Source: Octopus vulgaris
Lineage: Eukaryota
NCBI GenBank assembly: GCA_951406725.2
Contig: OX597814.1
Span: 172,608,001 to 172,672,000, forward strand
Length of the DNA stretch: 64,000 nucleotides
Direction of reading: 5' to 3'
Below the pieces are notes generated by a model that saw only the letters and a list, made by a program, of their open reading frames with translations, had not been told where the DNA came from and searched no databases. The number at the start of each line of letters is the position of its first letter. The stretch's first letter is position 1. This document shows, in pieces, positions 1 through 64,000 of this stretch. Position numbers and translations under genes: made by a program.

Positions 1-58
1 TACTAGCAATGAAGTAATGGGGATTATGTCCTGTACTTTCAACACGGACAAGGTTGGT

Positions 59-59
59 T

Positions 60-101
<42 letters not shown>

Positions 102-458
102 AACCAACGCCGCCACCGCCACCACCACCTCCACCACTGCTACTACCCCTACTACTAATACTACCGCACCACCACCACCACCTCTACTACTATTACTTCC
201 ATTACCACCAACGCCGCCACCGCCACCGCCACCACCCACCACGACTACCACCACCGTTACTACTACTACTACCAATACCGCCGTCATCACCACCACACCA
301 CCACCACCATCACCATCACACCACCACCACCATTACCTCCTCCACTACTGCTACTACCTCCTACTACTAATATACCACTACCACCACCATCACCACTACC
401 ATTACCAGCACCACCACCCTTACTACCACTACTACCCCCACTACTACTACTACTACTA
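59..458. repeat. Compound (CTA)n/(CAC)n trinucleotide microsatellite
   Basis: Directly visible; explains the poly-L/P/H/V ORFs here. Confidence 0.95.
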
Positions 459-580
459 CAAAATTGCTCCACGTTGCCGCTTGACCTTTTAGGAATAGCC
501 TCTGTTAAAAGCACCCAATACCTAGTGGTGGTATTAAACCGGTTTATCATTCTTACATTTTCACCAATCCACTTTTGTGG

Positions 581-1280
581 CAGTGGTGGCCCGTGTATAG
601 AAACTGCGAAACTCTAGCACCCCCACTTCTACTCGATATTATCGATAATATTCAATAGAATTAGTCCTTTTTTATCTTTAATTCTTTCTTTATACTTGTA
701 CATTATATAATCTTTAAGCTTAATGTCAGTAGCCATCCCTTAATTTATGAAAAAAAAATACAAAAGTACTTGTATAGAACTGTGCGCTTCACAGTTCCAG
801 CGACGCGGTATTTGGCTCTTGTGCGCATGCTCACATGTCCCAGATAGGAAGCTTCGCACTAGGGAGAGAGAGCACTGCCAGAATGACAGTGTCGGGTGAA
901 AGGTAGTGCTTCTTTTTGACTCAGCGTGTGTTGTGCTTAAAAACGTGTTCATATTCTTGAATGTTATAAAGTCTAGAATTAGATTCTCCTGCTTCCAGCT
1001 TCAGTGTTGCTGCCAGGATTTGAAAAATTGGGCACATTCCCCCCACCCCACCCCTTATTTTGTGATCTAGTGGGTATTTTTGAAAAACAAGGGGGAATTC
1101 GCGGCGGTGTTCAGTGAACAAATTAAACACACTACCCGGCAGTGGCTAACGCGCGAACCGATCAAGTTTATGTATAAATTTTCTTTTTATATGCTTGTTT
1201 CGTTTTACACAATATTAAAATAACGGCTAAAAATTTTCTGAAGTAGCATCTCCACCAATTTTATCTATGAGCCGCCACTG
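581..1280. mobile_element. Putative hAT-like MITE
   Basis: Imperfect terminal inverted repeats: CAGTGGTGGCCCGTG at 581 and CTATGAGCCGCCACTG ending at 1280. No convincing 8-bp TSD. Confidence 0.45.
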
Positions 1281-1882
1281 GTCGTGGGTTGCCTTTTTTT
1301 TTTTATCGACATCGACAGAATGAAAAGCAAACCTGTCCTTAGCAAGATTTGAACTCAGAACGTCGAATCTCAGTACAAATAACGTGGCGAGGTATGAGTC
1401 GTTCAGAATACCTCGCGTTATTTCTACTGAGACTCTACCAACTCACCTGTTACACGAGGGACAGAAACAGACATCTGAAGGTTTTCTACTCAGAGCTGGA
1501 AATGCAGAGAAAAAGAAAAGTTTTGTGATAGCACAGAAAGCGACAAGAGCGGTTGATAGAAACTATCGTTTTCTGAATACTATCGCTTGCAAAATTGCTT
1601 GCAGTAACGAGGATTGATTAAAAGAGAATTGGGCTGTGATTATTTGGAGCATGCAAGATACAAACTGCCGGTTAAAATCTAATTACAGTGCTTTGAGCTG
1701 TTGTACTTTAACAACCAACAGGATGTGGACTCTTTCTTTCCCTTAGCGTTGCTTCAATACAGATAGCATAGAAACAAAAAGCTGCAAGGGTAATGGGGGT
1801 GACTGTGTGAGGGTCAGTTGTCCTTTTACGCTTTGTCTATGTCTCATTTAATTATACATACATACATACATATATATATATG

Positions 1883-1930
<48 letters not shown>

Positions 1931-1931
<1 letters not shown>

Positions 1932-2148
1932 GAGGGTGTGGCGAAAAGTTCCTGGCTTTAAGGGTATCCTGAAAGGCTTGGTTGGAGGCCCAGCCTTTCG
2001 AGTTTTTTTTATTAGGGCTTAGAAAAACTGGACGACCGCTGCAGAAAGTGTGTGAAACTGAGAAGGTAATATGCTGAATAAAATCATAATTAACTAATCC
2101 TCCTGTATTCTTTTTTTTATCAAAAGCCAGGAACTTTTCAGCACTCCC

Positions 2149-2151
<3 letters not shown>
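1931..2151 (+). mobile_element. mariner-derived MITE
   Basis: TIRs GAGGGTGTGGCGAAAAGTTCCTGGCTTT / AAAGCCAGGAACTTTTCAGCACTCCCT. Interior reads GLEKLDDRCRKCVKLRR*YAE, resembling a mariner transposase C-terminus. Confidence 0.8.
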
Positions 2152-2194
<43 letters not shown>

Positions 2195-2231
2195 ACATAT
2201 ATCTACATATATAAGCATACAGATATATTTA

Positions 2232-2468
2232 TTGGGTTGGTGTATACTTATTGTGGCTTTTTTTCAACAATAACAACATGTAACAAAAGCATCGCTAAAT
2301 GATTATTCTGGAGCATATTCACAATCTACTTCAATTACTGCTGCCCATTTGCTTGGCAGACGGCCAGACCGTTATTTAAATAAGTTTTTGTTAAATATTG
2401 TTATTGTTTTTGTTGAATAAAATTTGCTGAAAAAAAATAAAAGCCGCAATAATTATGCACCAACCCAA
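2232..2468 (-). mobile_element. mariner-derived MITE (Hsmar1/MADE1-like TIRs), TA TSD
   Basis: TA-TTGGGTTGGTGTATACTTATTGTGGCTTTT ... AAAAGCCGCAATAATTATGCACCAACCCAA-TA. Minus strand encodes GRLPSKWAAVIEVDCEYAPE*, a mariner C-terminus. Confidence 0.85.
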
Positions 2469-2977
2469 TATATATATACATATACATATATGTGTGTATG
2501 TGTATATATTTTCATGCAGTCATTCATGGGCAGGCTCTAGTTCTTTTCCCAGACGTGCTGTCTCCTCTCTGCTTTTCAAATGCTGCTATAAAGGCCACTG
2601 CTACTCGGAGCTCGTTGGCTTTGTGCCACCTCTCTATAGGCATTAACAGATTACTAACAGCTCCCAATTTTCTATACTCTACGCTAGCCAATCTTCTCTA
2701 CCCTTCACCACCACTCCTGGTTATCGTTCTACTGGATTGTCCTCCATATTCATGACATTCCTGCAGGTGTCACATGACTTATATTGCCCATTCCTTCTGT
2801 CAAAGCGAGGAATAAGACATAATAAGAAAATATAATAATATAACCAAATATATTTTATATGGTTTTAGTCGTACCTCATACTTTTAGGTAACTTTGTATC
2901 TACATTCCCACATGTTAGTGTAATATTGTATATAACATTCTTTGTTACTAGTAGCAAAATAAAAGTATTATTTTTTT

Positions 2978-3037
2978 GTTATTATTACTGTTTTTTCTTT
3001 ATCATTATTATTATTGTTATTATTATTATTATTATCA

Positions 3038-3108
<71 letters not shown>
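2978..3108. repeat. (ATT)n microsatellite
   Basis: Directly visible. Confidence 0.95.
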
Positions 3109-3995
3109 TTACATTACAATATTGTACACAAATATATGATGGTTTAAATAGATAGTAAACTTAACCAAAGTTATTGAAACGGTTCAAAGAAAGAATTTCA
3201 GTAAACATGGAATCTAAATGTATTTATGCATTTTCGAAGACTCCACCAAGCAACAGATTTAAAGTCCGACATCAAAGAATTATCCACTTTGGCGGATAAA
3301 CATTCAGTCATTCCATTCTCAAATAGAATAAGGAAGAATTTTGCTCAAAGGAAAACAAAAAAAAGTTCCATTGTAGTAGTGTGATGGTCTACACACAAAG
3401 AGCTTTCTGTGAAACAATATTGTTAACTGTCATTTTGAATCAATTTCGGATTCGAAATATTGGAAACTAGCAATAGAAACTCGAAGAATATAGCAGCCTT
3501 CGAGAGTTTTCAGCACAAGGAAATAAGCACATTTAATGGCAGGTTTTCGTTTAATAATATTTTACAGCATTATTGCGAAATATGTTTAAATTTAATCCCA
3601 CGTGTCTATACAAATATGTATATATATAACGACATTTTGTATACTTTTAAACAAAACGAAGCATAGTTCTGTATTGCTTTATGCATACACTTACATAGCC
3701 ATCCTGATAGGCACACACACACACACACACACACACATCATTCGAACCAATCAGTGAACTGAGCCGGCTTTACCTGTTCACTCAATCTGCTAAAATAGAA
3801 ATAGCAGGCAAATCTCTCACAAATCGTACTACAGACAACTAGAATAACGTAGCCTTTAACTGTTAGCGATAAAGACAGCTAGTATATACCTTTGATCGAG
3901 TGTCTGCTTGGTCAGGGCCAACTCTGGACCAGATAGTGATACCCTTACCAACACCGATAACTGCAACAAATTTAATGCCATTATGTCACTTGTAA

Positions 3996-4280
3996 TACTG
4001 ATTTCAAATTTTGGCACAAGGCCAGCAATTTCGAGAGAGGAATGGATTAAGTCGATTAAATTGATCCCAGTACTCACGGGTGCTTACTTCATCGACATCG
4101 AAAGTGTGAAAGGCAAAGTCGATCTCGGCGGAATTTGAATTGAGGACATAAAGACGGACGGAATACCGCTAAGCACTTTGCCCGGCGAGCTAACAATTCT
4201 TTTCTACTCTAGGCACAAGGCCAGAAATTTTGGGAGAGGGGTCCAGTCGATTAGATCGACTCCAGTACTCAACTGGTATT
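3996..4280 (-). mobile_element. tRNA-derived SINE family A (Meta-domain-like), one copy plus a 3' fragment
   Basis: Matches the family at 14435 and 42925: B-box-like TTCAAATTCCGCCGAG, GCCTTTCA core, CCTTGTGCC tail. Confidence 0.85.
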
Positions 4281-6232
4281 TGTCATGGCTGGAAGGCCTT
4301 TGATTATTGATCTACCTGATTAGGACTAGCATGACTTAAATAACAACATCTCTACGATTACATGCATTAATGCATAGCTTCTATGTCAATGGGGAATTCT
4401 CTACATGGTCGCTTAATCTGCAAGAAATAGCAACCAAATTTCCTCCAGACAGCAGTTTACGTCTTTAAAAATTCCCATTGGATAATGATATACAAGGGTA
4501 CGCTATGTGTATGCGATAGTTACCCTTTTAATGCATTTGATTATAAGTCTGCTATATTACGGTTGACCTGAGGTTAATCCACAGCAACCACTACTGCAGT
4601 GACCTCTAAATCATTCAACAGACTATAATTCAACCGTACAAAACAAAACAAAAAAAATCATAATAATTAGATGCTTTGAATGTCACATGGAAACACACAG
4701 CACTAAAATCTTATCTAGACATAAGCAATTAAACCCACTACGATCCACATAATTTCTGATGACCTTTCAATGCGGCCACACATCATTAACATAACTGAGG
4801 TTGTATCACGAATGTTAAGGATTCTTCTAGTGTGCGTTAGCTTTGGACAGATGCTGACGCTCTGCAAAGCACAATCTGCCCGCATAACAGCACAACTCAC
4901 AAATCTGGGATTGAGTAAATAGTTGCTTACAAGCACACGGTAGGCTAAATTTTAAAATTAGTCATCAACTGTCAGACAGAACGTCACTGGTCCCCAAGAA
5001 GCTGACGTAGTGTATCCTCTTTTCGTCTCTTCTACTGGTTCTGACTCTAACGCTAGTCAACTGGGGTACTATGATATTCTGATTCTTCTACTACAAGTAC
5101 AATGATATTACGACGACGGGGCTTTTTCGGACGAATTTAGAAGGTCGCCCGTTGTTAATTGGTGCCCGTCCCAAGTGCAGACGGTTTCAGCCACGGTTTT
5201 AGAGGCAAGATAGCTTCTTTGTACTGCTACTGTCCTCGGTGGTCATATCGAATGACACGCTATCGGAACCATTTTGACCCACATGCCCGATTTCTTAAGA
5301 GTCTCCTTTCTTGTCAGTCTTATTTTGTCTTGAACTACGGACATATATCGTAACTGTATGCACAGACAACGTAGAATTCATGCTATTGCACAGCCATATA
5401 TTTATCCTGGGTGTGTAGAACAAAGCAGCTAGGTGTTTATTTGAGGAGGATTTTATGCTATTTTCAGTTAATAGAACAATTACATATAGGATTTCTGGTT
5501 CATCCGAGAAACCGTGAGATTTCTTTGTGGGAGCCTAATTGAGGGTGTGAAGAAGTGAAGATAAACTGAACATATGCACACTCAAACAACAACTTTCACA
5601 TTAAGATAATACAGGTCACATCATAATATTTCAGGTCAGTTTGGGTGGGGAACGGCATGAATCTTCACCCGTCATAACGCTACGATCTGCTCTACATATA
5701 GGAGACATTAACGACGTATGTCCGACATTTTGCAAGCTTTCACTAATCTGCACATAATATTCTCTCTTCGTCACATTGGTCTCGGGTCAAGGAAGTCTTT
5801 AGCGCTGTCTTTTCTCCTTTCACTAAGTCATAAAAAATTCATATTTAAATATTTGATATTTCTAATTAGAACTAATTATCTCATGAAGAAAACACTATTA
5901 ATAAATTATTAACATTACTTTAATTGTTTCGGCATGCAAAAGAAGCAAATATGGTCCGGTTTCGTTATTATCATGACCTTATCAATAAAGTAGATTTCAA
6001 CCTACTCGCCGAGATAAAGATAGAAAAATCTCAAAGTAAATGTGCACAAATTTGTAGGCTGGTTAACACAGAAAAATAAACTTTAACAATTACTTAGCAA
6101 TAATTTTCATTACTACATCGACAAGTGTGGGGAAAGTTGAGCCTTCGTTTATGAGGTTGTAATAACATCAAACATGATCAAAAATTGCTTGTCACTGATC
6201 GAGATTTTTTCTTGGTTGCAACCATTATCCAG

Positions 6233-6310
6233 TGTATGTATGTATGTATGTATGCATGTATGTATGTATGTATGTATGCATGTATGTATGTATGTATGTA
6301 TGTATGTATG

Positions 6311-6372
<62 letters not shown>
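6233..6372. repeat. (TATG)n/(TA)n microsatellite
   Basis: Directly visible. Confidence 0.95.
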
Positions 6373-6375
<3 letters not shown>

Positions 6376-6462
6376 GAAATTTACAGAAGAACAAAAGACG
6401 ACGACAGTTATATGAACAACAAGCAGGTGTAATAGTTTGACGCTCAGGAAGGTGAAAAAGTA

Positions 6463-6497
6463 TTTTACATTTCGAGCATACGCTCTTCAACAGAAAG
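6463..6497 (-). ncRNA. Minimal hammerhead-like motif (A6U variant) in a PLE-end-like island
   Basis: Minus strand reads CTTT-CTGTTGA-A-GAGC gtat GCTC-GAAA-TGTA-AAA. Confidence 0.4.
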
Positions 6498-6709
6498 GAA
6501 CACGATGAAATAAACTGAGAGAGAATATAGAAAAAAACTTGTGGATTTAGCGGTCAATCATATATTACAGCTGTGAAATATATATTCTGTTCCTCGTAAC
6601 CATTAGATTATTGATTTCACGTAAGACTACGAAAGAATTTTGTCACAATTTAGTGAACCCAATGCTACTGATTTTGAACAAAAGATGGGGTTCTCTTTTT
6701 CCAAAGGCT

Positions 6710-6804
6710 GCATTCTCATGTTAATTTTTCGTGCATTCTCCGGGTTAATTTTTCGTGCATTCTCCGGGTTAATTTTTCATGCATTCTCCACGTTAATTTT
6801 TCGT
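6710..6804. repeat. ~25-bp minisatellite, ~4 copies (GCATTCTCCGGGTTAATTTTTCGT-like)
   Basis: Directly visible tandem units. Confidence 0.85.
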
Positions 6805-7265
6805 TAGCGGGAGAAACGATTTCATACTTAGCTGAAAAATGATTAAATTTACAATCGTATTTTAGTTATTTATTTCACATTAATGAATACAATTAAAATA
6901 ATTCCTTTATGATCACAAATATGAAATGATTCCGAAATGGTTTTGACGGTGGACCATTAGCTATGACCACCGAGTATAAAGAAACTCGGTATAAAGAAAC
7001 CATTTTGCCTCTAAAAACAGGACGGACACGGCCTGCAGATGGGACAGCCACAAAATAGCAATTTGGAGATTATATACTATTCTACAGTTGAATTTTAAAT
7101 ATGGAATAGTTTTTTTTTTCCGAAAGAAAAAAAAATTGAATGGAGTAATAAGAAAAGAGAATATAAAATTAATCGATGACAAATATTGTCTTTTCCTTAA
7201 CGTATGAATTATGCTATTTATTTTTCTAATACTATCGAATATGTTAGCATAAAATGAACTAAACG

Positions 7266-7297
<32 letters not shown>

Positions 7298-7300
<3 letters not shown>

Positions 7301-7402
7301 CTCTTGTTTCAGCTCAGAGCTGCGGCCATGCTGATGCACCGCCGTTTTGTGCTACACTGTTATTGCGAAGAACCTCGTCTAATATGTGGCACTTGGTGCC
7401 AC
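7298..7402 (-). mobile_element. Severely 5'-truncated LINE 3' end next to (TA)n
   Basis: GGCGGTGCATCAGCATGGCCGCAGCTCTGAGCTGAAAC on minus matches the 3' UTR stem-loop of the LINE near 8935-8975. Confidence 0.7.
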
Positions 7403-7532
7403 TTATTAGATATTATATAATATTATATTATATAATATTAATTTGAGGGAATATTATTCCTAAATTACAGGGAAAAATTCAATTTAGAAATACTAAATCA
7501 AATTTCATAAAATATAATATATATATAAAAAA

Positions 7533-7841
7533 TTAGAAAAAGAACACCTTTTATCAATTCAAAATGAACGATTAAATTACAACATCTAGAAATTTACATA
7601 TAATAGAAAAAAATAACAATAATATACCGATGATTGAGTAAATTGCAAAATAATAAATAAAGCGTAAAATAATAAATAAATAATGAAACGTAAATATATA
7701 CGTTTTATTTATTATTTTGCAATTTATTTAATCATCGATATATTATTGTTATTTTATATTTAATATTTCTATTATATGTAATTTTCTAGATGGTGTAATT
7801 TAATCGTTCAATTTGAATTGATAAAAGGTGGTTTTTTCTAA
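7533..7841. repeat. Long imperfect palindrome (arms ~130 bp) beside TA arrays
   Basis: TTAGAAAAAGAACACCTTTTATCAATTCAAAATGAACGATTAAATTAC... is mirrored by ...GTAATTTAATCGTTCAATTTGAATTGATAAAAGGTGGTTTTTTCTAA. Confidence 0.9.
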
Positions 7842-7969
<128 letters not shown>

Positions 7970-8660
7970 TGTATGTATGTATGTATGTATGTATGTATGT
8001 ATAGAACTAGAATATTTTAACAGTGTTACTAGTAGAAGCTGTGGCATCTGGTTGATCAGGATGGAGATTTAGCAATCCGACTCAATAGAACAGGAGCTGA
8101 AGGTAGAATAACTGCTGTTTATGCATAATTTATTTCAATAAGATGGTAAAATGCATTCTTGACATATAGACATTTATTTGTGGCAAGAATTGATAATTGG
8201 CTCAGTCTTCTCACTCACATTGTTTAGTGTAACACATTGCTGCGGTATTTGCCAATGGTCTAGACTGTAAGGAGCCAGGAAGGAAGGAAGTAAGCAAGCA
8301 GCGCTACTCCATACGTCTTCCAGTAAACTCTGCACGCGACTGATGAAACACAGAAGGGCGGCGAAAAAAACCGACAATTTCCCATCTGTTTATGCTGTAT
8401 CTGGTCGCGAATTTGGGCTTTAGACACGCTCGTGTTCCTACACACACAGACACACACACACGGGTGCGCGTATAGCTACAAGCATACATATGTATTCTGT
8501 GTATGTACGCACATAAATATGCATACACCCATATACACACACACATATATATACACACACATATACATATGTATATGTATGCATAAATACACACACACGC
8601 ACACTCACACACTCACATATATATGTGTGCATATAGTTAAATGCATATTTAAATTCATAT

Positions 8661-8910
8661 ACTCTTTTACTCTCTTTTACTTGTTTCAGTCATTTGACTG
8701 TGGCCATGCTGGAGCACCGCCGCCTTTAGTCGAGCAAATCGACCACAGGACTTATTCTTTGTAAGCCTAGTACTTATTCTATCGGTCTCTTTTGCCGAAC
8801 CGCTAGGTTACGGAGACGTAAACACACCAGCATCGGTTGTCAAGCTATGTTGGGGGGAACAAACACAGACGCACAAACATATACACAAACACACATACAT
8901 ATATATATAT
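8661..8910 (-). mobile_element. 3' half of CORE-type tRNA SINE family B (OR-like), split by a LINE
   Basis: Collinear with the 3' half of intact copies at 29732-30145 and 33538-33955. Confidence 0.9.
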
Positions 8911-11900
8911 ATTGATTGATTGATTGATTGATTCTAGTTTCAGCTTATGAGCTGTGGCCATGCTGGGGCACCGCCATTTGGTGTTGCTACTTGGTTTCAC
9001 TTCATGGAGGCTTTCTAGCAACTGCTATTTGGTGCATGAGAGAGTTCGATGCAGCTGCCCTCATCTGCCCCTCCTGCCGTGAAGTTGGTTCATCTGGGAC
9101 ACCTGACAGGAAGAGATCCAGCTTCATTTTAAAGACATCTGTATCCACCCCATGCAGGTCTCTCAGGTTCTTCGGGAGGATATTGAAGAGCTGTGGGCCT
9201 CGGAAGCCCAGGCTATCACAGAATCTTGTCCTACATCTTGATGGCAGGTTTGGAGTCCTAGGCACCACGCAGTGGCGCCCAGTTCTGGCATTTGCGTAAC
9301 TCTCGATGCCAAAGTTCAGGACACTTCCCTCCAGGATCTTCCAGATGTATATTATGGCATATCTTTCCCGCCTACGCTCCAGGGAATATAATTTTAATCT
9401 CTTGAGTCTTTCCCAGTAGCTTACATTCTGCATAGAGGCTATCTTCTTTGTGTATTTTCGTTGGATCGCCTCAAGTTCTGTGATCAACTTGACACTGGAT
9501 GGTGACCATAGCTGAGAGCAATAGTCAAAGTGGCTTAGGACAAGTGTCTTCCAGAGGACCATCATGGTTTCTTGTTCTCTTGTTCTAAAGGTTCTAAGAA
9601 TCCATCCAGCCAGCCGTCTACATTTCATTGTCAGTTTAGCAACATGTACATGAAAGGTCGCGTCATCACTCATGTGAATACCCAGGTCACGCACTGATTG
9701 TGCCTCTGGGATTGCAATCCCTCCGGGTCCAGTGTATTCATTGGGTATTGCATTCAGTTTTGCATGCTGATAGTATAAAGCTTGAAACTTTCCAGCATTG
9801 AACTGCATGCTATTCTTTTCAGCCCACTTGTATATTTCGTCCAGCTCACATTGCAGGTGTTTAGTGTCCTCAGGGTTCTGTATTGCCTGTGAGACTTTTG
9901 TATCATCTGCATAACTTGTGATCGTGGCTCTCTGCGTGGCTGAGGGCATGTCTGAGAGGGCCATTATGAACAGTAGTGGTCCCAGAACAGTGCCCTGCGG
10001 AACACCGCTCACTATTTGTGTGTTAATGGAGGTGGCCCCATTGGCTACTACCACCTGACTTCTATCCTTCAGAAAGTCATGAAGCCATTCTCCCAGTTTT
10101 CCAACTATGTTGAGATCACGCAGTTTGTGACATATCATTCCATGATCGACTTTATCAAAGGCCTTTGCAAAGTCGAGATATATCACTTCCACATTTGAGT
10201 GGTTGAGCAGCCGTTTCAGCACCCAGTCATAGTGTTGTAGGAGCTGAGTTAAACAGCTTCTCCCTGGTCGGAAACCATGTTGGGTGTCGGGCAGCAAGTC
10301 ATTCTCTTCAAGGAAGGTGATCAGGTTCCTTCTGACTATTCGTTCCATGACCTTGCTGATGTGTGAGGTCAGAGAGATAGGTCTATAGTTCTTGGCTTCC
10401 GCTCTGCTACCTCCTTTATGAATCGGGCATATTTTACCTTCCTTCAGTTTTCCTGGAAGTTTGCCAGCTGCAAGGAAGCTCTGAAAGAGGAACTGCAGTG
10501 GTCTTGCTAGGACTCTCTTACATGCTTTTAGGAGGATTGCCGGGAATCCATCGGGGCCAGTAGCTGAGTCTGTTTTCATTTCATCTATAGCCTTGGTTAC
10601 ATCGTCTTCCTTTATATCGATGTAATCTATCGTCGCCGCCTCTGATTTTATATCTGCAGTGGTAAAAAAGTCAGTTGGATTGGTGATTTGGAGATGCCTA
10701 AGGGGTGGAGTGAAAACACTCTTGAATTGCTCATTCAGTATTTCACTTACCCTCATTGGTCTTCCTGTAAGTGTGCCATCCTTTTCGAGGAGTGGCCCTA
10801 TTCTACAGTGCACTGTAGCTGTTTCTTTGGCATACCTGTAGAAAGCTCTGGGGTTAGATTTTATGTTTTCGATAGCCCAGGCTTCTTTGTCTGCTCTTTC
10901 TTTTTCATGGGAGAGTTGCAGACATTTTTCGATTTCCAACAGTTTTATTTTTAGGCGGGACTTTTCACTGCTTTCAATTTGTTTGTTTAGGCGATTTGAA
11001 AATTTCGTACGCCGTCTCATTAAAATTTTTCTCTCTCTGGGGATTTTGTTCTTGTGTACAGTGGCCTTTCTCTCTGGGACACATTTGTAGCATATGGCTT
11101 GCATTACAGACATGAATTGTTGAAGTTTCACGTCGATGTCTGGCGAGGAGAGACATTCAGGCCAGTTTTGTTTGAGGATCTCTTTCTCAATTTGTTTCCA
11201 GTTTGCCTTATAGTAGTTCAAGCTGGAAAGATTTTGAGGGATTCTTGTAGGCTGCATGTCCGTGCTCTCTTTTGGCCCGTACATGGTCAGCTCTATCATG
11301 TTGTGATCCGAGAGTAGTGTCGGTGTCACTTTCACATTATGGATGAGATCCATGTCATTTGTGAAGCAGAGATCCAGTGTGTTACCTGCCCTGGTTGGTT
11401 GGAGTATTACCTGCTCCATGTACAGGGTGTTGATGAGGTTCAGGAGGGACCTCGCCTGTCCTCGTTCACATCTTGTCATTCCTGGGAGAGAAAGGCCCTC
11501 GGGCCATCTGACATTGGGCAGATTGAAGTCTCCCATAAGAAGCACACCTATGTGTTGTTCTAATGTGGTTAGAATTTCTTCTATTTTTATAAGGCAGTCT
11601 TCGAACTTGCCCACATGGCTTGGGGCATCTGGAGGGCGATATGTAGCACACACAACTACATCAAGTTGCCTAATATGTACAATTAGTGTGTCACACACCG
11701 AGTTTGAGTATGACAAGAGGACCTGGGGTGTGAGGTCCTCACGGATGTACATAGCAACACCTCCATGACTCCTTTCTTTCCTGTCGGTCCGTAGTACAGC
11801 ATACTGTGGTATGTGTAACTCCGCATCTGCTATGTCCGGTTTCAGGTGCGTTTCTGTAAGTGCTATGCATAAGGCTTGATTGCATGCAACAAAGTCTCTC

Positions 11901-11990
11901 AGGAACGGGATCTTTGTCCTGTTACTGAGTGTTTGCAGTCCTCTGATGTTCAGTAGGAGTATCGAGGTGAGGTGTACGTTGTTGCCGGCG

Positions 11991-11993
<3 letters not shown>
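8911..11993 (-). mobile_element. Non-LTR retrotransposon, CR1/L2 group, 5'-truncated at the start of ORF2, (AATC)n tail
   Basis: APE+RT ORF, short 3' UTR with stem-loop, (ATTG)n at 8911-8933, flanked by (TA)n on both sides. Confidence 0.95.
9002..11992 (-). CDS. LINE ORF2: apurinic endonuclease + reverse transcriptase (~997 codons, uninterrupted, no native start visible)
   Basis: EN motifs LLNIRGL, ALTETHL, GGVAMY, YRPP, MGDFN, LDLCFT, SDH. RT motifs [37 protein letters not shown]-terminal SLERRR. No RNase H seen. Confidence 0.95.
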
Positions 11994-12050
<57 letters not shown>

Positions 12051-12067
12051 GTATATATATATGTATA

Positions 12068-12111
<44 letters not shown>

Positions 12112-12306
12112 GACACACACACACACACATATATACATATATACGACGGACTTCTTTCAGTTTCCGTCTACCAAATCCACTCACAAGGCTTTGGTCGGCC
12201 CGAGGCTATAGTAGATGACACCTGCCCAAGGTGTCACGCAGTGGGACTGAACCCAGAACCATGTGATTCGTAAGCAAGCTACTTACCTCACAGCCACTCC
12301 TACGCC
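11994..12306 (-). mobile_element. 5' half (tRNA-like head, CORE, internal microsatellite) of the SINE B copy split by the LINE
   Basis: Minus strand GGCGTAGGAGTGGCTGTGAGGTAAG (A box), GGTTCAGTCCC (B box), ACCTTGGGCAGGTG (CORE-like). Confidence 0.9.
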
Positions 12307-12762
12307 TATAAATTTAATTATATGTACATATGTAATTGTATGTATTATACAAATGTGTGTATTATACAATTGAGGATTTGGCTGCTATTTCCTTTGAGGG
12401 ATCGTTTATCAGTTAGTTATTATTATTTTTTTCTCATTATCTTTTTAATATATGTATGCGACAAAAATGCAGAAATTACATGCAGTATATGACAGGTGGG
12501 TTGTGAAAGGACAAGATTTGGCTAGAAATTTCCATGTTCACAGACAAAGAAGGTATTCAAAAGAGTCAAAATATAAAGCAGAAACCAATCAAACAAACGA
12601 ATATGATGAACACAGACATTTGTAAAGAAGCGCGCGTGCACACACACACACACATACACACAAACAACCAAACAAGCAAGTACGCGCATATGCATTTGTC
12701 ATAAGACTATGTGTAATCGGGTGTAAACTCCGACCCGTATCCCGTTTCCATATATCTAGCTT

Positions 12763-12845
<83 letters not shown>

Positions 12846-12866
12846 GGAGAGATATGCTCGTATATG

Positions 12867-12937
<71 letters not shown>

Positions 12938-13205
12938 TTATAGATGTAGGTACACATGTATATATACATATAGATGTAGGTACGTACATATATGTATGTA
13001 TATATGTATATATATATATATGTATATATACACATGTATGTATATATCTAGCTATATTATCTATATTATATCTTTGTATGTATATATGTATATATATATA
13101 CATACATTATATATATATATATTATCTATATCTATGTATGTATATCTGTGTGTGTGCGCCCACGTCTGTATATATATATATATATATATGAAGTATATGT
13201 ATGTG

Positions 13206-13266
<61 letters not shown>

Positions 13267-13271
13267 ACACA
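12763..13271. repeat. Compound (CA)n/(TA)n microsatellite block
   Basis: Directly visible. Confidence 0.95.
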
Positions 13272-14023
13272 TCAGGACTTTTGTTTTGTTCTATGAAAGC
13301 ATCTCAGAAAAATACTTTTCATGGCTGACAATAAAGAAGTCAGTTAAGCAACTCAGTGTGCTTTAAGAAGGTTCTTTGATAATTTTGGTTCCTATCAAAA
13401 AGTTTTTTTTTTCTTTTCCTTGATAAATGACATTTGATACGATTTCTTTCAGCAGTGATTCCAATATCCCACCATTTTCTTTTTTTGTATTTCTCTTTTC
13501 TTATAAATATCTCAATAAGGCCCTCTATCTGTGACATTCATTTAAAACTGTCAATTGCACCTCCTCATCCTCCAGTCACTCCCCCTTAGCACACACTAAA
13601 ATAAAGTAAACAAAATATAACAAAAAGAACAAATAAGTTGTTTATTTTGGTGGGGGAGGCATTTCTGGCTGGGGGGATTTTTTTTTAGTGTTTTGCTTTG
13701 TTTTATTTTACTTAAAAAAATACACCTTTTCTTCTAAAACTAAGAATACAAAATACGTTGAAAAGAAAGACGAAATCATTTTCAGAAATATAAAGAGAAC
13801 CCACACTCATTGATGTTTTTTTTGCCTTAAGCAAGTTAAGTATCAAATTTCTCTCAATCGTGTACGGTATCAAAAGTGTTGTTAGGACATACAAATAATA
13901 GTATTATATACACTTCATGCAAAAAGCAAGTAAAAAGAAGGAAGGAAAGAAACAATTATCAAATATTTTTCTATGGATTTAGTAGTTTAGTTTGTGTTTG
14001 GTTGCTTTTTTATTCTTTTAACA

Positions 14024-14065
<42 letters not shown>

Positions 14066-14075
14066 CATACATACC

Positions 14076-14122
<47 letters not shown>

Positions 14123-14327
14123 GTATGTGTATAGATAAATAGAGAGATAGATATTAGCACACACAGGTACACACACACAAGCTCACGCGCATGTCTATAT
14201 GTATATGCGTGTGTTCGTATAAATATGTATGTATGTACGTATGTTTCTATGTATTATTCTAGTGTTAATTGCAGATTCCCTATTGTGCAACAACCGTGGT
14301 ACCCCCTCCTCCTCCTCCTCCACCTCA

Positions 14328-14368
<41 letters not shown>

Positions 14369-14434
14369 TTTCTATCCCGCTTATTGCTGCTGCGTAGCTA
14401 TTCATACATTTCATTATCATTATCACATAAAACA

Positions 14435-14652
14435 AGGCGGCGAGCTGGTGGAATCAATAAATTGCCGAGTCCAAATGCTTAGCGTTATTTCGTTCGCTTC
14501 TACGTTCTGAGTTCAAATTCCGCCGAGGTCGACTTTGCCTTTCATCCTTTCGGGATCAACAAATTAAATACCAGTGAAATACTGGACTCGGTGTAATCGA
14601 TTAGTCCAGTCCGACAAAATGTCATGACCTTGTGCCTTCAATAGAAAAGATT
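14435..14652 (+). mobile_element. SINE family A (Meta-domain-like), full length
   Basis: GGCGGCGAGCTGG head, GAGTTCAAATTCC B box, GCCTTTCATCCTTTCGGGATC core, CCTTGTGCC..AGAAAAGATT tail. Confidence 0.9.
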
Positions 14653-14967
14653 ATCACATATAAAACAAGCAAAAAAAAAAGTATTGATTAAAAACAAAAA
14701 CGCGATTGAGTAACAGCATCAGTTTGAGCGAGGGGAGCTCCCTCTTTTGTAGTTTGTTCTGTCTCTTTATTTTCCCTAGTTCAAATCCCTCCAATGTTAA
14801 CTTACTCTCTCATCCTTCCAGGATCGATAAATAAAGCTCCGGTCGAAATGTACTTGGGTGTTGATATTATTGCCTACTTTTCTACTCCCTCAAAATACCT
14901 GGTCTTGTGCTTTTTTTCAGAAACGTTATTATAATTACTTCAGAGATCAACGATTTTGGAGTGTAGT

Positions 14968-15281
14968 GAAGGTGTGTGGCCTAGTGGTTAGAGTATTCGG
15001 TTTCCGATCGCAAGGTCACGAGTTCAGTTCTCGGCAACGCGTTGTGTCCTTGAGTAAGACACTTTATTTCACGTTGTTCCAGTTCAGTAAGCTGGCAAAA
15101 ATTAGCAGTACCAGTATTTCAAAGGGCCAGCCTTGTCACACCCTGTGCCACGCTGACTCTCCTCGAGAACTACGTTAAGGTTACAAGTGTCTGTGGAGTC
15201 CTGAGCCACATACACGGTAATTTGACGAGCAGGCTGTTCCGTTGATCTGGGACCCTCGTCGTTGTCACCGACGAAGTGCCA
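14968..15281 (+). mobile_element. CORE-type tRNA SINE family C
   Basis: TGGCCTAGTGGTTAG A box, GAGTTCAGTTC B box, GTGTCCTTGAGTAAGACACTT CORE. Second copy at 34217. Confidence 0.85.
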
Positions 15282-17167
15282 GTCAAGTACCGTGTTAAAT
15301 GATTATGGAATTTAATTGCAAACTTACTACAGAGTTCCAAGTTCAAATCCTATCAGTCTTCGAAGATATGGGTTTTGGAGTAGAACTGGGTACTAGACTG
15401 CACAGTCCGGCCACGCCGACTCCAGAAGTATAGGCGTTTATTCATTGGATCTCGAATATAAATTTGGATGTGTGAGCGACCTCCGACCAAGTAACAACAC
15501 ACCCGTATTGACTCCCATGTTCATCCTTGCCGTGTCAATAAAATAAATAGCTATCTATCCTTGCTGTGTCAATAAAATAAATAGTCAAATAAATCGTCTA
15601 CATTCTTGTATAATGTATCTGTGCTTAAATCCAGCCGGAGTCAACTTTACCTTTTGTAAAGTACCTCTTAAGTTCTGACGCCTCTATAATCAACTGCCCG
15701 CTTTTTGCTGAAATTGTAGTGATTGTGTCCATGTAATATATCAAAATGATAATTATTAATAACAGGTAAGAGAAGGTGGACAAACTGAATCAGAACATCC
15801 CTAATAGATCGTTCCCTATAAGTGTTTAGTTTTGTCATTGTAAATGTTGAGTTTAGGCCAGCTGAAATCGACTTTGCTTTTCAGGCATTTTTAAGCAGAT
15901 AAATAGTAATAAGTGATATACGTTAGGTTGCTGTTATTGCTGCTGCTGTTGTTGTTGATGATGATTTTAATGTTGTTTAAACTTTGAGTCAATCCAAACC
16001 GGGTAGACCTGTAGTCATCCAATGATCTTTCTAGGTCTAGTACACATAAGGAAATATAACAGATGTCATTTTTTCTAAGATAGGAGCTTGCAATTGATAG
16101 CAGTTTGGCTGCTAATTCTAGCGTAGACCACGTTGATGATTTTCGTTGGCTCCATTGACGATAAGCCTCCTCTACGACTTATGACCAAAAACAATGCAAG
16201 AAATTGTCATTATCATAATTAGGTTAAAAAATGTGCTCTGTCGCATTTCAAGATGGGAAGGAAACAGGTTTTTTTTTTTGTTTCAATTTATATATTTAAT
16301 TACGATAATATTTCTCCTCATTAATTATAACATAATGCCATCTATTTTCACAAATTGATTATCCGGCACTCGTAAATTATTCTTTACGTTTTGAAGCAGA
16401 GAAACACTCAGTATGATTTTTAACTTCTTCAGGATTAATAAACTGTTTTCTCTTTAAATAATATTGAAGCGATCTGAAACAATGATAATAAAAAAGAGCA
16501 AATTGAAAAGATTAAAGAGGAAGATTCAAAAACTTGCATACTTTGTACCATAATATTTTTCTCAGTGGCTTGGACAATATAATGTCTTGCATTGTTTTGT
16601 AAGACTGATACCAACACTAAGCGCTTTTACTGCAAATTTTTGTGTTATGCTTCCAGATGACGACAAATACCTATCAGTGCTTGGTTTAAATTAGCATTTC
16701 TTTTGGTTGGGCTTAGCACTTCATGATAAGTAACGCAATTCATATTTCAGCAAACTCAGAGCATTACTTTCTTTCGATGAAGTTCTGGTTTGCGGGAAGA
16801 CTCACATTTTCCTATTGGGTGCCAAGCATTGTCTTTTCTGTTGGGTATGATTACAGAGAGTATATTTTTTTATCATATGAGATGATTCTACTCTGGAAAA
16901 TTTCGGTCGCAAATTTATTCTTCAGTGATAAGAAGAGAGCAACTCTTTGATTAAGCAGAAAAGCAGTGAGATGGTGAGGGATCCATTGACCAAGTTTAGA
17001 CACTGTACCTAGTTCATGAAGGTGTGTTATAATCGAAGTATGATAGAATATTTAAAACGTGTGAGTACAAATTCCATGAATATATATCTCGAGGAAATAA
17101 GCAGAAAATGTGTATGTATATACACCTCCATAAACTTACACCCACACATATATATGTAGACATGTAC

Positions 17168-17205
<38 letters not shown>

Positions 17206-17234
17206 GTATACATGTACATGTATATGTATATAAG

Positions 17235-17279
<45 letters not shown>

Positions 17280-17347
17280 TTTATATTTATAAAATCTAAA
17301 CAGATGGCAAATTAAACAACAAGATGATGCACGGAATATTCGCAGTT

Positions 17348-17416
17348 GAGTTTTCCTCTTCAGTCAAACACGCAAAATATCATAACAGTTTCACGCTAAT
17401 TACATTTGATACTGTT
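17348..17416 (-). ncRNA. Permuted (pseudoknot-order) hammerhead candidate, family 1 copy a
   Basis: AACAGT-A|TCAAATG taattagcgt GAAACTGTT atgatattttgcg TGTTTGA CTGAAGA GGAAAACTC. Confidence 0.55.
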
Positions 17417-18288
17417 GAATTTTCCAGGCACCAGTGCTTTTATAAGCTACTGGGAAAGGCTAGTGAATGTGTGCTAAGACAGAAAAAAAACAAGACCTTA
17501 TATCAATACAACAGACAACGAATCATGCATATATACCAGCACGATATATACAGCTATATACAAACGAAGAAAATAAATAGTAATAATTACACCTATGCTA
17601 TAAATACAACAGAAAGAGCTTTACAGTTGTCGTACGAACTAAGAGAAAATAGAGTAAGACCCAGAGAAGAGAACGGACGTAGGAAGAGCATGACCAATCT
17701 GGTCAAAAGTAGGACGAAAAAGAATGACACCGCTTTTATCGGGCACCGATCACGTGGTATGGAATAGGAAGTGTTGAGAAAAGGAAAGAGATGGGGGGGG
17801 GGGGGGCAAGAGGGAGAGAAAGTGAGAGAGAGAGACAAAGAGAGAACGAAGGAGCAGAGTAAGAAAGAGAGAGATGGGGGAAGGTGCAAAGAAGGCCAGT
17901 TATGGGGGAAAGATAGGGTAAGGTTAGAGAAAGTGAAAGTAAGATTAAATGTGGATAAAGATAGAGTAAGAGGAAAGAGGGGGAGGCAAAGAGAGTAAGA
18001 TGAGGGGTGGAAACAGATAGGGTAAGAGGGAAGGAAGGGAGAGAGAGCACGAAAACGAAAGGAAGACAGAGGGAGAAAGAGTGGAGATAGGGTTAAGAGT
18101 GGCACAGAAATATTCAAGGAATATTTTACAATAACGTAAACAAACGATGTACATTGCGCTACATGGATGTATCAAGAGTTGAACAGAAAGAATACGCCGA
18201 AAAGTTAGAAGAAAGCACAGTGAACGGAAAAGTAAACGAAGACTAAACGGACGGCAAATTAGACAAGATACACGGAATATTCATAGCT

Positions 18289-18357
18289 GAGTTTTCCTCT
18301 TCAGTCAAAGGCGCAAAGTATCGTAACGGTTTCGCACCAATTACCTTTGATACTGTT
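18289..18357 (-). ncRNA. Permuted hammerhead candidate, family 1 copy b
   Basis: AACAGT-A|TCAAAGG taattggtgc GAAACCGTT acgatactttgcg CCTTTGA CTGAAGA GGAAAACTC. Confidence 0.55.
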
Positions 18358-18599
18358 CAGTTTTGCAGGCGCCACACACAGACATACACACATGCTCACA
18401 CACTCACACATAGATACATATATTCTCATATAGATGAATATGCACGTGTGTGTGCTTGTATGCGTGCATTTATGAATGAAAATGAGTGGACTGATGATAA
18501 GAAAGATTGTTGGATGTGTGGCTGGAGGTAAGTTTGATCACCTTTAGGACTGCTAGTTGTAGTTACACTCCATGACTACTTCACTATTGTTGGCGTATA

Positions 18600-18653
18600 T
18601 GCTGCTGCTGCTGCTGCTGCTACTACTACTACTACTACTATTAAGACTACTAC

Positions 18654-18685
<32 letters not shown>

Positions 18686-18690
18686 TTACG

Positions 18691-18736
<46 letters not shown>

Positions 18737-18741
18737 TTAAG

Positions 18742-18812
<71 letters not shown>

Positions 18813-18974
18813 AGCTGCTGCTGCTACATTTGTAGCTGCCGCTGTTACTACTACTACTAACAACAACAGGACAGCCGCAGCCGTCGCCACCACAACCACT
18901 ACCATTACTACTACTACCACCACCACCACCACCACCACCACCTCCACCACCACTACCACCACCACCACCACCAC
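18600..18974. repeat. (GCT)n/(CTA)n/(CAC)n microsatellite
   Basis: Directly visible. Confidence 0.95.
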
Positions 18975-19249
18975 TTCTGCCGCTGCATCCTACTGTTGGC
19001 TTTGTGGATGGAATCATTGAATGTTTGACTGATGAAATAATGGATTCCTGGATTCATGGATTCACAGAATGACTGACGACGGCTAGATGCAATTATGGAC
19101 TAAAACATTAATGAGTAAATGGCAAGATATATGATTAATTACTTCTGGCTGGCTTGTTGGCTGGCTGGCTGTTTCGTTGACTAAATACCTGGCCGGCTGC
19201 ATAGCTTGTGGGCTGGTAGGACAGCAGGCTGTCTATCTCCCAGGCTGGT

Positions 19250-19420
19250 TAGCTGGCTGACTGGCTGGCTGGATGGATGGATGACTGGATGGGTGGATGG
19301 ATGGATGGATGGATGGATGGATGGATGGATGGATGGATGGATGGAATTGCTACCTAAATGGTTGACTGGATTGATGGATATTTAGATTGACGTGTTAATA
19401 GACAGAGAGATGGATAGACA

Positions 19421-19466
<46 letters not shown>

Positions 19467-19550
19467 GGATGGATGGATGGATGGATGGATGGATAGATGG
19501 ATGGATGGATGGATGGATGGTTGGATAGATGGACGGATGGATGGCTGGAT
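19250..19550. repeat. (GGAT)n/(AGAT)n microsatellite
   Basis: Directly visible. Confidence 0.95.
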
Positions 19551-19613
19551 GACGACAGAGGGAGATATAAATACATACCCACATACGTAGGTGCACGGAT
19601 TGATGGCTAGATG

Positions 19614-19649
<36 letters not shown>

Positions 19650-19650
<1 letters not shown>

Positions 19651-20286
19651 TAGCAGTATCGCCCGGCGTTGCTCGTGTTTGTAAGGGAAATAACTATATA
19701 AGCATTTTTAGAGAGTTATAGCCAAAAAATAGCAAAAAATGCATTAAAAATGGAAAAAATATGATGGTAAATTTTTTTTAAAATCGTTGACTCATCGTAG
19801 ACATTTTTAGAGAGTTACTTCCCTTATATAATAGCGAAAAAATGCATTAAAATGGAAAAAAAACGATGGTAAATTTTTTTTTAAATCGTAGACTCATGTA
19901 GACGCTTTCTTAGCCATTTCTGTTTTGGTGTCTTCAAGCCATGAAGTCGTTGTTCTAAAAGAACACTGGTCTCCTTGACAACGCATTACGACGTTGATTT
20001 CCTTACACTCCCTTCCCCACAGGTACAGGTGTGAGCGTGGACGCCAACTCCGCCGCCATCGACACACGAAAAATTATGCATTAAAATGGAATAAAAAATG
20101 ATGTTAAATTATTTTTAAAATCGTAGACTCATCGTAGACGCGCGCTAATATTCAGACGGGCTCGATATGAATCACGACTATAAGCTACCCGAATTTGGTT
20201 AAACTGTACCGCAAAATGTGGGAGTAGTTAGGAATCTAAATCGAAGGGGACAGACACTCACACAACTACAGTTTTATATATATAGA
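19650..20286 (-). mobile_element. Non-autonomous Helitron
   Basis: Minus strand starts A|TCTATATATATAAAA and ends GAGCAACGCCGGGCGATACTGCTAG|T (hairpin + CTAG, AT target); internal ~110-bp repeats. Confidence 0.85.
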
Positions 20287-20299
20287 TATACATAGCGCA

Positions 20300-20665
20300 G
20301 TAGTGGTGAGATATGACAGCAAAGAAAAGCATACATTCACTCTCTGCATGCAATTAGACTCGGAAAGTTCGTGAGGAACCCATTGACCCAATTTGCTGAC
20401 TTTTCCGATAGCACACAGGTGTCAATGAATGGTTGAATGACCAAATCCAAGCTTCTCTGCTAGTTCCTCAACAGTTACGATGAGATTTTGTTCCACCAGG
20501 GTTTTCAGGATGTCCTTGTCGAGTTCTACAGATCTTTCAGGATGAGGCTCGTCTTCTAGGCTGTAGTTTATGGCTCGGGATTTCTGGAACCACCATTGAC
20601 ACTGCCTTACGCTTATTGTCCAATCCCCATATACTGCATTAATATTTCTTGTACTTTGCACACAT
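20300..20665 (-). pseudogene. mariner transposase N-terminal fragment
   Basis: RNINAVYG, WFQK..SLEDEP, TVEELAEKLG HTH, then a stop and KLGQWVPHEL (mariner signature). Confidence 0.9.
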
Positions 20666-20721
20666 TTATATTCTGTTATTCTTTTATATGTTTCAGCCTT
20701 GAGGTTGTGGCCATGCTGGAT

Positions 20722-20752
<31 letters not shown>

Positions 20753-21419
20753 CTATCTGTCTGTCTGTCTGTATGTATATATGTATATGTATGTGTGTGA
20801 ACAATAATATTTTCAACAGATGTGTTGCAAATGTATCTGATTGTTCTCAAGCTTCAATACTGTGTGTGTGTGTATGTGTGTGTGTGTATGTATGTATGTA
20901 TATGTATGTATGTATGTATATGTATGTATGTATGTGTGTATGTATGTGTGTGTGTGTATGTATGTATGTATGTATGTATGTATGTATGAGTGTATGTTTA
21001 CTTTATTACTAATTACTCTCTTCCAAGAACATTTTCACTCACTCTTAGCTCTTAGCTTCCCATACATTTTACTCATGTATCTATCAGCGTCATGGACAGA
21101 ATACTTTCACTTTAGTCTTCCTCAAATCTCTCTGTCGCTATTTACTTTCATTTTATTCGTTGCCCACTGTGTGTGTGCGTTTGCGTGTGGTGTAAACCAG
21201 ACTAAGAAAAGCATTTGACACACACACCAGAATGTGAGTTTTCTGTAAATTTTGCTTAATTGGAGTTTAAATTTTAAAAACTGGACCTGGCATGACGCGA
21301 TGCATTGTACTCTTAAAAATGCCAGGTAAATTGTAATTGAAGAAATCCTATATTGTAGATTTGTATAACTCCCAAAGGGAGGCAGATAAAATCTGCCTTT
21401 TATAATAAGAGATATATAT

Positions 21420-21634
21420 CCAGTGATGTTGCTACACATCGCTGGTTACAATGCACTTCGCATTGTTTTAGCCTTTAATGACGCCACCCCGTTAGCTAAG
21501 CGAGCAGGCCAGCAGAAGAGAGAATGAGAGAAAACTATGGGGAAAGAGTACACCAGGGATCGTCACCAGCCCCCGCCGGACATTCTTGGAGCTTTAGGTA
21601 TTTTTACTGCCCTAACCACTGGGCCATTGCGCCT

Positions 21635-21637
<3 letters not shown>
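21420..21637 (-). mobile_element. tRNA-derived SINE family D, internally deleted
   Basis: Minus head GTGGAGGCGCAATGGCCCAGTGGTTAGGGCAG; body matches 38545-38610. Confidence 0.6.
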
Positions 21638-21681
<44 letters not shown>

Positions 21682-21682
<1 letters not shown>

Positions 21683-22042
21683 CTCTATATATAAACGGCA
21701 AAATGTCTGTGTGCGTGTCCTTTATACAAATCCACAATGTTTCAGTTAGAGGGCTCGCACTTTCTATGGTCATTCAAAACTGTCCAAGGGTGGTCGTGCA
21801 CATCTTTACATTTCCCCAGTCATCCCGCAAAGCCATTAAAAAATCAACAGAAGTGACTTTTTGTGAATTTGCTATCCAAAAACCCAATCAAAATGCTCGA
21901 AACTTGATATGCCAATTGAATACCAGCTAGCTGTATGTGATTGGTCGGAGATTTGGACAGTACTCGCGTGTATGTGCGCACGCACGCAGCTGTATATGCA
22001 TGCACTAGCAGTATGACCCGGCGTTGCCGGGTCATAGTGCTA

Positions 22043-22043
<1 letters not shown>
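21682..22043 (+). mobile_element. Non-autonomous Helitron with fully palindromic 3' end
   Basis: 5' TC(TC)TATATATAAA; 3' ACTAGCAGTATGACCCGGCGTTGCCGGGTCATAGTGCTAG|T. Confidence 0.8.
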
Positions 22044-22090
<47 letters not shown>

Positions 22091-22171
22091 ATATATAAAT
22101 AACGAAGGCGGCTATATGCAATATATATATATATATACGTAGTTCATATATATATATATATATAACGTCGT

Positions 22172-22210
22172 AAGAAATTTGAAAAGCTAAACGCGAAACC
22201 GGTCTTTCTT
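22172..22210 (+). ncRNA. Degenerate minimal type I hammerhead remnant
   Basis: AAGAAA t TTGAAAA GC taaac GC GAAAC CG GTC TTTCTT; 3' half canonical, CUGANGA altered. Confidence 0.35.
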
Positions 22211-22328
22211 CTAAACTATGTCATTGTAAGGAGAAAATTTTTTTTAATATTCTTCAGACATATTGACGCAAATATATATATTTTTAACCTTTAAGCCTTC
22301 TGTAGTTTTTTCACTTTTTACTATTTTC

Positions 22329-22363
<35 letters not shown>

Positions 22364-22548
22364 TTATCCAGAAACAGAAACATGCGCCTTCACACACACT
22401 AACACATATCAATTCATTTTTCTGGTACTCATATGAATGTAAGAATCCTTGTTAGGTTGTGATCAGCAGAAGATAAACGGAGCTGCCGTAACCAAAAGCT
22501 GATGCTAAGAAGTTTATAAACTAACATAAGCAACAGAAATAGACATTA

Positions 22549-22930
22549 TATTCTTTTCTACTTTAGGCACAAGGCCCGAAATTTGGGGGGAGAGGGCCAG
22601 TCGGTTACATCGACCTCAGTACGCAACTGGTACTTAATTTATCAACCCAGAAAGGATGAAAGACAAAGTCGACCTCGGCGGAATTTGAACTCTAAACGTA
22701 ACGGCAGACGACATACCTATTTCTTTACTACCCACAAGGGGCTAAACACAGAGAGGACAAACATGCACATACAAACGGATTAAGTCGATTATACCGACCC
22801 CAGTGCGAAACTGGTACTTTTTAATCGACCCCGAAAGGATGAAAGGCAAAGTCGACCTCGGCGGAATTTGAACTCAGAACGTAGCGGCAGGCGAAATACG
22901 GTTAAGCACTTCCACCGGCGTGCTAACATT
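22549..22930 (-). mobile_element. Two tandem SINE A copies with different 3' tails
   Basis: Two GTCGACCTCGGCGGAATTTGAACTC boxes; tails at about 22550 and 22718 differ. Confidence 0.9.
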
Positions 22931-23207
22931 TCTACCAACTTGCCATCTTGAAATAACTAAAGTTATCCATCTTTACTGAACCCTTCGTAAATACCTTTCA
23001 TAGAATATTTCTGACATGGTTTTTTCTATAAATATTATAATAGTTCTTCCTACTAAATTGGTTTTGTTTTTTATTTTTATGTTAATTTCAGGAAATACAG
23101 CATTTTCTTTAAACTTTTACATGCAACAATATTTTAAGAGTTTTTTTTCCTGTTTTACGTTGTTTTCAGGTTCTACTATCTAGCATCATTCAAATATACG
23201 CATCATT

Positions 23208-23272
<65 letters not shown>

Positions 23273-23753
23273 GATGAGTGTATTTTTACCTTGTTAACAA
23301 TTAACACGGAAGAAATAAATAAATAGTTACCAGGGCAGCAAAAATCTCACAAGTAAAGGTGCTGTAACTCCTTGTTTATAAAGGTAGAAACTTCGTGTTT
23401 ACGTTGAATATTTTGAATAATATATGAATAAATAAATGGAGTTTAACGCAGGTGTAATCAAATATTTTTACTTTCGACACATGTTTCGAAAATTCCACTG
23501 ATACTATTCAAAAGAATAAATGGTATAAACATTGCAATCTTCTCAGGAAAGTGAAAAAAACGAAACTCGTCAATAAGACATTTTAGCAAAAAATGATGGA
23601 TTTGTATAGCGATTGACAGAACGCTATTAATATTGTTTAAAAAAACGTTATATGATATAACGTCATAAGTAGCTAACAGAAAGAGTAGGGATATTAATAG
23701 TGAATGTTAAATATAAAGGAAATTAAATTTTAAATTATATATAATGATAGAGA

Positions 23754-24354
23754 CTACTTATATGCACTAAATGTATGTTTTTGCCAATGCTTACATCTGT
23801 ATGCTCGCTCTATAACCGTGTTTACTAGAGTATTTTTAGAAAAAGTAATGAAAAATAGCTCAGAATTGCAGAGAAGACAGAATTTCTTGCCTTTGTCATA
23901 TGGTATCGAAATTGAGAGAATCAACCATTCTAAATGAAATTGTTCATTGTGGCCTTTTAAATCCCAAATCAGTTTGCTGAGACCGGTACTATTCCGTTTA
24001 TTTCTATCCCTAAATGTTGAGTAATGGATAGAAATTCTTTTAGATAACTCTAACGATGTGCTTCCAATGTAAAATCGTACTTTATTACGAGTACTGATTA
24101 TACGCTGGTATATAGAATTTTTAATCTTAGAGTTACTTGACATAAACTTAATTCTATTGGAATTGAGTTCAGATACAATAACCTTGTTATTAATATTTCT
24201 AGAGGGTTGGATGGTATTCGCTAAATTAATGTTAGTATTAGTAAATGTATTAATATTTAACAGTTTGTTGCTATGAGAAGAGATAATTTGCAAGAGATTT
24301 TTTGTGTTTGAAAAACCTATCCTAACCTTATGTGGATTGATAATAGAGTAATAT
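23754..24354 (-). pseudogene. PLE C-terminal GIY-YIG endonuclease (truncated ORF)
   Basis: NSIYQ...FYIGST...KRISIH...STGLSKLIWDLK...CLLCNSE...LVN...CKH, typical of the PLE endonuclease C-terminus. Confidence 0.88.
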
Positions 24355-24790
24355 ACTGATTTGGGATTTAAAAGACCACAATGAACAATTTCATTTAGAC
24401 TGGCTGATTCTCTCAATTTCGATACCATATGACAAAGGCAAGAAATTCTGTCTTCTCTGCAATTCTGAGCTATTTTTCATTATTTTTTTCTAAAAATACT
24501 CTAGTAAACACGGAGCGAGCATACAGATGTATAGAGCGAGCATACAGATGTAAGCATTGGCAAAAACATACATTTAGTGCATATAAGTAGTCTCTATCAT
24601 TATATATAATTTAAAATTTAATTTCCTTTATATTTAACATTCACTATTAATATCCCTACTCTTTCTGTTAGCTACTTATGACGTTATATCATATAAGGTT
24701 TTTTTAAACAATATTAATAGCGTTCTGTCTATCGCTATACAAATCCATCATTTTTTGCTAAAATGTCTTATTGACGAGTTTCGTTTTTTC

Positions 24791-24876
24791 ACTTTCCTGA
24801 GGAGAAGATTGCATTGTTTATACCATTTATTCTTTTGAATAGTATCAGTGGAATTTTCGAAACATGTGTCGAAAGT
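24791..24876 (+). ncRNA. Type I hammerhead ribozyme, intact core
   Basis: ACTTTC-CTGAGGA-GAAGATT...AATTTTC-GAAAC ATGT GTC|GAAAGT; predicted cleavage after 24870. Confidence 0.85.
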
Positions 24877-25242
24877 AAAAATATTTGATTACACCTGCGT
24901 TAAACTCCATTTATTTATTCATATATATATATATATATATATATATAAAGAGAGAGAGAGAGAGAAAGAGAGAGAGGGTTATATACGTATAAGCGTAATA
25001 TTCTGTTACTTGCTTCCTTTTTGTTTTCCGCTGATATGAGTATTGAGCATGTCCTTGTAAATGTGTTACTTCAAGAAGCATAATTTTGTGTCCGTGGATA
25101 GCGTATATACAGATTACATGAATGTATGAGAAAAAGAAGAGAGAGAACAACAGAAAGGGAGAGAGAGGGGGGCAGACAGACGGACAGTGAACGAGAGCAA
25201 GAGGATTAAATAGACAGAGCGATTTATGTGCATGTGTGCCTC

Positions 25243-25296
<54 letters not shown>

Positions 25297-25327
25297 ATAC
25301 ATACATACATATATGCTTCCCACCCAC

Positions 25328-25625
25328 ATGGGCAAGTGTCTTCTACTGTAACCTCGGGCTGACCAAAGCCATGTGAGTGGATTTGGTAGACGGAAACTAA
25401 AAGAAGCCCGTCGTGTATATATATGTATATATGTGTACATATGTGTGCATGTGGGGGGGTATGTTTGTGTGTCTGTGTTTGTCCTCTTCCACTATTGCTT
25501 GACAACTGATGTTGGTGTGTTTACGCCCCGTGATAGAATAAGTAGAGGCTTAAAAAGAACTCCTGTTCGACTAAAGACGCTGTTCCAGCATAGCCGTAGT
25601 CATATGGCTGAAACAAGTAAAAGAA
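25328..25625 (+). mobile_element. SINE B, 5'-truncated
   Basis: GGGCAAGTGTCTTC...GGATTTGGTAGACGGAAAC...CCAGCATAGCCGTAGTC...CTGAAACAAGTAAAAG. Confidence 0.85.
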
Positions 25626-25628
25626 AAA

Positions 25629-25667
<39 letters not shown>

Positions 25668-25821
25668 TGTATTCATAGCGATAAATAGAGGTACGTATAA
25701 TATTTGTAAGGATGGACGGATAAATACTCTCGCTCGCATCCAAAACTTAAAAGATTAAGTTCCATCATCTTTCTGATTAGAAGCTTTAACCACTTCTCTA
25801 CCACCGAACTATATATATATA

Positions 25822-26020
25822 TACTGGTTTCGACTTTTGGCTGGAGGCCAGCAATCATTTGGGGGAGGCAAGTCGATTACATCGACCCTAGTACTCAACT
25901 GGTACTTCTTGAATCGACCACGGAAGCACCTCGGCGGAATTTGAACTCACACTGTAAGGGAAAATGAAATGCCGCTAAGCATTTTGCCCGGCGCGCTAAC
26001 GATTCTGCTAGCTCGCTGTC
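25822..26020 (-). mobile_element. SINE A
   Basis: CTCGGCGGAATTTGAACTC ... GCCCGGCGCGCTAACGATTCTGCTAGCTCGC. Confidence 0.85.
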
Positions 26021-26084
26021 TTCAGTGTATAACTGAATAATATTGTCTCTTATTCCATTACAGCAACATCACCTACAAGAAGAA

Positions 26085-26125
<41 letters not shown>

Positions 26126-26127
26126 AC

Positions 26128-26182
<55 letters not shown>

Positions 26183-26249
26183 GCGGCAAAAAACAAATAC
26201 TGTTGCTGCTGCAGCTGCTGCTACTACAACTACTACTACTACTACTACA

Positions 26250-26296
<47 letters not shown>

Positions 26297-26297
26297 A
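26085..26297. repeat. (CAT)n/(CAA)n/(CTA)n microsatellite
   Basis: Directly visible. Confidence 0.95.
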
Positions 26298-28064
26298 ACG
26301 CCTTACGAATTGGATTGGTGGATGGATGGATTGACTGATGTTTAGCTAGACTGATGGCTAGATGGATGCATTCAAAGATTGATGCACGTATGAATGTATG
26401 GAGTAATTGATTGATAGATTACTGGATTGATCGATTTTTGCAAGGATTGATGGATAGACGGATTGATGGGTAGATGAACTGATGGAGTAATGAAAAGTTT
26501 GGAAGAATAAATACATGGAATGATGACTGTTGGTTGCCTCGCAGGCAGTGTGATTGATGGCCAGGTATCTTGTTGGATGGTTGGTCGTCTGGCGGATGTT
26601 CTTGCTGGCTGGCGGATGTTCTTGCTGGCTGGCGGACGCTCTTGCTGGCTGGCGACTGGCTGACAGGCTGGCTGGTTGGATGGTTGGTGAGATTGATGGA
26701 TAGCTAGATTGATAGGCGGATGGATGGATGGATAGATAGATGTATAGTTGGACAGCTGGACGGTCAGGTGGGAGAGGAAACGGTGAAGTGGTAGAAACAG
26801 AGGTTTATGCTGCGGCATAAGGAGAGGGCGTGTTGGAGAGGGTGTTTGGTCTGGGTATGGGGTGGTTATGGTGAGGCTCATCTTGTTCTGTATTCGTGGA
26901 GTAAAAGGACGGTAAATGGAAGTGGAGGTTGACCTGAGGAGCGGAGTGGAAAAGACAATGTGAAAGGGTGAGGGCGAAGTTGGGGGCGTGAGGAGTGAGG
27001 AGTGAAGTTGAAGAGGTGGGATAGGGAAGCTCAGGAGGAAGAGGAGTTAGAGAAGGGTCAAAGAATGGAAGTGGGCTGGTTGTATTTATATATATTTTTT
27101 TTTTGCGGTGCTGTGGATCGCAGAAAGGGATGATGGGAATGGAATGCCTGCAATGGAGAGAAAGAGAAAGTGTAGATGGAAAGAGACGAGAGAGAGGGGA
27201 AGGCAAGAGAAGAACAGTAAAGAAGAGAAAGGAGATGATGATGATGATGGTGAGGAGGAGGAGGAGGAGGAGGGGAGGTTGAAGGGCAACGGGGTGGGGC
27301 GAGGAGAGCGGGATGAGGTAAAAATGGTGTTGTGTTGGGAAGAGTTGTGAAAGTTCTCGGGAGGAGGTTGGAGGTATGTATGGCAGATGAGGAGTCAGTG
27401 TCTGGCAAGGGAAGGTCAGGCAGATGTGTGCGCACGCACGCGCACGAACGCGAGCACACAGTCATGCACACACACTCACGTACGCCTCACATAAGCACGA
27501 AAACACATACAAACACACACACATACACACAGACATACGTATGTACGCACACACAAAAAGCGCTAACACGTATGAACACGTGCGTGCACATGCAAACACG
27601 TTCGCACACACTTAAGCGCGTACACACAGAAACACTTACACACACATACACACACACACAATGGCATACTCACAAATGTAACACACACACATAATCACTT
27701 GCATACGCACACAGGCGCGCACATACGCACACAGGGGAGGGGGCACAGCGCGCGCACACACGCACATGTAATGTATACAATTACACACATTCGCACACAT
27801 AATCACTAACATACATACATACATACATACGCTAGCATATACACGCACATGCAACGTATACATTTGCACAACATAAGCACTCATACATACATAAACATAT
27901 ACATGCGGAAGTGCTTACACGTATACGAACACACAGAGGTTCACAAACGCACATGCTACATATAAATATATATATTTGCGTGTGCACACACAAACACACA
28001 CACACACTTACACACACACGGATACAAATAAATATATGTTTGTATGTATGTATTTATATGTGTA

Positions 28065-28119
<55 letters not shown>

Positions 28120-28179
28120 ATACGTATGCATGCATGTATATATGCATGAGTGTATGTGCGTGTATACATGTATATATAT

Positions 28180-28560
28180 TCTTTTATTCTCTTAATTGTT
28201 TCAGTCATTTCGGTGCGACCATCCTGGAGCACCTCCTTTAGTTGAGCAAATCGACTCCAACACTTATTCTTTGTAAGCCTAGTATTTATTCTATCGGTCA
28301 TTCTTACCGAACCACTAAGTTACGGGGGCGTAAACACACCATCATCAGTTGTCAAGCGATATTGGGGGGGGGGGGGGAGACAAACACAGACATATATACA
28401 TGTATGCGTCGGGCTTCTTTCACTTTCCGTCTACCAAATCTATTCACAAGGATTTGGTCGACCCGAGGCTATAATAGAAGTTACTTGCCCAAGGTGACAC
28501 GCAGTAGGACTGAACCCGGAACCATGTAGGTGGGAAGCAAGCTTCTTACCACAGCACTCC
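28180..28560 (-). mobile_element. SINE B, full length
   Basis: Collinear with the other B copies. Confidence 0.9.
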
Positions 28561-28870
28561 CGTATGTGTGTACACACACATAGATATATTATATATATAT
28601 ATGTATAAATTTTTACGTATTTATATATGTATATATGTAAGTGTGCACACGCACAGATGTATATATGTATGTATATATATATACATCTGTATATATATAC
28701 AACTGTATATATATACATATATACATGTATATATATATATATGTATATATGTATCTATGTAATTAAGTGGAAGAATGGAGTCGAACGACGATTTTAACAA
28801 ATTTGACGTGAATTTGCTACCCGGGTATCGGTTAACCGAATTGTCCATACTAGGATAATTCATTCACCTA

Positions 28871-28909
<39 letters not shown>

Positions 28910-29286
28910 ATAACTTACGTACGCATCAGGTACATTCACGCACACAAACACTATGCATACAACTATATATATTCGCGTGCATGAGGACTAACATGCATAC
29001 GAACACTGGATACACACATGCATATATAACCTATACACTTACACATACGCTTGCACATCTTGCACACAGTGACTCACGCACGCGCGCAACGATATGCATA
29101 CACATTACAAAATAAGCACATACGCAGATGTCCGTATAAACACAGCCGAAAGCACAAGCGTACAAACGTTCAGACAAATATACACGCATTTGCTAATATG
29201 CAGTGAAACACATAGGCGTGTACGTACATGTAGACGCTTTTTGCACGTAATTTCACATTCACAAACACTCTCATAAAAAAATAAAA

Positions 29287-29422
29287 TGCACGAGTGGCTG
29301 TGTGGTAAGTAGCTTATTTTACCAACCACATTGTTCCTGGTTCATTCCCACTGCGTGTTACCTTGGGCAGACCAAAGCCTTGTGAGTGGATTTGGTAGAC
29401 GGAAACTGAAAGAAGCTTGTCG

Positions 29423-29508
<86 letters not shown>

Positions 29509-29897
29509 CGTGTGTGTGTGTGTGTGTGTGTTGGTCCCCTCCCAACATCGCTTGACAACCGATGCTGGTGTGTTTGCGTTCCCGTAAATTAGCGGTTCGG
29601 CAAAAGAAACCGATAGAAGAAGTACTAGGCTTACAAAGAATAAGTCCTGGGGGTCGATTTACACGACTAAAGGTAGTGCTCCAGCATGGCCGCAGTCAAA
29701 TGGCTGAAACAAATAAAAAAGTAAAGAGAAAAGGAGTGGCTGTGTGGTAAGTAGCTTGCTAAACAACCACATGGTTCCGGGTTCAGTCCCACTGCGTGGT
29801 ATCTTGGGCAAGTGTCTTCTGCTATAGCCCCGGGCCGACCAATGCCTTGTGAGTGGATTTGGTAGACGGAAACTGAAAGAAGCCTGTCGTATATATG

Positions 29898-29928
<31 letters not shown>

Positions 29929-30145
29929 ATGTGTGTGTGTTTGCGTGTCTGTGTTTGTCCCCCTAGCATTGCTTGACAACCGATGCTGGTGTGTTTACGT
30001 CCCCGTCACTTAGCGGTTCGGCAAAAGAGCCTGATAGAATAAGTACTGGGCTTACAAAGAATAAGTCCCGGGGTCGATTTGCTCGACTAAAGGTAGTGCT
30101 CCAGCATGGCCGCAGTCAAATGACTGAAACAAGTAAAAGAGTAAG
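29287..30145 (+). mobile_element. Head-to-tail tandem pair of SINE B (junction ~29731)
   Basis: Two complete head-CORE-microsatellite-tail units. Confidence 0.92.
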
Positions 30146-30548
30146 GAGTATATACAGAAAGCACACACGCGTAGAAAGAATTAACATAAGCATGAACATA
30201 TGTAGAAATACGACTGCACATGCTAAACACACACACACAAACACACGCACACACTAATACCCGCACACATACTTATGTATTCATACTCACAGACAAATAT
30301 ACACACATACATACACACACATGCATAAATATACATAGAGACACTCATGCACTGACACATCATACACGCAAATATTCCTATTAGGAGTGCCATAACTATG
30401 GATATATATGTTTATGTGTGCATGCATGTGTGTATGTGCACATATGTGTGTGTGTGTGTGTTTGTGTGTACATATATATTAAAATCGCGTCTTAATTTTA
30501 AGAAACCTAGCATGTGTGCTAGGTCTATACATACATGCATATAAATAC

Positions 30549-30579
<31 letters not shown>

Positions 30580-30665
30580 CACATATACCTATATATATAT
30601 ATATGTATATATTTATGTATATATATATATGTATATATATATGTATACATATATATATGTATACA

Positions 30666-30730
<65 letters not shown>

Positions 30731-30764
30731 ATACATATATATGTGTGTGATTGTGTATAGAAGA

Positions 30765-30996
<232 letters not shown>

Positions 30997-31205
30997 AGAT
31001 AGATTGATATATAACTATATGTATAGATTCGTGTGTGTGTGTGCATGTGAGTGTATATAATTATGGATGTATATAAATATGAGTGCTAGCGTGTGTGTTG
31101 CATACTTTTCACAAAACCCAGAATATCATCAGAAAATAAAAACGGAAAACTTATACACATTAAGCTACACATGCGTACCGGCACTCTATCTCAGAAACGT
31201 GTCCG

Positions 31206-31273
<68 letters not shown>

Positions 31274-31829
31274 AACAAACACACAAAGGAAACATACACA
31301 CAACCGTTCATAAATATACCTAACAATGAATGTTAACAAGAACATAAACATACAAAATAGTTTATGATCATCCCCCACAGAAACGTGTTTATGGAAAGCC
31401 AACGCGTGATCTCTCACAAACCCGCACACAGGCATTGTAGTCACACATGTAGGCATGCAATATTCCCTATCGTATGGAAACAAAGATATGCACAGAGAGA
31501 GACTCACATGCACGCATACTTAAACCATTTCAAAATCACGTACATGCATCCGCATGAAAACAAAAAAAATACATACGCACATTCTCACACAAGCACGCTC
31601 AGGGCACCGTAACGCGGTTTACAGTGTTCCGAATAGCAGGCATGAGGATACGAATTCACACACCCACCCATTTGAATATACGCACGCTGACACACAGACA
31701 CACTGACACACACCCAAAAGCACGCAGCAACAGACACACCCACAAACAAGCACAAGCTCATTTCAGAATCTCGTGTACGTGATGCATTAATAGGCATGAA
31801 CGCACGCGCACACACACACACACACACAC

Positions 31830-33130
31830 ACAGATATGCACCCACATACACACATATACAAATACGAACAGGAACACATGCACACGCTCACACACACACA
31901 CACGCACACACACACACAGATATGCACCCACATACATATACAAATACAAACAGGAACACATGCACACGCACACACACACATACAGAGATATGCACCCACA
32001 TACATACATATACAAATACGAACAGGAACACATGCACATGCACACGCTGACACACACACACACACACACGCACACAGACACACAGATATGCACCCACATA
32101 CATACATATACAAATACGAACAGGAACACATGCACGCTCACACACACACACACAAACACAGATATGCACCCACATACATACATATACAAATACGAACAGG
32201 AACACATGCACATGCACACGCTCACACACACACACACACACACGCACACAGACACACAGATATGCACCCACATACATACATATACAAATACGAACAGGAA
32301 CACATGCACGCTCACACACACACACACACACACGCACACACACACACAGATATGCACCCACATATATATACATATACAAATACGAACAGGAACACATGCA
32401 CATGCACACGCACACGCACACGCACACACACACAGATATGCACCCACATACATACATATACAAATACGAACAGGAACACATGCACGCTCACACACACACA
32501 CACACACACACGCACACACACACACAGATATGCACCCACATATATATACATATACAAATACGAACAGGAACACATGCACATGCACACGCACACGCACACA
32601 CACACAGATATGCACCCACATACATACATATACAAATACGAACAGGAACACATGCACATGCACACGCACACGCACACACACACACACAGATATGCACCCA
32701 CATACATACATATACAAATACGAACAGGAACACATACACACGCTCACACACACACACGCACACACACACACACAGATATACATATACAAATACGATATAC
32801 AAATATACATATACAAATACACTTACATACATATACAAATACGAACAGGAACACATGCACATGCACACGCTCACACACACACACACACACACACAGATAT
32901 GCACCCACATATATATATATACACAAATACGAACAGGAACACATGCACACGCACGCACACACACACAGATATGCACCCACATACATACATATACAAATAC
33001 GAACAGGAACACATGCACATGCACACGCTGACACACACACACGCACACACACACACACACACACAGATATGCACCCACATATATATATATATATATATAC
33101 AAATACGAACAGGAACACATGCACACGCGC
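31830..33130. repeat. Composite minisatellite, ~15 units: constant ~50-bp core plus variable (CA)n
   Basis: Core CAGATATGCACCCACATACATACATATACAAATACGAACAGGAACACATGCAC. Confidence 0.95.
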
Positions 33131-33537
33131 TCACACACGCACACTTACATATCACACATTTACAATCATGGATCCACGAAAATACGCACAGACACAAATA
33201 TACATACTTGCATATACACGTACATACACACATACACAGACGCGCACATACACACACATATACACACTACTAGATCATCCTATAACTTACACCAGTTGTT
33301 GTGAACTGGGATCCATGTGAATCTTGAAGGCCCACATAAGAATTTGTAGTCAAAATTTAAGCCCAATAAACTGGTTATACAGCTAAAATACTCAAAATAT
33401 ATACAAAATATTTCTAACAACCTTTTATAAAATTCCTACAGATATTTAATTAAATAAGTAAAAATTACTTTAATTATTTTTATCAATTTTCTTTTATTAT
33501 ATACAATTCCTAATATCTTTTTAAAAAAATCTTTTTT

Positions 33538-33742
33538 AATTGTTTCAGCAATTTGTCTGTAGCCATGCTGGAGTACCGCCTTTAGTCGAGAAAATCGACC
33601 CCATGACTTATTCTTTGTAAGCCTAGTACTCATTCTATCGGTTTCTTTTGCCGAACCACTAAGGTACGGGGACGTAAACATAACACCATCAGTTGTCAAG
33701 CGATGTTGGGGGATAAACACAGACACACAAACATATACACAC

Positions 33743-33790
<48 letters not shown>

Positions 33791-33955
33791 GATGGGCTTC
33801 TTCCAGTTTCCGTCTACCAAATCCACTCACAAGGCTTTGGTCGGCCCGAAGCTATAGTAGAAGACACTTGCCCAAGGTGCCACGCAGTGGGACTGAACCC
33901 CCGAACCATGTGGTTGGTAAGCAAGCTACTAACCACACAGCCACTCCTACGCCTA
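33538..33955 (-). mobile_element. SINE B, full length
   Basis: Collinear with the other B copies. Confidence 0.92.
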
Positions 33956-34216
33956 TATTTAATATCTAATTATAAAAATATAATAGGATATTTCAAGCAT
34001 CAAATGGTTATGAAGGCCCATCTAAATAACAACGCAATAACAGGGGACCTATTGGCATGAGTACCACTTATTTAGACGATGAGCATTTCATTTCTTCGAT
34101 TAGCGCAATGATTTAGCGTGTAAGTGACTACGCATTCCACAGACAAGCGTACCCTAAATGTGATCCTCAGCAAAACAAAGTTGTCTCATTAAATTGCGGG
34201 TACAATGCAGACCACT

Positions 34217-34544
34217 GAAGGCGCGTGGCTAAGTGGTTAGGGATATTCGGCTCACAATTGTAAGGTCATGATTTCGATTCCCGGTGGCGCGTTATGTCCT
34301 TGAGCAAGGTACTTATTTCACATTGCTTCAGTCCACTCAGCTGGCAAAAATGAGTAGCACTTGTTTTTCAAAGAAGCCAGCTTTGTCGCATTCTGTGTCG
34401 CGCTGAATCTCCCTGAGAACTACGTTAAGCGGGTATACATATCTGTGGAGTGCTCAGACACTTACTTGTACGTCAATTTGATGAACAGGCTGTTCTATTG
34501 ATCGGATCAACTGGAACCCTCGTCGTCGTAACCGACGGAGTGCC
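34217..34544 (+). mobile_element. SINE C
   Basis: Aligns with 14968-15281. Confidence 0.85.
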
Positions 34545-34574
34545 ATATTGTTGTGCTTTTTTTTTTTACAATGC

Positions 34575-34740
34575 AGGCGTTGGCGTGGCTGTGTGGTAAG
34601 TAGCTTGCTTACCAACCACATGGTTCTGGTTTCAGTCCCACTGCGTGGTACCTTGGGCAAGTGTCTTCTACTATAGCCTCGGGCCGACCAAAGTCTTGTG
34701 AGTTGATTTGGTAGACGGAAACTGAAAGAAGTCCGTCGTA

Positions 34741-34801
<61 letters not shown>

Positions 34802-34995
34802 TTGTGTGTGATTATGTTTGCGTGTCTGGTGTATTTACGTCCCCGTAACTTAGCGGTTCGGCAAAAGAGACCGATAGAATAAGTACTAGGCTTACAAAGA
34901 ATAAGTCCTGGGGTCGATATGCTCGACTAAAGGCGGTGCTCCACCATGGACACAGTGAAATGACTGAAACAAGTAACAGAGTAACAGAGTAACAG
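34575..34995 (+). mobile_element. SINE B, full length
   Basis: Collinear with the other B copies; GTAACAGA tail repeats. Confidence 0.9.
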
Positions 34996-35074
34996 TGAGT
35001 GCGCAGACCATTCGATAGATTTCCATGCATTTCCATCTATCCAATTCCACACTCAAACTTTAATTTATGCGCAA

Positions 35075-35465
35075 AGCCAGTAATTTTGAGGGAAGAGTAT
35101 CAATCGACTACATCGATCTCCAAAATTTGACCGGTACTTTGATAGAACCCCGGACATAGATGAAAGGTAAAGTAAACGAGCCGGCATTTGAACAGATACC
35201 GTTAGGCTTTTATTTTTTTGTGTACTCTAACGATTCTTATTTCTTTATTGCCCACAAGGGGCTAAACATAGAGGGGACAAACAAGGACAGACAAGAGATT
35301 AAGTCGATTACATCGACCCCAGTGCGTAACTGGTACTTAATTTATCGACCCCGAAAGGATGAAAGGCAAAGTCGACCTCGGTGGAATTTGAACTCAGAAC
35401 GCCGCTGAGTTGAAATACCACAAAGCCTTTCGCCCGGCGTGCTAACTTTTCTGCCAGCTCGCCTT
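35075..35465 (-). mobile_element. SINE A (young copy 35238-35465 plus an older decayed copy)
   Basis: ATCGACCCCGAAAGGATGAAAGGCAAAGTCGACCTCGG. Confidence 0.85.
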
Positions 35466-35824
35466 AAGTGCTTTAACGATTCTGCACTAACACAATGCCC
35501 ACAAACACAACGCACATTAAGACAATCGTATATTAATCTATACCAACACACTTGCATGCATTCGCGCATATACATACATACACATACGAACACACGGTCA
35601 CATAAATTACGCACGAGCGACAATACACGACCGTACGCATAAAGGCACGCACACACGCACGCAAAACTATTCGTCCCCAGATATAATGTGATGATACAGT
35701 GTGTGGTAATGCCACTTAAGTGGGAGTGTTAATGTATTCGTTTCAGTGACTCTATAAGTATATACTGTTTACGCATAGATACATACATACATATGTATAG
35801 ATATCACACACACACATACATACA

Positions 35825-35860
<36 letters not shown>

Positions 35861-35878
35861 CATATATATATATATATA

Positions 35879-35991
<113 letters not shown>

Positions 35992-36085
35992 AATTTAGAT
36001 TCAGATGAATATGGTACTTCAGTTGAGGTACCAGGAATTTAGTACGGTATTATCCATACAATTTCAAAATAAAGTGATTAGAATC

Positions 36086-36171
36086 AATTCCACCGCGGTA
36101 AATTCCGCCACGGAAAATTCCACCAGGTAAATTTCACCATAGGTAAATTCCACCATGGTAAATTATTATTA

Positions 36172-36230
<59 letters not shown>

Positions 36231-36955
36231 TAGAAGTGTTCCACACTGCTTCGCGCTCATCATTAACATCCGCACATCCAAATTTGTGGAAACTATGCAC
36301 TGCCCTTAAAACTGAGGAAGGATTAAGCCAGACAAAAATTACACACGTTCGACGTGGAGATTCAACAACAACAACAAACAGAAAAAAGACCTATCAAATT
36401 ATTCATGCACGATGAAGAAGCTAGTTCAGGAATGTCAAAATGAAAACCTTCTGCAATTTTTAAGAAGTATTGCAACAATTTGTATGATGAAATTTTTAAA
36501 AAAATAAATTGAACTCTCTTATCCTAACTCTGCTTCACAATGTACTCGCTGTTATTTTTCATCCTATTGTTATAATAAAATGTGTGCTAAAATTTAATCT
36601 TTTCTTTCTTTATTCCAAATTGTATTATTTTTGATATTTTGTGATGAGTCTTTTTTCATAGATTCTTGCTCGATGGCAGTACATTCAAGTGATTCCTTCT
36701 CAATTCAAGTAAAATATAAAGATTATTTTCTGTCTCACCTTCAGTCACTCTCTCTCTCTCTTTTCTTAAGAATTGTTAGATAGACATTATCTAACATAGG
36801 TATTGACCCACGGTCTAGAGAAACTGATCATGGTGATTATTAGCGGGTGGAATTTACCATGGTGGAATATAACGTGGTAGAATTTACCTACGGTGAAATT
36901 TACCTGGTGGAACTTTCCGTGGTGGAATTTACCGCGGTGGAATTTACCTACAACC
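36086..36955 (+). mobile_element. Foldback-type Mutator-like (MULE) element remnant
   Basis: Inverted arrays of a 15-bp unit (AATTCCACCRYGGTA) at 36086-36161 and 36845-36950; interior LEVFHT...HPNLWKLCTALKTEE resembles the MULE transposase C-terminus. Confidence 0.7.
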
Positions 36956-38289
36956 GGTATTCCAGCCGTGACTGTCCTCCCGCAGTTTGTCTCTTCTCCT
37001 CTCCCTCTATGGCTCTCTTTTTCACTCCGTCATTCTCTCTTTCTCTCTTTTCCCCCTCTCCCCCTCTCTCTGTTGCATATTTGTGACCACATTATCTGAT
37101 ATGTTTTTCTCTCCATCTGTTTAAAGACGATACGGTTGTGATTTGACGAAGATATGGCTGCTATATCAACCAGATCTAGTAATTCACGGGCATGCGTGTT
37201 TGTATATACATGTGTGTATGTGTGTATGTGCATGTACGAGAGTGAGCGTATGTATGAGAAAGATTGTGTGTTTGTGTACGTGCGTGTGTGTATGTGGGTG
37301 CGTGTGCAAGAATGTGCGCGCGCACACTTTTTATTTGGAGGTGTATTTCTTTTCCTTTAGTTCTTGAATGTAGTCTTGCAAAAGTAACCATGCTGCAATA
37401 TTCTCTGATACTAGACGTTTTTATTGTTTAACCACCAAGTTAGTCGTAATCGAACAGACATCTATGATAAAAAGTCTTTCTCCAATGTTAGTGATAGAAC
37501 TGCAGCAGTTGTCGCAGCTGCAGCTGTCTGTGTTGTTGCTTCTGCTGTTGATACGTCAGTACGTTGTTGTTCTTGTTCGGTTTGTGTTATCGGCAGTAGA
37601 TGGATCTTCGCGCTTTCAACACCAACATTCAATTGCACAGGAAGTTAATGTCTTATATTTTTCCATATCGCCCGTTTTTACCAAGAAGGGAATCTTTAGT
37701 GTTGTTCTATACCAAAACTCCCTTTCAGTTAATTTTACATCGATTATGGTGTCACTGCTTCCAATATAACACAGGCCCAAACCCCCCAGATGTCCAGCTC
37801 TGGTTACACTCTATCTTTCACATGAATACTCCTACTTCTAAAATATTTTGGACAGTGTGTGACTTCACCGTCGCGTATAGGAACTATAATGTGCTTCAGT
37901 GCAATGGTTCCCCTTTCTACACTCCTGAACTACATTGCCCTGTGAAATATTCTATATCTTCCCATATATCTTTGAAGGCTCTTCCACATGGGTGTGTCTA
38001 TCTGCTTCTAAGCATTGGGATTTTGCCGAAAGCGTAGTTTTCCGAGCAGTTGTTGCCGAAATATCTACTGGAATTGCAGCTTAATTTTTTCAACCATTCA
38101 CTTTCACAGGTTGCTACTTATGTCAAACGTGTTTCCTTTTAGGAAGAGTGAAAAGTATTTTGTTGACTTCGCTGTTATGCTAGGAAAACTATCCTGTCCG
38201 TAGAGTAACACCCAGCTTTTACTTTTCCGTCGTCGTTATTGTTGTTTGTTGCTGTTGTAGTTGTAATTGTTGTTGTTGCTGCTGTCTTC

Positions 38290-38610
38290 TTCTTCCAATG
38301 AGGACTCACGTCATTAGCCACAAAGAATTATCTCTAAATCGAGCCTACTCTAAGCTACTAAAAATGCATGTGGAAACTTGAAGATCCACTCACCACACGC
38401 GATAGACTGACGGTTGCACGGGCGCGAAAGCTACGTTGTTATCCTCATTCCGTAAACGGTGGCTTTTAACGGGTGGAGAGCTGAACCATCCTGTAATCAC
38501 ACCATAGTGGGTTACACCATGGTTCCTCTACTTTGTAGCAGAAGTAGGAAGAAAGAGTGAGAGAAAGTTGTAGTGAATGAGTACAGCGGGGTTCACCAAC
38601 CCTCCCCGCA
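38290..38610 (-). mobile_element. 3' part of SINE family D
   Basis: GAAGAAAGAGTGAGAGAAAGTTGTAGTGAATGAGTACAGCGGG is shared with 21515-21575. Confidence 0.5.
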
Positions 38611-39174
38611 ACAACAACAACAATATTAACGAGAACAACAACAACGGCGATGATGACGATGGCGATGGTGATGATAATGGTGATGATGATGTTGATGATG
38701 TCGACGATGAGGATTTATTAACTACCAAAGGTTTACAAAATGAGCGAGGATAGTACAGGACGGTAAGACATGACGAATGGATGCAAATATATATTCGAAT
38801 GTCTTCAGAGTAATTTGCGAGTATGTAATTTGCAGTAATTTTTTTGCTGACTGTCCAATCACAATGAAACTATACACAGGTTTTGGTTATAAAGTTGTTG
38901 CAGACTTGAATAATTGCAAGGAATAGTATGTATAGTTTTGAGTCTGTATTTTATTGATTCCGTACACTGTTGAGTATTTGTTGTATTGTGTATGTAATTC
39001 AATGCAATGCGAATTTAGTGTGTGTAGAGTGGAGTATTTGATATGCTGAGATATTTTCAATGTTGAATTAGTGTTTTTTACGTGCTAGTTAATTGGGTGC
39101 AGCGTTGTGAGAATATAATTTCGAATGACAGCAGTGTAGTGTTAGAACAATAGTAAAGTGAGGTATTGAATGCT

Positions 39175-39330
39175 TACACTAGGCACAAGGCCCGAAATTT
39201 TGGGGGGAGGGGACTAGTCGATTAGATCGACCCCAGTACGCAACTGGTACTTAATTTATCGACTCCGAAAATGTTAAAAGGCAAAGTCGACCGAGATGGA
39301 ATTTGAACTCAGAACGTAAAGACAAACGAG
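39175..39330 (-). mobile_element. SINE A fragment
   Basis: CTAGGCACAAGGCCCGAAATTTT...GAATTTGAACTCAGAACGT. Confidence 0.85.
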
Positions 39331-39344
39331 ATGAATGTGTACAA

Positions 39345-40030
39345 TATTGAGCACACTGTTGAGTGAGTTCAGTGTTAAGTGAGTGTAGTGTTAAGTGTTT
39401 TCTGAGTTGAGTATAATGTTAAATGTATTGAATATGCAGAATCTTGAGTGAGCATAGTGCTGCGAGGGAGTTATGTTGAATGAGTATAGTGTTGAGTGCT
39501 TGGAGTGCTGAAGGAGTGTGATGTTGAGTGTGTGTAACATTGATTGATTACTGTGCTGAATGAGTACAGTGTTGAGTGCATTGAGTCTGTTAAAAGTATG
39601 CAGTATTAAGAGGTGTCAGTTTTGAGTGAGGGGAGTGTTAAATGTGAGTAGTTCGAAAAGTACTGTATTGAATGAGCACAGTTCTGAAAGAGCGCAATCT
39701 CGAGTGACTGAAGTGTCGATGGAGCGCAGTTTCGAATGCGTACACTGTTGAATGTGTAACGATGCACGCGATGAGCTTTGAGTGAGGGCAGTTCTGAAAG
39801 CATGCAGTGTTGTAGGAGAGCTGTGTTGAGTGAGATCAGTATTGAAAGCATGCATTGCTGCAGCAGAGCTGTGTTGAGGTAATGCAACGCTAAGTGAGTG
39901 CTGTGGTTGTATGTTCAATGTTCAATGTGCTCAGCGCTGAAAGATTATAGCATCGAATCAGAGCAGTGCTGAATATGATCTGTATTGTGTGTGGGTGTGT
40001 GTGTGTGTGTGTGTAGTATTGAAGGAGCGC
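39345..40030. repeat. Decayed ~18-20-bp satellite (GAGTGCAGTGTTGAGT-like)
   Basis: Recurrent AGTGTTGAGTG / GTGCTGAATGAG motifs. Confidence 0.6.
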
Positions 40031-40057
40031 AAGCAGTGAGTGCAGAGTTGGATATGT

Positions 40058-40402
40058 GCTCACAAGGCTTCGTTCGGCACGAGGCTATTGTACGCAGTGG
40101 GTGCACGCAGTGCGACTGAACCCAGAAGCATGTGGTTCGGAAGCAAGCTTCGTGCTTGGCAAGTCATGCTTCACATGTGCGTGTGAGTATATATGTATTC
40201 TTTTATTCTTTTACTTGTCTTAGTCAGTTGACTGCGGCCATGCTGGAGTATCGCATTGAAAGGTTTCACTTATTTCTTAAGCCTACAACTTATTCTACCA
40301 TTCCTTTTAGCCGGATCGCAAGGTTATGGGGACGTAAACACACCAACACCGGTTATCAGGAGCTCGTGGGACGGGGTGGCGGACAAGCACAGACACAAAC
40401 AC
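40058..40402 (-). mobile_element. SINE B fragments (head of one copy, tail of the next)
   Basis: Family motifs; the second copy is interrupted at its microsatellite by the PLE RT fragment. Confidence 0.8.
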
Positions 40403-41180
40403 ACCAAGGCGGAAGCCCTCCGCCAACTTCAAGATACCTCCTTCTACTGCCCTCTGCCCTCCAACCCCACGGCCGGCTACCAACAGACTGTATCCTCCAG
40501 TATTCATGACCTCATCGCCTCCTCTCTCTCCCCACCACCTCTAACTTCATTGTCCGCAACCCTCGTAATCCCACAATTTACTTCCTCCCCAAAATCCACA
40601 AACGTAACAACCCTGACCGCCTGATCGTCTCCGCCTGCAACTGCCCCACCGAACTCATCTCCAGATATCTTGACCGTGTCCTTTCCTCCTAGTGGCTTCC
40701 CTCCCCTCTCACATCCATAACACCAACCATGCTCTTTGTTCAACTCTTTCTCCTTCCCTCCTGGCCCCCTAAACTTCTCTTCAATCTTGACAACAAGAGT
40801 CTATACACAGTGATCCCTCACCACGAGGAGCTGCGTGCACTCCGATATTTCCTCGACCTTCGATCCAACCCTCATCCAGACACATCCATACTTCTTCGTC
40901 TGGCCGAACTTGTCATTTAACTGCTTCTCGTTCGCGGGTGATTTTTACCAGCAGTTCTCGGGATGGCCATGGGAACGATAATGGGCCCCAACTATGCGAA
41001 CCTATTCGTCGGCTACGTTACGGCCCAAATATTCTCAAGTTTCACTGGTCCCATTCCCGAGCTATGTGGCCGTTATACCTACGACTGTATCGGTGCGACC
41101 TCACTCTCCGCGAACATCTAGACTCCTTCCTTTCTTTTGTCAAATCTTTCCATCATGCCCTTTTGTCAAATCTTTCCATC
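40403..41180 (+). pseudogene. Penelope-like reverse transcriptase fragment, frameshifted
   Basis: EALRQLQDTSFY, IYFLPKIHK..PDRLIVSACNCPTE, LDNKSLYTVIPH, MAMGTIMGPNYANLFVG, RYTYDCIG (motif C). Confidence 0.92.
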
Positions 41181-41435
41181 CGACCTATTGTTGTATTTTG
41201 GAATGGTCATGTGGCCAGTTTAGCGAATGAAGACACGCAATATATTGGTAAAATTGGCAACATGACCATCCCTAAATATAACACTATCTGTTTCAACACG
41301 AGTTCACATCAAGAATGTTGCAAAACGAATACATTAACCTATACATGTATTTATATGTATATGTATATATATATATATAGTTTGTTTTTACTGCTTTATT
41401 CTCTTTGTTCTGTCTTTTACTGTTTTTACTTTTAT

Positions 41436-41504
41436 TGTCTTGTCGTCAGCTTCGGAACGCGGAGCAGACGAAATAGGGACAACTGAAGAAGGGGAATATT
41501 CCTT
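41436..41504 (+). ncRNA. Permuted hammerhead candidate, family 2 copy a (in repeat ~41380-41640)
   Basis: TGT-C|TTGTC gtcagcttc GGAACG cggagcagacgaaatagg GACAA CTGAAGA AGGGG aata TTCCT. Confidence 0.4.
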
Positions 41505-41696
41505 GTGTTGTATGTCTTGTACTTTGTTCTTTCGTTGTTTGAAAAATAGTTCTTTTTCATGTTTTTGTTTTTATGTTTTCGTTTCTCATTGTGTTCAACG
41601 TTTTTTGTGATGTCCTGTACCCAATTCTGCATGTATATTTACATATAGCTGTAAGTATGTACATATATGTGTATATGCATATATTTATATTATTTT

Positions 41697-41744
<48 letters not shown>

Positions 41745-42175
41745 GCGCTGTCATTGGTTTGCATGTCTACGATATCTATTATGTATATAAACGTTATGGT
41801 ATATTCGTGTGCATGCATGCTTGTATATCTGCATAAGTGTATTCATTCTAATGCGTTTATGTGTATCGATATCTATGTGTCAGTCCGTGCGTGCTTGCAT
41901 GCGTGCACGCTTGCTTGCGTGTGTGTATGTACGCGAGGGTATGGAGTGCGTGTGGACGCTTCTCGACTTACAGCATCACTTATCTGCGTTCTAGATTATT
42001 TAACTATGTGGAAGTGCATACGTTTGTAGATGTAACGAGTTTGAATGTATGTGTGATTATTTTCATATAACTTTGAGCTCCTATGCGTTTATTTAACGGT
42101 ATTTCAAAAAACGCGGTTGTATGAATGAGTCTAACGTATACATTCTACGTGTGTCATTGTACGCATGTGCATCAA

Positions 42176-42217
<42 letters not shown>

Positions 42218-42667
42218 CAAGACAAGAGAATATTTCTTAAGATTACTAAGTGTCTCTCCCTTTCTCTCTGTTTCTCACTATATAAATGCATATTTATATA
42301 TATGTATACGCATGCATACTTGTACTTACACGCACATACACACTTTCATGCGGACGCTTTCATGGACGCTTCATTTTTATGCTGTTGCCGCATTATGTCG
42401 TACGCGAATGAGAGGATTTGCATCCCCAACGTAGAATTTTTGATGTAATACATGTCCTTGAGGTAGTAGTTGTGCGCGGCTGAAGAAGGCCATAGACACA
42501 CATTATGCATTGTTATAAATCCGTCTAATAAAGGCCCGAAACATATGTACCGCTGAATCCTTGGCATCATGTTTTTATTTTGGTTAATTTACTCCACCAC
42601 CTACACCACCAAACGGTATATACAGGTGCTTACAATTATCAAGTACTCTCCCTATATATATATATAT

Positions 42668-42732
<65 letters not shown>

Positions 42733-42924
42733 GGGAGAGAGAGAGTGGGGAGAGTGAGAGAGAAAGAGATAAATTTTAAAATATTTCCCCCGCGTTACGT
42801 GATTAATGCATTCCTGAAAATATTACCGCAACGCGAAAACCAATAGCACAAAATTATTTTCCTGCTCTTTGACATGATATAAAGTGATAATGTGTTACGA
42901 CGTTTCTTTTTTGAACAGTGATAT

Positions 42925-43160
42925 ATATTTCTTTATTGCCCACAAGGGGCTAAACACAGAGGGGACAAACAAGGACAGACAAAGGGATTAAGTCGATTAC
43001 AACGACTCCCAGTGCGAAACTGGTACTTTATTTATCGACCCCGAAAGGATGAAAGGCAAAGTCGACCTCGGCGGAATTTGAACTCAGAACGTAGCGGCAG
43101 ACGAAATACCGCTAAGCATTTCGCCCGGCGTGCTAACGTTTCTGCCAGCTCGCCGCCTTA
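42925..43160 (-). mobile_element. SINE A, full length, young, AATAAA-type tail
   Basis: Clean A/B boxes and core; tail ...GCCCCTTGTGGGCAATAAAGAAAT. Confidence 0.93.
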
Positions 43161-43842
43161 ATAGAAAGGCAAAACAGAAATTTAATCAACACGACTAGTT
43201 CATGCATGAAAGCAAAATTTTCTAAACGGCATCGTACAAAATGTGTGTTAAAAAAAATTTCAAAAGAAATATGCTACGGAATGAATAAGAACCATGTTAT
43301 CATAATAGGGTATTGTTCTTATCACAGAAGATGTTGATTACTGCGTGAAGGATGGCCGTGCAGGAATGAGAGCTTCTGAAACGAAGAGGGACACTCCCCT
43401 GTCTTACAATTCATTATCATCAACATCTACTTGATGGATAAAGAGCTTATCCAAAATCGTTTGAAGTTTATGGTGTATCAGCTTTTTATGTTACTATGGT
43501 ATAGGAACTAAGCTCATTGTAAACTTCTCTGGTAATTTTTATGTTGGATTAAGGTTATTGACAACAGAATCTTGCAGACCTTCTTGTATAGATACTAAAC
43601 CCATCAGTTATACTCTTTGCAGTCAATTTTAGTTGAGTTGACTGAATTTCCGTATTCTCAACTTTCGTTTTTTATAACAGTATCAGTTTCTCTTTACTAT
43701 AGTCTTGGGGTGACCAAGGTGTGTTTAGTACACGAAAACTGAAAGAAGCTTATCGCATATATATTCGTGTATTCTTATATTTGTTTCAGTCGTTTGATTG
43801 CGAAATACACACACACACACACGCAGGCACACACGCACACAC

Positions 43843-43890
<48 letters not shown>

Positions 43891-43924
43891 ATAATAATAA
43901 TAATAATAATAATTATAATAATAA

Positions 43925-44280
43925 TAATAATTGGCTGAATGTAGGTGAAGATCAGCGGATGCGTAGACAAAGTGAAGTTGCAGTAGAGGAGAGGACTGCC
44001 AATCAATATAATGTAGAAAACTCTGTATTATGAGATGATATGACTGAGGAACAGAGAAACCTCAGGATTACACTCGAGGATATAGTAGTTACAAGAACAG
44101 AGACCAAGCCGGTGAATTTGAGAAGCTTCGAACACAACAATGTGAAAAGCGCGACCCAAAAGGTTGATGAGATTCTGAAAGACATTCTGACAAAAGATCA
44201 AGCGGAAACAAGGGACTTGATAGGATCCGCTTCATTTTCAGTAGGTGCAGGGCAAAGGCACGGAAGGGGTCTATAAAAAT
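43925..44280 (+). pseudogene. R4/Dong-like non-LTR retrotransposon fragment (pre-RT region)
   Basis: KVDEILKDILTKDQAETRDLIGSAS resembles the region upstream of R4/Dong RT; begins at an (AAT)n array. Confidence 0.45.
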
Positions 44281-45672
44281 GTGATCGAGTAGAAAAGGTA
44301 TGGATGTCCAAATCTTAATGTGCCAATAAGACCACAAAATTATCCTAGATCTTTATAATGATTGGGGACGAGTCAATGAACTCAATCAAAGGAATGGTGC
44401 CGTAAAGAAGGCCTAATTGGTAAACATGTGTACCTATAGATACGCGGTGAGTTTTTGGATCAGGGAAAATGTAAAGGAAAAGGAAAAGAAAAGCAAGGAA
44501 AAACATGGTGGCAGGTTGCAGCATTGCAACAAAGATAGTAGCAAGCCCCAAAGGAGAAGACGAAGTCTACTACTACCGCAGTTTTCGTGAGCAGCATCGT
44601 ACGCAGCTCCGGGATTATGTGTGGTGTGCGTGCACATGTACGTGTGTGTATCTCCACACATTTGGTAGTTCATTTACGTAGTGCATTTTCTATTGTATAT
44701 TTGGACCCTTGTGGCCAATAAAGAAAAGATTATGAATCTCATTGTTCTTGCTTTTGTTATATTACAGGCTACTATTCTTGTTATTAACATTGATAGGGAT
44801 ACTGCTGTTTTTGTATTGCAACTGTTATGATTGTTTGTTATTATAGTTGTTGTTATCATTATCAATATTGTTGTTGTTATTGCTGTTGGCGGTGATGTTG
44901 TTGTTCTTAATGTTGCTATTTCTTTTCACCTTATTTTGTTCTCCCTGACAACAGTTTCTTTTGCTTCGCTTTACTTCGCTCTCTTATTATATTTTTGTTT
45001 CGCTTATTCGTTTCTCGCTTCTCCTTCATTCTTTCATATATTGGATCATTGTCTCTTTCTCCCGCTCTTCAAATATGGCGTTGTATTCCACAAATCTTCA
45101 TTCCTCCGTCTTAAAACTCCTCTTTCACAACTCTACCCTCCCAAAACACACGCACACATAATCTCTCTCTCTCTTTTTCTGCTTCTCCTTCTTCCCAAAC
45201 TAACTCTCCTTCCTTTTCCTCCTCTCCCCATTAGCACCTCTCCATCTCCTCCCTTGCTCATCTACTCCTTTCCCTCACCTACTCGCTTTTCTCCCCTACA
45301 CTTTCTAGTTGATAACCTCATTTTGCCGCCCTCCCATCTGCAGTCTACAAGTTTCCACAGCAAGTCTTCATACATCCATTCATTCATACACTCAGTGCTA
45401 TGTCTCTGCTACTCTTCCCTATGCGCCTAAGCCATTCCGCGCCAGACCGCACCAGACCGCTCCATGCCACACCACAAAACATGGCACTACATAACGCCAC
45501 ATCCCCGTCATACACCGCCATCTATACAATAACTTGTGCCACACAAGGTAGCTAATTCGTTCGTCTCGTGCCGCGTCTGTGCGTCGACGTATACCACACT
45601 CCACATCTCACCACGCAACTTCATTGTTGGTTACTAGAGCTTGAAAAATGTATGCATGCACACACAAACACA

Positions 45673-45769
<97 letters not shown>

Positions 45770-45979
45770 GTACGTATATATACATTTATATACAGAGGCG
45801 TTTATGCATGCATACGTGTTTGTTACGTGTATGTGGAAGTCAATATATATATATATATGTGTGTGTGTGTGTACATACATTGTGTGTGTGTGTGCGTGTG
45901 TATGTGTGTGCGTGTGCATGTGTGTGTGTGTATGCATATATATATATCAATGTATCAATATATATATATACATATATAT

Positions 45980-46085
45980 AGCCGTGACTATGTGATAAGA
46001 AGACTAGTTCCCGGCCACATGGTTCCAGGTTCAGACGACTGCGTAGCACCTTGGGCAAGTGTCTTGTACTATAGAGTCGGGCTAT
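45980..46085 (+). mobile_element. SINE B head fragment
   Basis: CCACATGGTTCCAGGTTCAG...CACCTTGGGCAAGTGTCTT. Confidence 0.75.
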
Positions 46086-46380
46086 AGAGAAATTAAACCT
46101 TAATATCTTGAAATAATCTCCCCTCCTTTTTTCCTACATATAAAACAATGTAGAGAAAATAGAATCCGCACTCTAAACGTAGAGTAAAATATAATTATTC
46201 CATGTGAAAAATTACGCAATATGTGCGTTGATTATATTGGAGTACCATTTCATCAGAATGGCGTGAAGACGTGGTTATAAAAATATGAATTATAAGTTGC
46301 TTACATAGGGAAGGAAAATGACCATAATTATGACATAAAAATACAACTTAATGAAAATGGATGTAAATGATACAATAATA

Positions 46381-46421
<41 letters not shown>

Positions 46422-46887
46422 CAGCAGCAACTGCAGTAGTAGTAGTAGTAGGAGTAGGAGGAGTAGTAGTAGTAGTAGGAGTAGTAGAAGAAGAAGAAGA
46501 AGAAGAAGAAGAAGACGACGACAACGAAGAAGAAGAAGAAGAAAGAAATATTCTACTACTACTATTACTACTACTCATTACTATTGTATCTCTCCCTCTC
46601 TCTCTCCCTCACTCTTCTTCCTTGACTCTCTCGTCGGTCTCACGTGACCAGCAGCTATCGTTCTTTTTTCCTCTCGCTTTAGAAGAGATAAGACCTATTT
46701 TGCCTTTCTCTTGTTATAGCTCCTTTCTCCAGCATTCACCACTTCATTTCGTTATGGCTTAACAACCCTCACCGTTTGTTTTTACTGTTTTGTTCTCACT
46801 GTTCTGTTTTTGTTACCACTTTAACCTTCCGCAAAATTCCAATTTTTATTTATTTTGCTTTGCGGGAAGGACTGTTTTAACGAAGTA

Positions 46888-46957
46888 GCGTCTTGTCCCA
46901 ACCTTCGGAACGCGAAGTATAAAAAACAGGGGACAACTGATGAAGGGATTGTTCTTT
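46888..46957 (+). ncRNA. Permuted hammerhead candidate, family 2 copy b (in repeat ~46790-47095)
   Basis: GCGT-C|TTGTCCC aaccttc GGAACGC gaagtataaaaaacag GGGACAA CTGATGA AGGGA ttg TTCTT. Confidence 0.5.
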
Positions 46958-47125
46958 ATGTTGCCTGTCTCGTTTCTCTATTTGTTTCTTTCGTTGTCCG
47001 AAAATAAGTTCGTTTTCCATGTTTTTGTTTTTTTATGTTCCCGTTTTCATTTTGTTCACGTTTTTTGACGTCCTGTACCCATATATGCATGTATATATAC
47101 ATATATATATATGTAGTTATATACA

Positions 47126-47165
<40 letters not shown>

Positions 47166-47225
47166 TATATATATATATGCATATATATATATATGCATAT
47201 ATATATGCATATATATATATATATA

Positions 47226-47312
<87 letters not shown>

Positions 47313-47341
47313 TCAAGAAATATCTCAAACTGCATTTAATG

Positions 47342-47433
47342 CAGTTACATATCACTGACGAACATGAAATGCACTGACGAACATGAAATGCATATTCTGC
47401 ATTAAATGCGAAATCACATGTGATATGTAACTG
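47342..47433 (+). ncRNA. Rearranged type I hammerhead in a 130-bp island between (TA)n arrays
   Basis: Duplicated CTGACGA (47355, 47374), hairpin, GAAA-TCAC at GTGA-TA|TGTAACTG. Confidence 0.55.
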
Positions 47434-47439
47434 AATTCT

Positions 47440-47533
<94 letters not shown>

Positions 47534-48487
47534 ATCGTCATTGTTTCAATGCAGTACAATGTATAGCTGCGTACTTCTGGGTTCATTTGTCTGTGTGTCC
47601 CTTGTGTAACCTATTAATGTATGTTTCTGTGTCAATATACGTAGATTCACAGAAATACGCACGTGCACACACACACACACACACACGCACACACACACAC
47701 ACACACACACATACACACACAATCATATATGTATGTGTATGGGTATATGTGTGCGTATGTTTACAAGTATGTATGTGTTGAAATTAAAGGTAAGAAACCA
47801 AGCGCTTGATTGGGGAACCGCAAAGGATGAGAACGAAATAGCTATTGGAAAGAAAGGACTTTGTTTGAAATATCTACGATGAATAGAAGAGAGAGATTTA
47901 TGTATGTAACCTGTAATGCGATCTTATATAGATTAAAGAAAACACTGAACCACTCAGTCTTAGCTGTTTGGACCGAGTTAGATAGGATGAACTAGTTTGA
48001 ACTAACTGGCTTGAAGCGGATTGGATTAAGTTAAGAAGTAAAGTGGTTGTTAGGAGTAATGTAGTCAGTGCTATAAGTGTCTTAGTGTTGTGTAGAGTTG
48101 TTTTCCAACCTTTTTTTTTTACTTTTACTAAACTCTTGAAATACATTCCATGTTCCAAGGAACCCCTATATGAAATTTATTATCCATCTTTATTAATCTT
48201 TTCCTTTTCTTTCATTAAACTAAATTTCATAAACGATCGAACAAACCACAAAACTGACTTTGAAAGTTTTGACATTACTAAATTCATTACATGCCACAAA
48301 AAAATGGTTTTTGAATTTTCAACTTATGTTTAAAACTTAAAACCCATATAATTCAGTTTGTAAGAAAATAATTTTCCATTGGGTTTGTTTACTACCTTGC
48401 AGAATTTACTTTGAGTGCATAATTACAATGCTAATATGGAACTGAATACAAAAGTGAAAACAAAATGCGTTTTCGTATACTCTTACT

Positions 48488-48497
48488 AGATAGATAA

Positions 48498-48569
<72 letters not shown>

Positions 48570-48582
48570 GTGGGTAGGTAGG

Positions 48583-48617
<35 letters not shown>

Positions 48618-48741
48618 GTGGGTAGGTAGGTAGATAGATAGATAGATAGATAGACAGACAGATAGATAGATAGGTAGATAGATAGATAGATAGATAGATA
48701 ATTAGATATATAGATAGATAATTAGATAGATAGAATGATAA

Positions 48742-48805
<64 letters not shown>

Positions 48806-48815
48806 GTAGGTAGGT
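48488..48815. repeat. (GATA)n/(GGTA)n microsatellite
   Basis: Directly visible. Confidence 0.95.
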
Positions 48816-49954
48816 AAATAAACATGGTGAAAGTGAAAAACGATAGAAATATTAAAGAAAGAGGAGAGAAAGATGAAGGAGACAATGCGACAAAGAAATA
48901 CAAAGACAGTATAAAAAAGTGAATGCGAGATAAGAATGATAAAAAAAAATGTGGGGGAGGGATTGAGTTGGGAGAAGAAGAGAACAAGGAGCAAATTTAA
49001 GGGAGATATTTACGTAAGCCTAATTCCGGTTTGTGACCAGCCGCAGACAGATGAGATTGTCATATTGATAGACAGATCTGGCAAAGAGACAGATAAAATA
49101 AGACCCGAGAAGAAGTGACTGGGAAAGAAGCAGACAGGCTGATTGACACAAGGGAAGAACTACCTGAGAGACGCATACATTGTTTGACATTGATTCCAAA
49201 TGACAGATAAATAGACTGACTGTTTGACGGAAATGCGGAAATGCTGACAGACAGTCAGACAGGCATTCATTTAAATGACACGTAGGTAAACATACTGATT
49301 GACTGATTCATACGAAATGGCAGGCAGAAAGACTATCTCACTTCTGGAAAGCTATAGGTACAGTCTTTACAAACGAACGCAGAGACTATTATTTACAGAA
49401 GAGTTATAGAAACTGACAGATTACACAGTTGACTGGCTGATCGTGACTCATGACTGATAGAATGACAGGCAGACAGATGGACACTCATTCAGAATGACAT
49501 ACAAGTAGACGGTCTAGGAAATTGCCTGACAGATTTATAGCCTGCCTAATAAATTTTTAGCCAGACTGACAGATCTGTAAACAAACTGACTCAGATATAA
49601 ACAAAGAGACAGATATAAGTAGACAGTTATAGTGTTATACTTTTCTACGTTAATCAATGATCATTAGTGTGGTAATATTCTACTTGTAATTTCATTTTCT
49701 TCCTTACCCGTGGTTCATCTGGAAATACCTTCTGTTTTCCGTATAATTTTATATTTTTTTTTAGTTTCATTTATTGCTATGATCTGTGGATTTCATTTCG
49801 TTCAGGGAAGAGGCTGGTTTCTGCTGCTCACAGAATATTCGTTCTTCTTCATAAGATATGATTTCTTACTTAGTAGAGAGTGTCTTTCCTTCCGTAGAGA
49901 CACTCACAGCTATCTACATCAATTTCTTCCTCACTGTATAGAAAATGGAACGTA

Positions 49955-50790
49955 AACTTGGATAACCAAAGGAATGATACTGCTAATACAAAGGGACAAA
50001 AAAAGGGGATAAGCATGTAATAGGACTAAAAAAAAAACAGGGCTCATAGCAAATGAATTATATAGCTTTATGGATGAGAATCTCTCACCAGAGGAGCAAA
50101 GGTGATGCTGTAAGAAGTCAAAAGTAACTATTGTTTTTTTGTATATCGGTAGCATGCTACTATGTGAGGTACGCATAAGAAAGAAAAAAATGAAGCATCT
50201 TGTAGCCTTTCTCGTTAGCTATTGAAGTGCGTGCGGACAGGCAAAGTAAATGAGATTAAGCTTTTTGGAAAAAATCAATGAGATCAACGTAAGTAGAACT
50301 GAAATAAGGAAATGAATAATTACGAAATGTGAAAATTCGCAGAGGGGTGTTCCACGGAGACTAGCTACCTCTCCTTTATTTTTCGCTATTGTGTTAATCT
50401 CTCTCACAAATATGCTGTGAAAATCTAGACCTGCCTATGAGCATGCCAATAATACGGTGAAAATAAATGACCTGTTATATATGGTTGACGTTAAACTGGA
50501 AACTAAAAATGAAGACAGGAATTCTCTGATTCAAACAGTAAGAATATTTAGGATGGAAATTTGTGAATATTGGTATGCACTTCGGGGGAAATATCTGTGA
50601 AGCTTTAATCATAAAGAGGGGCCGAAAGGTTAAATTTTGTTCATAAAAAAATTTTACTAGTTACCACTGGATCGCTGAGAAATAATGAGGGATACAAGGA
50701 CCTACAGGTACTGCAGGACAATAAAACATGGAGAGAAACATTAGAGAGAAAGAGTATAAAAGAAAGATTAGTTGCTCAAATAACTGAAAG
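49955..50790 (+). pseudogene. Highly decayed R4/Dong-like RT remnant
   Basis: WITKGMILLIQRD, LSPEEQR, GVFHGD*L, KINDLLYMVDVKL (compare GIFQGDSLSP and INHLLYMDDLKL). Confidence 0.65.
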
Positions 50791-50844
50791 GCTTATCTGC
50801 TACATACATACGTACACACACACATACATACATACATACATGCA

Positions 50845-50878
<34 letters not shown>

Positions 50879-50916
50879 CATACATGCATACATACATACA
50901 TACATACGTACATATA

Positions 50917-51025
50917 TTCTTTTATTCTTTTATTAGTTTCAGGCATTTGCCAGCAGCCAAGCTGGAGCACCGCCTTTAGTCGAACAAATCGATTCCAGGA
51001 CTTATTCTTTTAAGCCTAGTACTCG
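50917..51025 (-). mobile_element. SINE B 3' tail fragment
   Basis: GCTGGAGCACCGCCTTTAGTCGAACAAATCGA..CAGGACTTATTCTT. Confidence 0.85.
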
Positions 51026-51051
51026 CTCTCTCTCTCTCTCACTCTCTCTCA

Positions 51052-51134
<83 letters not shown>

Positions 51135-51212
51135 GTATGTGTGTATGTATGTATGTATGTATGTATGTATGTATGTATGTATGTATGTATGTATGCATGT
51201 ATGTATGTATGT

Positions 51213-51600
51213 ATGGTGATTGCTTCATCTTTGCAGATGATTGCTCTCCCCATGTACCACGGTCAACCATCATCAGCTCCAAACGTCCGTCCATCACCCC
51301 TTAGGTGGCTTTTAAGTTCAGCATTATATTTGCATGGTCTATAGCAAATGTAACAGACAAAAGATGTGCCCTCTATTGGATTTATTGGATCAACTTGTGG
51401 GACGTCATCATTATGTACCCCCATATGCCTTTTAAGACCAGGTATTCATTTGCAGAACTTTTTGTACACCACACATGTTGTCTCACCTAGCATTGGCAAG
51501 ATAGAGCTGCATGCAGCTAGCTTTTTATATGATTTTAAATGAGTGATGTACCCAGATTTAGAGAGCAGTAAATGACCACACACGTCACAAATCCAGCTCA
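51213..51600 (-). mobile_element. 3' end of an RTE-like LINE with three C2H2-like fingers and an (ATAC)n tail
   Basis: [59 protein letters not shown], then a short UTR running into the tandem tail. Confidence 0.55.
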
Positions 51601-51751
51601 TACATACATACATACATACATACATACATACATACATACATACATACATACATACATACACGTCAATGTACATATATACATACATATATACATATTACGG
51701 AGATGTACTCGCATAGCAAGTGATTTGATCTGAGATCGTGTGCTGAAACGA

Positions 51752-52018
51752 AAACAATTGCAGCGTGGAAGGTGTTTGTAAGCCATTTAAGAAACACACA
51801 AAAGCCGTTCGATTCACTTCAACATTTAAGTTTAATTTGTCAAAATATTTTCGTCGCTAAAATCCGCGACCTGTTCACGGATTTTTTGTCAGTGAACAGG
51901 TCGCAGATTTTAGCGACGAAAATATTTCGACAAATTAAACTTAAATGTTGAAGTGAATCGAACGGCTTTTGTGTGTTTCTTAAATGGCTTACAAACACCT
52001 TCCACGCTGCAATTGTTT
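51752..52018. repeat. Near-perfect inverted repeat, arms ~127 bp, 13-bp spacer (PLE-end-like)
   Basis: AAACAATTGCAGCGTGGAAGG...CCTGTTCAC ggattttttgtca GTGAACAGG...CCTTCCACGCTGCAATTGTTT. Confidence 0.95.
51885..51934 (+). ncRNA. Hammerhead-like motif with G3-C8 swapped core
   Basis: TTTGTCA-GTGAACA-G-GTCGC agatttta GCGAC-GAAA-ATATTTC-GACAAA. Confidence 0.5.
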
Positions 52019-52244
52019 GCATATATACATACATACACATCAATGTATGTATGTAAGTCACTCGTTGGGATTGGTTCATCTGTACTTTTGTTTTCTCTTT
52101 GCTTCTGCTTCGAATTTTCAAAAGCGCTAAACTGTCACATGTACCACTGGTGGTTCATCGCAAACTTCACACAACTGCCAGTAACAGGCTGTGGCGGTTA
52201 ACGTGCACAGTTTGACGTTCTCTTTTACCTTTCCTGTGTAGATG

Positions 52245-52307
<63 letters not shown>

Positions 52308-52440
52308 TTTGACGTGTAGGAATATTCGTGAGGTTGCTTCCGATAGAACCCGATAGAGATATCTGAGGACTCTACTCTTACAACCCTCCCAGTAATAGTG
52401 GGAGAATATAGATAAAAATGTAGGTAAAAAGGTAGATAAC

Positions 52441-52476
<36 letters not shown>

Positions 52477-52496
52477 TAGGCAGATAGATAGACAGG

Positions 52497-52562
<66 letters not shown>

Positions 52563-52594
52563 GATAGATAGATGGATAGATGGATAGATAGATA

Positions 52595-52790
52595 AGTTTC
52601 TTTATTGACCACACAGGGCTGCACACAGATGGGACAAGTTACAAGGTAGAGCTTTTCTTTTGGGGGATGAAAAAAAACAACAAAAAAACAAAAGAATAAA
52701 AAAAAAGGGTGGCGTAGATTTTCGATCAAAAGGGATCGTAAAAGGGAAAAAAGAACAAAAAAAAAAGGAAAAGAAAAAATACGTTGGAAG
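52595..52790 (-). mobile_element. Retroposon 3' end with AATAAA, beside (GATA)n
   Basis: TTTCTTTATTGACCACACAGGGCTGCACACAGATGGGACAA resembles the alternative SINE A tail but continues into non-SINE sequence. Confidence 0.5.
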
Positions 52791-54116
52791 ATCAAGACCG
52801 CCTTCCAGTTTCACTTTTCCTTAAGAAAAAATTTTGCCATACCACACACTATGCTAGGCAATTCTCATTATTTTCCTATAGCATTAGATATTACCAAAAT
52901 TTTTTTCCACGGTTAATTTGTATTTTTTTTTACAACGATGCAATTTTAAAAAATTCTATAAATCAATTCATACCATTGGGTTGTATTTTTTTTATATATT
53001 TTTTAAAACTTGCAAGTTCTTCTCCAATCAAAAAAATTATATAGACGTTGACATTTGTGTCATTTATTTTATTACATTTAATAAATAATCTTCTTGAATT
53101 ATTTATTATTGCTGTTGTTATTTCTGGAATTATTCCCATTCTCAATTTCATTTTTTAAAATAATTTTTGTCGCTATTTATTTGTATATTTATTTATTTAT
53201 TTATTTTTCTCAGGGGAACAATTAGGAACAGGGTCCGCATTATTATATATATTTATATATACAGAGAGAGAGAGGGGGGGGAAGGAGGAAGAGAGAGAGA
53301 GACAGTAAGATAGAAAGAGACATGCATACCCACACACATAGACACATATACATGCATATATACACATAGGTATATATATGTGTGTATGTGAGCATACTTG
53401 TGTGTGTGCATATGTGAATGGGTGCATTTATATATAGCTAACAGTGATTGGGGTAAAATGAGGAGAAGGAAGCTGAGGAGGAAAGAATTTGTGTGTACTA
53501 TTTTATTTTATTTGTATATTTGTTTAATTTAGCTGTCGTCTGCACCCCCCATCTTTGCAATGACAGCAAACATATTTACAATTGCGCCAGATTAGAGTGG
53601 TTTGAGACGAAAAGAAAGAAAAAAATCACACGCACACACCTCACCAAATCCAGGCACTTTGATTGACAGTTTTTAACTTGACGTAAAACTATTAGGGCCA
53701 AATTCTTCTGGCATCGCACCTGCTACTGTTCCATGGATAAGAGAGCTGAAGAATGATAAAAAGAAAAAGAATAAGAATAATCACTAAAAAAAAAAAAAAG
53801 AATATAGATTCTCTAGGAAGACGACGAAAATGAAGAAAACGATAAAAATGAAGAAATATTAGAAAAAAAGAAGTATAAGAAAGACGTCTAAATGAAATAA
53901 AATAAAAGACAAGGTAATGAAATACAAAAATGCCAAAAAAATGGGATTTGTCTTAAAGTGCATATAAAACTCACAAATGAATTCGCCAAAAGTTAGGACA
54001 GAGCCACAGAGTTACACCACATAAAAAAACGGGTAGGCATGTTGTTTGTGTATGTACGTACGTATGCAAGTATACATATACACACATGCATATACATCTG
54101 CATACACATATACATA

Positions 54117-54163
<47 letters not shown>

Positions 54164-54169
<6 letters not shown>

Positions 54170-54268
54170 TGTGTATGTATATATATATATGTGTGTGTGC
54201 GTGTGTATGTGTATGTATATATATATTTTTATTAGACACACACACACATATACATGCATATATACATA

Positions 54269-54304
<36 letters not shown>

Positions 54305-54411
54305 TATGTATATATGCATGTATATGTGTGTGTGTGTGTGTCTAATAAAAAAATATATATACATACACATACACACGCACACACACATATATATATACAT
54401 ACACATTTAAT
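54164..54411. repeat. Foldback inversion of a compound microsatellite centred on (TA)n at ~54272-54301
   Basis: Unique markers mirrored: ATTAAATGTG/CACATTTAAT and TTTTATTAGACAC/GTGTCTAATAAAA. Confidence 0.9.
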
Positions 54412-54999
54412 GTTGTGGGGGTGGTTACTTTGCTTTTCTTGTTGTTATTGTTGTTATTATTATCCAAAGAGCAATAGGTGTTACCTAAGGGCGTAGGGTG
54501 TTCGTTTTCAATATTTAAATTCTGTAACGCACCTGAGATAAGATAACAAAAATTATGACAGCAAATCAAATTGAAAATTAAAAAAAAAATTGTAGCAATT
54601 AAATATGAATACTTAAACGCATACATGTGTTTGTGCATGTGTGTACACACAAACACACACATACACACACATAAATATAAAGAGAAAGAATGGGGAAAGA
54701 ACTATTGTTTACCTTTTCATTAATGATACTTGCATAACAAAATTATGAACAAAGCCAATTAGGGATTTTCTATCACCTGACATCACGTTATTTTAAAATT
54801 TGGGACCACCCAATGAAAATCACTGACAGAATTTGTATAAAACTTCATATCAGCCTTCTGCTTCATGCATACATACATACATACATACATACATACATAC
54901 ATACATAAATACATACATACATACATACATACATACATACATACATACATACATACATACATACATACATACACACATACATACATATATGAATGTATA

Positions 55000-55854
55000 T
55001 CTTTATATATATAAAACTGAAAATGTGTCTGTCTGTCTGTCTGTTTCCCTAAAACTTGAGAACTACACAACCAATTTCATTCAAATTTTACCCATGCCTT
55101 ACTTAGGGTCCATGTAGTTTCATGGGCAAAATTTTTTTTTAACTTTTTGCCTAGGGCGAGCCCACAGCAATATCATATCTTCTCCACTACGATTCCCTAA
55201 AACTTGAGAACTACACAACTAATTTCATTCAAATTTTACACATGCCTTACTTAGGGTCCATGTAGTTTCATGGGCAAAAAAATGTTCAACTTCTTGCCTA
55301 GAGTGAGCCCATAGCAATATCATATCTTCTCCACTATTTCAGTATTACGTGTTAAAAGTGAAACAAAAATATTTCTCTATTTTATGTCAGATGCTTTCAC
55401 TTTAACAATAAAAATAATAATAACAATTGAATTATATGTATTAAGTAATAATTAAAATCAAACTAAAATATAACATAAGTAAAAATAGCAATTGGTATAA
55501 AATTGCATCAATGATTTGAACTTGAATAAGTGGTTTCACATGAATGGGAATTAAATTAAAAATAAAATTAGCGTGCAGAAATGGAATAGTCTAGATAGAT
55601 AATAAAAAATTAAATTAAAGAAAAGACTATTGTCTATAAAGTATACAATGTAGAGAAAAAAGAAGAGCTCACAATTCCAGTCTGTTATATATTTTGAGCA
55701 TTATCACTAGCGATATCAAGATATAACTTCGTAATTTGCATTTTATGTGTAAATGTATATATATATAGATGTACATGTAATATGTACACATATATATACA
55801 CATATATACATGCACTAGCACTATGACCCGGCAACGACGGGTCTTTAATGCTAG
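55000..55854 (+). mobile_element. Non-autonomous Helitron with internal 148-bp tandem duplication
   Basis: A|TCTTTATATATATAAAA start; GACCCGGCAACGACGGGTC hairpin + CTAG|T end; repeats start at 55045 and 55193. Confidence 0.85.
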
Positions 55855-55925
<71 letters not shown>

Positions 55926-57279
55926 ATATATGTATTTGTGTGTGTGTGTGTGTATACACACAGAAACATACACACACTTACAGACACATGTATGCGTCTA
56001 TATATTCATATGTAATTGTTACAATTTTTAAAAATCTTCAGTCTGAATAGCTGTCAATTTTTTTTATCTGATCTCAAGTGCGTTACGACGTCAAAATGTC
56101 GGGAACCAAGAGCCTAGACGATTATGTAACACCTATCGCTCTTCAGCTAATAACAATATCATCTATTAATAAAACCAAGCTAGGAAATTATAAAACCAAA
56201 CTAGCCCTACTAGACTGGTTTTTCGAATTACATTTATAGTCCATCATTTATTATAATGTTACTGAATGAATATTCCACATATACATGTATTCTTAAAATA
56301 GACTCAGAATAACACTGTAGATTAATAGCCTAGCGGCTTTGTATTTCAACTATCGTCCATTTTGTCCTGTTGTCAAACGTTGCTAAATATTCTACATAAA
56401 CTTAGATCTTTAGCAGAATATTTAGACTAAATCAGCGGTACGGAATGTGACAAAACTGGACTCATTAATTTAATGTTATAGTTGCCTCCCTCTCCTTCGA
56501 GCTTATATAACGCTAATCTCTACATTTTACTCGGTAGACTGTTACCTTTAAAAATACTTTTAAAATGATAGCAACAAAATGATATTTATTGTAATGAAAC
56601 TGAATTAATACGAGAATGTAAGATGGGGTGCAAGTCAGCAGGATAAATGCTCTGTACATTTTCCGGTCATATCAGATCTCATCAGTAAATTGTAGCTTAA
56701 TCCTTACTGCCCGACTTTTGAATAACGAGAATTTATTATTGAATGAACACTGCACAGCATCTCGACTTCAAAGAAAATTACCTATGGATGTCTGCTGCAT
56801 GAAACCTTAATAATAAAGGTATCATTAATATAATTAATGATTAATTCTTCTTTGGTTGGCTTATACAGAACTTCACTGTTATCCTTAGATATTAGCATAT
56901 CAAATTGTATAAATCTCAATGTATTAATCCCTATGTATTACTCCCAATCATTCCAAAGAAATACGATTGCTTCTCTGAAGAACATGTTACAGATTTTTCG
57001 TGTAATTAATCGTAGATATTTCTGTATGCAAAAGTCATCTTTATTCATCATTCCTTCGTCGCCAAAACTGCAGGGCAAAAATGGTGCTGTTTGAGATGTT
57101 TCTAATTCAAGATCATTTCACTTTCTCCGAACCAACGATGGCATTAAGTGGTTGCTCGTCAATTTAGAAATAACAACCACAAAATTATCAAACGAAACTT
57201 TATTGATTTTAAAATAAAGGATACACTAGATAATGAGCTGTTACTGCAATTTAGCATTCCAACACAAAAGACACACTGT

Positions 57280-58257
57280 TAGTCTCGTAAGCCTTCAAAG
57301 TGTCCACCTTCAAAAGTTACAAATTCCTGTGTGACACAGCTATGCACTGACCCAGGCTGATGTTGATTTCCTAACAGGCTTCTGTAATGAACCTGCGCAG
57401 CTGTGGCAGGGTACGTGGACTATTTTCTCTTTCACAACACTCCAAAAAAAGAAATCCATGTGCTTACGGTCTTGGGAACAAGGAGATCAATCAGCGCTAC
57501 GACGTGACTTCATTAATTTCCTTGGCAATGTTGCATTTAGGAAATTGTACACATGAAACGCATAATGAGGTGGTACCCCATCCTTTTGGTATAACACCTC
57601 ACTGTGCATTGTAGGCACTATCACCTTGCGCAACACGTCAGGGTAGTTGTCAATATTAAATCTTCTCAAAAAAAAAAGAAAAGAAGAAAAAAGGTCCAAA
57701 GACACCTAAATACGACAGACCAGCTCACACAGTAACTCCCAGCCGAATCACCTCAGGAGTTGTAGTTAGGTGGGGCTTTCGTCATGCCAGTAAACGCAGT
57801 TATATCTATTGACATGATTTGACAACTCGAAACAAGACTCGTCCGACAGAACGAGTCTTGCCAAGGAAATTAGATTTTTCACTAATCTCATTCACCATGA
57901 TCTCTGCAAACTGTATACGACGGTCTCGGTCACCCTCTGTTGCAGGAATTTGGCTTCAGGTTCAATTATTTCATGAGAGGATCTAGAGACTTCCGTGAGG
58001 TAGACTTGATGGAGACTATTCACAAACGTTAATGATAATGCATCTCATTTTTGTCAATGGTAAGACTTGGTGGACGTCCGGATGCAGGGGCTTTCTAGCG
58101 GTGGGCCAATGTGGAAGATTCCATTTCTGCATTTTGAAATTTCCAGTAATGCTTTAAAATAAAATTTCTCTCGTTATATCAAGATGCCCACCATTACGTC
58201 TTCCAACCCCGAAAACTAGGAAAATAAAACCGTTAGCTTTCTCTTGTACCACCCTGT
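57280..58257 (-). pseudogene. Tc1/mariner-superfamily transposase remnant with one TIR
   Basis: LSDESCFELSNHVNRYNCVYW, YQKDGVPPHYA, MDFFFWSVVKEK; TA-CAGGGTGGTACAAG terminus at ~58243-58258. Confidence 0.8.
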
Positions 58258-58998
58258 ACATAAAAGAAAAACGGACAAACAGAACAGAAATTTTGTTGTT
58301 ACGTAATATCCAATTATGTTATCAACCGAATATTGTTATCTAATTGCGTCTGGAACTCTATACTTGCAGCCGGCTATTGTTATCGAAAAGACTTTCTTCC
58401 AAAGTCATCACAGTTAACATCTTTTACTGTGTAAGTGTATGCACGAGCGCGCGTTTTTATAGGAAATTAATGCGTGTGCATGTATGTTTTCGGCAATTTT
58501 AATCTCTCGTTATTCAGTTACAACTTGAATAAGTCTACTAGATATTGTTGAAAGAAAGCAGACCAGCTGCTAACTGTTAAGGCGATAAATCGTGAAAGCT
58601 CTGCAATCAACCCGTACGGGTGTACTCATGAGAGAGATATTTCGAATATGAAATACTGATGAGAAGAGAAATGTGCAGACTTTATAAAATTCAAGCAATT
58701 TTTATCCATAATCGGGTTAATGTATTTCGTATATTAAATCTCTTTGAATTATGATTCTTTTCCAAAAAGCCGTGAAGTAGTAATATTTATACGGTACTAC
58801 TTTTTCTAAGAAACTTTACTGCACATTTCTTTTATTTAGTATTTAATTTGGTTTGCTCTTTAGACTACCGCCATTCATATAACCCGTCGTTAAACGATAT
58901 AACTTGTTTGTATGTATGTATGTATGTATGTATGTATGTATGTATGTATGTATGTATGTATGTATGTATGTATGTATGTATGTATGTATTTATATTTG

Positions 58999-59036
<38 letters not shown>

Positions 59037-59086
59037 TATGTACTTATATGTATACATATATATATATATGTATATATGTGTATATA

Positions 59087-59128
<42 letters not shown>

Positions 59129-59176
59129 AATACATACATACATACATACATACATACATACATACATACATACACA

Positions 59177-59605
59177 GGCGCATGCGTGACTTTGTGGCTA
59201 GAAGTTTGCTTTCCAAACATATGGCTCCGTGTTCAGTTCTACTGCATGGTACCTTGAGCAAGAGTTTTCTACTGGGTCCGACCAAAGCCTTGAGAGTGAA
59301 TTTCGCAGACAGAATCTTAAAGAAGCTCGTCGTATACATATGTGTGTATGTGTTTGTGTGTGCGTTTATGTGTGTGTTTATGTGTTTGTGAGTGTTTATG
59401 TGTGTGTTTGTGTGTGTGTGTGTTTGTGTGAGTGTTTGTCCTCTGTTATGGCTTAACTGGTATTAATGTGTATGTCTTTAACATTGCCGTTCGACTGAAG
59501 AGATCGATAGAATAAGTACCAGGCTTATATAACTAAGTACTGGGATCGATGTGTTTGACTAAAATTCTTCAAGGTTGATCCCAGGACATGGCTGCAGTTT
59601 AAATG
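59177..59605 (+). mobile_element. SINE B, older diverged copy
   Basis: Head, ACCTTGAGCAAG CORE, microsatellite, GATAGAATAAGTACCAGGCTT, tail. Confidence 0.85.
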
Positions 59606-59627
59606 ACTGATTCAAGTAAAAGATAAA

Positions 59628-59665
<38 letters not shown>

Positions 59666-60074
59666 ACACACACACACACACACACATACACACATACACA
59701 CACACACACACACATTTTTGTAGAGAGAGAGAGAGAGAGAGTGAGAGAAAGACATACATTCAAATGTATATATCAATTATTTTAGAAAGAATTGATGCAC
59801 TGAAAATATTTTAATGTTGAGAAATATTTCCTTAAATTAAAAATAAATTATATGCAAATGAATAAAATGACACATACGTTTTGGAGGAAAGTTTTCATAT
59901 TGAGAAAATGTTTTCGCTGCTCTCAGCTTTTCAAAAATAAGTGTTGTAGGATAATCTTATTAATACAACTTGTTTTTATTAGTGTTGTAGACAATCTCCA
60001 TTTTAGTTTCATTTAGAATCCTTATTAAATCATTTTCTTCCTTTATTTTGAAAGAAAAAATATTTAGAATTTTC

Positions 60075-60365
60075 TTTTTATCCCACGTATGCAACTCTAG
60101 CAATGGTATTCCTTGAAGAAAATGTTATATGTCCGTTTTGGAATTACTTTTCATTAGAATTTTCAATCCTATTTAAAAGACAACTGGAAAGGTTTCTGGA
60201 GGAGTACTTCATATTTTGGAAGGGAAGTAAAGAAGATTTTGCAGCATTTCTTAAATTAATAAATCACGGTCATTATGGAAATAAATAGAAAGGAACTTCG
60301 CTTTTTGGACATTGTGTTTCTTTAGGAAAATACGACTATTACAACCGTTGTCTACTGCAAGGACT
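60075..60365 (+). pseudogene. Decayed Penelope-like RT fragment
   Basis: PTYATLAMVFLEE, RFLEEYFIFWKGSKEDFAAFLKLIN, ELRFLDIV, ITTVVYCK. Confidence 0.6.
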
Positions 60366-60963
60366 GGAACACATATGGCATAAAGGGCAGTGAAAAGTTT
60401 AATGTGGGTACTGGGTATAAAGAGGTTCATAGGGTGGGTACAATAGCGTAGTTCTTCTTAGATTTAATTTCAAAAAATATTTTCATTTTTTGTACTGTGT
60501 GCGAATCATCCGGTTATAGTATTGGTCGGACAGTAGTCTTGAATTCTACATTATATCGATGAAATTATGTACAAGTTGTCTTTTAATGGCAATCAACCAG
60601 GGGTCAGAAATTTGTGTGGGTGTTTCTCCTTTTATTGAATCATAGTAAGTGAGCGTTGAAAGGGTTTTTTAGTAAAAGTGGGGCACAGTAGATAAAAACG
60701 TTTGAGAATCGCTGATATAGTTACATAATTTTACATAATACGACTTGGTTTGGGCTGTGTAACATAACATTTGAAAAATTTACGATCAAATTACAGCATG
60801 AAACAGCAAGAAGAGAATTTAGCCTTCTTTGGTTTCTGTGCAGCGGTTACCGACCATACCTTAAATATACTCTTGTATCTAGCGCTCTATTAAGTTTGCT
60901 ATTTTAAAATTTTTTTTAGATTATCAGCTGTACAATGTTAGAGACATACATAAATACTAAATG

Positions 60964-61296
60964 ATATTGAAGAGCTGTGACCCCACCGAAACCCAAGCTG
61001 TTGCAGTATCTGGTCCTGTATTTTGATGGTGATGTTGGGATCTTTGGCACCATGCAGTGGCGCCTCGTTCTGCTGATGGGGTAACTTTCAATGCCAAAAT
61101 TCGGAACAAGACCCTCCAGGATTTTCCAGATGTATATCACTGCATATCTCTCCTGCCTTCGCTCCAGGGAGAAGAGTTTTAATACTTTCAGTCTTTCCCA
61201 TTAGCTTATATGTTGCATTGAGACGATCTTCTTAGTGTAGCTTCGTTGGATTGCTTCGAGTTCTGCTGTTAACTTTATATTGTGTGGTGACCATAG
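60964..61296 (-). pseudogene. Diverged fragment of the same CR1/L2-group LINE family
   Basis: [31 protein letters not shown] aligns with 9180-9510; contains a stop codon. Confidence 0.92.
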
Positions 61297-62749
61297 TTAA
61301 CAGTAGCGCAGTAGTGATTAGACATATTGCCATAATGAGTGACGAAATATTTGTTTCTAATTTAGGCACATGGCTAGCAGTTTCAAGGGAACGATTTAGT
61401 CAAAACAATCGACTCTATTACTTGCCAGCTATCTTATTTTATCGAACTCAAAAAGATGAAAGGTGAATTTGGTTTCTGCTTGTTTTGAAGTGTGGAGTAT
61501 AGAACCGCGTCTAATACCATGAGGTGTTTTGTGACACGCTTTAACAACTCAATTAATGAATGATTTCAGAATGATTTTTAAGATGGACTCGAAGCCACAT
61601 ATTTTGGAGGAAAGATGTATTCAATAAATAGTATCCAATATGTAACTGGTTCTTTATTATCAACTCTAGACATGATAAAATTCAAAACCAACACCAGTGT
61701 AATTTGAAAAAAAGCTATAGCAATTATCGTAAATCATATCCGGCGGGGTAACGAGTCTACTATCCACATCCTTCAGAATGGATGTCTTTATAATCTCAAA
61801 AGTAATAAAAAAAATCGAGAAACAAAAGTCATTTGTCGAAATGATAGACTGTTTAATGCGATAACTCCTAGCAGCTGGCTTACTTTCTTTTCCAGCAATT
61901 TCTTATAGATTACGTGGATATTTAAAACATTATCTATGTTAATTAGTGATATATCAAAATAAGTGTAATTACGATCTGGGCGTAATGAGCATTATAATAT
62001 GTTAATCTAAGTTGTTGTTTTTTTCATTGAACAAATGTTAACTATTAATTAAATGACAGCATTATCATTATCAGTATAGCCTCATTAAGTAACGGTGTTT
62101 TTGTATTCAATGATGCCACATTCTGGAAATCTTATGGCTTCCACTGACAAGGATAAAATATGTACTTATACCTGAATATGTCTTGCCCATTCACAGTTTC
62201 GGCGATGTCATTTTTTAAGGAAAAAACCAGCTGTCTCCATTCACCACGGCAATGTTGTGCAAGGGAAGGAGCAATACCGCTTGGCACTATTGTTTTTATA
62301 TGTGGAGTAAGAGTGTAAAAAAAAAAGAAAGAAAAAGACCACGTGCCACAAGGCATCCTGTCAGACACTATAACAATTCTGTCAAGCCATCGTCCTAGAA
62401 TGGCTATTTATTTTGTCGACTTCTGAGAGATGAAAGACATCGACAAACTCATAGGGATTTGAACTGTGGACGTATAAATCTGGCACATTTATACCGCAAA
62501 GTATTTCGACTGAAATTAAATTCTGTAGATCTGTTCACTTCAAACAAGAACCTCTTAACAGTAAAATTTACAATAATTCAAATAATCAAAATATGAGAAC
62601 AGATATCAAATGAAAAGAACAGTCTTTTGTGCTATCGTACGATGATAAAGTAAAACACTCGGTTTTCTGATTCTTTTCAGTATTGTTATATACCTGTTGT
62701 ATTTATAAATATTAAAAATGAGGCATAAATAGTTATGCCTATGTTTACA

Positions 62750-62875
62750 GTTGAGTGGACTGGAGTCACGTGAAATGAAGTGTTTTGCTCAGGAACACAA
62801 TGCACTGCCTGGTCCAGGAACCGAACCCTCGAGGTAGCAATCGCATGTGCAACACCCTAATTATTAGTCCACATG
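62750..62875 (-). mobile_element. CORE-SINE head fragment
   Basis: Minus GGGTTCGGTTCC B box and TTGTGTTCCTGAGCAAAACACTT CORE. Confidence 0.65.
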
Positions 62876-62882
62876 GTTACAA

Positions 62883-62919
<37 letters not shown>

Positions 62920-62964
62920 ACACGTGTGCACGCATATATATGTATGTAAATATATATCTATGGG

Positions 62965-62998
<34 letters not shown>

Positions 62999-63619
62999 GA
63001 GAGACAGACAGACAAGTTGAGAGTGAGAAAGAAAATACAAAAATTTAACTAAAATAATAAGCAGTAGCGTATGCAGAGACAATGACTTATGTTTTCCAGT
63101 AAGTACCGCAGGTAACTTTGACATATTTTTGCCCTTGATCTGATCCCCATGCGCAAAGTATAGGCTTCTTTCGGTTGAAGTAGTAATGATAAAATGAATT
63201 TCTAACTGCATCAGACTGGGCTTTTATAAGCATAAGGAAATGAATTGTTGAGAAATTAAATAATTCAGGAATTCAAGGATGAATAAAAAGCCATAGGCAG
63301 ATTAGTATTGACGTATTTAACATAAAGGGCGTTAAAATGTTAACTATAGGTAATTATTTTGTCCAGACTAAAGAGAAAATGTTCATTATTTCAGTAAGGA
63401 TGTGTTTCAATGTTTCTGTAACTTCGTCAGCGAAACCTATTACAGTTTTCATCGTACTTGATAAATTGCTGATGAAAGAAAGCATTAAAACGATGCAGAA
63501 GATTGTGAAGTTGGTATAAGAAAGTAGAATTGTTTCAAAAAACATTATCATTATAGCGACACTACCTACAGGAGCACTAATAGTGAAATTAGTGTTAATA
63601 TATTTAACAGGTGTTAGAT

Positions 63620-63700
63620 TGTGCGTTCATATTCCGCCGTGGTCGACTTTGTCTTTCATCATTTCGGGGTCTATAAAATAACTACCTGTTCAACCCTAGG
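63620..63700 (+). mobile_element. SINE A core fragment
   Basis: GTTCATATTCCGCCGTGGTCGACTTTGTCTTTCATCATTTCGGGGTCTATAAA. Confidence 0.75.
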
Positions 63701-63946
63701 TGCGGTAAGATCTACTGATGCGTTAATCATCAGAACGCGAAATCATCGATGATCTGGTTGTATCTGCAACAATAGGGAGCTTGTGTCCCTAGTCAGCTCA
63801 TTAACATAGTAATTTTGTGGTTATTAAGTTGTTTGAACTCTTATTTCTAGCAATACTGATGCTTATTAGTATCCTTGTTCACTTTAGTGACGTATATACT
63901 TTTGTCTTTTGGTCGTAAAATTGCAAATTTTCACCCATATTATTTA

Positions 63947-63988
<42 letters not shown>

Positions 63989-64000
63989 GCACAGATTTAC

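Follow-up and report, generated by a model that had tools for sequence, protein, structure and literature searches.

The two motif copies in the window (the whole 64,000-nt stretch of Octopus vulgaris DNA analysed here) belong to a repeat family, the intact form of which is likely to be a self-cleaving hammerhead with a rewired backbone, probably derived from Naiad Penelope-like elements (PLEs) and predicted to cut the element RNA after a GUC triplet. Read from 5′ to 3′, the strands would follow the order P6a, hairpin P5, a stem II strand bearing G10.1, P4a, a stem III strand and the UH cut site, and then a stem I strand, a linker of 1-6 nt, a stem II strand bearing C11.1, GAAA, a stem III strand, P4b, a stem I strand, CUGANGA and P6b. 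The pairings of this order are shown by covariation in sequence alignments. The window copies themselves are decayed members of their family, both probably inactive.

Strand order, covariation and proposed fold

Copy B lies on the forward strand in a non-coding, PLE-like fragment of the family B repeat (46589..47105), a roughly 0.5-kb 3′ fragment with a (TA)n tract at its end and a blastn identity of 92% to the family consensus. Its motif at 46888-46957 agrees with the original prediction, displaying GCGU-C, a 7-bp stem I of UUGUCCC and GGGACAA that closes on CUGAUGA at 46937, and C-GGAA-CGC located in loop I. Copy A (subfamily A; 41380..41690, forward strand) had been assigned the same layout, from which it departs at 41437-41504, where UUGUCGU allows a stem I of only 5 bp and UUGU, not GCGU, stands upstream of the GUC (41437-41439), followed by GGAA (41454-41457) and CUGAAGA (41483-41489). 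Directly 5′ of this GUC, approximately 110 nt of the family consensus is deleted, so that P6a, P5, P4a and the 5′ strand of stem II are missing, as is most of the 5′ strand of stem III. A and B represent subfamilies of a single repeat, with 78% identity between the window copies and 88% between the two consensuses. The same architecture is found in family 1, whose description as unrelated in sequence holds, since it shares no blastn similarity with A/B at E<0.01. The window contains two tandem family 1 copies on the reverse strand, one 5′-truncated before P5 (18137..18374; core at 18304) and a second whose core at 17363 is 941 nt from the first (17292..17693). A repeat search of the window returned chiefly microsatellites, and a first look at the O. 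vulgaris genome gave 4035 candidates.

The elements are laid out in copy B, all on the forward strand, as follows. The P6 5′ strand (46825..46828) partners the bases right after A9, and the 7-bp hairpin P5 (46829..46865) pairs 46829-46835 with 46859-46865 directly before G10.1. The stem II 5′ strand, GAAGG (46866..46870; G10.1-10.5), is located upstream of the cleavage site and is followed by the 5′ strand of P4 (46872..46879), a helix that bridges stems I and II, and by the stem III 5′ strand with GUC (46888..46892), placing the predicted cut at 46892/46893. Beyond the cut lie the stem I 5′ strand (46893..46899), the stem II 3′ strand CCUUC with C11.1 at its end (46902..46906), and the G12-A13-A14 box with the stem III 3′ strand (46907..46914), here reading GGAA through an A13 to G change at 46908. 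The P4 3′ strand (46923..46929) abuts stem I, whose 3′ strand continues into the CUGAUGA core (46930..46943; C3 at 46937), and the P6 3′ strand, AGGG (46944..46947), follows. Both strands of stem II display compensatory changes.

The order of cleavage site, GAAA and CUGANGA is common to eight genomic families (A-E, 1, 3, also termed F3, and N), each represented by a consensus of 30 copies, or 20 for family N, and P4 is present in all eight. Covariation of stems I and III, proposed originally as a check on genomic copies, is seen across the eight families, and the complementarity of stem III on which the original prediction staked the motif is retained in the consensuses. Junction-proximal pairs of stems I, II, III and P5 each formed in 32/32 cases with a family's own strands, compared to 103/168, 101/192, 127/216 and 101/200, respectively, with strands swapped between families; the values for P4 were 31/32 against 67/176 and for P6 29/32 against 79/144, P6 being weak in family N. 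Across 13 real copies, 169/169 cells of stems II, III and P5 were paired, compared to 33-52% in slid controls, with two-sided changes in 9 of 13 pairs; the count was confined to these three stems, as the alignment lost register across stem I, P4 and P6. By covariation and the swap controls, stems I-III thus meet at a hammerhead core with G10.1-C11.1 and A15.1-U16.1, with few independent events behind the covariation as the families form four unrelated sequence groups. The minimum-energy fold departs from the model in families B, E, F3 and N, and neither copy B (-0.55) nor the near-intact copy L366 (-1.18) reached a significant z-score in single-strand folding, as expected when two of the stems are pseudoknotted.

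In the proposed fold, P4 and stem III would form a single rod presenting the cut site and GAAA in its end loop, and the strands flanking the rod base would pair with such a loop to create stems I and II, an instance of loop docking. P5 would stack on P6 at A9/G10.1, where ordinary PLE hammerheads carry a one-base bulge; the available text of Cervera and de la Pena (2014; PMC4209133) describes this bulge between positions 9 and 10.1 as a kept feature of minimal PLE hammerheads and proposes that the minimal type-I forms act as dimers in tandem copies. The docking loop may come from a second, tandem copy, a source that appears slightly more probable than the same copy. A broader reading is put forward tentatively, namely that Naiads across animals may share a seventh hammerhead topology in which two stacked helices split the catalytic strand at A9/G10.1 and copies act head-to-tail, the rod base of one cutting the loop of another, with cleavage confined to RNA that carries two terminal repeats; the CSG form of nematode Naiads would then be a circular permutant.

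The same rewired hammerhead could instead function as a monomer if the rod bent back to dock its own end loop, with the internal loop that separates stem III from P4 as a hinge, a possibility that we regard as real, if somewhat doubtful. With 4-8 nt per side, the internal loop of families A-E leaves enough slack by a rough estimate of helix lengths, whereas that of family 1 has just 2 nt on one side, and the gap between P4b and stem I, 0-2 nt in all eight families, also speaks against bending. Copies are mostly solo, tandem pairs within 1.5 kb occurring in 0-2 of 30 loci in six families and in 11/30 loci of F3, and published SGC ribozymes cut co-transcriptionally according to the accessible part of PMC10085705, both of which suit a monomer. 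By eye, however, stem III of the coral and crustacean Naiad consensuses, in the published excerpts, spans 10-12 bp almost continuous with P4, and folding back would require melting.

Catalytic core and evidence on cleavage

CUGANGA, GAAA and a UH cleavage triplet are present in the consensus of all eight families, G10.1 is invariant and C11.1 occurs in 7 of the 8. That GAAA is the ancestral state was to be checked by genomic alignment, and the family consensus indeed reads GAAA, as do 69/100 unbiased copies; the GGAA of the window copies, with which both fall short of the hammerhead core, is thus attributable to decay. A13 is altered in 31/100 otherwise perfect A/B matches. The original argument that the recurring architecture exceeds chance is borne out by a full-architecture descriptor, which gave 7 matches in 664 kb of unselected genome (both strands of the window and of 60 fixed stretches of 10 kb each) compared to 8 over all 20 shuffles, or 0.4 per shuffle; at a score of at least 28, there were 6 real matches and 2 across all 20 shuffles. 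The Rfam hammerhead models (types I-III) had no match at E<=1e-4 on the near-intact copies L366 and L377, no hammerhead was among the best 150 matches listed for the window, and the Rfam scans yielded only microsatellite-driven miRNA matches.

Cleavage had been predicted after C46892, and the 5′ ends of family-B copies cluster just 3′ of this site. Among 90 copies anchored at +67, 25 ends fall in 0..+19 and 2 in -20..-1, a density of 20.5 compared to 2.1 per 1000 nt at risk (p=4e-5), or to about 2.6 over -100..-1 (p=2e-9). This pile-up suggests cleavage in vivo, and the truncation ends are consistent with a cut that would set the 5′ end of the reverse-transcribed RNA. The ends are scattered over 0..+27 rather than placed at one base, with a smaller cluster at +47..+53 near P6b. 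A pile-up of starts at the site was absent from RNA reads of a related species in three runs (unstranded, about 6% of each run), and no RNA record is listed as containing copy B. Escape of A13 mutants from cleavage is not supported, as breaks or inversions at 0..+8 were seen by eye in 6/20 mutant and 5/21 GAAA matches. In an anole PLE, hammerhead cleavage was not required for insertion in vitro (PMC11167929).

The spread of the 5′ ends with its second cluster, the RNA reads and the frequent alteration of A13 would each be compatible with a conserved fold that descends from a hammerhead and no longer cuts, for example serving as an RT binding site, with the pile-up produced by stalling of the RT at structure. 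This explanation is unlikely, since the pile-up ends abruptly at the predicted cut, even though the 5′ half has no less structure, and since every catalytic position is retained in four unrelated sequence groups whose stems have diverged.

Stem II and known hammerhead systems

Stem II had originally been assigned to the GGG or to the hairpin that follows the core, a proposal that does not stand, as these offer only 1-2 Watson-Crick pairs to the strand before GAAA. That strand pairs instead over 5 bp with an upstream strand at a fixed place in 8/8 families, while the nucleotides that follow the core find their own partner upstream, in helix P6. The final partner search was limited to the upstream side; an earlier, unrestricted choice was tied in families A, B and C on an in-core GAAGG, which can pair with the same stem II partner as an inactive alternative. 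The strand with G10.1, the unique best partner in all eight families, sits approximately 70 nt upstream of the core, so that the core is split between A9 and G10.1 by the inserted helices P5 and P6. An ordinary type-SGC hammerhead, in which the G-run after CUGANGA makes stem II and the upstream matches are incidental, is very improbable: if G-U is allowed, 3-4 pairs are possible between the G-run of families A-E and the strand preceding GAAA, but just 1-2 are Watson-Crick (one in families 1 and 3), and the five upstream pairs show two-sided changes while the G-run covaries with P6a.

The non-cyclic, hammerhead-like order of the original prediction is borne out and is not in itself new, since the S-G-C arrangement, with the cut site first, then GAAA and then CUGANGA, has been published as type SGC among the non-circularly permuted SGC/CSG hammerheads (Eckert et al. 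2023; PMC10085705). As set out in the available portion of that paper, type SGC also shares with the present motif a short linker between stems I and II and an additional helix that connects these stems on their other sides, equivalent to P4 here. The published scheme, however, treats the block of stem I, CUGANGA and stem II as unbreakable and places the stem II strand 0-2 nt after CUGANGA, whereas here the block is broken at A9/G10.1 by two inserted helices and the better stem II partner lies upstream. Within the accessible text, SGC was confined to metatranscriptomes and CSG to metagenomes, and one GCS candidate was the only non-circular form in genomes of known organisms; the rewired motif, in contrast, is present many times over in the genome of an animal.

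The minimal type-I hammerheads of PLEs, as described in the part of PMC4209133 at hand, resemble the motif in their location in a PLE terminal repeat, the extra material between positions 9 and 10.1 and the G10.1-C11.1 pair. In these hammerheads the order is C-G-S, stem II is a local hairpin and stem III is minimal and palindromic, whereas the rewired motif has a non-circular order and a full-length stem III extended by P4. The 'HHR_core' and 'HHR_half_core' motifs of Naiads (Craig et al. 2021; PMC8557442) are likewise similar in the available text, their core halves lying 35-50 nt apart in 3′ UTRs of elements with a (TA)n preference. Naiads were there concluded to be without canonical hammerheads and no fold was given, compared to the complete fold proposed here. 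The split core, the animal host and the link to Naiads are the new features. Neither this topology nor non-circular hammerheads in Naiads were found described in a literature search that covered papers available without subscription, and the accessible portions of PMC13725137, PMC10162972, bioRxiv 2026.07.22.740005 and bioRxiv 2026.09.16.752053 contain nothing on this topology.

Probable Naiad host and significance

The RT fragment noted beside copy A is present on the forward strand (40405-41161), with a (TA)n tract and further sequence lying between it and copy A; its partnership with the motif does not hold. It is a broken fragment of a different PLE family, with a C-terminal GIY-YIG-like region and a Cys-rich linker, and is termed Neptune/Nematis-like by its motifs, having no match in Pfam; Pfam and PDB searches with the EN region of its family returned nothing. 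The motif is nearby in only 1/30 loci of this RT family, the window itself, and the family has its own type-I minimal hammerhead, on the strand of the RT in 5/30 loci.

A Penelope-like host is nonetheless supported. The consensus 3′ ends of families A and B run into (TA)n, a Naiad-like insertion bias, and tandem copies occur in 2/30 loci of each family and inverted copies in 1/30 of B. The search for an autonomous partner element of A/B gave none, and no RT was seen next to A/B copies in the loci examined, whose flanks were mostly only 1.5 kb. With no Naiad RT next to families A-E, 1 or 3, the Naiad origin of A/B is argued from the shared architecture, from the (TA)n flanks and from copies in tandem or inverted arrangement. 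Among the loci gathered for the 5′-end analysis, a Naiad RT was found only in L333, where the RT at the end of the ORF is followed by a 3′ UTR with the motif, as in a Naiad PLE; an N-terminal EN was not seen in this locus. The family N motif matches the ends of the Naiad_Ovul/Obim consensuses in their published excerpts, and the 18-nt Naiad_Ovul motif has 279 exact matches in the O. vulgaris genome. In 12/30 RT loci, the query among them, family N follows a Naiad-type RT at a distance of 1.0-1.6 kb on the same strand, with no case of an upstream or inverted position, and the same arrangement recurs in 6/20 more distant matches. The split architecture is visible by eye at the 3′ end of published coral, box-jellyfish, squid and crustacean Naiad consensuses, as far as their sequence snippets extend, and probably in that of the acanthocephalan Naiad, judged in the same manner.

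If true, natural non-circular permutation of RNA would reach beyond anonymous contigs of metatranscriptomes to an element present in many copies in animal genomes, and the hammerhead core would tolerate a break that is excluded by the published six-permutation scheme, as the split core breaks the three-block rule underlying the type-SGC permutation. The descriptor is simple enough for reuse across genomes, near-intact natural copies exist, and the rewired hammerhead offers a testable answer to why Naiads, dominant in many invertebrate genomes, were reported without hammerheads.

The window copies and their consensuses

The copy at 46589-47105 (+) of the window (copy B) bears the features ascribed to it in the original prediction, with GCGU-C at 46888-46892, stem I of 7 bp that closes onto CUGAUGA at 46937, and GGAA-CGC within the loop. 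In the copy at approximately 41380-41690 (+) (copy A), the expected stem I is present but only 5 bp long, the GCGU strand is absent, and approximately 110 nt immediately 5' of the GUC are missing relative to the subfamily consensus. Both copies are decayed. They belong to one repeat superfamily, with at least 4035 (family B) and 1033 (family A) first-look candidates in the 2.8-Gb genome (40 scored each). That GAAA is the ancestral state was borne out by the consensuses of both families. A pattern with N at A13 has 494 genomic matches, the first 100 of which carry A (69), T (17), G (11) or C (3), and the GGAA of the window is thus ascribed to decay. A13 is unusually mutable in families A and B; it sits directly after a CpG (in CGAAA), and 31 of 100 matches that are exact elsewhere differ there, chiefly by a change to T or G. 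The A13G replacement is known from mutagenesis to cripple the hammerhead. Elsewhere, the window holds an inverted repeat at 23555-24789 (260-nt arms, 99% complementary, spaced by 715 nt), a probable young DNA transposon or MITE, and a minisatellite of CA-rich units of approximately 80-90 nt at 31646-32600.

Architecture of the proposed rewired hammerhead

Descriptors run over the window plus 60 fixed stretches of 10 kb recovered additional repeat families with the motif, and consensuses were drawn from 30 copies each of families B, A, C, D, E, 1 and 3 and 20 of family N, the motif of which matches the Naiad_Ovul/Obim consensus ends. These form four groups (A-E, 1, 3 and N) without mutual blastn similarity in the motif, upholding the claim that A and B are unrelated in sequence to family 1. 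All families, and single variants at loci L192, L281, L331 and L398, share the order of cut site, GAAA and CUGANGA, which is that of type SGC, a type that Eckert et al. 2023 (PMC10085705) encountered in metatranscriptomes only.

The suggestion that stem II arises from bases following the core was not supported, as the strand before GAAA has only 1-2 Watson-Crick partners directly downstream of the core. Across the 150 nt 5' of the cut site, that strand has a single best partner, a stretch of 5-6 nt that begins with G and lies 66-73 nt before C3 in seven families and in the same place in N (GAAGG/CCUUC in A-C, GAGCA/UGCUC in D and E, GCGCC/GGCGY in 1, GGCUG/CAGCC in 3, GACAC/GUGUC in N). A hairpin, P5, always lies immediately 5' of this G; P6 forms between the bases after A9 and the sequence that adjoins P5 on its 5' side (4-7 bp, but 14 bp in family 3); and in P4 the stem II strand, extended at its 3' end, pairs with the stem I strand, extended at its 5' end. 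P4 corresponds to the interaction helix seen in SGC ribozymes and here runs via an internal loop into stem III. In families A, B and E, this loop has an AGUA/GAA arrangement presumably resembling the sarcin-ricin (loop E) motif.

Junction-proximal positions are paired at 29-32 of 32 within families versus 38-61% with strands swapped between families. The anticipated covariation was found on 13 real copies, where stems II, III and P5 are fully paired (33-52% in slid controls) and 9 of 13 pairs have changes on both sides, the covariation cells representing few independent events. The full descriptor has 7 matches in 664 kb versus 0.4 per shuffle, in agreement with the argument against chance. 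The minimum-energy fold contains P6, P5, P4 and stem III in the A, C and D consensuses and partly differs from the model in those of B, E, 3 and N. The catalytic letters are conserved and there are six helices, five of which covary in all eight families; P6 is weak in N.

Cleavage would follow the UH, and P5 would stack on P6 between positions 9 and 10.1, a place at which hammerheads of Penelope-like (PLE) retrotransposons tolerate a bulge (PMC4209133). P4 and stem III make up a rod, the end loop of which may dock into the junction that lies at the base of a rod. By a rough helix-length estimate, the rod is apparently too stiff to fold back in coral and crustacean records and in those families whose internal loops are short, so that docking between tandem copies is favoured, as in the dimer model that was put forward for minimal hammerheads of PLEs (PMC4209133). 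For families A-E, a monomer fold is a somewhat less likely alternative.

5' ends of genomic copies

An anchor lying 67 nt 3' of the predicted cut has 280 exact matches, and the 5' ends of the first 90 of these copies were mapped. Ends number 25 at 0 to +19 (20.5 per 1000 nt at risk; 3 are inversion junctions), 7 at +20 to +27 (11.5), 10 at +28 to +66 (3.1), 2 at -20 to -1 (2.1) and 9 at -100 to -21 (2.7). Their abrupt stop at position 0 is consistent with templates beginning at the predicted cut, and stalling of the reverse transcriptase (RT) is a rival explanation of the pile-up. RNA reads of a related species contain the family, with A at A13, and display no pile-up of starts at the site (unstranded libraries, approximately 6% of each run). 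Inverted junctions also occur inside the predicted ribozyme, some at stem I (L351, L361, L387, L390, L400, L457), which suggests template switching via its self-complementary strands.

Association with Penelope-like elements

The RT fragment at 40405-41161 was thought to link the motif to PLEs, but among 30 loci of that RT family only the window's has an A/B copy nearby, and its position beside copy A is coincidence. The consensus of this family terminates in a Cys-rich linker plus GIY-YIG-like region, is Neptune/Nematis-like going by the description in PMC8557442, and at 5 of 30 loci is followed by a type-I minimal motif of its own. A type-I minimal hammerhead variant with a CUGUGGA/CUGUUGA-type core and 4-bp stem II lies 3' of this Neptune-like RT family at L035, L037, L043, L048 and L052. 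Several repeats in unselected genome stretches also carry motifs resembling type-I (C-G-S) hammerheads, in some cases with a long stem II region (L123:1843, L123:8827, L147:3879, L155:5317, L177:1953, L177:2212, L178:9823).

Craig et al. 2021 (PMC8557442) describe Naiad elements as being without canonical hammerheads, yet name eight 'half core' cases, Naiad_Ovul among them. The split architecture is present at the Naiad_Obim and Naiad_Ovul consensus ends, as read by eye. An 18-nt piece of the Naiad_Ovul motif has 279 exact genomic matches (reversed control, 0), and at L333 an RT ends approximately 0.9 kb 5' of such a motif. The motif lies downstream on the same strand, inside a 1.5-kb flank, in 12 of the 30 best RT relatives and 6 of 20 more distant matches, and in none is it upstream or inverted; Naiad linkage is shown for this one family. 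In those supplement snippets viewed by eye, part of 54 records, the split form appears in three Acropora records, Naiad-2_Movir, Naiad_Esco (weak stem II), a crustacean record and a part 12 record, probably Naiad_Plae; type CSG with an interaction helix appears in four records of parts 13-15 (nematode section), and several other snippets display no such fold. A young RT family (G000:C3:61677169, C12:16775338, C14:18686830 and many more) shares approximately 34% identity with the Naiad RT piece. Many of its copies have open frames of 700-780 aa, and no linked motif was found in 4 of its loci.

In the loci examined, families A-E, 1 and 3 have no RT next to them, and they are therefore probably non-autonomous, or their masters lost; we infer a Naiad origin for them. 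A CACGTG box following a CT-rich tract lies 200-400 nt 5' of the motif in families B, D, E, 1 and 3 (e.g., window 46642-46647), recurring across unrelated families, and occurs at the Naiad_Ovul 5' end as well; it is possibly an internal promoter element. Judged from sequence comparison, the motif is real and a candidate new topological variant of the hammerhead, one that is probably the predicted ribozyme of Naiad elements.
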